Virus record (IMG/VR): IMGVR_UViG_3300034418_007369
Span: 1 to 64,000 of that record
Reading direction: 5' to 3' (one strand)
Length of the DNA: 64,000 bases
Origin: a virus
In this document: positions 1 to 64,000 of the stretch, one piece after another
Layout: the number at the start of each line of letters is the position of its first letter
Position numbering within the stretch: the stretch's first letter is position 1
Position numbers and translations under genes: made by a program
The notes under the pieces: model-generated
Seen by the model: only the letters and a program-made list of their open reading frames with translations
What the model was told of the DNA's origin: nothing
Database searches by the model: none

Positions 1-357
1 GTTATTGATGGTATTCGGTTGAACGAGCAAATTGTTATGCGACCAGAAACCCTATCTCTACATCAAATTAATTCAGAAACAGACCTAGATAAAAGGTCTA
101 TTATGATTGAAAGGTTTGGATGGGATAGATTTATTAAAGAATCTAAAGCAGAATGTCTTGACAAAAGACATAATTTGGTTGAAAATACAAAGGAGGCACT
201 TTTTAAAACAGAGTTTGCTGGGAACAGGTTGATTGTAACCTGTCCAACGGGTAGAGTTTTCTCTCTTGGAGTGCCGTCTGATGTTAAGACTTGCGAATCA
301 GCGCAGTCTTGGTTAGGTAGCGAAGAAGAAAAGATTAATGTTATTGCTAGAACTTAG
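1..357 (+). CDS. DUF6745-like phage protein, C-terminal part (5' end lies outside the window)
   Basis: Frame 1 is open from base 1. Motifs RSIMIERFGWDRF and TCPTGRVFSLGVP..CESAQSWL resemble the DUF6745 C-terminus. Confidence 0.65.
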   Translation, partial: VIDGIRLNEQIVMRPETLSLHQINSETDLDKRSIMIERFGWDRFIKESKAECLDKRHNLVENTKEALFKTEFAGNRLIVTCPTGRVFSLGVPSDVKTCESAQSWLGSEEEKINVIART

Positions 358-372
358 AACTTAGGAGTTAAA

Positions 373-831
373 ATGATTGAAATTGAAGAAATCGTAAATT
401 ATGCCAGTAGTATTGCCGATGGTTGTGAGTCTGTAAAAGCGGGTTCTCCTGTGAGATTTACAGAGGCATCCACGCTAAATGATAGAATTTGGCAGGGTGA
501 TCTTGGAATCACTATCAAGTCCAGTATCCCAAGTGGGTACGATCAAATCTCTATTGCTGATTTTAAAAATAGCAATGGGAATCAGTTGGTACACGGTTCT
601 AACAAAGGTAGCAAGCATTGTATTGATTCATTTGATGGTGTTAAAATGTTTGTTCCAAAAAACTGGAATGAAGAAAGTTTGCTTGGCCCGTTTATGATTC
701 TTGAAAAGGAAAGGACAATTACCCATCCTACTCACGGCGATGTTACTATTCCTAAGAATTTTTGTATTCAGATTACATATCAGAGAGAGTACGACAATGA
801 ACAAAAACAAGAACGGCGAGCGAGAGACTAA
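373..831 (+). CDS. Conserved phage protein that typically neighbours DUF6745 genes
   Basis: AGGAG RBS; QGD, HPTHG and QREY..RARD motifs. Confidence 0.6.
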   Translation: MIEIEEIVNYASSIADGCESVKAGSPVRFTEASTLNDRIWQGDLGITIKSSIPSGYDQISIADFKNSNGNQLVHGSNKGSKHCIDSFDGVKMFVPKNWNEESLLGPFMILEKERTITHPTHGDVTIPKNFCIQITYQREYDNEQKQERRARD

Positions 832-1054
832 GGTTCGGAATCAGGTTGGGGGTCAGGTTTGGGATCAGGTTCGGGGTCAGGTTTGGGAGCAGGTTTGGAA
901 TCAGGCTGGGGATCAGGTTCAGGATCAGGTTCAGGATCAGGTTGGGGATCAGGTTGGGGGTCAGGTTTGGGATCAGGTTCGGGGTCAGGTTTGGGAGCAG
1001 GTTTGGAATCAGGTTGGGGATCAGGTAAGGCAAAAGATTAAAGAATCCTCTTGA
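797..1054 (+). CDS. Possible short QVWDQV-repeat protein
   Basis: ATG at 797 is in the QV frame and overlaps the upstream gene by 35 nt. Start is uncertain. Confidence 0.4.
   Translation: MNKNKNGERETKVRNQVGGQVWDQVRGQVWEQVWNQAGDQVQDQVQDQVGDQVGGQVWDQVRGQVWEQVWNQVGDQVRQKIKESS
830..1033 (+). repeat. 12-bp tandem repeat, consensus CAGGTT-NGG-RRT (15 full units, 842-1021), encoding QVxx tetrapeptides
   Basis: Units are directly visible. Units 1-6 (842-913) recur as units 10-15 (950-1021) with one mismatch. Confidence 0.95.
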
Positions 1055-1078
1055 CTTTGACGATTTACATAGTATAAT
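1051..1078 (+). promoter_or_regulatory. Class A (sigma70-like) promoter TTGACT-ttga-CGA-N9-TATAAT
   Basis: -35 and -10 hexamers with a 16-bp spacer. The fixed CGA is shared with sites at 2374, 3389 and 7271. Confidence 0.8.
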
Positions 1079-1080
1079 AT

Positions 1081-1165
1081 GAGTGTGCAGGTGAGTGACG
1101 ATCAGGGTGTTCACCATAACCCTTAAACCCGATGAAGTAAGGTTGCCTGCCTCTCTTTTATTTTT
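1081..1165 (+). ncRNA. Candidate structured small RNA or leader (three-way junction with kissing loops, ending in a U-tract)
   Basis: Manual folding: outer stem GCAG/CTGC, hairpins at 1090-1115 and 1117-1145, loops ATCAGGG and CCCGAT are complementary. Lies just after a promoter. Confidence 0.55.
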
Positions 1166-1183
1166 CAACCACAGGAGATAGTT

Positions 1184-1555
1184 ATGAATTTACCAAGTCC
1201 AACACCCTTGAGGAAAAAGGGTAAGATGATCCCAAAAGATGAGTTAATTTTTTGGGTGGAGAACAATGTAAAGACAGACGGTTTAGAGATCGTAAAGATC
1301 AGAGACACATACCTCTGGACTGTTGGTGATTACGAGCGCCATCGTCTTGATGTGTTTGATAAGTTCTACCCAGATGGCGAGGGTGAATTTTGTTGGACAA
1401 ATCGTGTAGGTAATAAAAGTTTTTTCTTGCATTACAATACTCAAACTAATACAATAACTGATAAGACAACTGGCCGTGTTGAAGTTAAAGAAAAGCGCGC
1501 AGGCTTACAAGGAATTGCTAAAGGTGGAGAACGTATCGGTAAATCGTTTAGGTGA
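1184..1555 (+). CDS. Hypothetical protein
   Basis: AGGAG RBS, 123-aa ORF. Confidence 0.7.
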   Translation: MNLPSPTPLRKKGKMIPKDELIFWVENNVKTDGLEIVKIRDTYLWTVGDYERHRLDVFDKFYPDGEGEFCWTNRVGNKSFFLHYNTQTNTITDKTTGRVEVKEKRAGLQGIAKGGERIGKSFR

Positions 1556-1559
1556 TATT

Positions 1560-1742
1560 ATGAATAAGAATGTAATTATTGAATTAGACGAAGATGGTTT
1601 TGTTGTGGCGGTTTATTGTCCAGATGAAACCTATGTGGTAAATGTGCTTGATCGTAATGACTGGAATGGTTGCGACGAGAGCATGGACAATTATTATCGA
1701 AGTCTTGAAGAAGAAATAGATAATTTAAAAAATTGTTTTTAG
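1560..1742 (+). CDS. Small acidic hypothetical protein
   Basis: AGGTG RBS before ATG 1560. Confidence 0.6.
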   Translation: MNKNVIIELDEDGFVVAVYCPDETYVVNVLDRNDWNGCDESMDNYYRSLEEEIDNLKNCF

Positions 1743-2302
1743 CGACCACCTTTACTCAAATTATCTTCTGCCCATAATGGTTGAAGATTAGTGTAATGGA
1801 AACATTCTCTCTGTTGTTCTGGATCAGTCAGATCAAACGAACAGCAGGGACGAATGTGGTCAACGTGCCATCCGTGAAGTCCATAGTTTTCCCAGTTCAT
1901 ACCCTCGGTAAATTGTTTTTCAAGATAGGATTTAAGTTCATTGAAAGAGCAGCCAATGAGAGATTCAGTTTTAGCAGATTTAAAACCTCTTGACACAGCT
2001 TGTGACATTCTGCTTGCCAGATTGTTTCTAATTGCATGTTCGGGTTGCTGCCTTCTGATTCTCTGATACTCGTTACGCTTTTCTCTATTGGCCTTACTCC
2101 ATTTAGAAAAGTTTTCACTTCGCTGATCTTTCCTTTTAAGGTTTTGTTCTTTAATTTTATCTTTATTTTTAACGTAACGTAAACGCTCGCAGTCCTTACA
2201 CTTACTATTAACCCCAAGTCTACAGGCGGGATGTTTTGTGAAAAATTCAGTTGTTGCAGGCTTTTCCTGCCCACATTTGGTACATTTTTTAGTTTGATTC
2301 AT
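1739..2302 (-). CDS. HNH (homing-type) endonuclease with N-terminal CxxC zinc finger
   Basis: CTKC..CKDC at the N-terminus; WHVDHIRPC..HYTNLQPLWAEDNLSKG HNH motif; isolated minus-strand gene. Confidence 0.85.
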   Translation of the reverse strand: MNQTKKCTKCGQEKPATTEFFTKHPACRLGVNSKCKDCERLRYVKNKDKIKEQNLKRKDQRSENFSKWSKANREKRNEYQRIRRQQPEHAIRNNLASRMSQAVSRGFKSAKTESLIGCSFNELKSYLEKQFTEGMNWENYGLHGWHVDHIRPCCSFDLTDPEQQRECFHYTNLQPLWAEDNLSKGGR

Positions 2303-2337
2303 GGTTTCCCCTTATTTAAAGAATTGCGTCACTGTAT

Positions 2338-2345
2338 TATACACA
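2338..2345 (-). promoter_or_regulatory. Class B motif TGTGTATA upstream of the HNH gene
   Basis: The same octamer precedes genes at 6285, 10949, 16003, 19115 and 20557. Confidence 0.55.
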
Positions 2346-2373
2346 TTTTTTTAAAAAAAATAAAAGAAACCAC

Positions 2374-2401
2374 TTGACATATACGATACTGATATTAGAA
2401 T
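2374..2401 (+). promoter_or_regulatory. Class A promoter TTGACA-tata-CGA-N9-TAGAAT
   Basis: Preceded by an A-tract UP element; upstream of the rIIB-like gene. Confidence 0.8.
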
Positions 2402-2435
2402 AAAGAAAACTTCCAATTACTTTTAGGAGAATACA

Positions 2436-3329
2436 ATGGCTTTAACTCACATCAAATCTAATTCAAACGAATGGACTGTAACTCTTGGTGGTCAGCCTTT
2501 TATCTTTGACCACACGCATCCACGTTATGCTGGTCTTGTAGAGTGCGTTCATAGTGAAGATGAAGATGAGTTTGTTAATCTTTTCAATACTGGGCATCAG
2601 GTTGAGGACTGGTCAGAGGGCGACTTTGAGTTTCGCGATGGGTTCCTGTATTTCGAGGACGAGCAGATCGCCACTGATCCTACCAACAGGATTATTGAGT
2701 GTATTGCTGGTGGTTTCCCTCACAAGTTCATGCTTAACTACTTGACAAATCTCTATGATAACGTCAGCGAACGAGCAGTTCAAGAGTCCTACAAGTGGAC
2801 AAGTCACAAGGGTTTACCAATCACCGAAGATGGTATGATGGTTGGTTACAAAGGTGTGCGCCCTCATGTTGGCGAGACTATCAACGTAAAGAATGGCGAA
2901 CTGAAAGACGGCGACCTCGTTGACATTTACACTGGTAAAACTTTCCGCAACAATGTTGGCGACAAGTGTAGCATGAAGCGACGACAGGTTTGTGATGACC
3001 ATACTCAGGGTTGCTCTAGTGGTTTGCATGTCGGTACTTACGAGTATGCTTGCAACTGGGCAGGCAACAGCGGCGTTGTCGTTCTTGTTAAGTTTAATCC
3101 AGCAAACATTGTCAGCGTTCCGTCTGACTGTGAACACTCCAAGTTGCGAGTCAGCGAGTACGAAGTTATTGCAGTTGCTCGCGAACAACTAGAGGAACCA
3201 GTCTACATGGAAGATGAGGATGATGAATGTGCGTACTGTGGTGGCGACTGCCCAAATGACCATGAATACGCTTGTGACGGTTATCTTGGTGACATTGATG
3301 CCTACTACGACGATGAAGCAGATTTCTAA
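2436..3329 (+). CDS. rIIB: T4 RIIB-like protein
   Basis: LPITEDG..GYKGV, DIYTG..N.VG, CSSGLH, VKFNPANIVSVPSD and KLRV..YEV motifs. Confidence 0.8.
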   Translation: MALTHIKSNSNEWTVTLGGQPFIFDHTHPRYAGLVECVHSEDEDEFVNLFNTGHQVEDWSEGDFEFRDGFLYFEDEQIATDPTNRIIECIAGGFPHKFMLNYLTNLYDNVSERAVQESYKWTSHKGLPITEDGMMVGYKGVRPHVGETINVKNGELKDGDLVDIYTGKTFRNNVGDKCSMKRRQVCDDHTQGCSSGLHVGTYEYACNWAGNSGVVVLVKFNPANIVSVPSDCEHSKLRVSEYEVIAVAREQLEEPVYMEDEDDECAYCGGDCPNDHEYACDGYLGDIDAYYDDEADF

Positions 3330-3346
3330 ACTGTGGTTGGTTTAGC

Positions 3347-3376
3347 GGGGGTGTAGAAATATGCCCCCATTTTTTC
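3347..3376 (+). terminator. Rho-independent terminator
   Basis: GGGGGTGTA-GAAA-TATGCCCCC followed by a T-tract. Confidence 0.75.
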
Positions 3377-3388
3377 TAAAGTTTATGC

Positions 3389-3416
3389 TTGACAATGACG
3401 ACTTATACTCTATAAT
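3389..3416 (+). promoter_or_regulatory. Class A promoter TTGACA-atga-CGA-N9-TATAAT
   Basis: Perfect hexamers with a 16-bp spacer, upstream of uvsE. Confidence 0.85.
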
Positions 3417-3451
3417 CAGGGTGTAAGTCGTTTTTCACATTGGAGACAAAT

Positions 3452-4357
3452 ATGTATAACTTATGCTGCATCAGCAACGAACTCAAAGAGCAAGGCTACT
3501 CTTTCAAGACTATGACTTGGAAGCAGTTTAACAAGATTCGCGACACAGAAGGTGAGGAGCGCGCTCTGTTCCTGCTAGGCGAGCGTTGGTTCAACAATGT
3601 CGTTGTGACCTTAGAGTGCATCGAGCATTGTGCCAGAGAAGGTTGGGGATACCGTGTGTCGTCAGCATTATTTCCATGTTTGACACACCCAGAGTTTCAC
3701 TACAATGTTTCAGATGTGCCGCAGTACGACGAAATCATGGAACTATTCGAGGAGTGTAGAGCGAACGATGCGTGGCAGGTCAGACTGTCTACACATCCAG
3801 ATCAATTCAACGTGCTTGCCAGCGAGAATCAAGATGCCGTTGACAAGACCATCGCAGAACTCAACCATCACGGTTGGGTTATGGATCAGCTAGGTTGTCA
3901 GCGTAATTACTACAATCCCATAAACATTCATGTCAACTGTACCAAGGGCGATCTCAAAGATATTGCTGCTCGCTTTATGTCCAACCTAAACAAGTGCGAT
4001 TGCAGCGTGACCAGCAGGCTAGTGATTGAGAATGAGGACAAAGGTTGCTGGACTGTTGCTAATTTGCTAGAGCATTTTGACATTCCAATCACTTACGATA
4101 ACTTACACGACAAGTGCAACCCTTCTCAGTTACCATGTCGCGTTCATCCAGCGTGGGGTATGTCTAGTTGTGCTGCTACATGGGGTAGCGTCAAGCCTCT
4201 GTTTCACTACAGCGAGTCACATCCTGACAAGACTAATCCTCGTAGTCACGCAGATATGCCTGTTGACAAACCGTGTAGCGAGCAGTATGATTGGGACATA
4301 GAACTTAAATCCAAGGACGCAGCGATTCGTGCCTGTGCCGCATTAGTAGGAGTTTGA
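3452..4357 (+). CDS. uvsE: UV DNA damage endonuclease (UvsE/UvdE)
   Basis: YRVSS.LFP, RLSTHPDQF.VL, INIH, RLVIENED, D.LH, HYSES and SHAD..ELKSKD.A motifs. Confidence 0.9.
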   Translation: MYNLCCISNELKEQGYSFKTMTWKQFNKIRDTEGEERALFLLGERWFNNVVVTLECIEHCAREGWGYRVSSALFPCLTHPEFHYNVSDVPQYDEIMELFEECRANDAWQVRLSTHPDQFNVLASENQDAVDKTIAELNHHGWVMDQLGCQRNYYNPINIHVNCTKGDLKDIAARFMSNLNKCDCSVTSRLVIENEDKGCWTVANLLEHFDIPITYDNLHDKCNPSQLPCRVHPAWGMSSCAATWGSVKPLFHYSESHPDKTNPRSHADMPVDKPCSEQYDWDIELKSKDAAIRACAALVGV

Positions 4358-4454
4358 CAAATGAGTGAAAAACAAGAACAAGAAGATAGGTCTTACTAAT
4401 TACCGCCAGATATTTATAAGTGGAGGGGTTTTGTACCCTATAAGGAGTTGACAA

Positions 4455-4697
4455 ATGACATTTTTCGTTAAATACAATGGCGATCTTGAAAAAGACCCGC
4501 TTAATCGTGGGGTGGAAGATTTTGCTGACTACGAATCAGCATTTGAATTTGCTAAAAGAATGACCAACAAAGGTCTTGCTACCACAATTTATTCTGGTAC
4601 AATAATGGAAGTGAAACATCAAGCAACCTTCGCAGAAAGAAACAAGGCACTTGACGAACTTACAAAACAAGCACAAGAATTAGATATGGGATATTAG
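4455..4697 (+). CDS. Hypothetical protein
   Basis: AAGGAG RBS; C-terminal ALDELTKQAQELDMGY. Confidence 0.7.
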   Translation: MTFFVKYNGDLEKDPLNRGVEDFADYESAFEFAKRMTNKGLATTIYSGTIMEVKHQATFAERNKALDELTKQAQELDMGY

Positions 4698-4707
4698 GGG
4701 TTGATAA

Positions 4708-4890
4708 ATGAGTTCTAAAGAACTAAAAGAAAAAAATATATGTCAACATTGTGATGGTTTTGGAGGTCAGGGTTGTGGTTATGTGCCAGAGCAAAAAGGG
4801 ATGTTGCCGGTGATGTGTGGATACTGCGATGGTACAGGGGTTAATGATGAAAGAAAAAATCCAAGTAGACATAAGGATGTTGACAAATGA
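4708..4890 (+). CDS. Small DnaJ-type CxxCxGxG zinc-finger protein
   Basis: CQHCDGFG and CGYCDGTG. Confidence 0.7.
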   Translation: MSSKELKEKNICQHCDGFGGQGCGYVPEQKGMLPVMCGYCDGTGVNDERKNPSRHKDVDK

Positions 4891-4982
4891 GTGGAAAAGG
4901 TGATCGTCAGCGACCCGTTGACAAAGAAACTTACGATAAGAATTATGAACTAATTGATTGGGGAACCAAGCATGAAAAGTGA
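4887..4982 (+). CDS. 31-aa phage peptide (MSGKGDRQRPVDKETYDKNYELIDW..)
   Basis: Below the ORF-track cutoff. Has an RBS and an ATGA overlap; GKG..RP..Y..N...I pattern is familiar from phage peptides. Confidence 0.6.
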   Translation: MSGKGDRQRPVDKETYDKNYELIDWGTKHEK

Positions 4983-5133
4983 ACAAGAATTATTATTAGA
5001 GAGAACAATCGCACTATCAAAGGTGGAAGAATACTGTAAAGCACACCTGTTCAGATGTCCAGCGTCAGCATCGCAAGCATCAATGAAATCTATGGCACTC
5101 ACCATTCTTGAAATGATAGAGGGCAAACGATGA
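4972..5133 (+). CDS. 53-aa hypothetical protein
   Basis: Fills the gap and overlaps both neighbours. Confidence 0.5.
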   Translation: MKSEQELLLERTIALSKVEEYCKAHLFRCPASASQASMKSMALTILEMIEGKR

Positions 5134-5351
5134 ATGGTAAACAAATATCAGTAGTAGTAATTGGTATAACATCCATCTTCTTGGTACTATACGATATATT
5201 TGCCCTTTACTTTTTTGGTGTAGATAGTACAATTAGTGTCGTTATGAATGAGTGGAGTTTTCAGGCTCATCCATTATTGGTATTTATACTTGGTATGGTA
5301 TTTGGTGGACTGATAGTACATTTCTTTAAATGGAAACCTATAAATGAGTAA
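5130..5351 (+). CDS. Small two-TM membrane protein
   Basis: Two hydrophobic stretches. Confidence 0.65.
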   Translation: MNGKQISVVVIGITSIFLVLYDIFALYFFGVDSTISVVMNEWSFQAHPLLVFILGMVFGGLIVHFFKWKPINE

Positions 5352-5635
5352 ATTACTAATGATTGGCGCATTTTCTCTTGCTCACCTATCGTACTATGGT
5401 ACAACGGGAGCATTGACATTTGCCGTAATCGCCCTGTCCCTTGAGGTCTTGATAGCAAAATGAATCCATACGAACCAATACATTCTGAAAAACCCAAGTA
5501 CAAGCCACGGTCAGTAGACTGGCCTGATTTCTTTTTTGTTGTATTCTTTTTAATATCCTTCCCTCTTTTGTATGGATTTATATTAGAAAGTGAATTGACA
5601 GAAGATATATTAACTGCTATAAGAAAGTTATTTAG

Positions 5636-6217
5636 ATGAAAGTTTTATTATTACTACTAATAATTAGCATAGACGCAGACCCAGCAAATAAACCTATAGT
5701 GGATACATTTGACTCTATAGAAGTAAACCATAGACTTAACAAATGGGGGGTTGAGAATTTAGCTCAAGTTATTGTTTGGAACTGGTGTAGCGGACACAAT
5801 ACGTTTCATGTGGAGTGGTGGAAAAGTATGAATGATGCTTACACTAGAACCAACGAGGGCGAAGAAGCGTGGAACAAGAAAAGAAGAGAAGTTGCTGACA
5901 GGATAGAACCTTGGGAAGTCAGAAAAGATTTCCTAGATAGCTCATATTACCGTGGCGAGTTTACTGGTGGTGCGCTGTACCCAGTGAAAAACTATACAAA
6001 CGGATACTATGAAATAAAAATAAGAGATAAGTATGGTAGTATTAAAAGAATAATTAGATCAAAAAACTTTACAGAAAGCTGGACTAACAACGATCCAGAG
6101 TATGATGATAGGAAAATTCAGCACCCAAGAAATAGGAAGGGATTGACAAGCGACAATGAAACACTGTTACTACATTTACCACAATTAGAAAAGGGTTTGA
6201 TAGATATTATTAGATAA
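5636..6217 (+). CDS. Hypothetical protein with putative signal peptide
   Basis: N-terminus MKVLLLLLIIS; TTGACA-N17-TATAAG upstream near 5595. Confidence 0.65.
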   Translation: MKVLLLLLIISIDADPANKPIVDTFDSIEVNHRLNKWGVENLAQVIVWNWCSGHNTFHVEWWKSMNDAYTRTNEGEEAWNKKRREVADRIEPWEVRKDFLDSSYYRGEFTGGALYPVKNYTNGYYEIKIRDKYGSIKRIIRSKNFTESWTNNDPEYDDRKIQHPRNRKGLTSDNETLLLHLPQLEKGLIDIIR

Positions 6218-6284
6218 TACTAAAGGAAAAATATCTACCATTAAATATAATCACAGAAACTTAATGGTGTTCATGTTGTTATAT

Positions 6285-6292
6285 TGTGTATA
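6285..6292 (+). promoter_or_regulatory. Class B motif TGTGTATA
   Basis: Intergenic, about 40 nt before ORF 6335. Confidence 0.55.
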
Positions 6293-6334
6293 AATAATTA
6301 GTGAGTCCTCGTACCTCTAACACAAAGAACAACT

Positions 6335-6883
6335 ATGAAATGTTCCACAAAAACTAAAATTAGTAGGATTTTTGTTGTTACCATATTGCTTATTATGGCG
6401 ATTTTGGTAAAATTAGAAAGGGACAAGACCAAGGAAATGATAGCTAGAACCAGTGGAATTATTAACACTCTTTCTGCTGGCGCGTATGTTCAGTCTCAAA
6501 ATGCTGAACTTTTGATAGAAGTTTTCAATAGATTGCGCAGCGCAAATAATGAGAAAGGCAGGCTAGAAATGATCGACGAGCCATTTGATCCACCGATCAA
6601 AGAGCTAGACGTTTCCGGTGGTGCGAACCAAGTAATATCTGATTTAGATGATATTCAAAAATTCTCAAGCGCGCTCGCTATGAATAACGTATTTCAAAGA
6701 GATAGTATCGGAACTATATTAAAGGCATTACGAGAAATGGACGATATTGAAATTAGCCTAGAAGATAAAATGTTTACATTGAGTGACATTCTTTATGGTG
6801 AAGAAGATAAAGTGATTGCAGATTCAGACCTTGAAGATTTTGAGTGGCACTATGTTGACAACCGAAAGCAGGATGATGAGTAG
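6335..6883 (+). CDS. Hypothetical single-TM protein
   Basis: N-terminal hydrophobic helix. Confidence 0.65.
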   Translation: MKCSTKTKISRIFVVTILLIMAILVKLERDKTKEMIARTSGIINTLSAGAYVQSQNAELLIEVFNRLRSANNEKGRLEMIDEPFDPPIKELDVSGGANQVISDLDDIQKFSSALAMNNVFQRDSIGTILKALREMDDIEISLEDKMFTLSDILYGEEDKVIADSDLEDFEWHYVDNRKQDDE

Positions 6884-7202
6884 CCCAGAGTTCTCATCTT
6901 TTGAACCCCACGAACGGAACCTGCCCAAAAAAGAATTGTGGGAAAGAACCATAGAAGTATGGGACTATCTAGTAGAAAATAATTACAGGCCAGCGGACTT
7001 CTCTGCTGGTATTGTTACCATGCGCTACGAAGGTTTCCGTAAACTAATTAAGGCATTTAGTAATTGTGTTAGTGTTCAGGAAACCCCCGTCTACAGAAAT
7101 AGCGCAGTTTGGATTAACGGCATTGAGGTCAGTTATATGGAATTAAAAGACAAACGGAAGTGGAAACCTATAGACGATTGGAAACCATTACATGCAGAAT
7201 GA
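6876..7202 (+). CDS. Hypothetical protein
   Basis: ORF overlapping both neighbours; start uncertain. Confidence 0.55.
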   Translation: MSSPEFSSFEPHERNLPKKELWERTIEVWDYLVENNYRPADFSAGIVTMRYEGFRKLIKAFSNCVSVQETPVYRNSAVWINGIEVSYMELKDKRKWKPIDDWKPLHAE

Positions 7203-7383
7203 CGCAAACATGAGCGACTCTCAATTTATGAGATTTCAAGAGAAAGTTCAGGATAAGATGAAGAACTATGTTGACAATTTCGATAGAGAGAGTAGAATGA
7301 GGGAACTAAAGCGGCGATTCGAGGCCAGCAAAGGACAGAAGAAAACTTTTTGGGAGAAGATTACAGGATGGATAACAAGGTAG
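7192..7383 (+). CDS. Hypothetical protein
   Basis: Short ORF ending TFWEKITGW. Confidence 0.55.
   Translation: MQNDANMSDSQFMRFQEKVQDKMKNYVDNFDRESRMRELKRRFEASKGQKKTFWEKITGWITR
7271..7298 (+). promoter_or_regulatory. Class A promoter TTGACA-attt-CGA-N9-TAGAAT, inside the ORF upstream of thyX
   Basis: Exact match to the class A spacing. Confidence 0.65.
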
Positions 7384-8036
7384 AGTTACTAGGATATTAC
7401 GGGTCAGACGAGATAATCGCCTGTTCTGCGTGGACTTCAACCTCTAGGAATTTAACAGATGAAAAGAAAGCAAGAATCCCATCGCTCATTGAAATGCTCT
7501 GGGTCAACGGACACGAAACCCCCTTCGAGAAGGGGGTAGTCCATTTTCTAGTTGATACAGACATAGCCTCACACATCCATTTGCTAAAACATAGGGTCAG
7601 CAGTCTTAATGCCGAGTCTGCTCGTTATAAAGAATTAAAAGAGGATAAGTATTACATTCCAGAGGACTGGAATGATATAGAGTGTAGCGAGTTTTTACCA
7701 CATGGTGACTGCGGAGAATCTTGGGCTACTATACTAGAAAGGTATGTAGAACAAGGCAATATGTTGTACCATCAATGTATAGCAGACCTTGAACCAGTCT
7801 TGGGACGCAAGCGAGCAAAAGAGTCAGCGAGATTCTTCAAGACTTACAACTCGCAGATTCAGGCAGATGTAATGTTCAATATGCGTAGTTTTGCTAACTT
7901 TATTAAATTAAGAAACAGTCAGCACGCGCAAAAAGAGATTCGTGAGATCGCACAACGGATGTGGGATTTAGTCGCCACCATCGAAGGTGAACCGTTCAAG
8001 CATACATTACAAGCTATCTGGAACGGTAGAAGTTAG
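7368..8036 (+). CDS. thyX: Flavin-dependent thymidylate synthase
   Basis: GHETPFE, KHR..S.N.ESARY, KESARF, N.RS..NF..LR..HAQ.EIR motifs. Confidence 0.92.
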   Translation: MDNKVELLGYYGSDEIIACSAWTSTSRNLTDEKKARIPSLIEMLWVNGHETPFEKGVVHFLVDTDIASHIHLLKHRVSSLNAESARYKELKEDKYYIPEDWNDIECSEFLPHGDCGESWATILERYVEQGNMLYHQCIADLEPVLGRKRAKESARFFKTYNSQIQADVMFNMRSFANFIKLRNSQHAQKEIREIAQRMWDLVATIEGEPFKHTLQAIWNGRS

Positions 8037-8061
8037 TTTTATTATTTTAAAAGGTTATGAT

Positions 8062-8220
8062 ATGAGTGAAAGAAAACGTCTTTTTAATGGTGCGCTTGGT
8101 AAATTTTTAAGAAAATACAAGATCATCAGAAGAACCGCTGTCGTTGGTGGTATTGTTGTGGGATTATATTTTGCTGGCGTTGGGCTGGAGTGGTGGCCTA
8201 ACTTTTTAGTAACTAAATAG
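8062..8220 (+). CDS. Small membrane protein
   Basis: Basic N-terminus plus one TM segment. Confidence 0.55.
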   Translation: MSERKRLFNGALGKFLRKYKIIRRTAVVGGIVVGLYFAGVGLEWWPNFLVTK

Positions 8221-8230
8221 GAGTATTAAA

Positions 8231-8473
8231 ATGACATTCAGGAAGGATGCGCTTGACGCATTAAGAAATCAAGCAGAAGCAGATAGGTTCAAGGCTCTAT
8301 CTAGTTTGAAAATTATGCTAGATCATCCATCGGGAATAGGAGATCACAGCACCGGCGATCTTCACGACAATCTTAACGAAGCACTAAGCCAGTTAGATGA
8401 TGCAGATTCGCGCTTGGATACGTTGAGAAAATATTATTTAGAACTTGGTGGAAATTGGTATTCGGAGGAATAA
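8231..8473 (+). CDS. Conserved phage coiled-coil protein (GIGDH motif)
   Basis: AGGAG RBS; PSGIGDHS motif. Confidence 0.7.
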   Translation: MTFRKDALDALRNQAEADRFKALSSLKIMLDHPSGIGDHSTGDLHDNLNEALSQLDDADSRLDTLRKYYLELGGNWYSEE

Positions 8474-8728
8474 ATGGCTAGATCAAGAGACAGTAGAGCA
8501 AGGCATGAAACCGGAAAGACGATTACTTCTAAATCACAGTTCGGAAGTCACGCTGAAATGGTTGTAGATCATACTCAATATGGATTAACTTTAGAAGATG
8601 GGCAGGTTTTATTACAAGATGGTGGTCATTTTTATGTGACTAAATCTAATCGCCTAGATGATGGAACTGCCGACCCAGCGAGATATAGTGGTAAAAAACT
8701 ATACCTAGAGTCTGGCGGTGACTTATGA
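8474..8728 (+). CDS. Hypothetical protein
   Basis: GGAGG RBS. Confidence 0.7.
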   Translation: MARSRDSRARHETGKTITSKSQFGSHAEMVVDHTQYGLTLEDGQVLLQDGGHFYVTKSNRLDDGTADPARYSGKKLYLESGGDL

Positions 8729-9090
8729 AATTCGTATACATACTAGAAATGATGATTCAAACTATTGATGGGGTTTTGAACGAGCCTATTGGTGTTTTCA
8801 CGGACGAAAAGGATGCAGACAAATGGCTAAAAGAATGTAAAGAATGTTTTAGCAATAAAACAACTGCGTTCAGTATTCTTCCAATAGAAATGGACATAAA
8901 GCCACCCCTGCTAGAAATGACTTCAGAAATTTCTGAAAAAAATATTGGACATCAGCTTGCAGAACTCTATAATCAAGATATATTTGAGCAGATGATCGAG
9001 CCTGACGGTAGTTTTTCTTATCAAATAAAAGATAAATACAAGTCCTCTATGGAAAAAGCTATGAGCAGGAAGTTTAAAAGAGGTAAATAA
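8725..9090 (+). CDS. Hypothetical protein
   Basis: ATGA overlap with the upstream gene. Confidence 0.65.
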   Translation: MKFVYILEMMIQTIDGVLNEPIGVFTDEKDADKWLKECKECFSNKTTAFSILPIEMDIKPPLLEMTSEISEKNIGHQLAELYNQDIFEQMIEPDGSFSYQIKDKYKSSMEKAMSRKFKRGK

Positions 9091-9321
9091 GCATGTATAA
9101 AGGTCTTATGGATGTTGTAGAGGACGGCGGGGCAGTACCGCCCACCTCCACTTACGGGGGTGAAATAGATTCGACTCACAATATGAAGTAACGTATCTCA
9201 TGCCGTAGTTGATAGAAGGGCTACGTTAAAAATCTATCAACATTTTAATTGCAGATGAAAGTCTCGCATTGGCAGCGTAAGCTGTCTGGGGTTTGCCAGT
9301 ACCTTATAGCCCAAACTGGCT
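9088..9321 (+). ncRNA. ssrA: Circularly permuted (two-piece) tmRNA, tag ADESLALAA
   Basis: Acceptor piece GGAC-GGCGG-GGCAGTA-CCGCC-CACCTCCA ends at 9150, ahead of the 5' piece GGGGGTGAAATAGATTCGAC starting at 9156. G3-U70 pair present. pk1 CGTAG/CTACG plus TTGATAGA/TCTATCAA. Resume context TTAATT-GCA; tag ORF 9251-9280. Outer boundaries are approximate. Confidence 0.9.
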
Positions 9322-9324
9322 TTC

Positions 9325-9397
9325 GGCCTCATCGTCTAATCGGTTAGGACACCGCCCTTTCACGGCGGCAATCGGGATTCGAGTTCCCGTGAGGTCA
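9325..9397 (+). tRNA. tRNA-Glu(TTC)
   Basis: Acceptor stem GGCCTCA/TGAGGTC, anticodon arm CCGCC-CTTTCAC-GGCGG, T-arm CGGGA-TTCGAGT-TCCCG; no encoded CCA. Confidence 0.93.
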
Positions 9398-9416
9398 TAC
9401 TAATAAGGAGGAAAAA

Positions 9417-9662
9417 ATGTTAGTTCAGTGTAAAATGCAAAATTGGCAGTTGAAACTTAAACAAAGAGACTGTAGAATATCCATCATAAAGGACGATGTA
9501 GAAGTAAAGTCTATTAAAACTAAGCTATTTAAAGAGCGCGGAATGTTGATGTTTCCTAATGAACTATACAAACTTATTTGTAAAGACTTGACGGCGGCCA
9601 ATATCTATGATAAATTCTTAGATAGGTATTACACTTGGGACGAAAACGATGAGGGATGTTAG
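9417..9662 (+). CDS. Hypothetical protein
   Basis: AAGGAGG RBS. Confidence 0.7.
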   Translation: MLVQCKMQNWQLKLKQRDCRISIIKDDVEVKSIKTKLFKERGMLMFPNELYKLICKDLTAANIYDKFLDRYYTWDENDEGC

Positions 9663-9944
9663 ATGAAATTACCAATATTATACAATTATGCCACATCTGC
9701 TGAAAGAAGAGAGGCTAGAAATCAATATATCGAGGATCAAGATGGACTTTGTTATTGGTGTAATTGCCCACTCGACGAAGATCCGCCAGATAAAATAACT
9801 TCCCAAGAAATAAATTTGGATATTTTTCCAGACGGTTTCCTGAATTTTCCAATACATTTGCAGCACGATCACGATTCAGGATTAACAGAAGGTGCTGTTC
9901 ATGCCTATTGCAATGCCGTTATGTGGCAATATCATGGAAGATAA
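9663..9944 (+). CDS. Endonuclease VII/HNH-like zinc-finger protein
   Basis: CYWC..HLQHDH.SG...GAVHAYCN. Confidence 0.7.
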   Translation: MKLPILYNYATSAERREARNQYIEDQDGLCYWCNCPLDEDPPDKITSQEINLDIFPDGFLNFPIHLQHDHDSGLTEGAVHAYCNAVMWQYHGR

Positions 9945-9957
9945 ATAAAAAAAATAG

Positions 9958-9986
9958 TTGCAATATTTTTGACTCTATGCTATAAT
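9958..9986 (+). promoter_or_regulatory. sigma70-like promoter TTGCAA-N17-TATAAT for hsp20
   Basis: Hexamers, TG extended -10 and an upstream A-tract. Confidence 0.7.
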
Positions 9987-9990
9987 ATAT

Positions 9991-10465
9991 GGGTACACCG
10001 TGTAGCAACAGTCATGCCTAATAGGGTGGCAAAAAGGAGAACGCTATGACAAATGCTTTAATTACTGATTTTCTTAATCGCAGCATTGGCTGGGATAACT
10101 TATTTGAGGACTTGACCCGCAAGCCTGTGGGTAATTTCCCTCCGTATAATATCGTTAGAGAAGAAGGGGGCGCAGAAATTCAAATCGCGCTTGCTGGTTA
10201 TTCTAAGGACGATGTTTCTGTTACTTTTCAAGACGGTGTTGTAACCGTTTCGTCTGATGGTGTAGATGAACAAGATAAGCAATATGCCTTCAAGGGTATC
10301 GCCAAAAGAAAGTTCATCAGCAAATTTTCTTTAGGAAAGTATCATGAGGTGCAGGATGTATCCATGAAGGATGGTATGCTTTACGTCTTTGTGGCGGAAG
10401 TCGTACCCGAAGAGAAAAGATTGAAAACATTTACCATTAACTAATTAACTTTACACGGTGTACCC
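9991..10465. repeat. Perfect 14-bp inverted repeat flanking hsp20 (9991-10004 and 10452-10465)
   Basis: GGGTACACCGTGTA ... TACACGGTGTACCC, followed by TTTTT. Confidence 0.9.
10046..10444 (+). CDS. hsp20: Small heat-shock protein Hsp20 (IbpA-like)
   Basis: SIGWD, FPPYNIV, IALAGY, KGIAKRKF and DGML motifs. Confidence 0.92.
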   Translation: MTNALITDFLNRSIGWDNLFEDLTRKPVGNFPPYNIVREEGGAEIQIALAGYSKDDVSVTFQDGVVTVSSDGVDEQDKQYAFKGIAKRKFISKFSLGKYHEVQDVSMKDGMLYVFVAEVVPEEKRLKTFTIN

Positions 10466-10470
10466 TTTTT

Positions 10471-10929
10471 ATGAATAAAGATTGGGATTTTAAGTTCCTA
10501 CAAATGGCTTCAGATATGAGTAAGTGGTCAAAAGATCCGTCTACTCAGGTCGGCGCGCTGATTGTTAATGATAAGAAGAAAATCGTTTCTTTGGGCTATA
10601 ACGGATTTCCCAGAGGTATCAAAGATGACCACAGGCTAGATGATAGAGAAACAAAATACAAACTAATTGTCCACGCCGAGGCAAACGCCATCCTTCATGC
10701 AAAGGAAAATCTTGAGGGATGCACCATTTATACCATGCCGTTTATGCCATGTAGTAGATGTGCCGGTTTAATTATTCAGTCTGGAATCAAAAGAGTTGTG
10801 AGTGTTGACTGCCCAAACCCAAGGTGGATAGAAAATTTTAATTTATCTCACGACATATTGACAGAGGCTAGATTAGATATTATGTTATACCCAGAAGAAG
10901 AATTTAAACACTGGTCTTGTCCGTTTTAG
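10471..10929 (+). CDS. dCMP deaminase
   Basis: SKDPSTQVGA, GYNGFPRG, HAE.NAI and PCSRC. Confidence 0.93.
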   Translation: MNKDWDFKFLQMASDMSKWSKDPSTQVGALIVNDKKKIVSLGYNGFPRGIKDDHRLDDRETKYKLIVHAEANAILHAKENLEGCTIYTMPFMPCSRCAGLIIQSGIKRVVSVDCPNPRWIENFNLSHDILTEARLDIMLYPEEEFKHWSCPF

Positions 10930-10948
10930 TTCGTCTGTTGCCATATAA

Positions 10949-10956
10949 TGTGTATA
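10949..10956 (+). promoter_or_regulatory. Class B motif TGTGTATA ahead of the DUF1501 operon
   Basis: Intergenic, 28 nt before ATG 10984. Confidence 0.55.
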
Positions 10957-10983
10957 TTGTATAGTCCTAAATGGAGTATACAA

Positions 10984-11265
10984 ATGAAACAAAAAGAATT
11001 TAACAAGCTATTTTATACATACAGCAAGAATCAGCTCGAAGAAGATAAGGCTTGGGATACATATTTGAAATTTTATAATATTTGTAAAAATGGAGACAAG
11101 GACACAATAGACTATCTGGAAAAGATAGGGTCTATGAATAAAAAACAGATGTTAGAATGGAGAACTAGGCTGGCGGAAATGGGTATGGAACTCACGCCAG
11201 ACCAAGTGGAAGATTATATTTTCGTGCTTTCTTTAGCAATTTTGAGAAATTGGGGTAGCCTATAA
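10984..11265 (+). CDS. Hypothetical protein
   Basis: GGAG RBS before ATG 10984. Confidence 0.65.
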   Translation: MKQKEFNKLFYTYSKNQLEEDKAWDTYLKFYNICKNGDKDTIDYLEKIGSMNKKQMLEWRTRLAEMGMELTPDQVEDYIFVLSLAILRNWGSL

Positions 11266-12539
11266 TGTTTAATCACGTTCATATTGGTCGCAGGGCTTTC
11301 CTGCAAACAAGTTTATTCGCCGCTGCTGGCACTCAGTTCGCTTTTGGCGAGCAAAAACACTACGAAAGTATTGAAGGTACAGCAAAAAGCGTTATTTTTA
11401 TATACCTCCCCGGAGGTATCTCTGCTCAAGAGTCTTTTGATCCCAAGACGGTGGCCCCTCTTGAATACAGAGGATCTATGCAGGCTATCAATACCAATGT
11501 CGCTGGAATCCAAATCAACGAGAGGCTTCCTAAAACGGCTCAGGTTATGGATAAATTAACAATTATTCGCAGCATGACCCACGGCGAAGCGGCGCATGAA
11601 AGAGGCACAAACAGCGTTTTTACAGGATATAAACCGAGTCCAGCCCTTCAATATCCATCAATGGGATCTGTTGTATCCCATGAGTTTGGGGATCGTAACA
11701 ATATTCCTAGTTATATCTGCTTGCCAGAAAGACCGAACGAGTTTGCCGGTACGGGCTATTTAAGTAATGCGTATGCTCCATTTGCTCTAGGTTCCGATCC
11801 CGCTTCTGACAATTTTAGAGTTAGAGATTTATCTATCAATATTACAGATGAGCATTTTTCCAGAAGAAGAAATCTTTTAGATATTGTAAATAAAAATCTA
11901 AATGATAGAACTAATGCTGACACTGTTGCTGCTATGAATAAGTTTTACGAGAAGGCTTATGATTTAGTTGGCAGTCAGCACGCTAGGGACGCTTTTGATC
12001 TTGAAAAAGAAGATGCAAAAGTGCGTGATCGCTATGGTAGAAATACCGCTGGCGCAAGAATGTTAATGTCAAGAAGATTAGTTGAAGCCGGAGCTAGGTT
12101 TGTGACGATGACTTATGGTGGATGGGATATGCACCAAGACATATTTGGTGGAATAAACAATCAAATACCACCATTCGACCAAGCGTTTTCCGTTCTTATC
12201 CAAGACCTTACAGAAAGAGGATTATTAGATTCGACACTTGTTTGCGTTATTTCAGAATTTGGAAGAACGCCAAAGATCAATAAAGACGCAGGACGCGACC
12301 ACTGGCCTAAAGTATTTAGCTCGGTTCTTGCTGGTGGTGGTATCAAGGGTGGAATGACTTACGGAACAACAGATGCTACTGGTACAGAGCCAGAAGATAG
12401 CCCCGTAACAATTCCCCATTGGGCAACTACAATTTATCACCAAATGGGAATCAATGCAGATAAAGAACTCATGGCTCCCGGCGACAGACCTATTGAAATC
12501 GTAGACTTTGGTGAGGTTATTCAGGATATTATTGCATGA
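11265..12539 (+). CDS. DUF1501 family protein with Tat-type signal
   Basis: GRRAFL, AKSVIFIYLPGG.S..ESFDPK, GWDMH, SEFGRTPKIN..AGRDHWP. Confidence 0.9.
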   Translation: MFNHVHIGRRAFLQTSLFAAAGTQFAFGEQKHYESIEGTAKSVIFIYLPGGISAQESFDPKTVAPLEYRGSMQAINTNVAGIQINERLPKTAQVMDKLTIIRSMTHGEAAHERGTNSVFTGYKPSPALQYPSMGSVVSHEFGDRNNIPSYICLPERPNEFAGTGYLSNAYAPFALGSDPASDNFRVRDLSINITDEHFSRRRNLLDIVNKNLNDRTNADTVAAMNKFYEKAYDLVGSQHARDAFDLEKEDAKVRDRYGRNTAGARMLMSRRLVEAGARFVTMTYGGWDMHQDIFGGINNQIPPFDQAFSVLIQDLTERGLLDSTLVCVISEFGRTPKINKDAGRDHWPKVFSSVLAGGGIKGGMTYGTTDATGTEPEDSPVTIPHWATTIYHQMGINADKELMAPGDRPIEIVDFGEVIQDIIA

Positions 12540-13768
12540 TAAACAGAAGGCATTTTATAGAACACGTTGGAGGGTTGGCCTCATTTTCAGCCGCCTCATC
12601 ATTATTTGGTCAAAACATTCTTGACAATCAGGACGATCTAATTAAGAATGAAAAGGCCGCTATTCTTATATGGCTTGGTGGTGGCCCTCCGACTATTGAT
12701 ATGTGGGACTTGAAAACAGGCGCTACTGGCGGCGAATCAAGACCTATTAGCACGAAAGGCGACTTTCAAATAAACGAACTCATGCCATCGCTGGCTAATC
12801 TTGGACAAGACTTCTCCTTGGTTAGAACGATGATGACAAGAGAGGCAGACCACATGCGCGGATCATACTATATGCACACAGGATTTAAACCAAATCCAAA
12901 TATGGTGCATCCGTCTATTGGTTCTGTTGTTTCCTATGAGCTTTCTCAAGGACGAGATTACCTAGAAATACCGCCATTCTTTTCTGTTAATACGGGAAGT
13001 CTAGGTGGTGGATTCCTTGGAGCGTCTTGGAATCCCTTTGTTGTAAGTTCTAATGGTCAGGTCAGAAACCTTGGAGATAAGGTAGATAACCAAAGACTCA
13101 TGGCACTTGCGGCCATTGAAACCGGATTCACAAAAAGAACAAACAGTGATATGGCAAAATATCATCAACAAATGATTGAAAAAACAATTTTGACCAATAC
13201 CTCGCCCCAGATGAAGGCGTTAAAACCTACTGACGAACCTCAAAATGTCATTGACGCTTATGGCGATACGGCATTTGGAAGGAGCGCGCTGATGGCAAGA
13301 AGATTGATTCAGCGTGGAGTTCCTTTTGTAGAGGTCGGCTTTGGGGGTTGGGACTTGCATCAAAACACTCACGAAACCCTATCAACAAAACTTCCAGAAG
13401 TAGACAAGGTTGTTTCTAGTCTGATATTGGACTTAAAACGTCTTGACATGTGGGATAATGTTGCTATAGTTATGATGGGTGAGTTTGGTAGAACGCCAAG
13501 GATCAACCAGAACGCTGGACGAGATCATTGGGCAAAGATTTGGTCGGCATTTGTTTCAGGTGGACTGCTTAAAGGAGGTCAAGTTGTTGGTTCCTCGTCG
13601 TCAGACGGAACAGAAATAGAAAGCGGAGAGCCATATTCAGCAGAAGATATAATGATGACAGTGTGCCATTCATTAGGTATCGACACAGAAAAAAGCTATA
13701 CTGCTAAAAATGGTCGCCCAATGAGAATAGCTAACAATGGTAAAATTATTAAGGATTTAGTATTATGA
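12536..13768 (+). CDS. DUF1501 family protein with Tat-type signal (second paralog)
   Basis: NRRHF, IWLGGGP..IDMWDLK, GWDLH, GEFGRTPRIN..AGRDHW. Confidence 0.9.
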   Translation: MINRRHFIEHVGGLASFSAASSLFGQNILDNQDDLIKNEKAAILIWLGGGPPTIDMWDLKTGATGGESRPISTKGDFQINELMPSLANLGQDFSLVRTMMTREADHMRGSYYMHTGFKPNPNMVHPSIGSVVSYELSQGRDYLEIPPFFSVNTGSLGGGFLGASWNPFVVSSNGQVRNLGDKVDNQRLMALAAIETGFTKRTNSDMAKYHQQMIEKTILTNTSPQMKALKPTDEPQNVIDAYGDTAFGRSALMARRLIQRGVPFVEVGFGGWDLHQNTHETLSTKLPEVDKVVSSLILDLKRLDMWDNVAIVMMGEFGRTPRINQNAGRDHWAKIWSAFVSGGLLKGGQVVGSSSSDGTEIESGEPYSAEDIMMTVCHSLGIDTEKSYTAKNGRPMRIANNGKIIKDLVL

Positions 13769-14130
13769 GAAATTTAATCTTGACAGTTTTGTTTTTAACA
13801 TCTACAATCGCGTTGGCAGACGATAAGAAACCACAAAGACCACAAAGGCCGCAGGTAGAACACGGTGAGCGCGCGCATCACCCGCCACCACATGTTCGCG
13901 GCTCAGAGCATCATGGCGCTAAACAGTATCACAGACCGCTATATCATCAATACTACAGCAGAAATCCCGTTGGATACAGACCGCATATTCAATGGCTACC
14001 AAATGGATTCAGCTTAAATATTGGACGAACTGCGGTAAGTCCAGATCGTCGTCATGTAAGATTTGGTATTAGCGCCGGATTTTATGGTCGCGCCCCGTTT
14101 ACTCCCTACTATCATAGACATCATAGATAA
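13765..14130 (+). CDS. Secreted His/Arg/Pro-rich protein with a secretin-like motif
   Basis: Signal peptide ending ALA; GYRP.I.WLP.G.SL...AVSPDRRHVR. Confidence 0.6.
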   Translation: MRNLILTVLFLTSTIALADDKKPQRPQRPQVEHGERAHHPPPHVRGSEHHGAKQYHRPLYHQYYSRNPVGYRPHIQWLPNGFSLNIGRTAVSPDRRHVRFGISAGFYGRAPFTPYYHRHHR

Positions 14131-14801
14131 TGAATATTATATCAAAGATAAACAAATCTTTAGCAGAAAGAATAGATAAGGCTGTTTATACGGACAATCC
14201 ACAAACTTGGAAAGTTTCTAAGTCTATAACGATTGACTGGAAAAACATTTTACCAGAGCCTCCGAAAAATAATTCTCAAGAAACTAAAAAAGAATTAGGC
14301 TATCTGGCGGAAATCACCGATAATCTTAGTATATCTGATAAAAATTTGGTATCTTTGGTTGACAACGAGCCGCTTGACTTGTATAATGATATACTCAGGC
14401 GGCACGGTTTAAAGATGCCAAGAGATGAATTTAAAAAGGTTTGGGACATATCCTTGCCAATTATTATGAATCTCAAGCATCAGTTTAATAGGCCAAGACC
14501 AGAGCAACTGGCCAAGTTCTACGGTTTGACGATAAATGTTATAGAGACAAAGACTCATCAAACCCCAGCTTATCCATCTGGTCATACGGCTTATGCCGCG
14601 ATGGGCGCATATCTTTTGTCGGATATGTACCCAGAACATTCTGGAGAATTTTTCTCAAAGGTTGGCGATGCTGGTCATGCTCGCTGCCTACAGGGCGTTC
14701 ACTACCCGTCAGATAATGAAGCGTCAATGGTTATCACTGGCGCTATCTGGCAAGATATTAGATATAAAATGTTTCCAGAGCTGAAACCATATAAAATTTA
14801 A
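14130..14801 (+). CDS. PAP2-superfamily phosphatase
   Basis: KxxxxRPRP, YPSGH and R...GVHYPSD catalytic motifs. Confidence 0.88.
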   Translation: MNIISKINKSLAERIDKAVYTDNPQTWKVSKSITIDWKNILPEPPKNNSQETKKELGYLAEITDNLSISDKNLVSLVDNEPLDLYNDILRRHGLKMPRDEFKKVWDISLPIIMNLKHQFNRPRPEQLAKFYGLTINVIETKTHQTPAYPSGHTAYAAMGAYLLSDMYPEHSGEFFSKVGDAGHARCLQGVHYPSDNEASMVITGAIWQDIRYKMFPELKPYKI

Positions 14802-14823
14802 TATCAAAATTAGAGTTTTTGTG

Positions 14824-14852
14824 TTGACGTTTGTACGAACTCAAGCTAATAT
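14824..14852 (+). promoter_or_regulatory. Class A-like promoter variant for ssb
   Basis: TTGACG-N6-CGA-N8-TAATAT. Confidence 0.5.
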
Positions 14853-14902
14853 ATTGAGTAAGTTTTAAGTTTCGTGTTTCTAAATTTTTTGAGGAGTGTT
14901 CA

Positions 14903-15229
14903 ATGCTGAACAATCATGTTACGTTTAAGGGTAATTTGACCAAAGATCCAGAATACAAAGTCGTTTCCGACAAAGAGCTGGTTACTTTTCGGATCGCTGT
15001 TAATGAAACATTTGGTGAGGGTAGAGAGGAAACTATCTATTTTGACGTAGATGGCTGGAACAGTCATTCAAAGTATGCCCAAAGCGTATTGCTCTCCAAA
15101 GGTGATCGCGTTATTGTTGATGGTCGAATCCGTCAACGTGAATGGACTGACAAAAACGGTTCAACTAGAACTGCATACACTGTCATTCCGTCTACGTTTT
15201 CTAAGGTTGTTAAACCAACTAGTATGTAG
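14903..15229 (+). CDS. ssb: Single-stranded DNA-binding protein without an acidic tail
   Basis: N.V...GNLTKDPE, F.IAVN, KGD.V.VDGRI..REW. Confidence 0.9.
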   Translation: MLNNHVTFKGNLTKDPEYKVVSDKELVTFRIAVNETFGEGREETIYFDVDGWNSHSKYAQSVLLSKGDRVIVDGRIRQREWTDKNGSTRTAYTVIPSTFSKVVKPTSM

Positions 15230-15253
15230 TTAAATAATTACGAAATAAGGTTA

Positions 15254-15277
15254 GCCCCGCCTTCGGGCGGGGTTTTT
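15254..15277 (+). terminator. Rho-independent terminator with UUCG loop
   Basis: GCCCCGCC-TTCG-GGCGGGGT-TTTT. Confidence 0.9.
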
Positions 15278-15280
15278 GTT

Positions 15281-15463
15281 ATGAAAAAAGAAAAGATTTT
15301 ATTAAGATTAGAACAGCTAGAAGATCAGGTATTTCTGATCTCAGAAAGACTTTACAATCCGTCTATAGAGACTTCTGAATTTAAGAAGTTAACAAAGAGA
15401 AAAAACAAACTAAAAAAAGATATTGAAAAGCTAAAAAAGAAGGCTGTATATGGGAATGAGTAA
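15281..15463 (+). CDS. Small basic coiled-coil protein
   Basis: ORF track. Confidence 0.55.
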   Translation: MKKEKILLRLEQLEDQVFLISERLYNPSIETSEFKKLTKRKNKLKKDIEKLKKKAVYGNE

Positions 15464-15644
15464 AAGTAGACGCAAGTCAAAAAAAGAAAAAGACAGAAAA
15501 GAAAAGAACAAAAAAAAGGTTCTAAAAATTAGAAACCAGCTAAGAAAAGACGCCAAGGATGATAAGGAGACTTTTCTCATGAAGAAAGAGATTGAAAAGA
15601 TTCAATTTCAAGGTATAACGATAAGAGGAAAAGCAAGTGAATAA
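15456..15644 (+). CDS. Small Lys-rich protein
   Basis: ORF track. Confidence 0.55.
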   Translation: MSKSRRKSKKEKDRKEKNKKKVLKIRNQLRKDAKDDKETFLMKKEIEKIQFQGITIRGKASE

Positions 15645-16011
15645 TACAGGTACTTGGAATGGTGATTTGGTCTTAATGTTTAGCGTGTTTTTCTTTTTTC
15701 CAATGATCGCTTATTTTGTTTTTGGTATTTTCTTAAAAATTGGAGAGCTGAATGAAAAACACTATGTTATAAACGTATACCAAGAACAGGAATACGAATC
15801 AAAAAAGGTTTCGCCAGCATTAAACCAAGCAAGAAAACCAGTAGAAACAAATCCCATAATAGAGCAGGTCGCATCCGAGTCGATTGCTGGGTTGGTTGGC
15901 ATGGGCTACAAAAAGTCAGAGGCGAGAAGAATGGTCGCCAAGGCTGCAATCAATAAAGAATACAAAAAAGCCGAAGATATGATATTAGATATTATCTCAA
16001 ACTGTGTATAA
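15637..16011 (+). CDS. Membrane-anchored protein with RuvA C-terminal-like domain
   Basis: N-terminal TM. ESIAGLVGMGYKKSEARRMV resembles RuvA domain III ([20 protein letters not shown]). Confidence 0.65.
   Translation: MNNTGTWNGDLVLMFSVFFFFPMIAYFVFGIFLKIGELNEKHYVINVYQEQEYESKKVSPALNQARKPVETNPIIEQVASESIAGLVGMGYKKSEARRMVAKAAINKEYKKAEDMILDIISNCV
16003..16010 (+). promoter_or_regulatory. Class B motif TGTGTATA(AT)
   Basis: About 40 nt before ORF 16049. Confidence 0.55.
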
Positions 16012-16048
16012 TAAAATATAATTTTGTTCCCTAGTATGAGTATAAACA

Positions 16049-17131
16049 ATGCCAATACCAGAAAAAAAAGAAGGCGAAGAAAGACAACAATATGTTACAA
16101 GATGTATGTCTACGCCAATAATGAAAAAAGATTACCCCGACAACTCTCAAAGAGTGGCTGTTTGTCTTAGTAAAGCCTGTGAAGATATGGGCGAGATGGC
16201 CGCCGCTGACTTCGCTTATAACTATGAAACATTTGGATATACCGAAGAGCTAAATGAGGACAACTTCTATGTTCCCACAGAAGCAGAATATGAAGAAGTA
16301 GAAGGCGAAGAGACAATAGAATGGGATGTCGCTGCCGAACGACCCGGATTGTGGGAGAATATTCGCAGAAAGAAAGAGCGCGAGGGCAAGAATTACAAGC
16401 CAGCCAAGACCGTAGAAGAGGGTAGACCAACCCAAGACCAGCTAAAGCGAGCGCAGTCTGAGTATGAGGCTTACGCAGATCACGCAGAAGCAGACAAGCC
16501 GAGCAAAGATGATCCACGCAGAACGCCCGCGCCCAAAAAAGATCAGAAGAAAGGTTCTGATAAAAACAAACCAGACAGCGCGAAAAATCCAAGCGGCAAA
16601 ATCACTTTCAGTAAAGAGGTGACTGCCCAACTTTCTGCAAAAGTAAAAGAACACAACGCAAAAGGCAAAGGCTCTAAGGCAACTTTGGGTATGCTCAAAG
16701 CCGTATATCGTCGTGGAGCTGGCGCTTATTCGACGAGCCATGCTCCAAAAATGAGTCGTCATGGATGGGCTATCGCAAGAGTTAATGCCTTCTTAACATT
16801 ACTTAGAACCGGAAAACCCTCAAACTCGAACTACACCACTGATAACGATTTGCTGCCTAAAGGACATCCTAGAAAATCCAAGGCCGCAGAGTATCAGGGA
16901 CGTAAGGTTACTCTAAACAAGCCGTTCCGAACTCCAGATGGGCCAAAAAAGTTCGCAGTTTACACCAAAAATGGAAGCGGTAAGGTTGTTATCGTGCGCT
17001 TTGGAGACCCAAACATGGAAATCAAGAAAGACAATCCAGCACGACGAAAGAGCTTTAGAGCGAGACATAAGTGCGATACAGCTCCCGGCCCGAAGTGGAA
17101 AGCTAGATATTGGTCTTGCAAAAAATGGTAG
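16049..17131 (+). CDS. Modular basic phage protein (DUF5824-like plus DUF6321-like modules)
   Basis: LKAVYRRGAGAY..WAIARVNAF and VRFGD..RRKSFRARHKC..ARYWSCKKW modules. Confidence 0.65.
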   Translation: MPIPEKKEGEERQQYVTRCMSTPIMKKDYPDNSQRVAVCLSKACEDMGEMAAADFAYNYETFGYTEELNEDNFYVPTEAEYEEVEGEETIEWDVAAERPGLWENIRRKKEREGKNYKPAKTVEEGRPTQDQLKRAQSEYEAYADHAEADKPSKDDPRRTPAPKKDQKKGSDKNKPDSAKNPSGKITFSKEVTAQLSAKVKEHNAKGKGSKATLGMLKAVYRRGAGAYSTSHAPKMSRHGWAIARVNAFLTLLRTGKPSNSNYTTDNDLLPKGHPRKSKAAEYQGRKVTLNKPFRTPDGPKKFAVYTKNGSGKVVIVRFGDPNMEIKKDNPARRKSFRARHKCDTAPGPKWKARYWSCKKW

Positions 17132-17141
17132 GAGATATACA

Positions 17142-17438
17142 ATGATACGGGGTGTAAAAGCTGGTAAAATTTACAGAGTCGAAAATAAAGATAAGCATGG
17201 AGCAGCAAACGATCACTATAATATGGTGATAATTGAGTGCAGTGATGGCTCTATTGATGAAATATTATTGACTGATTCTGAAGTAATAAAAGGATTAGAA
17301 AGAACCAAAAGAAATAGAGAGGATATACCAAAATACTCTTTAGATTCAGATTGCTGTGCTTACTGGTATGGGCTAATCATTATCTCGGCCATATCTAGTG
17401 CTTTAGGATACTTTATCAGAGATTTAAATTTATTTTAA
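17142..17438 (+). CDS. Hypothetical protein with C-terminal TM
   Basis: AGGAG RBS before ATG 17142. Confidence 0.6.
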   Translation: MIRGVKAGKIYRVENKDKHGAANDHYNMVIIECSDGSIDEILLTDSEVIKGLERTKRNREDIPKYSLDSDCCAYWYGLIIISAISSALGYFIRDLNLF

Positions 17439-17451
17439 AACGATAGGACGA

Positions 17452-18519
17452 TTGATGATTAATTTGCAGACTCCAATTAATTCGCTTGGATATGGTGTCG
17501 CCGGATATAATATATTAAAAGAGCTTTTTGCTAGAGATGATTCAGTTGCTTTATATCCAATAGGAAAACCGGATCAAACGGATGACTTTATAGCTAAAGC
17601 CATAAGCAATATATCAAACTTAAAATTAAACAGGTCGCACGTTAAAATATGGCATCAACATGACCTCTTTCAAAGAGTCGGCAACGGTAAGCATTTTGGA
17701 TTTCCTATCTTCGAGTTAACCGAGTTCGACCAAAGAGAAAAAGTAAGCCTTCATCATTGTGACGAGCTATTGGTCTGTTCTAAATGGGCTTCTGAAATCG
17801 TCGATAACCAGACAGGAATCAAAGCCAGTGTTGTTCCGCTTGGTGTAGACACTAAAATATTCTATCCTAACAGCCAGTATCAGGTGCATAATCCTTATAA
17901 AACAATCTTTTTTAATTGTGGGAAATGGGAAAAAAGAAAAGGTCATGATATTTTAGGGGAATGTTTCAATAAGGCTTTCACAAAATACGATAATGTAGAA
18001 CTGTGGATGATGTGCGACAATCCATTTTTAAAGCCAGAACAAAAAGAGTATTGGGAAAAACTTTACAAAACGTCGGGACTTGGCGATAAGATCCGACTAA
18101 TCCCTAGACAGCAACGGCATGAGGATGTTGCTAGGCTTATGAATATGGCTGACTGTGGAGTGTTTCCTGCGCGAGCAGAGGGGTGGAACCTTGAGTTGCT
18201 TGAGATGATGGCGTGCGGTAAACACGTTATAACCACCAACTACTCAGCTCATACAGAGTTCTGCTCCCCCGTAAATTCACGACTCATAAACATAGAAAAC
18301 TTGGAAACAGCTTTTGACGGGGTGTTTTTTGATGGTAAAAAAGGACTTTGGGCAGAATTGTCTTGCGATCAAGAGAATGTCGTGATAGAATATATGAGAG
18401 ATGTCCACAGGCTAAAACAAGGCGGGCAGCTCATGGTTAATAATAATGGAATAGAAACGGCTAATAAATTTTCTTGGAAGAACACTGTTGATAAGCTATT
18501 GGAGGCTATAAATGAATAA
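17452..18519 (+). CDS. Glycosyltransferase family 4
   Basis: GKWEKRKG and EGWNLELLEMMACG. Confidence 0.88.
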   Translation: MMINLQTPINSLGYGVAGYNILKELFARDDSVALYPIGKPDQTDDFIAKAISNISNLKLNRSHVKIWHQHDLFQRVGNGKHFGFPIFELTEFDQREKVSLHHCDELLVCSKWASEIVDNQTGIKASVVPLGVDTKIFYPNSQYQVHNPYKTIFFNCGKWEKRKGHDILGECFNKAFTKYDNVELWMMCDNPFLKPEQKEYWEKLYKTSGLGDKIRLIPRQQRHEDVARLMNMADCGVFPARAEGWNLELLEMMACGKHVITTNYSAHTEFCSPVNSRLINIENLETAFDGVFFDGKKGLWAELSCDQENVVIEYMRDVHRLKQGGQLMVNNNGIETANKFSWKNTVDKLLEAINE

Positions 18520-18742
18520 AAAAAATCAGTTGCTAAATGCGGCAGAATCACACTATAGGTCGTTATTAGATAGATATACACTATCAATTTCTAACATTGT
18601 TGAGCGAGGCGAAGCGTCTGGAGATAAAGATCTCGATCAACTAATTGACAACATCCAAAAATATACTAATATACTATCTCAGTATAATTTTATACAAAGA
18701 CTTAAAGCACAATCTCCTAAAGAAGAAGAAAATGCTAACTAA
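18512..18742 (+). CDS. Hypothetical protein
   Basis: GGAGG RBS. Confidence 0.65.
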   Translation: MNKKNQLLNAAESHYRSLLDRYTLSISNIVERGEASGDKDLDQLIDNIQKYTNILSQYNFIQRLKAQSPKEEENAN

Positions 18743-19127
18743 ACTGACTATAATTTTTGCAAAAATAGAGAAAAAGAGACAGATATTTTCTGATGAATAT
18801 TTCATGCTTTTTTTAAATAAAGAAAATAAGTTACCTTCGGAAACGGTAACGCAGTCGGGAATAAGCGCCTGCATGGATAAAATTTTCGGAAAATATTTTA
18901 AAATAGATAAGCACTGGCCTAATATAAAATTATCTGATGCTAGGGTTTATTTAGATTCTGGAAAATTAACGACAGAGCTGGTTTATACATGCTTTATACC
19001 CTCTGTTTGGTCGATAGAAAAAACCGGCGGTTTTTATACGAGGAAAACAATTAACGACTTATCAATAAAAATTGATCCGTTTTTACTGGACGTTATATCT
19101 AAGCAGTCTGCTTCTGTGTATAGATAG
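18732..19127 (+). CDS. Hypothetical protein
   Basis: ORF track; start uncertain. Confidence 0.55.
   Translation: MLTKLTIIFAKIEKKRQIFSDEYFMLFLNKENKLPSETVTQSGISACMDKIFGKYFKIDKHWPNIKLSDARVYLDSGKLTTELVYTCFIPSVWSIEKTGGFYTRKTINDLSIKIDPFLLDVISKQSASVYR
19115..19122 (+). promoter_or_regulatory. Class B motif TGTGTATA
   Basis: About 33 nt before ORF 19155. Confidence 0.5.
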
Positions 19128-19154
19128 GTATAGCTTTATAAATGAGGTGTTGTT

Positions 19155-19472
19155 TTGGAAGAAGATCAAGCTGCCTGTATAGTAATAGAATGCTCCGCTG
19201 ACGGAGAATTGTCATTTTCCTGTGATTGGATTGGAGCGGAAGATGGTATAACTTCTATGGCGACCATCCTTATGGCTTTAGATAATCAATCTTTAAGCGA
19301 AAAAATATTAGAAAACTTAAAAAGTTTACATAAAGAATCGCAAGGCGAACAGGATCAGGTATTAAAAATAGATGCTTTTTATCGAGCTATTAAAAAATTA
19401 GCAGATCATAGAAATCAGTATGAAGATGAAGATGTTGTCGTATATCCACTAGACGTTTCCTCGTTAATGTAG
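19155..19472 (+). CDS. Hypothetical acidic protein
   Basis: GAGGT RBS, TTG start. Confidence 0.6.
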   Translation: MEEDQAACIVIECSADGELSFSCDWIGAEDGITSMATILMALDNQSLSEKILENLKSLHKESQGEQDQVLKIDAFYRAIKKLADHRNQYEDEDVVVYPLDVSSLM

Positions 19473-19479
19473 GATTATA

Positions 19480-20124
19480 ATGAAAACAAAAAAGAAGATA
19501 TCTTGGGAAAGCTGGAACGCAAAAGTTGTAGAGTACTTGTCCCAAGATGAAGAAAAAGAAGCGGCTATTCAAGATGTCGAATTGTCTGAATCGGAAAGCC
19601 AATTTTTTTTTCCGGTTCCACAAAGTAACGTACTCTACACTCCAATGGGGGCTTATCCTGAAGAATCAATGCTAAAACCATCGGACAGATGGGACTGCTG
19701 GACAGCCTCTACTAACTTTCCTATAACTAAAAAAATTGTAAACATACTAAATGAAGAGATTGATGGTGTCGAAGCTTTGAAAATCATGGGTAAATATTCA
19801 TTTTTTATTGGTGTGGCTCAGATGTTTGACATAAGAGACGTGCGAAAACAAATAGATGAAAAAATTTGCTCTTATACCGAGAACGAGATATTTGAGAATA
19901 ATGAAATACAAGAAACTGTGAATTTATTAAAAAACCAGTTGAAAGATAATAATTTCTGGTCTATACTAGTATACCCAGAAGGTATGGTTGAATATGTTGT
20001 TGCTAACGAAATTAATGCTGAATATCTTGACGCCTTGAGTTCGTTAATAGAAAAGAAAAATAACTTTGGTGGAATAATTTTGAGGAGTGATAATGGACAG
20101 CAGAATGAACGAGCTTATGAGTGA
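19480..20124 (+). CDS. Hypothetical protein
   Basis: 214-aa ORF with RBS. Confidence 0.7.
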   Translation: MKTKKKISWESWNAKVVEYLSQDEEKEAAIQDVELSESESQFFFPVPQSNVLYTPMGAYPEESMLKPSDRWDCWTASTNFPITKKIVNILNEEIDGVEALKIMGKYSFFIGVAQMFDIRDVRKQIDEKICSYTENEIFENNEIQETVNLLKNQLKDNNFWSILVYPEGMVEYVVANEINAEYLDALSSLIEKKNNFGGIILRSDNGQQNERAYE

Positions 20125-20554
20125 TCCTAATGTAGTAGGAATTATGAACGCGGTTGGCGCTAGATATAGGTCTATTGACCCAGATCAACTAGACTCAATT
20201 AAATTAAATACGCTTTGGGAGTGCGCCAAGAAATATGATCCCAAAAGAGGCACTAAATTTACTTCGTTTTTATATCAAAATCTAGTGTTCGCGTTTAAGA
20301 ACGAGCTAAAAAAGAGAATCAGAGAGTTTCCAACGGAAACTATTGAGGCTAATACCCCGTCTAGAGCGTCTAGTCTTACGGACATTTTTGATGGTATGCC
20401 AAAAGAATATGCATCGCTACTAGAACAGAAGTATGTATACAATATGACCATGAATGAAATCGGCAATCAAAATGGTTATAGTCGAGAAACGGCCAGAAGA
20501 AAAGTGGCGAAAGCGGTTAAATTTTATAAAAACAATAACAAGATTGAAATCTGA
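20093..20554 (+). CDS. Phage sigma-70 family RNA polymerase sigma factor (regions 2 and 4)
   Basis: LWECAKKYDPKRGTKFTSF (region 2) and MTMNEIG...GYSRETARR (region 4 HTH). Confidence 0.85.
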   Translation: MDSRMNELMSDPNVVGIMNAVGARYRSIDPDQLDSIKLNTLWECAKKYDPKRGTKFTSFLYQNLVFAFKNELKKRIREFPTETIEANTPSRASSLTDIFDGMPKEYASLLEQKYVYNMTMNEIGNQNGYSRETARRKVAKAVKFYKNNNKIEI

Positions 20555-20556
20555 AT

Positions 20557-20564
20557 TGTGTATA
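20557..20564 (+). promoter_or_regulatory. Class B motif TGTGTATA before the putative structural gene
   Basis: Immediately after the sigma gene stop codon. Confidence 0.55.
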
Positions 20565-20641
20565 TCAATCTAGGAACTGGACCTTATATCGGATTTGGAA
20601 AATTGTAGTTTATTTCATCACTTTTACATGGAGAACTTATA

Positions 20642-21310
20642 ATGGCAGTTCCTAGTAGCAATAGCCACCTAGTCAATACTACTGGTGGATCGTTTTCGGC
20701 CCAATCTCAGGGCGGAACAATTCTTGGAAACATCACCACTGGCGGTGTTATCACTAGAGCTTCGTCACTCAAAGACAACGCTTCTGATTTCGGCAAGACT
20801 CCGGGGCCAGTAGAAGCAGCAAACGGCCTTGTTGCAAATACCAAGGCTTTGAGCGGCGGAACTTTCGCATATAGTTCGGCTGGCAACTATGTCATCCGTA
20901 CAATTAGCACTACTCTTTCTGGCGTGGCTGGCACGAAAATGTTGATTCCGGGATCGGATTCCAACACTCGTCGCTCGATTCATCAGTTTGAACACTCCTT
21001 TGGTGCTAAGACTTTGACCAAGTTTAGAGCTGGTCAGTACACCTTGACCGGAACCAAGGCAAACGGTTCGTCAAACCTCTCCAGACTAATCTGGTTGAAC
21101 GCTGGCGGAACCGCTGCTCAGGCTCCAGTAGCATTGAACGAAAACATGCACGACATCGCGGATGGTGATGAAGCGGATAGAGCAGCAGACAGCGCTGCAA
21201 ATCCAAGCAGAGCTATTCCGGGCGAATTGGTTATGAAAGTTGACTTCGTTACCACCAATGTAGCTTCTGGTGGCGACTTCTTCGATTACAAGCCAATCAC
21301 TGGTAAGTAA
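20642..21310 (+). CDS. Putative virion structural protein (G/S/T/A-rich)
   Basis: Composition, RAIPGELV motif, and its own class B motif and terminator. Confidence 0.5.
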   Translation: MAVPSSNSHLVNTTGGSFSAQSQGGTILGNITTGGVITRASSLKDNASDFGKTPGPVEAANGLVANTKALSGGTFAYSSAGNYVIRTISTTLSGVAGTKMLIPGSDSNTRRSIHQFEHSFGAKTLTKFRAGQYTLTGTKANGSSNLSRLIWLNAGGTAAQAPVALNENMHDIADGDEADRAADSAANPSRAIPGELVMKVDFVTTNVASGGDFFDYKPITGK

Positions 21311-21336
21311 TTTATTATTTTATAAATAATTATTCT

Positions 21337-21370
21337 GGGGTTGGCGGCAATCGTTGCCAGCCCCTTTTTT
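21337..21370 (+). terminator. Rho-independent terminator
   Basis: GGGGTTGGCGGC-AATC-GTTGCCAGCCCC-TTTTTT. Confidence 0.88.
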
Positions 21371-21384
21371 CGCCAAGGTGTGAA

Positions 21385-21939
21385 ATGAGCATTACCGATA
21401 TATTAATTATGATAATTGAGGTTGTTATTATACCATTTTGCGTTTGGCTTGCGGCTCTTTTTTGGAAAAAAATTATAAAACCCGTGGCTAAAATGGTCAA
21501 GGGGCATGATTATTTAGTGTGTAGCATTAAAGAAATAAAACACGAACTAACTACCAATGGTGGATCGTCTATAAAAGATGCTATCAACAGAATAGAAAGC
21601 AGGCAAATAACAGTAGACCATAGATCAAAAGCTATATTTTACAACTTTGAGCAGCCAATTTTTGAGATAAGTAGCACAGGAGATTTTCTTTGGTCAAATG
21701 AAAAATTCAAAGAGGCAACAGACCACAAAGAATTTAAAGGACTTGACTGGGTTAATATTGTAGATGAGCCAGAAAGACATCATGTGTTACATGAGTTTGA
21801 ATCTTGCTCAAAGGGCAACAGAGAAATAAAAATAAAAACTGTATCAATGGACGGTACATCTATATGTTTACACGGTTTCCCATATAGGGGAGAAAAGAAA
21901 AATCACGGTTTTTTAGTTTATTTAAAAATAGGAGAATGA
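21385..21939 (+). CDS. Single-TM protein with ELxxNGGSSxKD motif and C-terminal PAS-like domain
   Basis: TM segment; HELTTNGGSSIKD; IFEISSTGDFLWSNEKF...GLDWVNIVDEPER PAS pattern. Confidence 0.65.
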   Translation: MSITDILIMIIEVVIIPFCVWLAALFWKKIIKPVAKMVKGHDYLVCSIKEIKHELTTNGGSSIKDAINRIESRQITVDHRSKAIFYNFEQPIFEISSTGDFLWSNEKFKEATDHKEFKGLDWVNIVDEPERHHVLHEFESCSKGNREIKIKTVSMDGTSICLHGFPYRGEKKNHGFLVYLKIGE

Positions 21940-21940
21940 A

Positions 21941-22150
21941 ATGGGTTCAGCTAAATTCAAATTGAACTGGTCTGACATTATCGGTGTTGGCAAAAATGCG
22001 GCTCTTGTTGGTGGCGCTGCCGCGCTTACCGTTGTTGCACAGAGTCTTGGGACTATCGACCTTGGAACATATGGCCCTCTTGTAGTTCCGATTATCGCAG
22101 TAGGTCTTGATACTGCAATTAAATGGATGAAAAATAACGCAGCAGAATAG
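21941..22150 (+). CDS. Holin-like small two-TM protein
   Basis: 69 aa, two hydrophobic helices, basic C-terminus. Confidence 0.5.
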   Translation: MGSAKFKLNWSDIIGVGKNAALVGGAAALTVVAQSLGTIDLGTYGPLVVPIIAVGLDTAIKWMKNNAAE

Positions 22151-22159
22151 GACTATATC

Positions 22160-23083
22160 ATGGATTTTAAAACGCCACGCGAGCTTTTAAACGCTTATCG
22201 TGAAGGATTTAAAGGCGCAGAGTGTGACAAAAAAGAAGTCGCAAAACTGCTTGGCGAGCTTAAAAATCCACTATTCGGAGCTGCCGCATACCAATTATGG
22301 GGAGATGGAGAAGGGAAACTCTCTCTCCCGTTTAAATCTCTGTTAAAGTTCGACCCAAGTTTTGGGCCATCAGAACGTCAAACAACTGGCGACTGCGTAT
22401 CTCACGCCACTAGAAACGCTATAGACGTAACAAGAAGCGTAGAGATAGATATAAAGGGAGACATGGAGCAGTTTGTTGCCAGAGGTGCAACAGAGGCCAT
22501 CTACCAAAGCAGAGGACACAAAAAGCAAGGCATGATGTGTTCTACTGCTGCAAAATATGTTCATGAGCATGGGGGTATTGTATTAAGAAAAGATTACGGT
22601 ATTGTCGATCTATCTAAATATGATTCAAGCCTTGGCGCTAAACATAAAATCCCTTTTGATATTTATACAAAAGAAGCAAGAAAGCACCAAGTTAAAACCA
22701 TATCTTTAATCACAACTATACAGGAAGCGCGAGATGCGCTTGCTAATGGTTACGGTATCTCTGTCTGTTCTAGTTACGGCTTTTCTTCAAAGAGAGATAA
22801 ATATGGAATAGCTAAACGTAGTGGTGGCTGGTCACATGCTATGGCTTGGATCGCCTGCGATGATACAGACGAAAGATACAAAGAGTCATTGTTTCTAGTA
22901 CAGAATAGTTGGGGTAAATGGAATAGTGGCCCAAAATTCCATGAGCAGCCAGATGGTAGCTTTTGGATTAGAGAAAAAGACGCAAGAGGCATGTTGGCTC
23001 AAAAGGGAGCTTGGGTGTTTAGCGATGTAGATGGATTTCCAGCAAGAGAACTACCGGATTACGGAACTACAAAATTTTTATAG
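22160..23083 (+). CDS. Papain-like (C1) cysteine peptidase
   Basis: QTTGDCVSHA (Gln/Cys), WSHAM (His) and VQNSWG..W (Asn). Confidence 0.85.
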   Translation: MDFKTPRELLNAYREGFKGAECDKKEVAKLLGELKNPLFGAAAYQLWGDGEGKLSLPFKSLLKFDPSFGPSERQTTGDCVSHATRNAIDVTRSVEIDIKGDMEQFVARGATEAIYQSRGHKKQGMMCSTAAKYVHEHGGIVLRKDYGIVDLSKYDSSLGAKHKIPFDIYTKEARKHQVKTISLITTIQEARDALANGYGISVCSSYGFSSKRDKYGIAKRSGGWSHAMAWIACDDTDERYKESLFLVQNSWGKWNSGPKFHEQPDGSFWIREKDARGMLAQKGAWVFSDVDGFPARELPDYGTTKFL

Positions 23084-23092
23084 GATAGAAAG

Positions 23093-23545
23093 ATGAAATA
23101 TCTATCAACTTTGATTGTGCTTGTTTTATTTGTCGGATGCGCAGAAACAAAAAATAGTGAGTGGCAAAGCAACCCAGAATACAGAGCCTATATTGCAACA
23201 AGACTTGCCGATGCTATAATAGAGTATAACGTCATCACAGAAGAAGTTGTTGAAGAGGGCTGTGATGGTTCTGGCTGGATAACACAGGGGGATGGACATA
23301 AAACGGAGTGTCCCGGATGCGATGCCTGTAAATCTGCTGGCGACATACCACAAATAGAATGGTCAACAGATACGCTACTAGACATTCCACAAATATTAGA
23401 AGAATTTAAAATTCCGATTGAGGAAGAGCCTGAGCCTGAAGTCATCATAGAACCAGAGCCAACACAAGAAATAATAGTCGAAGAAAAACCAATAATTCAA
23501 ACTAATCAAGATAGGTCAAGAGGACTATTTAGGAGACGTAGGTAA
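23093..23545 (+). CDS. Lipoprotein with CxGxG..CPGC motif and Glu/Pro-rich tail
   Basis: Lipobox LFVGC; CDGSGW..CPGCDAC. Confidence 0.65.
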   Translation: MKYLSTLIVLVLFVGCAETKNSEWQSNPEYRAYIATRLADAIIEYNVITEEVVEEGCDGSGWITQGDGHKTECPGCDACKSAGDIPQIEWSTDTLLDIPQILEEFKIPIEEEPEPEVIIEPEPTQEIIVEEKPIIQTNQDRSRGLFRRRR

Positions 23546-23874
23546 TGAGTATAGAAAATTTAGCAGAAAGAATATCAGAGAGCGCCCAGAAAAAAGATGG
23601 AAATTACGGTATTGACCCTATCACTATTAGTATTATAATATCTATCGTTACAAACCTAATAAAACTATGGTGGGCTTGTAAAGATAAACAAAGCATTAAA
23701 GGAGAACTACAAAATCCGTCTCTTATTTTTAAGGTCTTGTTAAAAAGAGAGATACGAAAACGCGCGCGAAGAGAAGATAGGACTGCACTCTATGGGGCAT
23801 TTTTAGATGTTGTTCCGGCGCTAACCGAACAGGAAATTAATGAAATTATAAAACAAATTGGAGAACAGGAATGA
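23545..23874 (+). CDS. Membrane protein (IDP.TI.III motif)
   Basis: One TM segment. Confidence 0.65.
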   Translation: MSIENLAERISESAQKKDGNYGIDPITISIIISIVTNLIKLWWACKDKQSIKGELQNPSLIFKVLLKREIRKRARREDRTALYGAFLDVVPALTEQEINEIIKQIGEQE

Positions 23875-24146
23875 GTGAATTATTTAGTGCGTTGAGTGTA
23901 TTTCAGTGGTTCATGCTTGGCATTGGGGCGTTTTTGATTGGGCCAGTTTTATTTAGCAAAATCTTAGATAGATATGTACATGGAAAGCCAGAGCCTCCAC
24001 CTCTTCCGGGTGACGAGAGCCTCACTGACGTTGTAGAGTGCTGGGAAAATCTTAAAAAATTATGCAAGAGGCATGGATTAGCCGAGGCCGAACAAGAAGT
24101 CCACAAAGTCTTTCCTCTTTTTGCAAAATCAAAGGATGTGCTATGA
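23871..24146 (+). CDS. Membrane protein
   Basis: N-terminal TM followed by a Pro-rich linker. Confidence 0.65.
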   Translation: MSELFSALSVFQWFMLGIGAFLIGPVLFSKILDRYVHGKPEPPPLPGDESLTDVVECWENLKKLCKRHGLAEAEQEVHKVFPLFAKSKDVL

Positions 24147-24610
24147 GTGATAACCTTAGAATATTCTTAGCTTTAGTAGTTATTGTGGTTGGACTTTTTG
24201 GGGAAAAAGCTGCCGAATTTGTGAAAGATAACGTTGAAATTGTCGATGAGTCTGTGTATACTATCACTGAACCATCTTTGGAAAACAAAGAGCTTGTCAA
24301 GCCAATTACTGAGATTGAAATCTCCCCAGAAGATGCAAAACTAATTTCTTCATTTTATCTGGAATTAGCTGATGTAATTGACAAAGATGATACTATAATA
24401 GATTCTACAGGACAGTTTAGAAACCTAAACACTTTTGCCGGAGTGTTGCACTTTGATACATCTCTGTTAGGAAAATACGACTCTCTTGGAGAAAACATAG
24501 ACTCGGCTATTGTTAATACTATTGGAAAACAGGACGCGCCTATGGATGACGACAAAAGAGATGACTTGATCGAAATACTAAATGCGGTAGCTTGGAGTGT
24601 CACCCAATGA
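24143..24610 (+). CDS. Membrane-anchored acidic protein
   Basis: N-terminal TM; ATGA overlap. Confidence 0.65.
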   Translation: MSDNLRIFLALVVIVVGLFGEKAAEFVKDNVEIVDESVYTITEPSLENKELVKPITEIEISPEDAKLISSFYLELADVIDKDDTIIDSTGQFRNLNTFAGVLHFDTSLLGKYDSLGENIDSAIVNTIGKQDAPMDDDKRDDLIEILNAVAWSVTQ

Positions 24611-24792
24611 TTATCAACAAAATTTTAGATGTCCTTCTTGACAAATATGACATTGAAAAAGAAGATGTTGATAAAGTCAAAAAGATTTTAGATAAGGTGA
24701 GCTTTACAAAAAGAGATGGCAAAGATATAATGGTCATCAGTATAGGCGAAGGAATTGAGCTGTCTATAGTTCAGAAAAAAGAAGAAAAATAA
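24607..24792 (+). CDS. Hypothetical protein
   Basis: ATGA overlap. Confidence 0.6.
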   Translation: MIINKILDVLLDKYDIEKEDVDKVKKILDKVSFTKRDGKDIMVISIGEGIELSIVQKKEEK

Positions 24793-24826
24793 ATTAATTT
24801 AGTTTTACAATCATGAGGAATATTTA

Positions 24827-27034
24827 ATGTCTTTGAAATCTTTAATGGATTATACATTTGTTAGTAAGTATGCGCGTTGGATTCCTGAAAAGAAAAGGCG
24901 AGAAACTTGGAACGAGGCAGTAGATAGAGTCAAGCAAATGATGCTCGACAAATATGTTGCAGGTCAAGAGGGCGAGAACGTAGAAGAAATTAAAACCGAG
25001 ATCGAGTGGGCGTATGAACAAATGCGCAAGAAAAAAGTTCTTGGCAGTCAGCGCGCTCTACAGTTTGGCGGATCGCCAATCTTTAAGCACAATGCTCGTA
25101 TGTATAATTGTATTGTGTCATACTGCGACCGTGTAAGATTCTTCCAAGAGTGTATGTATCTTCTTCTGTGTGGATGCGGTACTGGATTTTCCGTACAGAA
25201 ACACCATATTGAAAAACTGCCAGACCTTTTACCAAAGAAAGAGGGTAGTAAAAAATACGTTATTCCAGATACCATTGAAGGATGGAGTGACGCTGTAGGT
25301 ATTTTGGTGTCGAGTTATTTCGATCAATATCTACAAGATGAACTATTCGGTGAATATTCTGGCAAGACTGTTAATTTTGACTACAGTCAAATTCGTCCCG
25401 CCGGATCTTACCTAAAGTCAAGTGGCGGCAAAGCTCCCGGCCCTGAACCTCTACGCAATGCTCTAACAAACATTAGAAAAATCTTAGACAAGGCAATTAA
25501 AGATGGACAGAAAAAGCTCAAACCTATCCAAGCTTATGACATTATTATGCACACCGCTGATGCTGTTATATCTGGTGGCGTTCGCCGCTCTGCTACCATT
25601 TGCGTATTTAGTCCTGACGATAGTGAGATGGCAAGGGCTAAAACAGGAACTTGGTTCATTGACAATCCCCAACGAGGAAGATCAAACAATTCTGCACTAC
25701 TTGTACGAAATGAAACAACAAAAGAACAATTTGCAGAACTAATGAACTCTGTCAAAGAGTTTGGCGAGCCGGGATTTGTATGGGCAGACAGCACAGAACT
25801 TCTGGTAAATCCATGTGTTGAAATTGGCATGTGGCCTGTATGTGAGGAAACTGGTGAATCTGGATGGCAGGCATGTAACCTATCAACTATTAACTGCTCA
25901 AAAGTAAAAACCGAACAAGACTTCTTTGATGCTTGCCGTGCCGCTACAATCATTGGTACACTACAGGCGGGTTTCTCGGAGTTTGAGTATCTGGGCGGTG
26001 CGTCGGAGCGAATCATCGCAAGAGAAGCTCTGCTGGGCGTTAGTATGACAGGCATGATGGAGAACGCAGAAGTTTGTCTTGATCCATCATCACAGAAGCG
26101 CGGCGCTAATATTGTAAAGAAAACAAACGCTAGAATGGCAGAACTGCTGGGTATTCGTCAAGCAGCAAGAACCACATGTATTAAACCAGAAGGAACATCA
26201 AGTTGTATTCTTGGAACATCTAGTGGTATTCACCCGCACCATGCGAAACGATATATCCGCCGAGTCCAAGCAAACAAAATGGAACCCATTTATAATTATT
26301 TTAGAACACAAAACCCAAGAGCATGTGAAGAAAGTGTTTGGAGTAATAATGATAGTGATGACGTTGTATCGTTCTGTGTAGAAGTTAAAGACGGCGGCAA
26401 AACTAAAAACCAAGTGAGCGCACTACAGTTATTGGACTATGTAAAATCTACACAGCAAAGCTGGGTTCTCAATGGTACAAACCCAGAGCTATGTACTCAA
26501 CCTTGGTTAAATCATAATGTAAGTAATACTATTAATGTTAAGCCAGATGAATGGGACGAAGTAGAGAAATATATTTATAAGAATAGAAAATACTTCTGTG
26601 GTATTTCATTGCTTCCTATCTCTGGCGATAAAGATTTTCCACAAGCACCATTCACTACGGTTTATCTACCAAGTGAACAGGTCGCACACTACGGCAATGC
26701 CTCTATCTTTGTGAGTGGACTTATCGAGGTTGCACTTACTCTATGGGAGGACAACCTTTGGGCGGCATGTGACAGTCTACTTGGGTTTGGCGAAAAGATT
26801 AAAGGCAATGGAAAGAAAGAGTGGAAAGAGCGATGTGAAAGATTTGCCGAAAAATACTTCGCAGGAGACCTAAAACAGTTGACATATTGTATGAAAGATG
26901 TCTATAATTGGAAAGAGTGGGTGGATCTTAACAGAGAATACCAAGATGTAGACTTCACACAAGTTGTCGAAGAAACTAATAATGTAAATCCCGTTCAACA
27001 AGTCGCCTGTGCTGGCGGTAAATGTGACTTTTAA
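24827..27034 (+). CDS. nrdJ: Class II (B12-dependent) ribonucleotide reductase
   Basis: MYNC, GCGTGFSVQ, GGVRRSA, NPCVEI, CNL, KPEGTSS and C-terminal CAGGKC; no adjacent nrdB. Confidence 0.88.
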   Translation: MSLKSLMDYTFVSKYARWIPEKKRRETWNEAVDRVKQMMLDKYVAGQEGENVEEIKTEIEWAYEQMRKKKVLGSQRALQFGGSPIFKHNARMYNCIVSYCDRVRFFQECMYLLLCGCGTGFSVQKHHIEKLPDLLPKKEGSKKYVIPDTIEGWSDAVGILVSSYFDQYLQDELFGEYSGKTVNFDYSQIRPAGSYLKSSGGKAPGPEPLRNALTNIRKILDKAIKDGQKKLKPIQAYDIIMHTADAVISGGVRRSATICVFSPDDSEMARAKTGTWFIDNPQRGRSNNSALLVRNETTKEQFAELMNSVKEFGEPGFVWADSTELLVNPCVEIGMWPVCEETGESGWQACNLSTINCSKVKTEQDFFDACRAATIIGTLQAGFSEFEYLGGASERIIAREALLGVSMTGMMENAEVCLDPSSQKRGANIVKKTNARMAELLGIRQAARTTCIKPEGTSSCILGTSSGIHPHHAKRYIRRVQANKMEPIYNYFRTQNPRACEESVWSNNDSDDVVSFCVEVKDGGKTKNQVSALQLLDYVKSTQQSWVLNGTNPELCTQPWLNHNVSNTINVKPDEWDEVEKYIYKNRKYFCGISLLPISGDKDFPQAPFTTVYLPSEQVAHYGNASIFVSGLIEVALTLWEDNLWAACDSLLGFGEKIKGNGKKEWKERCERFAEKYFAGDLKQLTYCMKDVYNWKEWVDLNREYQDVDFTQVVEETNNVNPVQQVACAGGKCDF

Positions 27035-27045
27035 GGAATAAAAAA

Positions 27046-27585
27046 ATGGAAGGTAATACAAACAAAAACGTGCCGCCGTTTCCGGTATGGCAAAACTCTT
27101 GTTGCAGACATGAGACGGTAGTAACTTCTCTGCCAATGGGCATGAAGCCTTACACTGGTCCTGAATTAAAAGTTAAGAAACTGGCCCCAGAAGCAATCAT
27201 TCCAACAAAAGCAAATAAAACAGATGCGGGCTATGATCTCTATGCCCTAGAAGATGTAGAGATTCCAGCTGTAAATCATAAACTAATCAAGACAGGTATT
27301 TCTATGGCGATCCCAGCCGGTTACGTTGGTCTCATCTGGCCTCGCTCTGGCCTTGCTTATAAGAATGGACTAGATGTGTTTGCTGGCGTTATTGACGCCG
27401 GTTATAGAGGTGATGTGGGGGTAATACTCTATAATTCAAGAGTAACTGACCACTATCAAGTCAAAAAGGGAGACAGAATAGCGCAGATAGTTTTTCAAAA
27501 GATAAAAGGCTTTAATCTTATTGAAGTGGACGATCTTGATGAAAGTCAAAGGGGTGAAGGCGGATTTGGGAGTAGCGGAGTATGA
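27046..27585 (+). CDS. dut: dUTPase
   Basis: AGYDL, PRSGLA, GVIDAGYRG, GDRIAQ and RGEGGFGSSG. Confidence 0.95.
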   Translation: MEGNTNKNVPPFPVWQNSCCRHETVVTSLPMGMKPYTGPELKVKKLAPEAIIPTKANKTDAGYDLYALEDVEIPAVNHKLIKTGISMAIPAGYVGLIWPRSGLAYKNGLDVFAGVIDAGYRGDVGVILYNSRVTDHYQVKKGDRIAQIVFQKIKGFNLIEVDDLDESQRGEGGFGSSGV

Positions 27586-28580
27586 CCGATAGAATATTTT
27601 GGGCTACTCAGGGAGTACTCTTAAACGGTTCTTTTTTGGGAGGTGTTCAGTCAGTAGGCGTTAACTCTAGCCATTCGGCCTCTGCGCTGTTTAATAACGG
27701 CAGTCCCACAAGACGCCACATCTTCTATAATAGACCCTCTACAGAAATAACAATAGAAAGACTCCTAACAGGCGCCCCCGCAGAAGTTGATGATGGTGTC
27801 GCCGCTGGTGAACATGATATTGAAATTGCCTATGGTTCAGACGAAAACGGGAATATCGGCGAGAACTCATCGTTAGGCGGGGTTCAATATAAAAAATGCT
27901 TAATCAGTTCTATTTCATATTCTATGTCTGTAGACCGTGTTACAGAGACAGTAACATATATAAACAGATGGATGGAGCCGGGCGGAGCGTCTCCTAGCGA
28001 TTTTTCAGGGGTTGGCGGGGGAGGAGGGGAAACTATGAAAAGGCAGCACATAAAACCACAAAGTAGCACATTACCAGAAGAAGTGAAAAAGTTATTCGAC
28101 ATTGGGACTGAACTTAACGGCATTGATGTTCTAGGACTTCAATCCATAGATATAAATGTAAACATAGAACGAACACAATTATTGGATCACGGATACTGGG
28201 GCGGATCGGATGGCGATTTGAGCAGGATTAATGAGTTTTATATTCCCAATCTTCCAATAAGTATTTCTTGTTCTTTTCGCGGGATAATAAGGCAGCCGAT
28301 TCCTTGGACTGGAATTATGAAAAATTTAGATAACGCGGTGCGCCCTGTTGATAACAACTTTACTCAATCTTATGGCGGCCCAGCCGCTAATCCATTCTAT
28401 GAAGCCGATAGGGTGATTGTTATTAATTCGGAATTTTCGGGATCAAATAGTTCATGGAATCTTGGCGCTAAAAATTATTTAACATCAATAGAAACAAACG
28501 GAGGAGATGCTGGAGACGATTCAAATGTCGAAGTTACTATAACTTATCAAAATAGCAACAACTTTATTGAAGTATCATAA
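27582..28580 (+). CDS. Putative tail-tube-like structural protein
   Basis: Beta-strand and Gly-rich, with an apparent internal duplication (GVQSVGVN / GLQSIDIN). Confidence 0.4.
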   Translation: MTDRIFWATQGVLLNGSFLGGVQSVGVNSSHSASALFNNGSPTRRHIFYNRPSTEITIERLLTGAPAEVDDGVAAGEHDIEIAYGSDENGNIGENSSLGGVQYKKCLISSISYSMSVDRVTETVTYINRWMEPGGASPSDFSGVGGGGGETMKRQHIKPQSSTLPEEVKKLFDIGTELNGIDVLGLQSIDINVNIERTQLLDHGYWGGSDGDLSRINEFYIPNLPISISCSFRGIIRQPIPWTGIMKNLDNAVRPVDNNFTQSYGGPAANPFYEADRVIVINSEFSGSNSSWNLGAKNYLTSIETNGGDAGDDSNVEVTITYQNSNNFIEVS

Positions 28581-28608
28581 TCAATAACATTATAGTGGTA
28601 AACACCTT

Positions 28609-29286
28609 ATGACAAAAAAAATAAGAAGAACGCTAAAAAAAGAAAATATTCCCCAGCAAGTTAAAATAGTAGAGCCAAAAACACCCAACCAAAAAAAATA
28701 CATTAGATCAATAATAGAAAACGATATTATTTTTTGCACCGGTCCTTCGGGTTGTGGAAAATCCTTTATTGCCGCTGGCCTGTCGGCACAAAAACTTCAC
28801 CATGATGAAATTGAGAATATAATAATTACTAGACCCCTTGTATGCACCGGAAAAGAAATTGGATCTTTACCGGGAGAGCTGGGAGAAAAAATAGCCCCAT
28901 ACCTCATGCCAATGCAGGAAAATTTAAAACATTTTCTTGGGCGCGCTTATTACGGAGAATACTATAATGCAGGTAGGATCAAGTACATGCCGCTAGAGGT
29001 TATGCGCGGTAGCACATTTAATCATTCATATATGATTCTTGATGAGGCGCAAAACTGTAGCTTTGAACAGATCAAGATGTTTATAACTAGAATGGGTGAA
29101 GGCTCTAAGGTTTTAATAAATGGAGACATTAAACAAACTGACATAAAATCTAGAAGCGGTCTTGCACATTGTATTGAAAAACTCTATAATATAGAGGGAA
29201 TCGCTTATTGCCAGCTAACAATTCAAGATATACAAAGAAACGGAATATTGGGCAGAGTGTTAAATGCCCTAGAGAATGACGATTAA
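28609..29286 (+). CDS. phoH: PhoH family ATPase
   Basis: GPSGCGKS, ITRP, LPG, MRG.TF, DEAQN and GD..Q.D. Confidence 0.93.
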   Translation: MTKKIRRTLKKENIPQQVKIVEPKTPNQKKYIRSIIENDIIFCTGPSGCGKSFIAAGLSAQKLHHDEIENIIITRPLVCTGKEIGSLPGELGEKIAPYLMPMQENLKHFLGRAYYGEYYNAGRIKYMPLEVMRGSTFNHSYMILDEAQNCSFEQIKMFITRMGEGSKVLINGDIKQTDIKSRSGLAHCIEKLYNIEGIAYCQLTIQDIQRNGILGRVLNALENDD

Positions 29287-29299
29287 TTGAGGTAAAAAT

Positions 29300-29641
29300 A
29301 TGCCATTATATGATTTTGAATGTGAGCCTTGTGCGTATTATACGGAAATAAGACAAGGACCGGAAGATCCAGATGTTCATGAGTGTCCATTTTGCGCAAG
29401 CAATACTCTTAAAAAAGTTTTCATTAATGCTCCATCTATCAGTGTGATCGGAGAACCCACTACTGTAAAACATTTAGCAGATAGAAATACCAAAAAGATG
29501 GGAAGATATGAGCTAGAGTCTAAAAACGCAAAGAACAATTCGGAACAGTACAAGGAGGCTAAAAAAGCAAGAGACCAGCGCCGCAAGATCAACTCTATGA
29601 CACAGGAACAGAAGATTAAATGGATAAAGGAAGGTGACTAA
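29300..29641 (+). CDS. FmdB-family zinc-ribbon protein
   Basis: MPLYDFEC..C...CPFC. Confidence 0.8.
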   Translation: MPLYDFECEPCAYYTEIRQGPEDPDVHECPFCASNTLKKVFINAPSISVIGEPTTVKHLADRNTKKMGRYELESKNAKNNSEQYKEAKKARDQRRKINSMTQEQKIKWIKEGD

Positions 29642-29907
29642 TGGAACTGGAAAAAGTATTATTAGGTAATAAAAGCGATGAAACGGTTAAATTAAATAGA
29701 AAAGATTTCCCACATCACGCAACTGTTACTCTTAAAATCGACATAAGAAAAATGAATAAGGATGGCTCTTTAGAAAATAAAGTTTTGAGCGCGTCAGAAC
29801 TCTCAAAATATGGCATGGGTATCAAGGCTCAGATATGCACATCTGGAGCTACTCAATCCGAATGCATCAAGAATCTTAAAGAAATGTTGGAGAAAATGAA
29901 TGGCTAG
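29641..29907 (+). CDS. Hypothetical protein
   Basis: Coupled ORF. Confidence 0.65.
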   Translation: MELEKVLLGNKSDETVKLNRKDFPHHATVTLKIDIRKMNKDGSLENKVLSASELSKYGMGIKAQICTSGATQSECIKNLKEMLEKMNG

Positions 29908-30247
29908 ATGGGAAAATGAAGACGTGTCTGGACTAGGTATTCCAGAACCGATTACTTCAGTTGTAAAATATTTGAATAAGGAAGGTAGAGACTGTCAAAA
30001 CGAAAGATATGGTTTCGTGAAAACTGTTTCTACAACTCTTCCAGATAAGAGTGTTTTTGTAAAATACTATATTAGATTTTATAGAGGCGAGCTTGTTGAT
30101 CCTCATTCTGTTGACATTAATTTTAAATCTAAAATACCAGAGTTTAAAAAAGTATCAGAAGATTGTTATAATCTATATAAAAAATATTTGTCTACAAAAA
30201 ATCGTTTGTATTTCACTAGGTCAAGAAGATTGTTCATGGAGAATTAA
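29900..30247 (+). CDS. Hypothetical protein
   Basis: Coupled ORF. Confidence 0.7.
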   Translation: MARWENEDVSGLGIPEPITSVVKYLNKEGRDCQNERYGFVKTVSTTLPDKSVFVKYYIRFYRGELVDPHSVDINFKSKIPEFKKVSEDCYNLYKKYLSTKNRLYFTRSRRLFMEN

Positions 30248-30559
30248 ATGAAAAAGGGACCACTTTCTAACGAAGAGAAAAGCTATATTGAAGAAAACTC
30301 AAAAGTAGGCGCTAAAGATTTAGCGGAATCTATGGATAGATCGCTAAAGCTAGTAAAGGCGCATCTAGGTAAAATTTCTAAAAAAGAACAAACAAAACCA
30401 AAAGAAGAATCTAAAACTATGCAACTATTAGCAAGAAATGCCGATAGGGGCGTGGTGGTTATGACGGAATCGGCCTCTTCGCATTTTGATAAAAATAGGA
30501 AAAAGTCAGAACCGCCCAAAAGATACAGAGGGATTATTCATAAAATAAAGGAAGACTAA
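30248..30559 (+). CDS. Hypothetical protein, possibly HTH
   Basis: LSNEEK.YI...KDLA..MDRS pattern. Confidence 0.6.
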   Translation: MKKGPLSNEEKSYIEENSKVGAKDLAESMDRSLKLVKAHLGKISKKEQTKPKEESKTMQLLARNADRGVVVMTESASSHFDKNRKKSEPPKRYRGIIHKIKED

Positions 30560-30560
30560 T

Positions 30561-31076
30561 ATGATTTGCACCAAGCTTGATTCATTCCTTAGAAAAAAAG
30601 TTATGACAGATCTTGAAATGACTTGGGAAGCAGAGCTAAAAAGCGGCGTCACTGTTTATGGAGACTATGAAAGAAGCGGACAAGATAATCCTTGGAATAG
30701 ACTTTCTAAACACTGCGAGGAAAATAATGATAGTATTATTAAAATAAAACTTCTAATGTTTGGAGCAAAGAAAGAAACGTTTTTTGAAGACGAAAACGGT
30801 CTCGATGGAATTTTTGTTCTTAGAGGCGCTGCGAAAGAGCAAACAATGTCAGACGATTCTTTTAGGGTGTATCAAACACTCACGGTTGGGCTTTTGCGAG
30901 ACGACTGTGATTCAGTAGATGTTAAAAAATATTGCTGGCCCAATAATGAATTTGAACAAGGCTCTTCTTCTAGAAAGCTGACAGCCGGAAATTTGGAATA
31001 TATGATATTTAAAAATGAATCAGAAAAACTCAAACATCCTAAAGTACAAGAGCTTATCAACGGGGCAGCCGTGTAA
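30561..31076 (+). CDS. Hypothetical protein
   Basis: ORF track. Confidence 0.7.
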   Translation: MICTKLDSFLRKKVMTDLEMTWEAELKSGVTVYGDYERSGQDNPWNRLSKHCEENNDSIIKIKLLMFGAKKETFFEDENGLDGIFVLRGAAKEQTMSDDSFRVYQTLTVGLLRDDCDSVDVKKYCWPNNEFEQGSSSRKLTAGNLEYMIFKNESEKLKHPKVQELINGAAV

Positions 31077-31488
31077 TGCGGCTCAATACGCTGCTGAACT
31101 TGTCTGTTTAAGAAAAAGAGAGAAAGAAAATTGCGGCAGTTTAGAGTTTAAGTTTTGGAACAGATCTCAAAAAGAAGAGTACCAAACTCAAATACGTGTT
31201 GCTTCTAACTTGATAAGTAAATATAGTGAAAAAGCACTAATTAGATATCTAAATAGTCCAAGCGGTAACAATGTTTATGCCTTGGGCTTTCTACATAAAA
31301 GTAAAAAGTTCGCGTTAACACTTAGATTTGTTGAAAAGGGTGTAAAAGAAATACATGCCAAATTGAAAGAAGAGTCGAAGCGCGAAAAGAAAATAATCGA
31401 AGCCCCTAAAGGCGATTATAAACCAAAGAAATCAAAAGGCAAAAATAGCCTCTTTTCAAAAATAAGGAAGATAGATGGCAAAGGTTAA
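31015..31488 (+). CDS. Hypothetical basic protein
   Basis: ORF track. Confidence 0.65.
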   Translation: MNQKNSNILKYKSLSTGQPCNAAQYAAELVCLRKREKENCGSLEFKFWNRSQKEEYQTQIRVASNLISKYSEKALIRYLNSPSGNNVYALGFLHKSKKFALTLRFVEKGVKEIHAKLKEESKREKKIIEAPKGDYKPKKSKGKNSLFSKIRKIDGKG

Positions 31489-32548
31489 AGACTGGAAGAA
31501 ACAAATCACAGATAAGTATGGCGATATTCTTGTTTCTGGGACAAATGTTTTAAGTAATAGAAAAGATTATAAAGTATTATCAATTTCTCCAATGCTAGAT
31601 ATCGCTCTGGGCGGGGGAATCAAAGAAGGTTCGTGGCTCATGCTTTCAGGCGATCCCAAGTGTGGTAAGACGACCACAGCGATGCAGTTGGCGGCGAACG
31701 CGCAGAAAGATGGTAGACATGTTATCTATCTTGATGCAGAGGGGCGACTCAAAGAAATGAACTTTGAAGTCCCAGAACTAGATCCAGAAAATATGACAAT
31801 CATTCAACCTAAAGACAAACCTATTCCTGCTGAAATATTTTTAGAAACAGCATACAAATACATGACTGATCCAGAATATCATGGGGCGGTTTTGATTGTT
31901 GACTCTATCTCGTCTTTGATTTCAGAGAAAGAACTAGACGGCGACTTCTCTCCCACTAGAGCTGGCCTACCTAAGATTCTCTCTATCTTCACTAAAAAGA
32001 TGGGACAGGTCTTACCTAATCAAAGAGGATTGGTGATACTGATTACCCATACTATCTCAAACACGTCTGGAATGGGCGCGTCTAAGATGGCTGACGGAGG
32101 TAGAAAGATTCAATATCAGGCGGATACTAGAATGGAAGTCAAAAGCGGTGGAGAGAAAATTCCAGCCGTCAAGCCTTGGACAGATGAAAGCGGCGAGATC
32201 ATCGGGCAGCAGGTTAACTGGCGCATCCTCTGCTCGTCTATGGGATCGCCGGGCGGAAACTGTCAGAGTTTTATTCGTTATGGCGAAGGTATCGACGAAT
32301 GTCAAGAGTATCTACAGCTAGCTCAACAGCTTGCCCTTATCGACAGAAGTGGCGCTTGGTTCAAGCTCATATTCATGCTAGAAGATAAAAAATTAATGAA
32401 GAAGCTAGAACCGGATTTAGATGTTGAAGACGAGACCGCATGTATTAAAGCCTTTCAGTTTCAAGGACAGCCAAAGGTGTATAATTTCCTGAAAGAAAAT
32501 CCAGAGTGCATAAAGCTGTTGGCTAAATCAATTAAGGACATGCTATGA
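31475..32548 (+). CDS. recA: RecA/UvsX-like recombinase
   Basis: LDIALGGG, GDPKCGKTT, YLDAEG, IVDSIS and GGRK. Confidence 0.88.
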   Translation: MAKVKDWKKQITDKYGDILVSGTNVLSNRKDYKVLSISPMLDIALGGGIKEGSWLMLSGDPKCGKTTTAMQLAANAQKDGRHVIYLDAEGRLKEMNFEVPELDPENMTIIQPKDKPIPAEIFLETAYKYMTDPEYHGAVLIVDSISSLISEKELDGDFSPTRAGLPKILSIFTKKMGQVLPNQRGLVILITHTISNTSGMGASKMADGGRKIQYQADTRMEVKSGGEKIPAVKPWTDESGEIIGQQVNWRILCSSMGSPGGNCQSFIRYGEGIDECQEYLQLAQQLALIDRSGAWFKLIFMLEDKKLMKKLEPDLDVEDETACIKAFQFQGQPKVYNFLKENPECIKLLAKSIKDML

Positions 32549-32976
32549 AAATAGAAATAGTAGGATTAGACGCAAGGGGCTACATATGGATGCCGCTATC
32601 CGCAGCCGCCGAGAATGTTAATAGATCAAAACTTCATGAAAAAGCATACAAACTTATTGAAGAATTCTATCCGTATGATACGATATTGGAAGAAGTGACA
32701 CTCCCCGGAAGCAAAGACCAATTTGGAGGAAAATCCCTTAGAGCGGACTTGTTTTTACCAGCTAGAAGAATTATAATAGAAGTTCATGGAGAGCAACATT
32801 ATAAGTTTAACAAGTTCTTTTTTAAGAGCAAGCTAGACTTTTATAAAGCCAAAGCCAGAGACTCAGACAAAAGAGAGTGGTGCGAGTTGAACGAAATAGA
32901 ACTGATAGAATTAAATTATAATGAGGACATTGATGAGTGGAGAACAAAAATTAGAAGAGTTTCTTCTAGCGATTGA
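32545..32976 (+). CDS. PD-(D/E)XK nuclease (DUF559/Vsr-like)
   Basis: ADLFLP..IIEVHGEQHY..RD.DK.EWC. Confidence 0.75.
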   Translation: MKIEIVGLDARGYIWMPLSAAAENVNRSKLHEKAYKLIEEFYPYDTILEEVTLPGSKDQFGGKSLRADLFLPARRIIIEVHGEQHYKFNKFFFKSKLDFYKAKARDSDKREWCELNEIELIELNYNEDIDEWRTKIRRVSSSD

Positions 32977-33394
32977 TAATTGGATAGAGTGTAAAGGGCT
33001 TCCGAAGGTTGAGCAAAAAGAAGACATTGAAGCTATTCTTAATATGCGATCTCACGATATAAACCATCTCTCTGCAAAAGAATGTCTGGCGTATGCCTAT
33101 GAGCTATACGCATATTCAGACTATCTTGAATCCATAAAAGCCAAAGAAAAGATCGTTTTAGATTGGGCGGATTCCAGTATTTGGTATATAATATCTAAGT
33201 CTCTAGACTCTTACGGCACAAGCTATACGAAATGGGAACAGAAGTATTATTCTGCCGTAAAAGAAAACCCTCTAGCGTCTGATATATTAAAAATCAAGAA
33301 GCACGCAGAAGCAAGACTGTCTTGCGTAGATGGTAAATCTAACAAGGTATTGAGAATGGCAGACACATTAAGTAATTTATCAAAAACAAGATGA
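32933..33394 (+). CDS. Helical hypothetical protein, possibly a UvsY-like mediator
   Basis: Helical; lies between recA and dnaB. Confidence 0.5.
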   Translation: MSGEQKLEEFLLAIDNWIECKGLPKVEQKEDIEAILNMRSHDINHLSAKECLAYAYELYAYSDYLESIKAKEKIVLDWADSSIWYIISKSLDSYGTSYTKWEQKYYSAVKENPLASDILKIKKHAEARLSCVDGKSNKVLRMADTLSNLSKTR

Positions 33395-33401
33395 GGTTAA
33401 A

Positions 33402-33812
33402 ATGCTAGACAAATTTATTGAATCACTAACCGCAGAACAAAAGATGGCGCTCATAGAAACCCTAAGTGAAAGTATTGAAAAACCAGCGGAGACTAAAAAA
33501 GAACAACGTCCAGAACCAGTAAAATTATCAAGTGCAGATATTGGCTTGGACTTTACGGTTTCTAAAGACGGCGGGCAAGTTAGAACTAGAATCCCCGTTA
33601 CGGAGAACAAAAGGTTTAATAGCTTTACTGATGACGGAACAGAAGCAAAGGGCGCAGAGTTTAAAACGCCGGATGTCAAGCCTACCGAGCGACGACGACA
33701 GCCAACCAAGATGATAGATCAGAAATGCACCAAGTGTCAAAACTCTGTTAAGGTTCATCCTACGCACGCTAGGGAGTGGTATGTTTGCGACAGGTGCATT
33801 GGTGGCCGATAA
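33402..33812 (+). CDS. Hypothetical protein with C-terminal zinc finger
   Basis: CTKC..CDRC. Confidence 0.65.
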   Translation: MLDKFIESLTAEQKMALIETLSESIEKPAETKKEQRPEPVKLSSADIGLDFTVSKDGGQVRTRIPVTENKRFNSFTDDGTEAKGAEFKTPDVKPTERRRQPTKMIDQKCTKCQNSVKVHPTHAREWYVCDRCIGGR

Positions 33813-35275
33813 TGAAAAAGAACAAACTACAGGACTTAGCTTCTGAAAGGGCTGTACTGGCGGCACTGTGTCAGTACGGGCTAGACTGTTATCTTGACAT
33901 TGATTTTGTAGATGGCGACCATTTTACAGATGACATGAATCAAGTTTTGTTTAGCTGTATTCATAAAACAATATCTGACAACGCAAAGGTAGAATTAACA
34001 TCTATTCTATCTGCTGCAAATAGTCTTGGTGTTGGCGATGCGCTAAACAACAAGGAAGAAATGGGGTTCATCAGATCCCTGTTTAATTTCCCAGTAAATT
34101 TAGAAAACTCGCAAATTCATGCCGCTAAAATCGCAAAGCTAAAGCTGGCTAGAGATTTAAAGAAAACACTAAGCGGCTGCCAGAAAAGCGTAGAGTCCAT
34201 GACGGGCGAAGAAGATATTGTAGACCTTATCTCTATGGTAGAATCTCCTATCTTAGATGCTACATCTGCAATATATCAAACATCAAGTAATAAAACAGAA
34301 GTAATGGGAGAGGGTATTGATGAATACTTGGATTTTCTCACAGAGAATGTATCAGATTTTGTTGGAATCCCCACAGGGTTTGCACGATATGATGCTGCTA
34401 TTGGCGGTGGGCTGCGTCGAAAATGTGTTGACTTAGTAGCGGCGCGACCCAAGGTTGGTAAGTCTATGTTTTGCGATGCTGTTGCGCTCAACATATCAAT
34501 GCAAAATGTTCCCGTTCTTGTTCTAGATACTGAAATGTCTAAAGAAGATCACTACAATAGAATTCTAGCTAGTATTAGTGGTGTTGAAATTAACAAAATA
34601 TCCACTGGTAAATATTCTGATAATGTAATAGAAAATGAAAAGGTTCGTGCCGCCGGTGAAAAACTTAAAAACATACCATACCACTATATTAGTATTGCAG
34701 GTCAGTCTTTTGATAATATACTTTCTATTATGCGTAAATGGATTTATCAGCACGTTGGGTTTGACGAAAGCGGCAGAACTAACGATTGTGTAATTATTTA
34801 TGATTATCTTAAACTGATGAGTTCAGACGGCATTAGTGCGTCTATGCAGGAATATCAAGTTCTTGGCTTTCAAATTACCAAGCTGCATAACTTTATGGTT
34901 AAATATGATGTTCCATGTTTGAGCTTTGTGCAGTTGAACAGAGATGGTATCACAAAAGAAAGCACCGATGCGGTATCTGGCTCCGACCGTCTTATTTGGC
35001 TTTGTACCAGTTTTACAATTTTTAAGATGAAATCAGACGAAGAAAAAGCGGAGGACAATCCTAAAAATGGAAATAGAAAACTTGTTCCCATTGTAGCCAG
35101 ACATGGTGAAGGATTAGATGATGGTGATTATATTTCGATGAAGATGTTTGGTAATATTGGACGTTTAGAAGAAGGCATGACTAGAAATGAAATTCATAAC
35201 AATGCCAAATCAAGAAGTGAAGGATTTGAAATAAATGAAAACTTTGACCCCGAATCAGATCTCAGCAGCGTGTGA
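33812..35275 (+). CDS. dnaB: Replicative DNA helicase
   Basis: SERAVL, GIPTGF, AARPKVGKS, IYDYL and QLNR. Confidence 0.92.
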   Translation: MKKNKLQDLASERAVLAALCQYGLDCYLDIDFVDGDHFTDDMNQVLFSCIHKTISDNAKVELTSILSAANSLGVGDALNNKEEMGFIRSLFNFPVNLENSQIHAAKIAKLKLARDLKKTLSGCQKSVESMTGEEDIVDLISMVESPILDATSAIYQTSSNKTEVMGEGIDEYLDFLTENVSDFVGIPTGFARYDAAIGGGLRRKCVDLVAARPKVGKSMFCDAVALNISMQNVPVLVLDTEMSKEDHYNRILASISGVEINKISTGKYSDNVIENEKVRAAGEKLKNIPYHYISIAGQSFDNILSIMRKWIYQHVGFDESGRTNDCVIIYDYLKLMSSDGISASMQEYQVLGFQITKLHNFMVKYDVPCLSFVQLNRDGITKESTDAVSGSDRLIWLCTSFTIFKMKSDEEKAEDNPKNGNRKLVPIVARHGEGLDDGDYISMKMFGNIGRLEEGMTRNEIHNNAKSRSEGFEINENFDPESDLSSV

Positions 35276-36254
35276 CGCGCTAAAAGATTCTATTCCAGAA
35301 GTGCTTGAAAGACTTGATATTGAGTATATAGAATACAGCAATAGATACGCTTTTCCTTGTCCTATTCACGGCGGCGACAATCCAGAAGGATGTTGTGTCT
35401 TTCTAGATGGTGATGACGTTGTGGGAAACTGGAAATGCTGGACAGCCGGGTGTGACGACGACTATGCGAGAAACATATTTGGATTTATTAGAGGCTGTTT
35501 AACCACCAAGAAGGGATCAGAAGCGACTCTTTCAGAAACATATAAATTTTGTGAGTCTATAGCAAAAGCAGAAGAAAGAGAAGAAATAGACATCAATCCT
35601 GCTAAAGAAGCTAAAATGATTGATATTTTTTTGAAGCAGTCTGTCGCGACAATACCAACAATCTCAAGACAGGATGTTCGATCTAAAATACAAATACCAT
35701 CACAATATTATATGGACAGAGGATACTCAGAGGAAGTTCTTGACTTGTTTGATGTTGGTACATGTTTAGATAGCAATAGGCCAATGTGTAATCGGGCCGT
35801 TGTTCCTATCTATGATGTAAACGATTGTTATGTTGGATGTGTTGGTAGATCAATCTATGATAACATGCAACCAAAATGGCTACACAGTAAAGGTTTTAAA
35901 AAAGAACATCTTTATGGGTTAAATATCGCAAAAGACCATATAATAAGAAGTAGAACCGTTTTCTTGCTAGAAGGTCAGGGCGATGTTTGGAGAATGCACG
36001 AGGCCGGATATAGCAACTCTGTTAGTATATTCGGCGCGTCCATAACAGATGAACAGCTGATATTGCTTGAAGAGATAGGAGTCATGAATGTAATAATATT
36101 AACAGACTATGATGAGGCCGGAAACAAGGCGGCCACTCAAATCATGAAAAAATGTGGAAGAAGATTTAATTATTTACGGCCAACTCTTGACGCTAAAGAT
36201 GTTGGCGATTTATCCGTTGAACAATTGCAAGAACAATTAAAGGCTATCTTATGA
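35235..36254 (+). CDS. dnaG: DNA primase (CHC2 zinc finger plus Toprim)
   Basis: CPIH..WKCWT..C, LEGQGD and DYDEAG..KDVGD. Confidence 0.88.
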   Translation: MKTLTPNQISAACDALKDSIPEVLERLDIEYIEYSNRYAFPCPIHGGDNPEGCCVFLDGDDVVGNWKCWTAGCDDDYARNIFGFIRGCLTTKKGSEATLSETYKFCESIAKAEEREEIDINPAKEAKMIDIFLKQSVATIPTISRQDVRSKIQIPSQYYMDRGYSEEVLDLFDVGTCLDSNRPMCNRAVVPIYDVNDCYVGCVGRSIYDNMQPKWLHSKGFKKEHLYGLNIAKDHIIRSRTVFLLEGQGDVWRMHEAGYSNSVSIFGASITDEQLILLEEIGVMNVIILTDYDEAGNKAATQIMKKCGRRFNYLRPTLDAKDVGDLSVEQLQEQLKAIL

Positions 36255-37063
36255 CTAAAATATTAGCGTTTTCTGGAAAGAAACAATCTGGCAAAAGCAC
36301 ATCTTCAAACTTTATTCATGGCTATCAACTAAGAGCCTTTAGAGTTATAGAAAACTTCGCCCTAAATGAAAAAGGCGACCTCTTAATAAGAACAGGAGAA
36401 TCAAATGACTCTTACGGGATGCTGGATGTTAACAGGTTCGATGCGCAATTTGCCGAGTGGGCTGGATATAATATGTGGCCCTATATTAAAAAATACTCAC
36501 TAGCCACGCCACTGAAGCTAATGGCTGTAGAGCTGTTTGGCCTAAGTGACGAGCAGGTGTTTGGCACAGACGTTCAAAAAAATACAAAGACTCACATAAA
36601 GTGGGAAAACATGCCAATTTCAATAGCACAAAGAAAAAAGCTAAACAAGTACGGCAGAATGACAGCTAGAGAATTTCTACAGTTTTTTGGAACAGAAATT
36701 TGCAGAAAGATTCATAATGATGTTTGGGTCGAGCGTCTTGTTAAAGATATTGAGATGGAATCTTCTTTGCTTGCGGTCGTTGATGATGTTAGATTTCAAA
36801 ATGAAGTAGAGCTTATTCAGAAAGCGGGCGGCAGGGTTATAAGACTAACAAGACAGCCACATGAAGATAATCACTCTAGCGAAACAGAGCTAGATAATTA
36901 TGAAGATTTTGATGCGGTTATTGACAATACAGACCTAAGCATTACCGAAACAAATAAACAAATTATTGATTTGTTAGAAAAATGGGGATGGCTAGGAGAA
37001 GAAGTTTTACTACAGAGCGAAGAACAGGAGAGATTAACAGGTATTCAAGCAATAAGGAGCTAG
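36251..37063 (+). CDS. Deoxynucleoside monophosphate kinase
   Basis: GKKQSGKST, REFLQFFGTE, DDVRF.NE and H.SE. Confidence 0.85.
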   Translation: MTKILAFSGKKQSGKSTSSNFIHGYQLRAFRVIENFALNEKGDLLIRTGESNDSYGMLDVNRFDAQFAEWAGYNMWPYIKKYSLATPLKLMAVELFGLSDEQVFGTDVQKNTKTHIKWENMPISIAQRKKLNKYGRMTAREFLQFFGTEICRKIHNDVWVERLVKDIEMESSLLAVVDDVRFQNEVELIQKAGGRVIRLTRQPHEDNHSSETELDNYEDFDAVIDNTDLSITETNKQIIDLLEKWGWLGEEVLLQSEEQERLTGIQAIRS

Positions 37064-37064
37064 G

Positions 37065-38087
37065 ATGATAGTAACGTATATTAGGTCGTCTAGCTATGGC
37101 AACTATGAATTTTGTCAGATGCAGTATTTTATGACATATGTCTTAGGTCATAGATCGGCTTCTGGAAAAAAGGCGCAACAGGGTACAGCCTGTCATAAGG
37201 TCATGGAATGCTTAGCGGCATGTAAAAAAGAACTACAAGAAAAGCCAGAAGAAAAAAATCTATCTATTACAGATGATGCTATTGGCGAAGTAGAATTTAC
37301 ACCCAAAAAGCTCTACACTAAAAAATTTGTAAAAGATTTAATGGATAGAAGTTATGAGTATTATACCTCTATGGATGACCATAAGTACTATCCGGCAGAT
37401 TTTAGATTTTGTGAACAGCAAGTTGAAACGGCACTTACTTACAATGATGGTCAGTTCGACCCTAGAAATAGAACCATTGTAGACACAGAGCCTACTTTCG
37501 ATATTCCTATTGAAGAAGATTGGGCTAAGTTTGAATATGAAATGCCAGATGGAACCAAACTAAATGGACAGCTCGCTATCAAAGGAACTATTGACTTAGT
37601 TACACAAATTGATGACGGCGTTATAGAGGTCATAGACTGGAAAACAGGACAAAGAAAGAACTGGGCGACCGGAGAAGAAAAAACTTACGAAAAACTTCTT
37701 GAAGATCCTCAACTTCTATTGTATAACTATGCGATATCTAAATTATATCCAGACTATGAACAGGCTATTATGTCTATCTTCTTCACAAGAGACGGCGGCC
37801 CTTTTAGCATGTGTTTTGATGCGTCAGATCAAGACAGGTTTTTGGGTATGCTAAAAGCCAGATACGAAGAAATAAAACAAAATATTAAACCAAAGCCAAT
37901 TAAACAAAACAGAATGGATTTTAGATGTCAAAAACTATGTCATTTTTATAAGAATAATTGGCCCGGAACAAATACTACAATGTGTCAGCATGTCGAGGGC
38001 AGGCTGCACACGATTGGCTATAAAGAGACCCTCAAAGAGTGTACTAAGGAAGGATTTAACATAGGATATTATGAGGCTCCGGGATAA
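37065..38087 (+). CDS. Cas4/RecB-like PD-(D/E)XK exonuclease
   Basis: C..QY, GT.CH, GTIDL..IDWKTG, QL..Y and C-terminal C..LC..C Fe-S ligands. Confidence 0.82.
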   Translation: MIVTYIRSSSYGNYEFCQMQYFMTYVLGHRSASGKKAQQGTACHKVMECLAACKKELQEKPEEKNLSITDDAIGEVEFTPKKLYTKKFVKDLMDRSYEYYTSMDDHKYYPADFRFCEQQVETALTYNDGQFDPRNRTIVDTEPTFDIPIEEDWAKFEYEMPDGTKLNGQLAIKGTIDLVTQIDDGVIEVIDWKTGQRKNWATGEEKTYEKLLEDPQLLLYNYAISKLYPDYEQAIMSIFFTRDGGPFSMCFDASDQDRFLGMLKARYEEIKQNIKPKPIKQNRMDFRCQKLCHFYKNNWPGTNTTMCQHVEGRLHTIGYKETLKECTKEGFNIGYYEAPG

Positions 38088-38088
38088 T

Positions 38089-38811
38089 ATGAAGGGAATA
38101 ATTTTAGCAGGTGGCACAGGAAGCAGGCTTTACCCGCTTACAAAAGTTACAAACAAGCATCTTTTACCAGTCGGAAAATTTCCAATGATTCACTATCCAA
38201 TAGTGAACATGAAAAACGCTGGCATAACAGACATATTGATTGTTAGCGGAACAGATCATGTGGGAGACATGATAGCTTTTTTAGGCAGCGGAAGCGAATA
38301 TGGTTGCGACTTTACCTTTAAGGTTCAGGATCAGCCAGATGGAATCGCCGGAGCTTTAAAACTGTGCAAGTCTTTTGTTGGGAGTGATAATTTTTTGGTT
38401 GTCTTGGGGGATAATATTTTTGAAATTGACATTAAGCATCACATAGATTCATTTAACACATCTGCAAAGTTTTTCTTTAAACGCATGGAAAATCCTAATA
38501 GGTTTGGTGTTGCTGTTCTAAATGACGATTTTGAATTATTAGAAATAGAAGAAAAGCCAAGCAATCCCAAGAGTGATTTAGCCTGTATGGGCATATATAT
38601 GTATACAAGCGAACTTTTTAATTATGTGGACGATCTTAAAAAATCAGAGAGAATGGAGTACGAAGTTTCCGATTTAAATAATCTCATGATAAAAAACCAT
38701 AAGACGAGTTACGTTATCATGGATGAATTTTGCATGGACGCAGGCACTATGGACTCCTATCACTATACAAATAAAATTTTAATAGAAAATGATAAACGAC
38801 CAAGGGGGTAG
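38089..38811 (+). CDS. rmlA: Glucose-1-phosphate thymidylyltransferase (RmlA/SpsI-like)
   Basis: GIILAGGTGSRLYPLT..NKHLLP, Q..P.GIA, LGDN, EEKP and DAGT. Confidence 0.88.
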   Translation: MKGIILAGGTGSRLYPLTKVTNKHLLPVGKFPMIHYPIVNMKNAGITDILIVSGTDHVGDMIAFLGSGSEYGCDFTFKVQDQPDGIAGALKLCKSFVGSDNFLVVLGDNIFEIDIKHHIDSFNTSAKFFFKRMENPNRFGVAVLNDDFELLEIEEKPSNPKSDLACMGIYMYTSELFNYVDDLKKSERMEYEVSDLNNLMIKNHKTSYVIMDEFCMDAGTMDSYHYTNKILIENDKRPRG

Positions 38812-38813
38812 CC

Positions 38814-39695
38814 GTGTCGCAGTTGATAGACCTAAAAAAAGACTTTGATTTGGGGAATAAATTTTTACTAGACGTAGCGTCAGAGCTATCTAACACTCTA
38901 GATGATAGTTATAGGGTTGTTATTAAGTATGATCTACAAGATTACAATATTCCAAAAGACGACAAGAAAAATATACTTTTTGCGCTGTCTAGAGAAACAC
39001 ATGAACTACCAAGATACACAGAAGACGAAAGGATTTTTCTTACGTTTCATAACTATGCTCCTTTAGACGCTTGGGGACATCCGATAAATCATCCGAAAGT
39101 TGTGCCGCTGCCGCTTGGATTCTTTATAAATGATATGACCTCCAAGGTTGAAGAAATAAAGCCTCACGAAGATAGAGAATATGACTTCTGTTTCGTTGGA
39201 CAGATACCGCATACCGGAACAAGAGATAAGTTTAAAAGATGTTTAGACAATATGCTAGAGCGCATAGGAAATAAATACAAATACTACGTCAAATATACTG
39301 AGTCTTTTGGTTGCGGCTTAGATCATCAAGAATATATTGACTTATTAAACAACTCAAAAATTTGCCTATGTCCGACTGGGGCATATAGTGATGAGTCTTT
39401 TAGATTTTTTGAATCTATAGCTATGGGGGCGTTCCCTATGGTTGAAATGCTGCCAAGGTTTTGGTATTATGAACAGGCACCAATGTTTTTCGCTAAATGG
39501 CAATTCTTAGATAGCTTTCTAGAAAATTCTTTAAATTTTTTACGATCTGAAAATAAAAGAGTTGCACTTGAACAAATTGTAAACTACAATAATACAATAT
39601 TGAATACTGTCACCCTTTCTGGATTTTTGAAAAAGATAATTGATGAACAGCAAATACATACCAATAAATTGCAAGACCCACTTCAGTCTCCTTAA
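38814..39695 (+). CDS. Exostosin/GT47-like glycosyltransferase
   Basis: FVGQ and Y..LL.NSKICLCP.G...ESFRFFE....G. Confidence 0.7.
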   Translation: MSQLIDLKKDFDLGNKFLLDVASELSNTLDDSYRVVIKYDLQDYNIPKDDKKNILFALSRETHELPRYTEDERIFLTFHNYAPLDAWGHPINHPKVVPLPLGFFINDMTSKVEEIKPHEDREYDFCFVGQIPHTGTRDKFKRCLDNMLERIGNKYKYYVKYTESFGCGLDHQEYIDLLNNSKICLCPTGAYSDESFRFFESIAMGAFPMVEMLPRFWYYEQAPMFFAKWQFLDSFLENSLNFLRSENKRVALEQIVNYNNTILNTVTLSGFLKKIIDEQQIHTNKLQDPLQSP

Positions 39696-41235
39696 AGGAT
39701 TCTCTAATCCCGATAGACTAGCGAAACTGTGCGCTTCATATAACTATGGGGCGTGCGTTCTTGCTGATGTCAACACTCTTTCTGGCGCCGTGAACTTTCA
39801 TCAGGCGTGTACGAAGAATGGCGTCAAGCCAATACTAGGACTAGACACAGAGCAATTCCTCCTAATTGCAAAGAATAAAGCTGGATGGCTAGACCTTATT
39901 AAATATTCTTCAGAAGAACAAGATATTGACACTCTGAAAAGAATAGCTGATAATGGCAACATTTTGTTTATAACAACAGAAGATAGTCCAGCCCAAAAGA
40001 AAATGTGGGGAAAGAATTATTTTTGTTATGATTATATTTCTGATGCGGTGTATTATTGCACCAAAGAAGAAGCAGAGCTACATAGAATCATTCTGTGTTC
40101 TGGGATGAAAACCAGCATTCCGAAAGTTACGGCAAAGCTGCAAAAGGGAGAAGATTTTGAAAACAAACACTTCTTTACAAGTGAAGATTATTGCTTAAAG
40201 CCGACAAGCAGAGTCACAGGTAATAAAAAATTATTTGACGCACTCGCTTCGTGCGAAGAGTATGAAATCACCGGAAAGCCAATGCTGCCAGAGTTTGATG
40301 TGCCTGAAGGGTTTGATAGTGATGAGTATCTTAAAGAGCTTTGTCGGCATGGTTGGAAATCTAAACTCGCCCCCGCTGGCAAAGTGTCCGACCCAAAACA
40401 GAAAGAAATCTATCTGCAAAGAGTAAAGACTGAGCTTGAAGTTATCTTTAAGGCTAATCTTAGTGGTTATTTTTTGATCGTGCAAGATATTGTCAATTAT
40501 GTTAAAAATCGTGGCTGGATCGCTGGTCCCGGTCGAGGATCTGCTGCCGGGTGTTTGATCTCTTATTTAGTTGGAATCACAGAAGTTGATCCAATTGAAT
40601 TTGACTTACTCTTTGAGAGATTTTATAACGAGGGACGGAATACGGAAGATCACGTCTCGCTTCCAGATGTTGATATGGATGTTCCCGCAGAACATCGAGA
40701 CGAAGTAATTGACTACATTAAAGAAAAGTATGGAATTGATAAGGTCTCCCAGATGGTAACATTTGGTAAACTACAAGGTCGCGCGGCGATCAAAGAAGTT
40801 TTAAGAATCAATGATGCTGTATCTTTTTCTGAAATGAACGCTATTACAGATAGTATTCCAGATGAAGCTAAAATTTCTGACCAGCTAGAACTCATGGAAG
40901 ATAAGTCTATTATCAGATGGGCGCTAGAAAACGAATCAGAAGCGCTAAAGAGCTGGTGCTATTATGATGAAGAAGGAAACTTAGAAGGACCGCTATCAAG
41001 ATATTTTGAACAAGCTATTAAAATTGAAGGAACAAATAAATCTCAGGGCAAACATGCTGCCGGTGTAATTATATCTAAACATCCACTAGCAGAGGTTTGT
41101 CCAATGGTTAAAGACAAGAATGGTAAAATGATTGCCGCGCTTGAGATGAATGACCTAGAGGCTATGGGTCATGTTAAGTTTGATGTTCTTGGAATTGACT
41201 TGTTAAGTAAAATTATGGAAATATGTGAGGATTAA
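39643..41235 (+). CDS. dnaE: DNA polymerase III alpha, N-terminal half (degenerate PHP, palm, thumb)
   Basis: THFSLL, YFLIV.D, GPGRGSAAG, LLFERF, PDVDMD, HAAGVII and KFDVLG, then a stop. Confidence 0.92.
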   Translation: MNSKYIPINCKTHFSLLKGFSNPDRLAKLCASYNYGACVLADVNTLSGAVNFHQACTKNGVKPILGLDTEQFLLIAKNKAGWLDLIKYSSEEQDIDTLKRIADNGNILFITTEDSPAQKKMWGKNYFCYDYISDAVYYCTKEEAELHRIILCSGMKTSIPKVTAKLQKGEDFENKHFFTSEDYCLKPTSRVTGNKKLFDALASCEEYEITGKPMLPEFDVPEGFDSDEYLKELCRHGWKSKLAPAGKVSDPKQKEIYLQRVKTELEVIFKANLSGYFLIVQDIVNYVKNRGWIAGPGRGSAAGCLISYLVGITEVDPIEFDLLFERFYNEGRNTEDHVSLPDVDMDVPAEHRDEVIDYIKEKYGIDKVSQMVTFGKLQGRAAIKEVLRINDAVSFSEMNAITDSIPDEAKISDQLELMEDKSIIRWALENESEALKSWCYYDEEGNLEGPLSRYFEQAIKIEGTNKSQGKHAAGVIISKHPLAEVCPMVKDKNGKMIAALEMNDLEAMGHVKFDVLGIDLLSKIMEICED

Positions 41236-41451
41236 ATGAATGCTACAAAAGAAGAATATATGTCTGTGATTTTTTCTGGTTGCAGTATTGACTATAAAGA
41301 TATTACATTTTGTAATTTGGCTAATCACTATAGAAGATTGGCAAGATCAAATGAATATCAAGTATGGTCAGACAGACAAAACGAATATCACCTATTTAAA
41401 AATATCGAAGATGCTGTTGATAAGTTTATTGAACTAAAGAAAAGGAAGTAA
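41236..41451 (+). CDS. Small hypothetical protein inside the split dnaE locus
   Basis: GAGGA RBS, 71 aa. Confidence 0.65.
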   Translation: MNATKEEYMSVIFSGCSIDYKDITFCNLANHYRRLARSNEYQVWSDRQNEYHLFKNIEDAVDKFIELKKRK

Positions 41452-41452
41452 C

Positions 41453-42148
41453 ATGGCGAACTATAGAGATATTATTGTTTTTGACTTTGAGACCGGCGGC
41501 GCTAATCCATATACGTGTCAGCCAACTCAAATCGCGGCTGTGGCTATCCACGCTAGAAAGCTAGAGCTACAGCCCGGAGGCGTGTTTAACAGCGAGATTC
41601 GCCCTATTATCGACGACGATGAGGCCATTAAAGCGGGAGTCGGCCCGTTGGAGGAAGAGGCTCTGCGGGTAACGCGCAAAAACCGTGACGACCTAGCAAA
41701 AGCACCTTTGCCCAAAACAGTATGGAAAAAGTTTGCTCAGTTTTGCGACAAATATAATTTTAAGAAAACTAATTATTATGCACCTATCGCTGCTGGCTAT
41801 AATATCAATGGCTTTGATATGCCTATTGTGGAGAGAATGTGTCAACAATATGGTCCAACTCATGCAAAGAATGGCAGGCAGGGAATCTTTAACCCTATTT
41901 TTACCATTGATGTAATGCAACATATTTACTGCTGGTTTGAAAACAATACAGAAGTAAAGGGATATGGTATGGATTACTTGCGCGACTATTTTGGAATGAG
42001 TCAGGCTAGTAAGGATAATGCTCACGATGCGTTGCAAGACGTTAAGGATACCGCTAATATCATGATTAAGTTCATGAAATTGCAAAGAACATTGCTACAT
42101 AAAGTTAAATTTGAAAAAACATTTGCGAACGGGGATATTTATGTCTAA
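41453..42148 (+). CDS. DEDDh 3'-5' exonuclease (DnaQ/epsilon-like)
   Basis: FDFETG, GYN..FD and HDALQD. Confidence 0.88.
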   Translation: MANYRDIIVFDFETGGANPYTCQPTQIAAVAIHARKLELQPGGVFNSEIRPIIDDDEAIKAGVGPLEEEALRVTRKNRDDLAKAPLPKTVWKKFAQFCDKYNFKKTNYYAPIAAGYNINGFDMPIVERMCQQYGPTHAKNGRQGIFNPIFTIDVMQHIYCWFENNTEVKGYGMDYLRDYFGMSQASKDNAHDALQDVKDTANIMIKFMKLQRTLLHKVKFEKTFANGDIYV

Positions 42149-43682
42149 ATTTGACATTAATAATTTTGAAGATGAAGAAGTTTGGGATTTGATTTGCGAA
42201 GGACGCACAAAGGGCGTTTTTCAACTTGAGTCTAGCCTTGGTAAGCATTGGGCTAAAGAAGTCAAACCCAGAAGCATCAGTGAATTAGCGGCTCTTATTT
42301 CGTTGATTCGTCCCGGCTGTTTGAAGGCTTACACAGATGGTAAATCCATGACACAGCACTATGCGGATAGAAAAAAGGGAACTGATGCTGTTGATTACCC
42401 AGATGATTCTTTGGAGCCTATTCTAAAAGGAACCTATGGTGTTTTGGTATACCAAGAGCAAAGCATGAAAATCGCCCAGCAACTAGCTGGGTTTGACCTT
42501 AAAGAAGCTGATTCGCTTCGTAAGGCTATTGGTAAAAAGAAAGCTGAACTCATGGAAGAAATGAAACAGGTCTTTATGGATGGCGCCGAAAAGCAGGGGA
42601 TTATCAAGAAGGAAGTGGCGGGAGAGATTTTTTCATGGATCGAGAAGTCTAACCGCTACGCCTTCAACAAAAGTCACGCTGTTTCATATGCTATTGATGC
42701 ATACTGGAGCGCGTACTGTAAATGTCATAGATTAGAGAGGTTTTACGTGAGTTACATGAATCGCTCTGACCGTAAGCCAAAGCCTGAGATTGAGCTAAAA
42801 CAGCTTATCATGGATGCTAAGATGCATGGGCTAGACACCTATCCGCCAAGGCTTAATCACATGCACACAAATTTTCTACATGAGAATGGTAAAATTTATT
42901 TTGGTATGAGGCACATTAAAAATGTAGGCACGAAAGAGTGTGATAAAATTGAAGAATTAAAACAAACAGAAGATTTGTCTTTGTTTACTTGGATGGATTG
43001 TCTTATCAAGATTGTTCACCGTACCAAGATCAACAAGCGAGCGGCAATTGCTATGATTTCTGTTGGTGCGTTTAATGGCAAGAACAATAGAGAGTCTCGC
43101 CAGAAAATGCTGTATGAATATGATAGCTGGAATAATCTTTCTGCAAGAGAAAAAGATGCCATCGCTGATAATTACAAAAGTAATTTAACTTTGGCTCAGT
43201 GTGTAGACCTGCTATCAGACTGGGTTAAGATTAATTCTAGAAGGGCGCAAGCGATAGAGGACATCAAGCAGTCTCTCATTTCGCCATTCTATAGCCTAGA
43301 TGACGATCCCGCCTCTATTGCAGATTATGAAATTAAATTAATGGGGTGTGCCTTGACATGCAGTAAGGCAGATTCTATAAATATTTCTACAAATATGTGC
43401 AAAGATGTGACACAGGGTACTATAAGAGGTAAGGTAAATCTTTCTGTGATGATTAATTCTATCCGTACCTATAAAACTAAAAAGGGAAAGAATCCCGGCC
43501 AAGAGATGGCTTTTTTGTGTATTGAAGACGCGAGCGGCGAACTGGATTCCGTTACAATTTTTCCAGAAGCATTTATAAAATATAAAGATTTATTGATAGA
43601 AAGAAACACTGTCTTCATAGATGGTGAGGTTTCTAAGAGGGATAAAAATTCCATCGTTGTTAATAAAGTTATACAAGTTTGA
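42141..43682 (+). CDS. dnaE: DNA polymerase III alpha, C-terminal half (fingers, HhH, OB)
   Basis: GVFQLES, LIRPG, TYGVLVYQEQ, LRKAIGKKK, YAFNKSHA and MAF..IED.SG. Confidence 0.92.
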   Translation: MSKFDINNFEDEEVWDLICEGRTKGVFQLESSLGKHWAKEVKPRSISELAALISLIRPGCLKAYTDGKSMTQHYADRKKGTDAVDYPDDSLEPILKGTYGVLVYQEQSMKIAQQLAGFDLKEADSLRKAIGKKKAELMEEMKQVFMDGAEKQGIIKKEVAGEIFSWIEKSNRYAFNKSHAVSYAIDAYWSAYCKCHRLERFYVSYMNRSDRKPKPEIELKQLIMDAKMHGLDTYPPRLNHMHTNFLHENGKIYFGMRHIKNVGTKECDKIEELKQTEDLSLFTWMDCLIKIVHRTKINKRAAIAMISVGAFNGKNNRESRQKMLYEYDSWNNLSAREKDAIADNYKSNLTLAQCVDLLSDWVKINSRRAQAIEDIKQSLISPFYSLDDDPASIADYEIKLMGCALTCSKADSINISTNMCKDVTQGTIRGKVNLSVMINSIRTYKTKKGKNPGQEMAFLCIEDASGELDSVTIFPEAFIKYKDLLIERNTVFIDGEVSKRDKNSIVVNKVIQV

Positions 43683-43693
43683 AAAGGATTATT

Positions 43694-44020
43694 ATGAATA
43701 ATTGCTCTTTTTTAGGCAAGCTCAAAGAGCCTGTCTTTTCTACAGTATCTAATGATGTTGATATGGTTAATTTTGTACTTGAAGTTGAAGAATATAGAAA
43801 AAATAAATCTGGTCAAAAAACAAGACGTGTTGAAAATCTAACATTTGAAGCATGGCACACCGCCGCTATTACCCTGAGAGAAAAATTAAATGTTGGCGAT
43901 CTCGTTCTGGTAGAATGTACAGCCAGAAGCAAAAGAGACGAAGATGATTTTTGCTACTTTAGAGTCAATAGTTTCAAGATTTTTAACAAAGAAAGATACT
44001 CCACGCAATCGGAAGACTAA
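43694..44020 (+). CDS. Second, divergent SSB-like OB-fold protein
   Basis: N.CSFLG.L, FEAW..A and GDLVLVE. Confidence 0.7.
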   Translation: MNNCSFLGKLKEPVFSTVSNDVDMVNFVLEVEEYRKNKSGQKTRRVENLTFEAWHTAAITLREKLNVGDLVLVECTARSKRDEDDFCYFRVNSFKIFNKERYSTQSED

Positions 44021-45672
44021 TGAGAAAAAAGAAGATATTGTTTGTTTCTGAGGCTTCGTGGCTTAGTACCGGATATTCCGTATATACCAAGGAAGTTCTT
44101 AGTAGACTAAATCAGATAGAAGAATTTGAAGTTGCTGAACTAGCCTGCTATACGGACGCAGCAAATCCAAATATAAAAAAAACACCTTGGAAGGTATACG
44201 CCAATAAACCATTACCAGACGATCCAAATCTAAATATTTACAAATCTAACACAATTGCTCAATTTGGTGAATTATCATTTAATAGCGTACTGCTAGACTT
44301 TATGCCAGATATTGTGATGGATATTAGAGACTGGTGGATGCTAGAGTTTGAACAGCGCTCGCCTTTTAGAGACATGTTTCACTGGGCGATTATGCCAACG
44401 GTAGACGCATCGCCACAAAATATGCAATGGATAAATACGTATGACTCTGCGGATTCCGTGTTTGCTTATTCTGAATTTGGAAGAGATACGATGAGTCGTC
44501 AATGCGACACGATAAAGTTTGTTGATGTGGCGTCTCCGGCGGCCAGTAAGGTATTCAGTCCAGTAGATGATAAGCGCCAGCATAAGATTAACATGGGCGT
44601 GTCCCCAGATAGTATTATAGTGGGAACCGTAATGAGGAATCAAAAAAGAAAACTATATCCAGATCTGTTTTCTTCATTTAGAAAATTTTTAGATATTGCA
44701 AATAAAGATAACGTGTTTTTATACGCGCACACCTACTATCCAGATGTTGGATGGGAGATTCCACAGCTAATACAAGAAAACGGTCTTTCTAATCGCGTAC
44801 TGATGACATATAAGTGTAAGAAGTGTGACACTATCAGTGTTGACTTTTTTCAGAATTCTGTTCAGGTATGTAATAAATGTAAGAGTTTGTCTAATCAGCT
44901 TGTTGGCATAGGCAATTCAATAGAAGAAAATAGACTCTCGCAGATTTACAATCTGTTTGATATTTATGTCCAATACGCAAACAGCGAAGGCTTTGGTATG
45001 CCGCAGCTTGAAGCGGCGCACTGCTCTCTTCCTGTTATTTCTACTTATTATTCTGCCATGCAGTCTGTAATAGACAATATTGGTGGAATCGGAATAGAGC
45101 CAATTTCATACTATAAAGAATGTGAAACGGGATGCAACAGGGCGGTTCCAGATAATGAGCTTTTTGTTCAGGCTTTACTAGACCTAATTTCACGCCATGA
45201 AAACGATTCTAATTATTTGGTTGATCTGGGTAGGACCATTATGGAAAAAGCCAAACATCACTATACTTGGGATGCAGCTGCCGACAAGTGGGCTGCTAGA
45301 TTTAAAGAGGTGGAACTAAAAGACCCAAAAGAAACTTGGCTGTCTCCATCAAAAATTAGAGTACCAAAAACTGAACTACCCGCCTCACTTAAAAACGCCA
45401 AAGAAATAACGGATTTTATTTTTAATAGTGTTTTGTGCAAGCCCGAATGGATCGGTAATCATATTTGGAGAAGGATGTTAAGAGATTTGACATTTGGCTA
45501 TAAGTGCGAAAGTTCTAATAAAGAGTTTTACTTTAATGAGTCTCATAACAAATCTCAAAAATCAAGTTTGCCCTTTTCTCCTCAAGATGCACTAAAAGAA
45601 ATGTTAAACTTTAGAAATCAGATGAACTCTTGGGAACAGGCCAGATTAAGAAAAATCGGAGCAATAAAATGA
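44020..45672 (+). CDS. GT4 glycosyltransferase with an inserted zinc ribbon
   Basis: RNQKRK and SEGFGMPQLEA; CKKC..CNKC insert. Confidence 0.85.
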   Translation: MRKKKILFVSEASWLSTGYSVYTKEVLSRLNQIEEFEVAELACYTDAANPNIKKTPWKVYANKPLPDDPNLNIYKSNTIAQFGELSFNSVLLDFMPDIVMDIRDWWMLEFEQRSPFRDMFHWAIMPTVDASPQNMQWINTYDSADSVFAYSEFGRDTMSRQCDTIKFVDVASPAASKVFSPVDDKRQHKINMGVSPDSIIVGTVMRNQKRKLYPDLFSSFRKFLDIANKDNVFLYAHTYYPDVGWEIPQLIQENGLSNRVLMTYKCKKCDTISVDFFQNSVQVCNKCKSLSNQLVGIGNSIEENRLSQIYNLFDIYVQYANSEGFGMPQLEAAHCSLPVISTYYSAMQSVIDNIGGIGIEPISYYKECETGCNRAVPDNELFVQALLDLISRHENDSNYLVDLGRTIMEKAKHHYTWDAAADKWAARFKEVELKDPKETWLSPSKIRVPKTELPASLKNAKEITDFIFNSVLCKPEWIGNHIWRRMLRDLTFGYKCESSNKEFYFNESHNKSQKSSLPFSPQDALKEMLNFRNQMNSWEQARLRKIGAIK

Positions 45673-46745
45673 AAATATTGTATATAGGACACTACAAGGA
45701 TGGAACGGGTTGGGGAGATGCCGCCAAGAATAATATTATAGCTTTATCTAAAGCCGGTGTTGATGTTGTGCCTAGAGCCATTTCTTACAACGAAAAAGAT
45801 TCTGAGCCAGATGAAGAAATAAGTAAATTAGAACAAAAAAGCTCCGAAGGTTGCGATATCTGTATTCAGCATACGCTTCCGTCTAATTATGTTTATGATT
45901 CTAATTTTAAAAACATCGGATATCTAGCCACGGAAAGTAGCGATTTTGTAGATACGGCTTGGCAGAAAAATATAAATATGATGGATGAACTTTGGGTTCC
46001 GTCTGAATACGTCAAAAATTCTTGCGTAAAAAGCGGTGTCACAATACCCATCAAGATCGCCCCGCACTGTCTTAATATAGATTCATATTTAAAAGCAGAA
46101 GACGGCGCGAAAATTTCACAACTGCTAAACACTTTTAACTTTGCTTTTGTGGGAGAATTTATAGAGAGAAAAAATATACAAGCCTTAATTAAAGCGTTCC
46201 ATACAGAATTTCATCCAAAAGAAAATGTAAGCCTGCTTATTAAGACTTCTGGTGTTGACATTAGTGTTGTAAATAATCTAATTCAAGCAACCAAAAAGGG
46301 CCTAAAACTAAGAGAAAAATATAAGGAAGATATTGTTATATCGGGAAAACTAGAAAAAAAAGACTATCTTTCAGTGCTCAAGCAGTGTCATGCTTTTGTC
46401 ATGCCAAGCAGAGGCGAGGGTTTTTGTATTCCGGCGCTAGAAGCGATGGCTCTTGGCGTTCCCGCCATCTACACAAAAGGAACGGCCATGTCTGAATTTT
46501 GCATAGGCTCGGCTGTTGAAAGCCATAGCGTAGCATGTTTTGGCGGCATGGGATCACTGCCAAACATATACACCGCAAATAGTAACTGGCAAGAAATTAA
46601 TATTAGAGACCTTCAAGCAAAAATGAGAAACGCTTATACAAAAGGAACAGACATAGACAAAAAAGAAAGATGTCAAAATAAGGCAAAAGAATACTCTCAC
46701 GAAAATATTGGAAAGCTATTTAAGGAGTTGTTGAATGACAAGTAG
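45669..46745 (+). CDS. GT4 glycosyltransferase
   Basis: ERKN and SRGEGFCIPALEAMALG. Confidence 0.88.
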   Translation: MKILYIGHYKDGTGWGDAAKNNIIALSKAGVDVVPRAISYNEKDSEPDEEISKLEQKSSEGCDICIQHTLPSNYVYDSNFKNIGYLATESSDFVDTAWQKNINMMDELWVPSEYVKNSCVKSGVTIPIKIAPHCLNIDSYLKAEDGAKISQLLNTFNFAFVGEFIERKNIQALIKAFHTEFHPKENVSLLIKTSGVDISVVNNLIQATKKGLKLREKYKEDIVISGKLEKKDYLSVLKQCHAFVMPSRGEGFCIPALEAMALGVPAIYTKGTAMSEFCIGSAVESHSVACFGGMGSLPNIYTANSNWQEINIRDLQAKMRNAYTKGTDIDKKERCQNKAKEYSHENIGKLFKELLNDK

Positions 46746-47796
46746 AGCCAGTCAAAGATCAGTTAGAAGCATATTAAGGTCCGCCCACAGACCCAAAAAA
46801 CTTAATATATTAACATTTTGCGCACATGAAAGATATGAACAAAATCTTTGTAAGACTGGTCATAATTTTTATTCAGTTGGCGTTGGTAAAACTTGGGACA
46901 CCGATTACGGAAAAATACCAGAAAACTATCACGTCATTAATAGTATTCCAGATTACTTAGATTTTGATTTGATATTGGCGCACACGGACGACAACAGAGT
47001 GGCCGCTGTTTACAGCCATCTGTCTGGAGACGATAAAAAAAATCTAAACAGAACTCATATCCCGATTTTGAGGCACAATCATGTTCTTCCAGATGTTAGA
47101 TATGACATAGAGATGCAAAAAAAAGCAGCAGTAAATCCAATTTTTAATTTCTTTTCTTTTATTTCAAACTATTCTAGGGATCGGTGGGGCTTTAGCAAAG
47201 ATAATTCATTAGTTATCGAGCATGGTATTGATACAGATTTCTGGAATCCGGGATCAGAAAAAAGAGACAATGTTTGTCTTTCTGTTGTAAACGATTGGCC
47301 CAATAGGGATTGGTGCTGTGGATGGAATGTTTGGAGGCATACGGTTGGAATGAAGGGCGGATCTGGAACCAAGACAGACCCTTGGCAGTGCGATCTTCCA
47401 ATTAGAGTGTTTGGCAAGAGTCCCGGATTATCTGTTCCGGCTGAGTCAACAGAGCATCTAAGAGAGATTTACCAAAAGTCAAGAATATTTTATAACACAT
47501 CTATACATTCGCCTGTTCCAACTGTATTATTAGAAGCTATGGCGTGTGGATGCGCAATTGTTTCAACCGCAACATGTATGATACCAGAATTTATAAAACA
47601 CGGCCAAAATGGATTAATATCAAATGATGTCAATGAGCTAAAATCTTATCTAAAGATGCTTATGGAAAACGAAAACATTGCCAAAAAACTAGGACAAAAC
47701 GCAAGAAAAACAATTGAAGAAAAATTTAGCCTAGACAAATTTGTTAACAATTGGAATAAAACTTTTGACTTGGCGACGACTCTATACAAAGGATAA
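46735..47796 (+). CDS. GT4/GT-B glycosyltransferase
   Basis: HGIDT and P..LLEAMACG..NG. Confidence 0.85.
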   Translation: MTSRASQRSVRSILRSAHRPKKLNILTFCAHERYEQNLCKTGHNFYSVGVGKTWDTDYGKIPENYHVINSIPDYLDFDLILAHTDDNRVAAVYSHLSGDDKKNLNRTHIPILRHNHVLPDVRYDIEMQKKAAVNPIFNFFSFISNYSRDRWGFSKDNSLVIEHGIDTDFWNPGSEKRDNVCLSVVNDWPNRDWCCGWNVWRHTVGMKGGSGTKTDPWQCDLPIRVFGKSPGLSVPAESTEHLREIYQKSRIFYNTSIHSPVPTVLLEAMACGCAIVSTATCMIPEFIKHGQNGLISNDVNELKSYLKMLMENENIAKKLGQNARKTIEEKFSLDKFVNNWNKTFDLATTLYKG

Positions 47797-47799
47797 TCC

Positions 47800-48222
47800 A
47801 TGAAAATATATTTATCAGAAAAAAAATTAACTAATGACGATTTTATTCATGTCTCTAGTATCATGCATCTTGATAATGCTGTATTAGATGGCGAGGCGAC
47901 GGAAATTGTTGCAGACAGTTTTTTAAATCAATTTAAGATTGAAGATTTAGAAAAAGTCATACAAAAAATAGTAAGCAAAATGAGAATTAAATCAGAAATT
48001 AGTATTCAGGGCAAAGACTTGGATATTTTGATCCTTAAATATAACCGGGGAGAAATTTCTATACAAGATTTAAACAGGGATCTTATTGGCGAATCGCCTG
48101 TGTCAAGTTTAATAAATGTAGAAACTCTTCAAGAAGCTCTACCAAAAAACATAGAGGTTTCTTACATGTCTGTAGACCAACAAACAGGAAATTTTTTAAT
48201 AAAAGGGAAAAGATCAAAATGA
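47800..48222 (+). CDS. Hypothetical protein, possibly a degenerate methyltransferase fold
   Basis: Weak pattern only. Confidence 0.5.
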   Translation: MKIYLSEKKLTNDDFIHVSSIMHLDNAVLDGEATEIVADSFLNQFKIEDLEKVIQKIVSKMRIKSEISIQGKDLDILILKYNRGEISIQDLNRDLIGESPVSSLINVETLQEALPKNIEVSYMSVDQQTGNFLIKGKRSK

Positions 48223-49013
48223 TGGAAATGAAATGTTCGGGTTGTGTTTTTACTAAAGTCAAGGACTCTAAACAGGCCGGATGCATGTTGAATAGAATAG
48301 AGAAACTTCAAGAAACCAACACGGAAGAAAAGGACGGAGTAGAGTACAAGGTTTTAAAAAGATTTTGCAATACGCATCGCCCAGAGCGATGGCTACAAAA
48401 GCTCACGCTTGACAAGAGTCTAGACGCCACTAGCACTGCGCTCGAAGAAGTAAGACCAAGAGTTGGATTTATTGTTTATTTAGACCACTCAAAAGATAAT
48501 CCGTTGACATGGCTTGAGTCAACTCTCATGGATATCAGAGATCAAACAGAGTCGGCTGCCAGATATGTGATTGTTGTTAACGAAAAAGTGGAATATAATC
48601 AACAAATTCATGATATGCTGCTGCTATTTTTCAATAAAGAAAAAACAGAGATTCACCTTTTACAATTATTAGAAGTACCTACAAATAAAATATGGATTGT
48701 TGATGAGTGCTTTCGGTTCGCTTTAAACGGATGGATTTATGTAACAACATCTGGCGAAGCGGTTAGTAGAAGCCTATTACAAGACATGCATGAGCACATT
48801 AATATAAAAATGAAAAGACTGTCTGTAGTTAAGCCATACGAAGGTATTAATGGGCTTCTATTTCAAACGGCGCTATTTAAATATTTAAATGGCAATAAAA
48901 CAAAGATTTGGGATGAAGATAAAAAAGACTCTAGACTATTTCTAGATAAAATAAAAGATCTAGACGCCGAGAATGATTGTATTTTAGAATGGAGTGATGT
49001 CAATGTTGCCTAA
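48219..49013 (+). CDS. Hypothetical protein with Cys-rich N-terminus, possibly GT-A-like
   Basis: CSGC..C..C; cluster context. Confidence 0.55.
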   Translation: MMEMKCSGCVFTKVKDSKQAGCMLNRIEKLQETNTEEKDGVEYKVLKRFCNTHRPERWLQKLTLDKSLDATSTALEEVRPRVGFIVYLDHSKDNPLTWLESTLMDIRDQTESAARYVIVVNEKVEYNQQIHDMLLLFFNKEKTEIHLLQLLEVPTNKIWIVDECFRFALNGWIYVTTSGEAVSRSLLQDMHEHINIKMKRLSVVKPYEGINGLLFQTALFKYLNGNKTKIWDEDKKDSRLFLDKIKDLDAENDCILEWSDVNVA

Positions 49014-49758
49014 AGTAGCCATCATATGTGCAAATTATAATTATGGCAGGTATATTGTTGCCGCCATGAATAGTATAATAAATCAGACATACGAAGGTGA
49101 GCTTCGTTTGTATGTTGTAGACGATGGATCGTCTGACGATTCATGGGATAAAATTTGCGGCTATGTTAATAGCTATAGTCACCCAGCAGAAGGTCAAGAT
49201 AAGATTTACACGAAGCGAATCGAAAACTCTGGTGCTAGTGTCGCCCGCAATACAGCAATTGAAATGTGCTGGGACTGGGCCGATATCATTGGCGTTCTCG
49301 ATGCGGATGACGAATACAAACCAAGAAAAGTAGAAAAGTTTGTAAACAAGCTGATTGAATATCCTGAGATTGGCGCGGTTTATGGGGACTATGATATTCA
49401 TAAAACATATGCAGGTAAATCATATACAAAAGAAGAGTTCAAGCCATCATATTCTAGAGAAGAACTGTTAAAAAATTGCATCGTTCATAGCAACTCTTTG
49501 ATAAAAAAAGAATTTTTACAATCCGTCAGATTGCCCAATGGAGAATTTTTTGACAGTAGGCTGCATGGGCCAGCCAGTAAAGGATTTATCGGATGCACAG
49601 AGGATTACGATCTATGGCTCAGGATATCTAAAGTTTGTATCATTTGCCACGTTCCAGAATCGTTATCTATTGTTAATGAATCCGGTCAAAATCAGTCCAT
49701 GAAAATGACAAACGATGTCTTTAAACAAAACGCCGAAATATTAAGGAGTAGGTTTTGA
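49003..49758 (+). CDS. GT2 glycosyltransferase
   Basis: YNY, VVDDGSSD, ARN, LDADD and EDYDLWLR. Confidence 0.9.
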   Translation: MLPKVAIICANYNYGRYIVAAMNSIINQTYEGELRLYVVDDGSSDDSWDKICGYVNSYSHPAEGQDKIYTKRIENSGASVARNTAIEMCWDWADIIGVLDADDEYKPRKVEKFVNKLIEYPEIGAVYGDYDIHKTYAGKSYTKEEFKPSYSREELLKNCIVHSNSLIKKEFLQSVRLPNGEFFDSRLHGPASKGFIGCTEDYDLWLRISKVCIICHVPESLSIVNESGQNQSMKMTNDVFKQNAEILRSRF

Positions 49759-50471
49759 ACAGGTCTACAACATCAATTAAGAAAAATATAACAGAGAAAG
49801 GATTGTCTGTTGTTATTCTTTCTGCTGGCGCAGGATCTAGAATTAGGTCTAATGAACCAAGAAGCCTAATAAAAGTTAAAGATGACTATCTTATAAATCA
49901 TCAGATAAAAGCTGTTAAAAGCATATTTAAAAATGTAGAAGTTATTGGCGTTTTTGGAACACATCTAGAAAAAATAATAAAAAAGCTAGATAACAAAATA
50001 AGGGTTGTAGAAAACCAATTACATAATACAACAAACAACTCAGAAAGCATGAGGCTTGGTTTAAATAACTGCCTATATGACAATGTTTTGTTTATTCATG
50101 GAGATATTTTTTTTAAAAGCTGCTTACTAGAAAGTGCAGACTTTAATAAATCGTTTTTAGTGGTTGATGCTAACCAAGACATGGAAGAAAAAGAAGTTGG
50201 GGTAACTATTAATAAAAAAGACGTTTCCATACTGTCATACGGGCTGCCAAAAAAATGGTGTCAAATCTGTTTTGTCACGGGTAAAGAACTAAGAATTCTT
50301 AAATCAATATTTTTAAAGTTTCAGGCAGTAGATAAAAAAATGTTATCTTTTGAGATTTTAAACAAAGTCATAGAAAACGGCGGATCTTTCCGGCATCATG
50401 AAAAAAAAGATTCGCACACTATAGAAATAGACTGCATCAAGGATTTAGAAAATGAAAATTTTAATTTGTAA
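49755..50471 (+). CDS. NTP-transferase (LicC/MobA-like nucleotidyltransferase)
   Basis: ILSAGAGSR, TNN..S and HGD. Confidence 0.75.
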   Translation: MNRSTTSIKKNITEKGLSVVILSAGAGSRIRSNEPRSLIKVKDDYLINHQIKAVKSIFKNVEVIGVFGTHLEKIIKKLDNKIRVVENQLHNTTNNSESMRLGLNNCLYDNVLFIHGDIFFKSCLLESADFNKSFLVVDANQDMEEKEVGVTINKKDVSILSYGLPKKWCQICFVTGKELRILKSIFLKFQAVDKKMLSFEILNKVIENGGSFRHHEKKDSHTIEIDCIKDLENENFNL

Positions 50472-51489
50472 CGACGGACGACACGCCCATTTCTTTCAAA
50501 GAATGTCGTGGGCTAATGCTCTTACGGCGGCTGGCCATCAGGTGTTCCTTTGGGAAAAGGATACTATGCCAGCTTTTGACGCTTTTGATACGTGTGAGCC
50601 AGATATTTTTCTTGGGCAGGCTTATAATCTAGACGAAGCGACGATTAAATGCGTCAAAGAAAGACCACACCTAAGAGTTGGACTGCGCGCCGGAGACTGG
50701 GGCGATCAAACAAAAGATATAGATCAAAATAAATTTAACATCTTGACACTTACAACAAAAGAAGTTAAGATGCTAGAAGAATTAAAAAACGAAACAGGCG
50801 CTCCTGATTTTGTTCATATACACTATCCAGAATGGGCGGTAGAACAAACACATAATCGCTTTGAAAGTATCGGAATCAAAGCTGTATCACTAATGATGTG
50901 CGCAGACACTACCGTATATGGAGGCGGACAAAGAAGAGAAGAGCTTATGTGCGATATAGGATTTGTTGGAGGATACTGGCCCTATAAAGGACAGATTATA
51001 GATCAATATCTTATGCCTCTTTTACATCCTGTTGGCAGATATAATGTAAAAATATTCGGCAATCAACCTTGGCCTGCAAATCAATATTGCGGATTAATAC
51101 AAGACAATAAAGTAAAAGACTTATTTGTTTCTTCTAAAATATGTCCAAACCTTAGTGAGCCTCACGCGCACGAGTTTGGATTTGATGTAAATGAAAGAAT
51201 ATTTAAAGTTTTATATGCTGGCGGCTTCTGTATCACTGATAATGTAGAAGGGTATAAAATGTTTGGTGATGGCATTGTAATTGCAGATTCCCCAAAAGAT
51301 TTTACAGACAAAGTAGAATACTACGCAAACACTGATGCCGGAACAATGGATAGGTCAGAGATAATCCAAAAAGGACAAACACTTGTGAAAGAAAATCACA
51401 CAAACTATCATAGGACCGCACAGATTATGGATTTATTTGGCTACAAAGACGAAGCTAAAAAACTATTAGGGATTGCTAATGAACTCTAG
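50452..51489 (+). CDS. CgeB-like GT-B glycosyltransferase
   Basis: DIGFVGG, SKICPN and NERIF....GGF.ITD. Confidence 0.78.
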   Translation: MKILICNDGRHAHFFQRMSWANALTAAGHQVFLWEKDTMPAFDAFDTCEPDIFLGQAYNLDEATIKCVKERPHLRVGLRAGDWGDQTKDIDQNKFNILTLTTKEVKMLEELKNETGAPDFVHIHYPEWAVEQTHNRFESIGIKAVSLMMCADTTVYGGGQRREELMCDIGFVGGYWPYKGQIIDQYLMPLLHPVGRYNVKIFGNQPWPANQYCGLIQDNKVKDLFVSSKICPNLSEPHAHEFGFDVNERIFKVLYAGGFCITDNVEGYKMFGDGIVIADSPKDFTDKVEYYANTDAGTMDRSEIIQKGQTLVKENHTNYHRTAQIMDLFGYKDEAKKLLGIANEL

Positions 51490-52441
51490 AAAAATTGTAA
51501 TTACTGGCGGTACTGGATTTCTTGGTAAGGCCGTTCGTAAAGCGTTGTTGGATTCTAATGATACTATTATTCCACTTAGAGGAAGAGGTGAATGGGACTT
51601 AACAAAACAAAAACATGTTGAATATTTGTTTGCTCATAATACTCCAGATGTCATTGTGCATCTCGCTGCTAGAGTTGGCGGAATAGGGGCGAATAAGGAA
51701 AACCCCGGATTGTTCATGTATGAGAATCTGGCGATGGGGATGAACTTGATTGAAACGGCCAGAAAATATGGCGCGCTAAAGAAGTTTGTTATGGTTGGGA
51801 CAGTGTGCGCATATCCAAAGTTTACGCCGGTTCCATTCAAAGAAGAAGATATATGGAACGGCTATCCAGAAGAGACCAATGCGCCTTATGGGATCGCTAA
51901 AAAAGCCCTTATGGAAATGCTTGCGGCTTATAATGCTCAATATGGACTTAACTGTACTAATCTCATTCCTGTAAATATGTATGGGCCGCATGATAATTTT
52001 CACCCAAGCATTAGTCATGTTATTCCCGCCATTATTTTAAAGATAGATAAAGCTATTCAAAATAAAGAAAGTTCTGTAGAACTCTGGGGAACTGGAAACG
52101 CCAGTAGAGAATTCCTTTATGTGGATGACTGTGCCGAAGCTATTAAACTAGCAATAGATACAGACACCACACCAGACCCAATCAACATTGGAACAGGTGT
52201 AGAGTTTACAATATCCGCTCTAGCCGAGAAGATAGCATCAATTATGGGATATGAAGGCGATGTCTTATTCAATGCAAACGGAATGGATGGGCAGCCGCGA
52301 CGATGTTTAGACACCTCGAAAGCAAAAGACGCGCTAGGATTTGAGGCGCAAACAGGTTTAATATCAGGACTGAAACAAACTATTGAATGGTACAATAATA
52401 ATAAAGAAAAATTTACTAGTTACTTTAAGGATATTGACTAA
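51479..52441 (+). CDS. fcl: GDP-L-fucose synthase
   Basis: TGGTGFLG, LAARVGGI.AN, CAYPK, YGIAK, SHVIPA, WGTG..SREF.YVDD and DGQPRR. Confidence 0.92.
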   Translation: MNSRKIVITGGTGFLGKAVRKALLDSNDTIIPLRGRGEWDLTKQKHVEYLFAHNTPDVIVHLAARVGGIGANKENPGLFMYENLAMGMNLIETARKYGALKKFVMVGTVCAYPKFTPVPFKEEDIWNGYPEETNAPYGIAKKALMEMLAAYNAQYGLNCTNLIPVNMYGPHDNFHPSISHVIPAIILKIDKAIQNKESSVELWGTGNASREFLYVDDCAEAIKLAIDTDTTPDPINIGTGVEFTISALAEKIASIMGYEGDVLFNANGMDGQPRRCLDTSKAKDALGFEAQTGLISGLKQTIEWYNNNKEKFTSYFKDID

Positions 52442-52443
52442 AC

Positions 52444-52920
52444 ATGAAAATATTAGTTACTGGACTAGAAAGCTCTTGTACAAAAATAGTGTCTAAAATT
52501 TTTAGTGATAATCTTAAAATAGATGGATATGAAAAATATAATGGAGTAATGAGAATAAGCGATGATAAAAACCTAGTTTCACACATGAGCTTACCCTCTG
52601 GACAGAGAACGTTTTTCTATATACCAAAAATTAAAGATTGGGATATTATAACTATCGCTACTAGGGATTATAATTGTTCTTTAAAATCAAAAATAAATAA
52701 CCATCAGCCAATAGTTAAAAATGCAATTGCCGAGCACGATAATGGCGCATATATACTATCTGAAATGATAAAATTTGATAACGTGCATGTTTTTTCTTAT
52801 GAAAGCTGGTTTTTACTTGGGGATCTATATGTTAAGAAATTTTTAAATCAGTTCAATATAGACTACTCAAAAAAAATAAATCCCGAAAACGTTAATAAAA
52901 AATACATGAAAGATTTTTAA
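52444..52920 (+). CDS. Sulfotransferase-like P-loop protein
   Basis: VTGLESSCT, RD and SYE pattern (weak). Confidence 0.45.
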   Translation: MKILVTGLESSCTKIVSKIFSDNLKIDGYEKYNGVMRISDDKNLVSHMSLPSGQRTFFYIPKIKDWDIITIATRDYNCSLKSKINNHQPIVKNAIAEHDNGAYILSEMIKFDNVHVFSYESWFLLGDLYVKKFLNQFNIDYSKKINPENVNKKYMKDF

Positions 52921-53768
52921 TGATTACATCTATTATATTCAGTAAAAATAGACCTTTGCAGCTTGACTTATGTCTAAATAGCATAAAGCAAAACTTTCCA
53001 CAATCAACACAGAATATTGTGATTCACAACAACTCTGTTGAGTTTGGGAAGGCTCATTTGCAGCAAAAGAAAGAACATCCAGACGTTGAGTTCTGGCAGC
53101 AAACAGAGTCGCTGTTTTGTGATATCTGGGACGCCATGAAAGAAGCCAAGAACGACTATGTGTGCTTTTTTGTAGATGATTGCATTGTCTATAATAAGGT
53201 ATTCCTTGAAGAAATAAATTTACAAAATCTAGAAAAAGATATTGTCTCTTGTATTTCGCTGCGCTTGGGCATGAATATATGTGAAAGAAGTCACGACAAT
53301 CAAGCCTTTCCTGACAGGCCAGTAACGTATGGTTTTTCTGAATGTGGCGGATGGATGATTGTCAATAGAACCAGTAATACATATGGGTCATACTGGTCTT
53401 ATAACTTGTCTGTAGACGGTCACATCTTTAAAAAATCAAGCATGAAAGAAATGTCTTTTGAGCTATGGAAAATTTCTCAATTTAAAGACTGGAAACAAAC
53501 GCCAAATGAATTTGAAGGCGCGCTACAGAGGTTCTGGACCATTACTCCCGCTGCCATAGTCTGCCCTTTTCAAAGTGCCGTGGTAAATAGCCCAAACAAT
53601 AAAACACAAGACTCTCATGATAATAGGTCTGGAGACTACTACGACTATGATGAGTTTTCTTTATTAAGGAAATATGAAGATGGTAAAAGAATTAAATTAA
53701 GTAACATTGATTTCGGACACATAAAATGTCCACACACCGAAATAGACATCTTAAAGGACTTAAAATGA
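52920..53768 (+). CDS. GT-A-like glycosyltransferase
   Basis: IFSKNRP.QL...L.S, F.VDD, S.DGH and PN.FE. Confidence 0.65.
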   Translation: MITSIIFSKNRPLQLDLCLNSIKQNFPQSTQNIVIHNNSVEFGKAHLQQKKEHPDVEFWQQTESLFCDIWDAMKEAKNDYVCFFVDDCIVYNKVFLEEINLQNLEKDIVSCISLRLGMNICERSHDNQAFPDRPVTYGFSECGGWMIVNRTSNTYGSYWSYNLSVDGHIFKKSSMKEMSFELWKISQFKDWKQTPNEFEGALQRFWTITPAAIVCPFQSAVVNSPNNKTQDSHDNRSGDYYDYDEFSLLRKYEDGKRIKLSNIDFGHIKCPHTEIDILKDLK

Positions 53769-54502
53769 GCATATACGTACATTACGTACAATCTATAATA
53801 GAAAACTTAGAGCTAAGTCGTGAGCAGTTATTTTTTAAAAGCGACCCAAGATATCAATATGTACTAGAGCACGTAAGCAAAAATCATGGATCAGAATATC
53901 TTGATCTAATAAAAGAAGAATTTCACAACGTTTACAAAGAACACAAAAACCTATTTGTAAACTTGAGTAAAAAAAACGACTCAGTAGGCAAGCCTACGCA
54001 ATATTATTATTTTGATTTCTGTGAATGTTCTCCTACAAACTTGAGATACATCTATCAGTCTTTGTTGATACTCAAATATGCTAATGAGCTTGGTTTAAAA
54101 ACACTAGACATCATAGAAATTGGTGGTGGATATGGTGGTCTTTGTTTTTTCTTAAAAAATATGTGCCATATATACTCTGTCAATATAGCATCATATGTAA
54201 TATATGATCTCCCGGAGGCAGAATCATTACAATCAAAATACTTAGAGTATCATGATTTAAGACTCAGCGAAAAACAAACATTAAAAGGCGAACATTTCCT
54301 GATAAGTAACTACGCATTTAGCGAGCTTCCAGAGCCAATAAGAAAAACATACGAAAAAGAAGTAATAAACCCGTTTTGCTCTTTTGGGTTTTTGGCTTGG
54401 AATGGGTGTGAGTTTTATCGTTTTGTAGACGATAAAGATTTTTTAATAGAAGAAGAAAAACCACAAACACACCCAAACAATAGATACATTTATTTCAAAT
54501 AA
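53765..54502 (+). CDS. Putative sugar O-methyltransferase
   Basis: ND.VG.P, LRY, IEIGGGYGG, DLPE and ISNYAFSE. Confidence 0.78.
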   Translation: MSIYVHYVQSIIENLELSREQLFFKSDPRYQYVLEHVSKNHGSEYLDLIKEEFHNVYKEHKNLFVNLSKKNDSVGKPTQYYYFDFCECSPTNLRYIYQSLLILKYANELGLKTLDIIEIGGGYGGLCFFLKNMCHIYSVNIASYVIYDLPEAESLQSKYLEYHDLRLSEKQTLKGEHFLISNYAFSELPEPIRKTYEKEVINPFCSFGFLAWNGCEFYRFVDDKDFLIEEEKPQTHPNNRYIYFK

Positions 54503-54512
54503 GGATTAGAAT

Positions 54513-55370
54513 ATGAGATATTTAATACTGGGTAAAGACGATCTAAAGGGTATTCCGGGCAGCGATTCAGCGAAGGATGGGGATATTAATAGATACTGGG
54601 AGCTTGGATGGGAGTCTGTTGGCGGCAGGATTGATTTTATTTCTTTTTATAATCAAGGCTTTTGGGATCAAGACAACATGACAGCCGTGGCAATAGAAGA
54701 CAGGATGTTTCTGTACACTAAAATGTGCAAAAATGTAATTTCTTATACAGAGTTTAAAAAATTAAATGTGTCAAGAGAACAAATAATTTTTGACATTCCC
54801 GCCAACCATATGAGCTGCTGTTTTACAAAAAAAAGTATTTTTTTAAAACCCGGAACGATTGAGTATTACAGAAAAAAAGAAGACCAAGAATTAATTTTTA
54901 ATGGATTCGATCTAGATGGAGCCATTGAACCAGAAGAACCCTTTGTTACAATGTGCATCAGGAGAAGGGGCTGGTGTCCAGATAGAAACAGTGATATATC
55001 ATTTTTTCAGAGGCTTGTAGACGGCATAAAAGATCATTATCCAATATATGTAGTTGGCAAAGGTAATGAACAGTTTTGCGAAGAAAACGGAATCAACTTT
55101 GTTGAAAAATTAAAAGATTATGTTTCATTAATTAAAAATAAAAATTGTGCAAGGTTGATAACACAGGCAACAGGATTAGTCGCCCTAGCTCTAACTTGCG
55201 CAGAGACAGATATAGAACTAATAGATCAGTCTAAATGTTCAAGACTAGATAGTTCAGACGCGATATTGGGAGGAAAATGTATACATTTTTTCAAAGGTGA
55301 AGTAACTCCGTATTTTTATGCAGACGATAAAACTTGTCAAGAAATAATATCAAAAACAATCAAAAAATAA
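54513..55370 (+). CDS. Hypothetical protein, possibly GT-B-like
   Basis: ORF track and cluster context. Confidence 0.6.
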   Translation: MRYLILGKDDLKGIPGSDSAKDGDINRYWELGWESVGGRIDFISFYNQGFWDQDNMTAVAIEDRMFLYTKMCKNVISYTEFKKLNVSREQIIFDIPANHMSCCFTKKSIFLKPGTIEYYRKKEDQELIFNGFDLDGAIEPEEPFVTMCIRRRGWCPDRNSDISFFQRLVDGIKDHYPIYVVGKGNEQFCEENGINFVEKLKDYVSLIKNKNCARLITQATGLVALALTCAETDIELIDQSKCSRLDSSDAILGGKCIHFFKGEVTPYFYADDKTCQEIISKTIKK

Positions 55371-55373
55371 TAG

Positions 55374-55694
55374 ATGGGAGAAGATATGGCAGATACGCTT
55401 GGCGGTCTTATTGATAAACTGATAACCGTAGACATGAAAATGTGGAACAACCAAGAGTTTCTTTATGAAGTTCGTAGAATTCCATTTGAAGAATTTAAAG
55501 AAAAGTATACTAGCGATGACACTAAACAACTAGCTCTTTTTTCTTCTCTCAAAAAATGTTGTGATCTTAACTTCCAAAGGAATGTGTTGATAGATGAAAT
55601 AGATGAAATGATCGCGTCGGTTTTAGAGGCTCTTTCCTCTGGGGAAAAAATAGATTATGAAAAATTCATCCAGAGAAAACACAAAACATACTAA
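55374..55694 (+). CDS. DUF4254-like helical protein
   Basis: TLGGLIDKL...K.W..QE and LN.QR..LIDEID. Confidence 0.6.
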   Translation: MGEDMADTLGGLIDKLITVDMKMWNNQEFLYEVRRIPFEEFKEKYTSDDTKQLALFSSLKKCCDLNFQRNVLIDEIDEMIASVLEALSSGEKIDYEKFIQRKHKTY

Positions 55695-55812
55695 AAAGAT
55701 ACAAGAAATAGCAGAACATATCAAATATAAATATGGACTGTCTGAGTGGAGCGCAAAAGTTTTAGTCAATGATATTGTAGAATTATATAATAGATCAAAA
55801 AGTGAGGAATAA

Positions 55813-56382
55813 ATGTTTAACGATGGTTATTTTTCTGAAAATGATATAAAAGATAGATTTAAGTCTGTTGGTAAAAATGTTTTAATTTCTAAGAACTGCA
55901 CAATTATAGGAACAGAAAACATAGAAATAGGTAATAATGTTAGAATTGATGACTACTGTTGTATTATGGTTGGTAGTGACGGGGCAAGTCTTAAAATTGG
56001 CTCATATGTTCACATCGCGGCAAATTGTTATCTGTCTGCGAAAAATGGAATTATAATGGAAGATTTCACTGGAATATCTCAAGGCGTTAAGATATATAGT
56101 AATTCAGATGATTACTCTGGAGCATTTTTAACAAACCCAACCGTTCCGTCTGAGTTTACAAACGCTACCGGGAGAACCGTCACGTTGAAAAAACATGCGA
56201 TAGTCGGTTCTGGGGCTGTTATCTTGCCGGGAGTCACCATACATGAAGGCACATCTGTAGGGGCTTTATCATTAGTAACTAAAGACTTAAAAGAATGGAG
56301 TATTTATTTTGGTATTCCAGCAAAGAGGTTGAAGAACAGATTAAAAAATCTTTTAGACTTAGAAAAAAAACTTGAGGAATAA
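55813..56382 (+). CDS. Hexapeptide-repeat (LbH) acetyltransferase
   Basis: IEIGNNVRIDD, SDDYSG, VILPGV and GIPA. Confidence 0.88.
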   Translation: MFNDGYFSENDIKDRFKSVGKNVLISKNCTIIGTENIEIGNNVRIDDYCCIMVGSDGASLKIGSYVHIAANCYLSAKNGIIMEDFTGISQGVKIYSNSDDYSGAFLTNPTVPSEFTNATGRTVTLKKHAIVGSGAVILPGVTIHEGTSVGALSLVTKDLKEWSIYFGIPAKRLKNRLKNLLDLEKKLEE

Positions 56383-56383
56383 T

Positions 56384-57055
56384 ATGAAAATATCGTCTAT
56401 AATAGAAGCTGCATACAAATTGCCGGATAAATTTTACGCTTTAGAGTGTGGAGCCTGTAGACCGGAGTATATTGAAACAGAAGACTGGAGAAGAAAGCAT
56501 GAAGTCTGGCTACTTGAACCAAATTTAGAAGTATACAATCAATTAAAATCATTAGATTATAAAGTACTTAATCTTGCGCTTTCAGATAATAATCAAAAAC
56601 AAACTTTTTATATTTCAAAATCTGAAGGGTTTTGTTATTTAGAATCATCAAGCTTAAACGATAGTCAAAAAAATAATGAGCAAGAATTACTAAGTTATGA
56701 GGTGGAGTGCATAACATACAAAAATCTACAAAAAAAACTAGGTATAATATATGACATTCTTATACTAGACATAGAAGGTCAAGAAGATAGAGTATTAAAA
56801 AATTTACTAACAATAGAAAAAAAATACTTACCTAAAATTTTATGTGTTGAGTGTGGATATGAATGGGAAGATAGAAAAAAAATATGTAAAAAACTTGGCT
56901 ACAATTTAGATTTCTATTACTATAACAATGCCTATTTTTCTTTATGTAATACTTTTACAAAAGACATAAACACGATTGAGACGTATAATAAATCTTGGCC
57001 TAACTGGGACTATAGCGGGAAAAGAATTTATGACAACGAAAATACCAATATATAA
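56384..57055 (+). CDS. FkbM-family methyltransferase
   Basis: LECGA, LEPN, ALSD, LDIEG.E and VE. Confidence 0.75.
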   Translation: MKISSIIEAAYKLPDKFYALECGACRPEYIETEDWRRKHEVWLLEPNLEVYNQLKSLDYKVLNLALSDNNQKQTFYISKSEGFCYLESSSLNDSQKNNEQELLSYEVECITYKNLQKKLGIIYDILILDIEGQEDRVLKNLLTIEKKYLPKILCVECGYEWEDRKKICKKLGYNLDFYYYNNAYFSLCNTFTKDINTIETYNKSWPNWDYSGKRIYDNENTNI

Positions 57056-58103
57056 ACCCTACTTACCCAGCAAGTCTATAGAGTACGCAAAAGACGCAAT
57101 AGACAGTGGCTGGGTGTCTTCTATTGGAGAATATGTAGAAAAAGCCACAGAGGAACTCAAGAAGCGCACAGGATCTAAATATGCAGTATTAGTGAATAAT
57201 GGAACATCTGCTACTCACTTATGCGCTAGAGTTCTTAAAAGATGGCATCCTGAAACCAAAAGAGTGTTCTTGCCAAGCGCCTGCTATGTAGCGGCGTACA
57301 ATTCGCTGCTATACGATGATAATGAATGGGTACTACAGCCCGTGGATCTAGACACAGAAACTTGGAATATGCGTATTCCAGAATACGAAGAGGGTGACGC
57401 TATCATGGCTGTCCACAACCTCGGCAATATCATGCCGCTTAACAGTATTGAATGTCCAGTCATAGAGGACTCCTGCGAAACTTTATTTGGAAAAACCAAA
57501 CAGAAACAATCGCTATGCGCCTCTCTTTCTTTTTTTGGCAACAAAAACATGACGAGCGGCGAAGGTGGAGCCGTGCTGACGGACGATGAAGATATTTTTA
57601 AATTCTTGACAAAGTTAAAAGGTCAAGGACAAACATCTAGAAGATATATTCATGATGAACTCGGCTACAATTATAGGATGACCAATATTCAAGCCGCACT
57701 ACTACTGGGCCAGCTAGAAGAGTGGGATAATATATATGGCGGAAAACGAGTATTGTTTCTGAAATATAACGAAGCGTTTAAAGACCATCCAAATATAATT
57801 CCACAGAAAGTGGTTTGCGATCACTCTAAATGGATGTATGGGGTCAGAATTCTTGGGTCTAAATCTTACGAAGATAACAAACGTATTTTTGACGCCCATA
57901 ATATAGAGACTAGACCAATGTTTTATTCTTTTAAACATCACAAACATTTAGACTTCTTGCACAATATGGCAGGAAGAACCCATGCAAACGCAACAAGGCT
58001 ACATAACGAGATAGTAATTCTTCCATCATATCCAGAACTAACCAATGAAGAAGTAAGTCATATAACAGAAACAACATTAAGTATAGCGAGGCGAAATAAA
58101 TGA
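57030..58103 (+). CDS. DegT/DnrJ/Per family sugar aminotransferase
   Basis: NGTSA.H, IEDSCE, SFFGNK.MTSGEGG, GYNYRMTNIQAA and LPSYP. Confidence 0.9.
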   Translation: MTTKIPIYKPYLPSKSIEYAKDAIDSGWVSSIGEYVEKATEELKKRTGSKYAVLVNNGTSATHLCARVLKRWHPETKRVFLPSACYVAAYNSLLYDDNEWVLQPVDLDTETWNMRIPEYEEGDAIMAVHNLGNIMPLNSIECPVIEDSCETLFGKTKQKQSLCASLSFFGNKNMTSGEGGAVLTDDEDIFKFLTKLKGQGQTSRRYIHDELGYNYRMTNIQAALLLGQLEEWDNIYGGKRVLFLKYNEAFKDHPNIIPQKVVCDHSKWMYGVRILGSKSYEDNKRIFDAHNIETRPMFYSFKHHKHLDFLHNMAGRTHANATRLHNEIVILPSYPELTNEEVSHITETTLSIARRNK

Positions 58104-59005
58104 TATACTTAGTCACGGGAGGCAGGGGTTTTATAGGGAGCCATTTTGTAGAAAAGGTTCTTGCCGATAATCACGAAGTTATTGATATAGATAAAATGAC
58201 CTATGCGGCCAGTAATAGTCTCCCTTGGGACAATAATCCTAATTATAAACATATAAAAAAAGACATATGCGAACTTAAACATCTACCATGCTGTGATATA
58301 ATTGTAAATTTTGCAGCAGAATCGCACGTAGATAACTCAATTGAATCTCCGGGCGTCTTTCTGAAATCTAATACAGAGGGCGTTTTTAACTTATTAAACC
58401 TAATCAAAAACAAAACATATGAAAAACCAACCCTTGTCCATATCAGCACAGATGAGGTCTATGGCGAGGTCGCCCTAGATGAAGAAGAAAAAACAGAAGA
58501 AAGCATATTGAATCCGGGCAATCCCTACTCAGCAAGCAAAGCCGCTGCGGAAATGTTTATTTTTTCTTATGCCAAAACTCATGATATAAACTATCATATA
58601 GTTAGAAGCGCAAACAACTATGGACCAAGACAGTTTCCAGAGAAGCTAATACCAAAAATTATAAAGCACCTAAAGACAAATAAAAAAATACCAATACAGG
58701 GAGACGGCAGCAACATTAGAGACTGGCTGTATGTCGAAGATAACGCAGAAGCAATCTACAAAATAACTCAATACAATGGCAAAAACGAGATATGGAATGT
58801 ATCTGCCTATAACTATCTTAAAAATACCGATGTCGTTAAAACAATATGTATGTGGATGGGCATTGAAAATTACGAGCAGCATATCGAATATGTTGAAAAC
58901 AGATTGGGACACGACTATAGATATTCCATATGCTCAGAAAAGATTAGACAAAAACTGAAATGGAAACCAGAACACGACTCTCTAACAAATTTTTTAGAGA
59001 CCTAG
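58100..59005 (+). CDS. rmlB: dTDP-glucose 4,6-dehydratase
   Basis: TGG.GFIGS, AAESHVDNS, HISTDEVYG, YSASK, NNYGPRQ.PEKLIP and GHD.RY. Confidence 0.92.
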   Translation: MIYLVTGGRGFIGSHFVEKVLADNHEVIDIDKMTYAASNSLPWDNNPNYKHIKKDICELKHLPCCDIIVNFAAESHVDNSIESPGVFLKSNTEGVFNLLNLIKNKTYEKPTLVHISTDEVYGEVALDEEEKTEESILNPGNPYSASKAAAEMFIFSYAKTHDINYHIVRSANNYGPRQFPEKLIPKIIKHLKTNKKIPIQGDGSNIRDWLYVEDNAEAIYKITQYNGKNEIWNVSAYNYLKNTDVVKTICMWMGIENYEQHIEYVENRLGHDYRYSICSEKIRQKLKWKPEHDSLTNFLET

Positions 59006-59032
59006 ACGAATAACAAAGAAAGGAAATACTAA

Positions 59033-59503
59033 ATGAAAATAGCGGCACTAACCGATAATTTAGCACCATCGCAAAAGTCTTTTTATTTAATAAAAGAGTT
59101 CAACAAATTATCACAAAAAAGCAAAAACTCTTGCTGTGTTTTTACTAATATCTCTGGGTCTGCTGTTACTAAGCCGCTTTTTGCCTGCTATAGCTCGGCG
59201 TTTTTGTCCGAATACAACGGGGCCGTAATTGCCACGTCTATAGCCGAAGCAAAAACCCTATTAGAAACGAGCAGTAGCGCTAAAAAATATTTATACCTAT
59301 GGGAAACTGAATGGACAATGGCGCCAATCAATCACGACGCAGCGTGTAAAATAATGCGTAATCCAAGACTAGAAATAGTAGCCAGAAGCGAAAGCCACGC
59401 AAAAGCAATAGAAAATTTCTGTAACAGAAAACCCATTGAGATAGTTGATGACTGGAATAGCCATCAATTATTAAAACTTATCGGAGGACAAAATGAAAAT
59501 TGA
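59033..59503 (+). CDS. Hypothetical protein
   Basis: AAGGA RBS. Confidence 0.7.
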   Translation: MKIAALTDNLAPSQKSFYLIKEFNKLSQKSKNSCCVFTNISGSAVTKPLFACYSSAFLSEYNGAVIATSIAEAKTLLETSSSAKKYLYLWETEWTMAPINHDAACKIMRNPRLEIVARSESHAKAIENFCNRKPIEIVDDWNSHQLLKLIGGQNEN

Positions 59504-60263
59504 TGAAGAGTTTGTAATAAGCAGATATAGTGAAAATGAAAGCACGTACTCTATTGCTAAAGAACTTGGAACTTATCCTAAAAAGATAGAGCGTATTCTC
59601 AAGAAGAATAATATTCAGCTTAGAAGCAAGTCTGAGTCTCAAAAACTGGCTCTAAAAGCTGGAAGGTGCGAGCATCCAACAAAAGGAAAGAAAAGAACAA
59701 AAGAAGAAAAAGTTAATATTAGTGAGGGCGTATATAATAATTGGCAAACCAAAACCAAGGAGGAAAGAAAAGAAATATCCAGAAAAGCCAGACAGCGCTG
59801 GGACGAAATTCCCGCAGACAAAAAGCGCGACATGATGGAGGCCGCTGGCAGGGCGCTTCATAAAACTTGTAGTGAAGGCTCTAAGGCAGAGAGATATCTC
59901 TACAGGCAAATGAAAGAAGAAGGTCGCGAAGTTGTCATGCATAAAAAGAATCTTATCAGTGGAAACTTTGAAATAGATTTGTTTTTACCAGACATTAAGA
60001 CTATAATAGAGATAGATGGACCACAACACTTTTTACCATTATTTGGTCAAGATAAATTAAAAGAAGTAATCAAGCTAGATTCTATCAAGAATGGATTGCT
60101 TTTAGCTGAAGGATATTGTATAATTAGAGTAAAGTATATGCTGAAGGGATTGTCCCAAAAATCAGCTAGGACATTGTGGGAGCTTGTTTCTGAACAGCTA
60201 TATAAAATTGACAAGAAATTTCCTCCCAAGGACAGACGTTTCATTGAATTGGAGATAAAGTAA
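59493..60263 (+). CDS. Homing-type endonuclease (HTH, NUMOD3-like, Vsr/DUF559 domain)
   Basis: SIAKELG, GKKRTKEEK..IS, SKAE and EIDLF...IEIDG.QH. Confidence 0.75.
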   Translation: MKIDEEFVISRYSENESTYSIAKELGTYPKKIERILKKNNIQLRSKSESQKLALKAGRCEHPTKGKKRTKEEKVNISEGVYNNWQTKTKEERKEISRKARQRWDEIPADKKRDMMEAAGRALHKTCSEGSKAERYLYRQMKEEGREVVMHKKNLISGNFEIDLFLPDIKTIIEIDGPQHFLPLFGQDKLKEVIKLDSIKNGLLLAEGYCIIRVKYMLKGLSQKSARTLWELVSEQLYKIDKKFPPKDRRFIELEIK

Positions 60264-61021
60264 TGAATTCTAGTACAGATTTGTTTGATAGAGAAGACAT
60301 GATTGAGAATGTAATTGAAGTCGTACAAGAGGATAGGCCACCATATGGTTCTAAAGAATGGAACGACTTTGTTATGGAAAAGTTTGAACCTCACGAATTG
60401 ATTGATGGAAATCCATTGGTTCATGGGCTACGAAGAATTGCAGAAGATTTGCTTGGAGATATTGTTGTTAGCAGGCCAACTCATGTGCTGGCTTCTGACG
60501 ACCCTCATGGCCCCGGTAGGGCTACGATTGGTTTCGAGGTTGTGTTTGACTGGATGAACTCTGGTCAGCTTAGGACATACGGCGATGTTGCAGATGTGTG
60601 GCATGGCAATACAGACGATCTATTTTGCGCTCATCCCGCCGCTACAGCGGCTACGAAAGCTGAGTCAAGATGCCTAAGAAAAGCCCTTAAAATACGCTGT
60701 GTGGCTGCTGAAGAGATCGCTAGAAACAAAGATGTGGCGGCTATCGTGCGTCAGTCTATCAAGGTTCAACCGAGCGATGGAGACTGGACAGAAGAAGATC
60801 CAATCACCACTCCACAGTTGAATTTTATTGATGGAAAATGTAAACAACTGAATGTAGACGTTTTGGCTTTTATTAATCAAGGAGAAAAGACATATAAAAA
60901 TATTACAGAAGTAACAAAGATGACAGCATCTAAAATGTTGAAGCTGTTAAATGAGTATCAGAATGGTTCTAAAGAAATGCCCGAAGAAGTTAAGGGCTAC
61001 AAAAGTAATTGGAGAGAATAA
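60263..61021 (+). CDS. Putative single-strand annealing protein (Rad52/Sak-like)
   Basis: GLRRIA and ATA.TKAESR.LRKAL; C-terminal T..Q...I..AS..L helical domain. Confidence 0.55.
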   Translation: MNSSTDLFDREDMIENVIEVVQEDRPPYGSKEWNDFVMEKFEPHELIDGNPLVHGLRRIAEDLLGDIVVSRPTHVLASDDPHGPGRATIGFEVVFDWMNSGQLRTYGDVADVWHGNTDDLFCAHPAATAATKAESRCLRKALKIRCVAAEEIARNKDVAAIVRQSIKVQPSDGDWTEEDPITTPQLNFIDGKCKQLNVDVLAFINQGEKTYKNITEVTKMTASKMLKLLNEYQNGSKEMPEEVKGYKSNWRE

Positions 61022-61350
61022 TGAAGCTAAATTATAAACTTGGAAATCTTACTGTTGAATTTGAGTGCGATACTGTTAAAGAAGTTTTTAATCAGTTGTC
61101 TACTTTTCAAGAGGTTTTCGGAGAAACGGAATGTGGAAAATGTGGATCTGAGAATCTAAGATTTGTTGTCCGCGAAAACGATGGCAACGAATACTATGAG
61201 ATCAGATGCAACGACTGTGGTGCAAGACTGTCATTCGGCGCGATGAAAAAGGGTGGAGGACTATTCCCGAAACGCAAAGACGGAGACGGAAATTGGCTAC
61301 CAGACAAGGGGTGGCAAAAGTGGAATAATCAAACTAAAAAATTGGAATAA
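61021..61350 (+). CDS. Zinc-ribbon hypothetical protein
   Basis: CGKC..CNDC. Confidence 0.7.
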   Translation: MKLNYKLGNLTVEFECDTVKEVFNQLSTFQEVFGETECGKCGSENLRFVVRENDGNEYYEIRCNDCGARLSFGAMKKGGGLFPKRKDGDGNWLPDKGWQKWNNQTKKLE

Positions 61351-61351
61351 A

Positions 61352-62218
61352 ATGAATATAATAATTTTTGGAGGCTCTGGCTACGTTGGAGCCTCCTTTT
61401 TAAAAAAACTTAAAACCGCTAATCATAACATAGATTCTGTATCAAGAAAAGACTGCGATCTTCTTTATGAAGAAAGCGTTTATAATTATTTGAAAATTAA
61501 AAAGCCAGATTATGTTATAAACTGCGCTGGATATACTGGCAAGCCAAATGTAGATGCCTGCGAAAACAATAAATCAGATTGTATAGCTGGTAATATAACC
61601 ATACCAAGCATACTAGCAAGATGCTGCAAAAACCTTGGAATAACATGGGGGCATGTGTCATCTGGATGTATATATACGGGAAGAAACAAAGATGGAAATG
61701 GTTTTACAGAACTAGATTTGCCAAACTTTTCTTTTAGGCAAAATAATTGCAGCTTTTATTCTGGAACCAAGGCTCTTTCCGAAGAGATTATTTTAGATTA
61801 TAATAATTGTCATATTTGGAGGTTAAGAGTCCCATTTTCAAATATCTCTGGAAACAGAAATTATATATCTAAAGTTATGAACTATAGCAAACTTTTAGAC
61901 GTAGAAAATAGCATCTCAAACATTGAAGAATTTGCTCAATGCGCCATAGACTGCATGGAAAAGTCATTACCGCTAGGTATTTATAATCTTACAAATCCGG
62001 GATCTATAACAACAAAAAGGATCACCGAATTACTGAAAGAATACAATATCTGCAATAAAGAATTTGAATTCTTTGAATCTGAGGACGAATTCATGACAAA
62101 TGCAGCCATCGCGCCAAGATCAAGCTGCGTGTTAGATAGCTCTAAAGCCATATCGCTTGGCCTAGAGTTGCTTCCGGCAGAAGAATCAGTTATCAAGTGT
62201 TTAAAAAATTGGACATGA
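61352..62218 (+). CDS. NDP-4-keto-6-deoxyglucose 3,5-epimerase/4-reductase (RmlD-like, NRS/ER type)
   Basis: GGSGYVG, NCAGYTGKPNVDACE, SGCIY, SFYSGTK, LRVPF and RNYISK. Confidence 0.8.
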   Translation: MNIIIFGGSGYVGASFLKKLKTANHNIDSVSRKDCDLLYEESVYNYLKIKKPDYVINCAGYTGKPNVDACENNKSDCIAGNITIPSILARCCKNLGITWGHVSSGCIYTGRNKDGNGFTELDLPNFSFRQNNCSFYSGTKALSEEIILDYNNCHIWRLRVPFSNISGNRNYISKVMNYSKLLDVENSISNIEEFAQCAIDCMEKSLPLGIYNLTNPGSITTKRITELLKEYNICNKEFEFFESEDEFMTNAAIAPRSSCVLDSSKAISLGLELLPAEESVIKCLKNWT

Positions 62219-62219
62219 T

Positions 62220-62780
62220 TTATTTTCTTACACACAGTAGAATATCATCAAATCTTCCTTTGACATGTCTTAGGTCTCTAATTTCCGGCAGATGTGTCCC
62301 TCCAAGCTCTTTATACTTTAAAATAAGCCTGTTTGCGTTTTCTATGCTGCCTATATCTTCAATTATCAGAAGCCCATTGGGTTTTAATTTTTTGAAATAT
62401 AACTCTAGGCAGGAAAATTGGGAATGTAAATTGTGAGGGCCATCATCTATGACAATATCAAAATCAGGTAGACGGCAAGAAACATCAAGGTCATATGCGT
62501 TTTCCTTCAAAAGAAAAACCCTATTTTTAAGAGGGCCGTTTTCTATAGTTTCCCACAAGATCTTAGGAATATTCAAGTCTATGCCATATATTCTAGAGTT
62601 TGGAAAAACCTCAGACCATAACATTATCGAGTCCCCTTGTTCTACACCTATCTCTAATATGTCTAAATTTTTATTTCTATGACCAAGAAACTTTTCTTCG
62701 TAAAAACAATCTATGTATGAATGACTGGTGTTCTTGTCGGTATTTTTATAATTAATAATTAATTCTTTTATTGTTTTCAT
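62220..62780 (-). CDS. Class I SAM-dependent methyltransferase
   Basis: TDK..H.Y, LEIGV..G.S, IDDGPH and IIED. Confidence 0.85.
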   Translation of the reverse strand: MKTIKELIINYKNTDKNTSHSYIDCFYEEKFLGHRNKNLDILEIGVEQGDSIMLWSEVFPNSRIYGIDLNIPKILWETIENGPLKNRVFLLKENAYDLDVSCRLPDFDIVIDDGPHNLHSQFSCLELYFKKLKPNGLLIIEDIGSIENANRLILKYKELGGTHLPEIRDLRHVKGRFDDILLCVRK

Positions 62781-63848
62781 TTATCTGGCCTCAACCCTAA
62801 ACAGAAATTGAACCTCGTGACATGTGTTTTGAATAAATCTATAAATATCTTCATCGGCAAATTTAGGAAATAATTGTTTGGCCCTATCGAACCATTGAGT
62901 AGGAATATATTGCTTACTTTGAAGTTTTAGTTTTTTATTCATATCGTGCCACCAAGCCTCTTCAAACTCATCAAAGTGCTGAATCATATGCTCGCTAATC
63001 ACATGAAGGTGTCCCGGACACATCGCCATCTCTTGCCCAAAATGAGGAACTTTAATTGTTACACTCGCTCCAACTCTACAAATACGCGCAATATCTCTAA
63101 TCAAAATAGAAACATTTGGCACATGCTCTAAACAATGAGATGAATATACCTCGTCAACGAAATCATCTGGTAAAGGTATCCCCATCGAAAAATCTGCCTG
63201 AATATCTACCCTTGGGTCATCCAGTATATCACAATTTATAAAACCCTCCCTTGGGTAAATACCTCCACCAATATCAATTTTTATACCTTGAGAAAAATCG
63301 AATTTAGATTTTAGCTTTTGTAGCATTTCTTCACTTAACATGAGCCTCATAATCTCCTCTCTTTTTAGGCAGGGATTGTAGTCTTTACCCCTGTAAATTT
63401 TCCAAAATCTAGAACAGTATGCATTAGAACAATCTTCCGGCACCCCTTCTGGGGCCAGTTTTATTAGCGGTAATAGGTTGTAACCGTGCTCAACAATATA
63501 TTGAACATCGAGATAATTATGTATGTGATGTAGATCAATACATTCATCAAGTTTTCCATATCTGTCGATTTTATCATTGATAAAACTATCTATTTTATTT
63601 TCATGTACAACATGAACCAAATCATAAACATTATCATAAGCCCTACCCCTCGCGTCTGACGATCTAGAAAAAACATATACACATTCGTCATCGTATGAAT
63701 GATTACAAATATAGGACACGAAGTCTTCTTCCATAATAAGGTCCGATCTAATCAAAATAGTTAATTTTTTTGACAGTTCACTTAAAGCAAAGTGGGCCGT
63801 AGAAAACTGTAAAGAATCTTTCTCGTCTATGAGCAGTATATCTTTCAA
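62781..63848 (-). CDS. Two-domain protein with C-terminal type-11 methyltransferase
   Basis: DIGGG, NCD, P.PD..VDE.YSSHCLEH and VP. Confidence 0.78.
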   Translation of the reverse strand: MKDILLIDEKDSLQFSTAHFALSELSKKLTILIRSDLIMEEDFVSYICNHSYDDECVYVFSRSSDARGRAYDNVYDLVHVVHENKIDSFINDKIDRYGKLDECIDLHHIHNYLDVQYIVEHGYNLLPLIKLAPEGVPEDCSNAYCSRFWKIYRGKDYNPCLKREEIMRLMLSEEMLQKLKSKFDFSQGIKIDIGGGIYPREGFINCDILDDPRVDIQADFSMGIPLPDDFVDEVYSSHCLEHVPNVSILIRDIARICRVGASVTIKVPHFGQEMAMCPGHLHVISEHMIQHFDEFEEAWWHDMNKKLKLQSKQYIPTQWFDRAKQLFPKFADEDIYRFIQNTCHEVQFLFRVEAR

Positions 63849-64000
63849 TAGCGGGAAGTCTTTTAAAGATTCTAGAACCTCGGATGGAGTAGAATAGTAT
63901 GTAGCAAAATAAACATCTACATCATATTTTTTAGATAGTTTTTTGACAAGGTTTTCGTAATGAACACGAACCTGAGAAAAATCTATGGTGTAAGGCCACC
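63845..64000 (-). CDS. 3' end of a truncated minus-strand gene
   Basis: Open frame ...YDVDVYFATYYS..KDFPLLKDILL runs on in the frame of ORF 62781-63848, so it may be that protein's N-terminal extension rather than a separate gene. Confidence 0.35.

Follow-up and report, generated by a model that had tools for sequence, protein, structure and literature searches.

A circularly permuted tmRNA gene with a five-base spacer in an uncultured aquatic phage

Introduction

Bases 9091-9324 of a viral genome fragment are arranged as a tmRNA (ssrA) gene in which the acceptor half comes before the coding half, with only five bases between the two. The acceptor stem would thus be closed by a tiny loop, and no CCA end is encoded. 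Is this a working gene of the phage, and could such an RNA be matured into two pieces, one of them chargeable with alanine?

The sequence belongs to virus record IMGVR_UViG_3300034418_007369 (IMG/VR), which is 80,291 bases long and ~52% complete according to CheckV. The window analyzed here is the 64,000-nucleotide stretch formed by bases 1-64000 of that record. DNA of this stretch is present in freshwater, estuary, marine, and wetland metagenomes. Genes for ribonucleotide reductase, ThyX, dCMP deaminase, and a DnaB-like helicase are present, together with two genes that jointly specify a DnaE-type polymerase, and the nearest cultured phage shares only ~30% identity with the polymerase. The split polymerase lies at window positions 39640-43682, where the two parts correspond to PHROG 405 positions 246-612 and 623-1068 and an ORF (41453-42148) sits between them.

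Gene identity and structure

ARAGORN calls a permuted tmRNA at 9058-9371, with the tag ADESLALAA*, and tRNA-Glu(ttc) at 9325-9397. The Rfam model RF04321 (tmRNA_permuted) matches 9091-9280 over its full length (model positions 1-213 of 213) with 93.5 bits against a cut-off of 47 (E 8.5e-17), and a search of the whole record reproduces this result. Both programs thus return the permuted form that the first-pass annotation of this DNA had proposed. The alphaproteobacterial model RF01849 (alpha_tmRNA) gives a marginal 55 bits against a cut-off of 50, and its match is limited to model positions 40-278 of 355. In a BLASTN comparison with cultured phages, the tmRNA region was matched solely via its tRNA-Glu part.

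The outer limits given by ARAGORN (9058 and 9371) are implausible, as they run into an ORF and the tRNA. Judged by conservation among relatives, the gene occupies ~9091-9324 (~234 bases): conservation begins at ~9089-9091, right behind the stop codon of the ORF at 8725-9090, and ends with the hairpin GCCAGU/ACUGGC (9295-9320). As far as sequence comparison can establish it, the identity of 9091-9324 as a phage two-piece tmRNA is well supported.

All elements lie on the + strand, in permuted order: the T arm and acceptor 3' strand (9126-9150), then the acceptor 5' strand (9156-9162), then the tag (9251-9280). The acceptor piece (9091-9150), which would form the 3' part of the mature tmRNA, is defined by the Rfam alignment, the sequence itself, and conservation in relatives. 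It comprises the 3'-side strands of P2, a GGAC, the T arm (9126-9142; stem GGCGG at 9126-9130, loop GGCAGTA, or GGCAGUA in the RNA, at 9131-9137, and CCGCC at 9138-9142), the acceptor 3' strand CACCTCC (CACCUCC, 9143-9149), and the discriminator A9150 (A73), with no encoded CCA. The spacer CTTAC (CUUAC, 9151-9155) is predicted from sequence, Rfam, and the fold to be removed. The coding piece (9156-9324) is supported by Rfam, the fold, and covariation. It opens with the acceptor 5' strand GGGGGUG (9156-9162; G1 is 9156 and G3 is 9158) and includes the D-loop-like segment AAAUAGAUUCGAC, identified on the same three grounds, and the 5'-side strands of P2, of which CAUGC (9199-9203) pairs with GCAUG (9091-9095). 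The remainder of the piece consists of pseudoknot PK1 (9204-9240), the tag frame, and two hairpins.

The tag frame called by ARAGORN (9251-9280; GCA GAT GAA AGT CTC GCA TTG GCA GCG TAA) has PK1 upstream, starts at an Ala resume codon, and specifies the 9-residue tag ADESLALAA*, ending in LALAA. Its stop codon is placed by fold and covariation in the loop of a P5-like hairpin (GGCAGC-GUAA-GCUGUC, 9271-9286). The 3'-terminal hairpin (9288-9320), supported by covariation, pairs GCCAGU at 9295-9300 with ACUGGC at 9315-9320. A small 3' pseudoknot between GGG (9289-9291) and CCC (9310-9312) is a suggestion only, with no covariation (0/3 pairs).

The minimum-free-energy fold of 9091-9324 contains P2, the T arm, and an acceptor stem closed by a 6-base loop made of A9150 and CUUAC. 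The 7-bp acceptor stem carries the alanine identity elements, namely, G3-U70 (G9158-U9147) and the A73 discriminator. The T-loop GGCAGUA (9131-9137) and GAAAUAGAUUCGAC (9162-9175) are of the type seen in the alpha_tmRNA consensus, which reads GGCgGUA and AAuAGGAUCGAC at these places. Every sequence feature named at first pass had been read correctly: the acceptor half first, CTTAC at 9151-9155 and then GGGGGTG, no CCA after A9150, intact P2 pairings (GCATG/CATGC and ATGTTGT/ACAATAT) and pk1, which covariation supports, the G3-U70 determinant, and the tag ADESLALAA, which ARAGORN gives as well. The first-pass statement that a GGCRGTA T-loop is typical of the alphaproteobacterial form likewise agrees with the alpha_tmRNA consensus.

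The adjoining tRNA-Glu (UUC, 9325-9397), also recognized earlier, is found by both ARAGORN and the Rfam tRNA model (58.9 bits) and begins 4 bases past the last hairpin of the tmRNA. At window positions 9395-9400 its discriminator is followed by TAC, and CCA is not encoded here either. A tRNA-Glu without encoded CCA fits a host that adds CCA post-transcriptionally.

Homologues and selection

Homologues were gathered in two ways, by a pattern scan of viral contigs and by an Rfam search of whole records of thyX-related phages. Regular expressions that matched the T arm and acceptor strictly overlooked most family members, and the Rfam whole-record search was used instead. A permuted tmRNA above the Rfam cut-off is present in 15 of 49 phage records related by ThyX (63-88% identity). 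For counts of covariation, 14 homologues were aligned with the spacer removed and the helices were defined on the window's sequence.

Pairing is maintained throughout the tRNA-like domain and P2, where every aligned cell is canonical: 98/98 in the acceptor helix, with two-sided change at 4/7 pairs, 70/70 in the T arm helix, where all pairs (5/5) show compensatory change on both sides, 70/70 in P2a (two-sided change at 3/5 pairs), and 42/42 in the inner P2 helix, P2d (3/3 pairs). PK1 stem 1 has 67/70 canonical cells and two-sided change at 4/5 pairs; for stem 2 the counts are 89/98 and 4/7. The 3' hairpin (77/84 canonical) has changed on both sides at 2/6 pairs, including A-U to C-G and U-A to C-G, and the stop-codon hairpin at 9271-9286 (71/84) at 2 pairs. 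G3-U70 is invariant in 14/14 homologues, while the pairs adjacent to it covary. Contigs from two metatranscriptome runs contain a further example, 9144 A>G co-occurring with 9161 T>C, which turns an acceptor pair from A-U to G-C. The tags of relatives (AEETLALAA, ANESLALAA, AEPCLALAA, and AKPSFALAA) vary and keep the ...ALAA end throughout. Compensatory changes occur in every main helix and G3-U70 does not vary, from which we conclude that selection maintains the gene as a tmRNA. Judged on these alignments, covariation and tag pattern together are the signature of a selected tmRNA and not of a decaying fragment.

We put the probability at about 0.8 that 9091-9324, in an uncultured aquatic phage, is a working tmRNA gene of the circularly permuted kind, the product of which matures into two pieces and tags nascent chains with the help of host factors. 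The first-pass annotation had described a phage ribosome-rescue RNA with a tiny acceptor-stem loop that must be cut and given CCA. The permuted tmRNA and its loop stand, on the basis of model scores and covariation in 14 homologues; cutting, CCA addition, and tagging are predictions.

A selected tmRNA need not serve the phage by tagging. SmpB (PF01668) was not found in the whole record, which extends to all 80,291 bases the absence noted earlier for the window, nor in five relatives that carry the tmRNA, of which one is 94% complete. The RNA therefore probably relies on host SmpB, although the rest of the genome, with the record ~52% complete, may still carry an smpB. As no SmpB turned up in the record or in these relatives, the processed RNA could act mainly as a competitor or decoy that titrates host SmpB, AlaRS, or EF-Tu against host trans-translation. 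Such a role has been proposed for the TLD-only RNA of mycobacteriophage DS6A, a phage molecule recorded as an inhibitor of tmRNA (PMC4131195, PMC11915505), and the two-piece format would be foreign if the host is not an alphaproteobacterium. We regard this as improbable. The mRNA-like part is complete and selected, as judged from PK1 covariation and the resume-codon context UAAUUGCA, and all 14 homologues have an open 9-codon frame with the ...ALAA end and a stop codon in a conserved hairpin. A decoy would have no need of a selected mRNA-like domain.

Short spacers in phage and cellular genes

The identical CTTAC spacer occurs in this phage and in L324/L027, L325, L326/L100, L329, and L334/L088. 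Within the clade, spacers measure 5 bases in five further records, 12-19 in five, and 33, 89, 123, and 174 in four. Across 14 family members, the encoding of CCA tracks spacer length, as it is absent in 10/10 with spacers of 5-19 bases and present in 4/4 with spacers of 33-174 bases. At least L332 and L328 show a leader-trailer stem in their spacers (GAAGCACAC...GUGUGUUUC). The L332 spacer (123 bases) also contains GAGGTTCAAATCCTC, a T-arm-like hairpin that may be a tRNA remnant.

Comparable spacers were sought in a prokaryote census of one genome per species, in which an alpha-type T arm and acceptor had to be followed by GGGGNNGAAA within 8 bases. This returned at least 120 stretches, at least 102 of them with the GGCRGUA T-loop and almost all from Alphaproteobacteria. 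Among the matches listed, spacers include CCAC (in at least three genomes, from Xanthobacteraceae), CCAAC or CCAAT, and others of up to 8 bases, i.e., 4-8 bases with the CCA included. At least three short-spacer cellular genes have no CCA at all (L156, L172, and L127), and the six short-spacer cellular genes that we checked score 238-309 bits on alpha_tmRNA. Because some cellular genes leave only one or two bases between CCA and G1, we infer from their sequences that such tiny acceptor-stem loops are opened in vivo.

Among viruses, the pattern scan of contigs recovered spacers of 5, 6, 8, 10, 11 ... 29 bases, the short ones confirmed by Rfam. An exact search for the CUUAC junction (query CCTCCACTTACGGGGG) led to L346, a beta-type phage tmRNA with the identical CCA-less spacer. 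Matches to CCTCCACTTACGGGGG in L350, L351, and L352 fall by chance inside coding sequence and have no T arm. In L347, within an array of 17 tRNAs (~3800-3960, - strand), a T arm (UUCAG-UUCGACU-CUGAA) is followed by the acceptor strand CUCCUCC-A, CUUAC, and GGGGGAG. ARAGORN does not report a tmRNA at this element, nor does Rfam (E <= 0.001); it may be a divergent permuted tmRNA or an element consisting of the tRNA-like domain only.

A literature search on spacer lengths of permuted tmRNAs found nothing explicit. By the comparisons above, a 5-base spacer without CCA is within the natural range and not unusual. The rarity implied at first pass is thus not borne out: spacers of 4-8 bases are widespread in alphaproteobacterial genes and occur in other viral contigs, and phage two-piece tmRNAs have been published (PMC9004378). 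Detection is a separate matter, as ARAGORN gave no call on five full-length short-spacer permuted genes (L088, L089, L086, L093, and L115) that score 75-120 bits on RF04321. We dropped it as a census tool because it missed these Rfam-confirmed genes.

The series of spacers also speaks to whether the loop is cut at all. A one-piece RNA with a closed acceptor stem, such as a non-aminoacylated regulatory RNA or a tRNA mimic, is conceivable given so short a spacer, and the recurrence of the same CUUAC in the unrelated phage tmRNA of L346 and in the TLD-like element of L347 could hint at a role of its own. We consider this very improbable. Relatives with the same flanking structure have spacers of 12 to 174 bases, some with CCA and the leader-trailer stem typical of excised segments, and the invariant G3-U70 and A73 are relevant only to a free, chargeable 3' end. 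Equally short spacers occur in cellular genes, and the two-piece tmRNA of Caulobacter is reported to be functional (Keiler et al. 2000, in the form in which PMC9004378 cites it). It is scarcely credible that the locus is a non-functional passenger, i.e., a decaying host ssrA copy or a fragment left by imprecise excision or recombination, for although tmRNA genes are frequent integration sites, ssrA fragments are often found in phages (PMC9004378), and the alpha_tmRNA score is low (55 bits versus 238-309 for cellular genes), the gene is complete and recurs, with spacers from 5 to 174 bases, in at least 15 records of related phages, and its helices are all maintained by compensatory change and none is disrupted. 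No integrase context is needed as an explanation. The gene is located in tRNA arrays, as are other phage RNA genes that are expressed.

Predicted transcription and maturation

We return to the reading of the locus as a functional two-piece tmRNA. A tRNA lies within about four bases 3' of the tmRNA in this phage and in L325, L326, L329, and L338; at that offset it is Glu in this phage and Asn in L100/L326. In relatives without a downstream tRNA, the 3' hairpin is followed by a U run, resembling an intrinsic terminator. Many relatives have the tmRNA within a tRNA array, where 16-33 bases separate it from the tRNAs upstream. The simplest interpretation is that the tmRNA is co-transcribed with tRNAs and released by tRNA-processing enzymes.

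A sigma-70-like promoter match (TGGACA-16-TATAAT, 11/12) at 8946-8973, inside the ORF at 8725-9090 on the + strand, is a possible start for a transcript of tmRNA and tRNA-Glu. The region holds no more promoter-like sites than shuffled sequence, and this one is therefore a candidate at most. A GTGTATAWTA motif that a relative's contig carries immediately upstream of its tmRNA was also considered; it is not enriched in the window.

Six metatranscriptome runs contain 29-57% of the stretch's sampled words. In the four of these runs that we examined, RNA-library contigs cover 9089-9320 and 9089-9371, bridging both the spacer and the junction between tmRNA and tRNA. These contigs indicate presence only and are silent on mature ends because they are assembled and the libraries may contain DNA; their continuity across both sites is compatible with a precursor as well as with contaminating DNA. 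In three RNA runs the flanking ORFs have no contig cover, which carries no evidential weight.

The proposed pathway would begin with transcription of the tmRNA jointly with the adjoining tRNA-Glu or, in relatives, within tRNA arrays. Host RNase P, cutting 5' of G9156, would open the acceptor-stem loop, and a second RNase P cut 5' of the tRNA, at 9324/9325, would define the coding piece at its 3' end. The five trailer bases past A9150 could be trimmed by RNase Z or by 3' exonucleases, and CCA would be supplied by the host CCA-adding enzyme. The predicted products are two RNAs of ~63 and ~169 bases, joined through the acceptor stem and P2. Once charged with alanine by host AlaRS, the complex would be delivered to stalled ribosomes by host SmpB and EF-Tu. 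Nascent chains would then be tagged with ADESLALAA for proteolysis, and ribosomes would stay available during infection. This mechanism of cutting and CCA addition is drawn by analogy, the precedent being the cellular short-spacer tmRNA genes.

T-loop forms and the host

Canonical UUCGAUU T-loops with a UGG D-loop-like segment occur in the sister-phage homologues L327, L332, and L335. The T-loop and the D-loop-like segment (9131-9137 and 9163-9175 in the window) switch jointly: UUCGAUU goes with UGG in 3/3 cases, and GGCAG-type loops go with UAG or CAG (YAG) in the other 10. This is covariation of a tertiary contact within one phage clade. The genes of L327 (1455-1696, - strand) and L334 (1501-1735, + strand) are nearly identical in the 3' domain and downstream flank and differ in their tRNA-like modules, with T-loops UUCGAUU and GGCAGUA and spacers of 13 and 5 bases, respectively. 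The mosaic, as seen in the two sequences, suggests recombination between tmRNA modules. Because both T-loop types occur in one phage family, the form of the T-loop is a poor marker of the host.

The sole basis for a planctomycete-like host is a pair of DUF1501 genes at 10949-14801. For the DUF1501 protein encoded at 11265-12539 of the window, the nearest Atlas clusters (score 0.98) are mostly Planctomycetota. This similarity is a weak hint and the only one to the host that we saw. If the guess is right, the tmRNA format is mismatched to the host, because the 2025 tmRNA database (PMC11915505) has 1914 standard tmRNAs and 1 permuted tmRNA for Planctomycetota. One scenario, which we hold to be possible but rather unlikely, is that the host has a one-piece tmRNA (Planctomycetota being a candidate) and that the phage's foreign, stripped-down two-piece tmRNA uses host SmpB. 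The clade would then exchange tRNA-like modules such that T/D-loop sets and spacers of 5-174 bases are interchangeable in one host range.

Relation to known two-piece tmRNAs

Phage two-piece tmRNAs are already known, and the features that looked exceptional in this gene are ordinary, because both such tmRNAs and tiny spacers are common. The locus has calibration value in this respect: a 5-base spacer without CCA looks striking alone but lies in the natural range, and aquatic viromes commonly contain phage two-piece tmRNAs. Beyond this, the clade offers a natural series of spacers (5, 12-19, 33, and 89-174 bases) in which only the long ones include CCA. T-loop and D-loop sets of the alpha and the canonical type alternate among otherwise homologous phage tmRNAs, a warning not to read the host of a phage from the form of its tmRNA. 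There is also a blind spot in annotation, as ARAGORN missed most of the short-spacer permuted genes that RF04321 finds.

The reference system is the two-piece tmRNA of Alphaproteobacteria, described from Caulobacter (Keiler et al. 2000, as cited in PMC11915505 and PMC9004378). The phage gene resembles this type (RF01849) in having the acceptor half ahead of the coding half, a GGCRGUA T-loop, an AAUAG D-loop-like segment, G3-U70, A73, and PK1 ahead of the tag, and very short spacers are found in the cellular genes too. Unlike cellular alpha tmRNAs, it scores 55 rather than 238-309 bits, is shorter (~234 bases), is phage-encoded, adjoins a tRNA, and has as its 3' domain a small hairpin, possibly with a pseudoknot. 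The terminal regions specific to the alpha model (positions 1-39 and 279-355), which we take to be the helix tying the two pieces together in cellular alpha tmRNAs, have no counterpart here or in L027, L100, and other family members, whereas other viral and cellular genes match alpha_tmRNA from 1 to 355, end to end. We therefore class the gene as a permuted tmRNA (RF04321) whose tRNA domain is alpha-like, rather than as a typical member of alpha_tmRNA.

Among phages, Buchholz et al. (PMC9004378) described two-piece ssrA in marine myophages, namely, the OM43 phage Melnitz and pelagimyophages, and counted 53 two-piece genes among 133 unique phage tmRNAs, mostly from aquatic settings. RF04321 stems from the 2025 tmRNA database, which has 79 phage sequences (PMC11915505). 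Our gene shares with Melnitz and the pelagimyophages a phage-borne, alpha-type permuted ssrA, an aquatic setting, no reported phage smpB, and a format that may be foreign to the host's own tmRNA (PMC9004378). It differs in belonging to another phage lineage (split DnaE-type polymerase, ~30% identity to cultured phages) and in its much shorter spacer without CCA. In addition, Rfam detected no glutamine riboswitch in the window beside the tmRNA, unlike in the Melnitz arrangement. An echo of that arrangement is seen in L115, where a glutamine riboswitch aptamer (RF01739, 59 bits; 5002-5050, - strand) lies ~1.2 kb from a short-spacer alpha-type tmRNA.

Viral contig L346 (2578-2871, - strand) shares the CUUAC spacer without CCA, and a tRNA-Gly follows its tmRNA with no base in between. 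In contrast to our gene, it is a beta_tmRNA (RF01850, 103 bits) with a UUCGAUU T-loop, another P2, and the tag ANDYDLAIAA, from a different and unrelated phage. The TLD-only RNA of mycobacteriophage DS6A (PMC4131195, PMC11915505) is likewise phage-encoded, related to tmRNA, and dependent on host SmpB. It has no tag frame and is thought to inhibit host tmRNA, whereas in the gene described here the mRNA-like domain is complete and selected.

Follow-up and report, generated by a model that had tools for sequence, protein, structure and literature searches.

All bacterial chromosomes are copied by DNA polymerases of the C family. Work on these enzymes has dealt with single-chain alpha subunits, and Pol III alpha structures indicate that catalysis requires fingers residues for dNTP binding. 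To our knowledge, the sole accepted natural split of DnaE is the intein-repaired cyanobacterial one (Ssp/Npu), in which the products of two genes at separate loci are rejoined by split-intein protein trans-splicing. In the E. coli Pol III core (alpha, epsilon, theta), alpha is a single chain that has lost its PHP metal ligands; its partners are epsilon, a separate DEDDh exonuclease, and the three-helix theta, a protein of ~70-80 aa. Epsilon attaches to the alpha PHP domain by a C-terminal segment, and theta in turn binds epsilon.

Two-polypeptide polymerases devoid of inteins have been described in phages, and their non-covalent assembly has been shown experimentally for PhiKZ DNAP-N/C and for gp43A/43B of Aeromonas phages 25 and 44RR: PhiKZ DNAP-N and DNAP-C form a 1:1 complex (PMC13648687), and phage 25 gp43A and gp43B co-purify and are active (PMC2988022). 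These enzymes belong to the B family, have other break points and carry no proofreader in the gap, whereas the locus described here encodes a C-family polymerase with an exonuclease in the gap. For group 2.2 jumbo phages, Iyer et al. (2021; PMC7824862) described a Pol III alpha catalytic module split into two stand-alone proteins and predicted that these reconstitute one enzyme. Lacking PHP, HhH and OB, that module is minimal; its genes are far apart and it occurs alongside PolB, whereas the DnaE reported here is full length, is the only detectable polymerase of its record and has its pieces in one putative operon. Environmental phage replication genes in pieces, dnaE included, have been described as "fractured genes" (Dassa et al., 2009; PMC2677866) involving a split intein or homing endonuclease; the present break has neither, although two related loci (L010 and L083) carry a split intein and a Vsr-like/DUF559 endonuclease in the C part. 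As in the genes-in-pieces that mobile insertions produce (Aeh1 nrdA, gp43A/B), two ORFs cover one protein without loss. No paper on a non-covalently assembled two-piece DnaE with an exonuclease proofreader was found.

The window analyzed here comprises the first 64,000 nt of an 80-kb metagenomic virus record (IMGVR_UViG_3300034418_007369). A preliminary description had read a DNA polymerase III alpha in this window as divided between two intein-less genes, the gap being filled by a 71-aa ORF and an exonuclease whose stop overlaps the second piece, and direct reading of the junctions bears this out. The first gene, dnaE-N (39643..41235, + strand; 531 aa, with the ORF open from TTG 39640), encodes a shortened, ligand-less PHP domain followed by palm and thumb, and ends in ...LLSKIMEICED and a TAA stop at 41233-35. 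This stop is abutted by the ATG (41236) of s71 (41236..41451, + strand), a conserved gene for a 71-aa protein of unknown fold family, and a single nucleotide separates the s71 stop from the ATG of a DEDDh (DnaQ-like) 3'-5' exonuclease (41453..42148, + strand; 231 aa), a presumed proofreader. The second piece, dnaE-C (42141..43682, + strand; 513 aa, comprising fingers, HhH and OB fold), starts at ATG 42141 (MSKFDINNF...) and overlaps the exonuclease stop (42146-48) by 8 nt. Its ORF is open from 42111, but TTG 42111 was rejected as the start because relatives without the overlap begin at MFDINNF. A short bacterial-type SSB (43679..44020, + strand; 113 aa; Pfam SSB, 5.8e-9) in turn overlaps the dnaE-C stop, so that the five form a run of tightly coupled + strand genes. 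The gap holds s71 and the exonuclease only, with no homing endonuclease or mobile element detected in it. Promoter and terminator scans gave no signal above shuffled controls, and the single-operon reading is therefore based on gene spacing.

Aligned to DnaE profiles and solved structures, dnaE-N and dnaE-C are complementary and add up to one complete DnaE with nothing missing, as had been proposed. The whole Pfam DNA_pol3_alpha model, a Pol-beta-like palm with three catalytic Asp, is matched by dnaE-N (1-260 of 260, E 1e-71), in which the catalytic Asp motifs PDVDMD and KFDVLG are intact and align to Taq and E. coli alpha, and dnaE-C matches Pfam DNA_pol3_finger (26-166 of 166, E 1.3e-46) together with HHH_6 and the OB fold. 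On the NCBIfam PRK05673 profile dnaE-N covers 205-567 and dnaE-C 588-1054, on phrog_405 they cover 246-612 and 623-1068, and in alignments to E. coli alpha residues 211-523 of dnaE-N correspond to 273-563 and residues 19-323 of dnaE-C to 591-890. Neither gene reaches the NCBIfam DnaE equivalog cut-off (best 345 and 305 bits vs 1002). An AF2 model of a contiguous relative (P0002; pLDDT 95.5, pTM 0.91) matches DnaE structures along its full length and favors the DnaE fold (Taq, Mtb and E. coli DnaE, E 1e-47 to 1e-57) over that of PolC (1e-27). A beta-clamp motif candidate in dnaE-C (RQKMLYEYD) lies in a conserved helix immediately beyond the part that aligns to E. coli alpha 591-890, a position that we take to fall short of the E. 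coli alpha QADMF site, and we make no claim for it; no beta clamp was found in the 80-kb record, which represents about half a genome.

The PHP match in dnaE-N is partial (residues 11-95, PHP positions 4-97, 47 bits), and the residues aligned to the Taq metal ligands H, H, H, D (motif I) and H (motif II) are P, N, K, K and V. The degenerate ligands noted in the preliminary description are thus a feature of this sequence, but they are not tied to the split: PHP state varies across the split clade and many split N-halves keep canonical HxH...DH motifs, for which reason we rejected PHP loss as a cause or consequence of the division.

The break maps to a coil following a helix at the palm/fingers junction, at about residues 571-583 of E. 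coli alpha. Where the unsplit P0002 protein reads ...SKVMKIAQDK-NLNINDFSD..., the window has ...SKIMEICED, followed by the stop, and MSKFDINNFEDE. In the P0002 model the corresponding point falls in coil 595-603, directly after helix 582-594, and in 142 of the best 150 representatives of 50%-identity clusters the N piece ends 0-23 aa past the same helix. No extra dimerization element is visible at the new N and C termini. As in the cyanobacteria, a natural DnaE is encoded by two genes, here without an intein, and the cyanobacterial break (the PRK09532/PRK07373 boundary) lies within the fingers, near residue 175 of the window's C-half, which places the break in the window ~190 residues upstream of it.

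This arrangement is widespread. A search at E<=1e-30 returned 5761 homologues, including Tara genes called complete, and the group as a whole comprises thousands of sequences, is aquatic and abundant, and has contigs reaching 230 kb; the window's phage itself occurs in freshwater and estuary samples. Among 111 related viral loci with enough flank, dnaE is split with the exonuclease between its halves in 107 and continuous in four, and none lacks the C piece; N and C co-occur in order in all 107 split loci. The break is far beyond chance, since the same one recurs in 107 of 111 related loci, and the split persists at identities between 94% and about 40%, the exonuclease lying between the halves in every case. 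Split point and gene order are thus conserved in related phages. The dN/dS values (0.01-0.2 across all five genes; 0.02-0.06 for the N and C halves, 0.01-0.05 for the exonuclease, 0.1-0.2 for s71) indicate that dnaE-N, s71, the exonuclease, dnaE-C and the SSB are under purifying selection. A megablast search against phage isolates gave no match, and with tblastn all matches were below 35% identity; among the matches listed, DnaE was continuous or adjacent and no cultured member of the split clade was found.

These observations point to a replicative polymerase that is likely a C-family DnaE made as two polypeptides joining non-covalently, and they bear on three other explanations. Stops that interrupt a gene normally found in one piece usually betray a pseudogene or an error, and the record is an incomplete metagenomic contig, so that the gene might be broken, with host Pol III used instead, or the split might be an assembly or sequencing artefact. 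Against this, more than 100 independent contigs and 142 of 150 clusters show the identical break, and contigs from other, independent studies cross all junctions without indels, some of them exactly. The artefact reading is thereby refuted. Both halves are constrained at the dN/dS given above and the catalytic motifs are intact, with the loss of catalytic residues in many relatives that would mark a pseudogene not seen; we accordingly give this explanation scarcely any weight. Three short-sided read joints (sides of 24-26 nt, e.g. 41201 to 41468) most likely derive from other strains or organisms and were left uncounted. Continuous dnaE genes do occur in relatives, but only in a few basal sister lineages (L069-71, L083/84, P0002, P0068, P0122), where they represent the unsplit state and not an artefact. 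A second possibility is that the pieces are rejoined by an unrecognized route, be it a new form of protein or RNA trans-splicing or a translational bypass. The cyanobacterial precedent of a natural split DnaE rejoined by a split intein lends this some plausibility, as do the split and contiguous inteins found in the same gene of three relatives (L010, L065, L083), all at sites other than the window's break. In the window, however, no Hint or intein Pfam match was obtained on N, s71, C or the other locus proteins, a six-frame intein scan covering all 80 kb of the record (E<=1) returned nothing while its control was positive in Synechococcus, and the only Rfam match was a chance snoRNA (E 0.2), with no intron. 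The sequence context at the termini (...EICED / MSKFD) also offers no Cys, Ser or Thr +1 nucleophile. The gap consists of two conserved genes under selection, and in relatives 630 to 4595 nt separate the N stop from the C start, a space that accommodates unrelated cargo genes (methyltransferases, glycosyltransferases, glutamate dehydrogenase, HNH), HNH occurring between the pieces only as an additional insert in one locus (L011). Over the 107 split loci the offset of C relative to N is distributed among the three frames as 47, 31 and 29, and this spread, together with the inserted cargo, argues against read-through, frameshifting or splicing into one polypeptide. Contigs from an RNA library span the s71/exonuclease and exonuclease/C junctions unspliced, although DNA carry-over is possible. 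The absence of an intein or intron that had been predicted is upheld, and we regard rejoining as very improbable.

The remaining explanation holds that the halves do separate jobs and form no joint polymerase; N might, for example, serve on its own as a minimal nucleotidyltransferase or nuclease scaffold, and C as a factor that binds DNA or the clamp. In its favor, the two genes are independent and tolerate kilobases of cargo between them, and the N-half of one relative (P0123) is fused to an unrelated cpYpsA domain. Catalysis in the C family, however, needs the fingers residues for dNTP binding, and these are encoded by the C-half. Although a different minimal split Pol III module does occur beside PolB (Iyer et al., 2021; PMC7824862), the two halves in the present loci co-occur in order without exception and match one DnaE residue for residue. 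Furthermore, no other polymerase (PolA, PolB) was detected in the 80-kb record, which is ~52% complete, such that another could lie elsewhere. We therefore consider separate functions improbable, if somewhat less so than rejoining.

If the two halves do form one enzyme, N (PHP remnant, palm and thumb) and C (fingers, HhH and OB) would associate across the native palm/fingers interface to build one active site, and, given that N, s71, exonuclease and C abut or overlap, their translation would probably be coupled on one message, so that the pieces would be made side by side. Proofreading would fall to the DEDDh exonuclease as a separate protein similar to E. coli epsilon, a role that fits the loss of PHP metal ligands here. 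The exonuclease matches Pfam RNase_T (1.6e-13) as well as phrog_192 ("DNA polymerase exonuclease subunit"), and 47 distinct homologues all retain residues D11, E13, D122, H191 and D196; it has no sequence match in the PDB and falls below the Pol III epsilon equivalog cut-offs (best PRK06309, 21 bits vs 245). The small protein encoded by s71 may be a partner of the exonuclease or of the polymerase. It has 39 distinct homologues with nine invariant residues and no Pfam match, and its AF2 model (pLDDT 88) consists of a helix, four beta strands and a helix, with no match in Foldseek. Homologues are found in distant subclades and upstream of unsplit dnaE, and because the s71-exonuclease pair also precedes the unsplit gene, s71 goes with the exonuclease or polymerase and not with the split. 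Several identities were considered for s71 and rejected: Pol III theta or phage P1 HOT, since the model is alpha/beta and not three-helix; an AP2-like remnant of a homing endonuclease, for which the VIA score to the AP2 repeat is weak (Z 5.2) and even the best match, YkuJ (Z 6.5), lies below the noise guide of 8; and DUF2552, for which an Atlas feature match of 0.85 is at chance level. In most relatives whose flanks are long enough, the SSB gene follows dnaE-C, either directly or after one intervening ORF; it is missing at that position in four loci (L012, L036, L039, L040).

The predicted composition recalls the E. coli Pol III core, with lost PHP ligands, a separate DEDDh exonuclease and a protein of comparable size to theta, although alpha is here divided between two genes, s71 is alpha/beta and the exonuclease scores below epsilon cut-offs. 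A more far-reaching proposal, which we hold to be doubtful, places the s71-exonuclease pair at or close to the N/C seam. The split would then define a new replicase architecture instead of being a tolerated accident, and the polymerase would be complete only as N, C, exonuclease and s71. Were this four-protein arrangement correct, proofreading would be built into the assembly as a non-covalent counterpart of the in-cis exonuclease of PolC, and the fingers/DNA-binding module would be exchangeable or regulated apart from the catalytic palm.

The unsplit sister phages offer a view of how the two-gene form may have arisen. They display the order s71-exonuclease-dnaE, in L083 and L084 within the same neighborhood as the split loci, so that DnaE runs in one frame across the palm/fingers junction with the pair upstream, whereas in the window the pair lies inside dnaE. 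The contiguous DnaE proteins of P0002, P0068 and P0122 (44-54% identity) have the same residues on either side of the break, and the contiguous-DnaE sisters share s71, exonuclease, SSB and glycosyltransferase neighbors with the window. Judging from these comparisons, the split most likely goes back to one event, or a few, in an ancestor whose gene order was s71-exonuclease-dnaE. A swap of the N-coding segment with the s71-exonuclease pair, for instance by tandem duplication and complementary loss, would have introduced the new stop and start codons within a coil on the protein surface, with no residues lost. A quick tree requires at least three state changes and nests a continuous pair (P0096, P0113) among split forms, for which reason re-fusion or repeated fission may be part of the history.

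A very large group of aquatic phages has thus kept DnaE cut between palm and fingers without repair, and the unsplit s71-exonuclease-dnaE sisters provide an unusually clear before-and-after view of splitting by rearrangement, not by a mobile element. If the halves assemble, the DnaE palm/fingers interface would be strong enough to stand alone, and these phages would supply a natural template for building C-family polymerases that are split or modular, as well as a tractable four-gene system for the assembly of alpha, epsilon and a small partner.

Five plus-strand open reading frames follow one another back to back and without spacing at 39.6-44.0 kb of the window, which derives from an 80,291-bp IMG/VR virus record with an estimated completeness (CheckV) of ~52%. 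The first, DnaE-N (39643-41235; 531 aa), combines a short PHP match (residues 11-95, 47 bits) with a full-length match to the Pfam Pol III alpha palm (1-260 of 260, E 1e-71). It is followed by s71 (41236-41451), a 71 aa product without matches in Pfam, PHROG or NCBIfam; by exo (41453-42148), a 231 aa RNase_T/DEDDh exonuclease assigned to phrog_192 ('DNA polymerase exonuclease subunit'); by DnaE-C (42141-43682), encompassing the Pol III fingers domain, HhH and OB fold; and by a 113 aa SSB. The NCBIfam DnaE profile PRK05673 is covered by DnaE-N at 205-567 and by DnaE-C at 588-1054, and in alignments to solved structures N residues 211-523 correspond to E. coli alpha 273-563 and C residues 19-323 to 591-890. 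This complementary coverage indicates that the two genes make up one DnaE without loss, bearing out the preliminary description. An RmlA-like sugar nucleotidyltransferase and a glycosyltransferase-like gene also lie within the replication operon (38071-39695), the latter overlapping dnaE-N by ~53 nt, and a further glycosyltransferase-like gene (44020-45672) comes after SSB and is syntenic in nearly all relatives.

The DnaE-N stop codon (TAA, 41233-41235) directly abuts the s71 ATG at 41236, a single nucleotide separates the s71 stop from the exo ATG, and DnaE-C starts at ATG 42141 (MSKFDINNF...), overlapping the exo stop by 8 nt. In relatives lacking the exo/C overlap DnaE-C begins MFDINNF, and we therefore regard TTG 42111 as the mere beginning of the open frame. 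Every start in the cluster is preceded, a few bases upstream, by a purine-rich stretch, and the gene packing is typical of translational coupling.

To locate the break we used the unsplit homolog P0002 (1102 aa, 54% identity over the palm), which reads ...ILSKVMKIAQDK-NLNINDFSD... at precisely the point at which the window shows ...LLSKIMEICED(stop) and MSKFDINNFEDE. Unsplit proteins were aligned together with N-halves and C-halves (88 rows) as input for an AlphaFold2 model of P0002, which was confident (pLDDT 95.5, pTM 0.91) and superposed over its full length on Taq, M. tuberculosis and E. coli DnaE, and far more poorly on PolC. In this model the third catalytic Asp sits on strand 573-581, helix 582-594 corresponds to the tail of the window's N-half, coil 595-603 to the head of its C-half, and the following helix spans 604-611. 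The predicted secondary structure around the alignment point thus places the break where the fingers domain begins, within a short coil at about E. coli alpha 571-583, far from the intein site of cyanobacterial split DnaE, which maps to about residue 175 of the window's C-half.

No element capable of rejoining the halves was detected. As the preliminary description had anticipated, intein searches were negative: Hint and intein models matched none of the cluster's proteins, and a six-frame Intein_splicing scan of the whole record returned nothing at E<=1, the same search being positive in Synechococcus and other controls. Intein-type junction residues are absent from the ends at the break (...LLSKIMEICED and MSKFD). 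An Rfam scan likewise found no group I or II intron, in line with the earlier claim, and no other credible RNA. Frameshifting and read-through were assessed on related loci, 71 from a first IMG/VR scan and 110 more from scans with more distant relatives, the count being limited to the 111 loci whose sequence continues for 5.5 kb or more downstream of N. The gene is split at the same place, with exo between the halves, in 107 of these, at N identities to the window from 94% down to 41%; dnaE is continuous in four, and the C part is missing in none. N stop and C start are separated by 630 to 4595 nt (median 967), and the frame of C is offset from that of N in all three possible ways (47, 31 and 29 loci), a spread that excludes a conserved frameshift or read-through. 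The longer gaps contain ordinary cargo genes (class I and FkbM methyltransferases, GT2 glycosyltransferases, formyltransferase, glutamate dehydrogenase, HNH endonuclease), and the pieces hence behave as independent genes. Cargo between N, s71, exo and C was seen in L008, L010, L022, L033, L049, L051, L055, L060 and L067, and also includes HTH proteins, the HNH endonuclease case being locus L011; these phages seem to use the split-gene seams as insertion sites. At locus L016 (4397-5943), somewhere between residues 258 and 262, the C part switches reading frame while homology stays uninterrupted, which probably reflects a sequencing frameshift in this contig.

An assembly artefact, the remaining concern raised beforehand, is ruled out by the recurrence of the same break in related loci and by contigs from independent studies. 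Public runs from ten or more studies, covering freshwater, estuary and marine samples, contain the junction region; exact contigs were obtained from one public run, and a 6.4-kb contig of another study covers 40222-43743 with 198 substitutions and 0 indels. Both the s71/exo and the exo/C junction are crossed without splicing by contigs from a salt-marsh RNA library, which hints only weakly at expression because DNA carry-over is possible. In run X1 a low-depth contig joins 41201 to 41468, bypassing s71, with a short side of only 26 nt; the join may stem from chance or from another strain, and is no evidence for an s71-less form. A HMMER search of 1.84 billion cluster representatives yielded 19,215 homologs; among the best 150 (50%-identity clusters), 142 end 0-23 residues past the same helix, six continue into the fingers and one carries an unrelated cpYpsA domain as a fusion. 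In the latter, P0123 (762 aa representative), a C-terminal cpYpsA (SLOG) domain follows an N-half that terminates where the split usually falls; the fusion may be a gene-call error. A word-index search recovered 5761 proteins at E<=1e-30, all metagenomic, including Tara Oceans genes called complete (start and stop).

The DnaE family is an intein hot spot, yet the palm/fingers break occurs without one. Some relatives fracture the C part again (L010:11130-13962, L083:7001-11684): the fingers end ...RYAFNK and run into a Cys-initiated N-intein of ~95 aa, followed by a free-standing NUMOD3/DUF559 (Vsr-like) endonuclease gene and a C-intein of ~38 aa ending ...ATSN before SHAVSY, leaving the L010 dnaE in three pieces (N, C1, C2). 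This second fracture falls some 4 residues or less from where the intein of cyanobacterial DnaE is inserted (between AEY and CFNK). Contiguous inteins occur in the fingers of L065 (10821-13214) and P0096, in the PHP domain of P0020 and, with a LAGLIDADG domain, in the palm of P0038. The second fracture in L010 and L083 matches the 'fractured gene' type of dnaE loci broken by split inteins (Dassa 2009, PMC2677866). An intein-less split of full-length DnaE with an exonuclease gene inside is not described in that work, in the surveys of Timinskas 2014 (PMC3919608) and PMC12926913 (a 2026 survey of bacterial polymerases), or in Kazlauskas 2011 (PMC3201878), Kazlauskas 2016 (PMC4889955) and Iyer 2021 (PMC7824862). 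The last reports a split Pol III module in some jumbo phages, which differs from the window's in being minimal and beside a PolB. The N-s71-exo-C arrangement was not found in cultured phages among the matches listed. In Tenacibaculum phage Larrie (L073, ON950054.1 62602-66182) the break lies within the palm region and leaves two neighboring 'Pol III alpha' CDS with 2 nt between them, and Bacillus phage vB_BceM_WH1 (L074) has three dnaE CDS 0.4-0.7 kb apart, the gaps probably being introns; both interruptions are unrelated to the window's and carry no exonuclease between the pieces.

In related loci L083 and L084 dnaE is unbroken across the palm/fingers junction, and the order is PD-(D/E)XK nuclease, 165-aa ORF, s71 homolog (hhalign 99.4%), exo, dnaE, SSB and glycosyltransferase. 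The window has the same neighbors (PD-(D/E)XK nuclease at 37065-38087, SSB, glycosyltransferase) around the order N, s71, exo, C. Most simply, the N-coding segment would have traded places with the s71-exo pair, possibly through tandem duplication of s71-exo-N and subsequent complementary losses. In a quick FastTree built on the palm region, L069-71, P0122 and P0002/3/68, all unsplit, branch at the base, and the unsplit pair P0096 and P0113 is nested within the split clade. At least three changes of split state are required, so that one ancient fission with rare re-fusion and a few fissions both fit.

The PHP domain of the window is short, and the Taq motif I and II ligands H, H, H, D and H align to P, N, K, K and V, confirming the suspected ligand degeneracy. 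Other N-halves of the split clade retain LHxHS...LLDG...TDHG motifs of the canonical kind together with PHP matches over the full length (~130 bits), and also have exo, indicating that PHP decay belongs to sublineages and not to the split. The DEDDh residues of exo (D11, E13, D122, H191, D196) are all present and invariant in 47 distinct homologs; since exo reaches no curated cut-off of the epsilon models and has no sequence match in PDB, we consider it DnaQ-like, not a demonstrable epsilon ortholog. s71 is a real gene, with nine residues invariant across 39 distinct homologs. Profile matches extend to distant subclades: one of 83 aa (97% probability) at L065, and an 87 aa homolog (hhalign 95.6%) at L081:12105-12368, after dnaE-C and just before SSB. 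Its model (pLDDT 88) comprises a helix, four strands and a helix, a fold that rules out a theta-like protein, and has no convincing match among solved structures. The constant pairing with exo hints, at low confidence, at a role as small partner of the proofreader. Nei-Gojobori dN/dS estimates against relatives were 0.045-0.056 for N, 0.017-0.063 for C, 0.011-0.054 for exo, 0.06-0.10 for SSB and 0.11-0.21 for s71, denoting purifying selection on all five genes.

The record also encodes a DnaB-type helicase, a DnaG-like primase, a UvsX/RecA-like recombinase and ribonucleotide reductase along with SSB. PolA and PolB were not found in its 80,291 bp (about half a genome), making the split DnaE the only detectable polymerase of the available half-genome. 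The two halves are likely to associate non-covalently through the native palm/fingers interface; the coupled operon would deliver the pieces together, and exo would proofread in trans. Experimental precedents exist in enzymes unrelated to this DnaE: PhiKZ DNAP-N and DNAP-C form a stable 1:1 complex (PMC13648687), and Aeromonas phage 25 gp43A and 43B co-purify and are active (PMC2988022); the split NrdA of phage Aeh1 is likewise functional (PMC2988022). The split DnaE of the window joins the genes-in-pieces polymerases as a widespread and experimentally tractable member.
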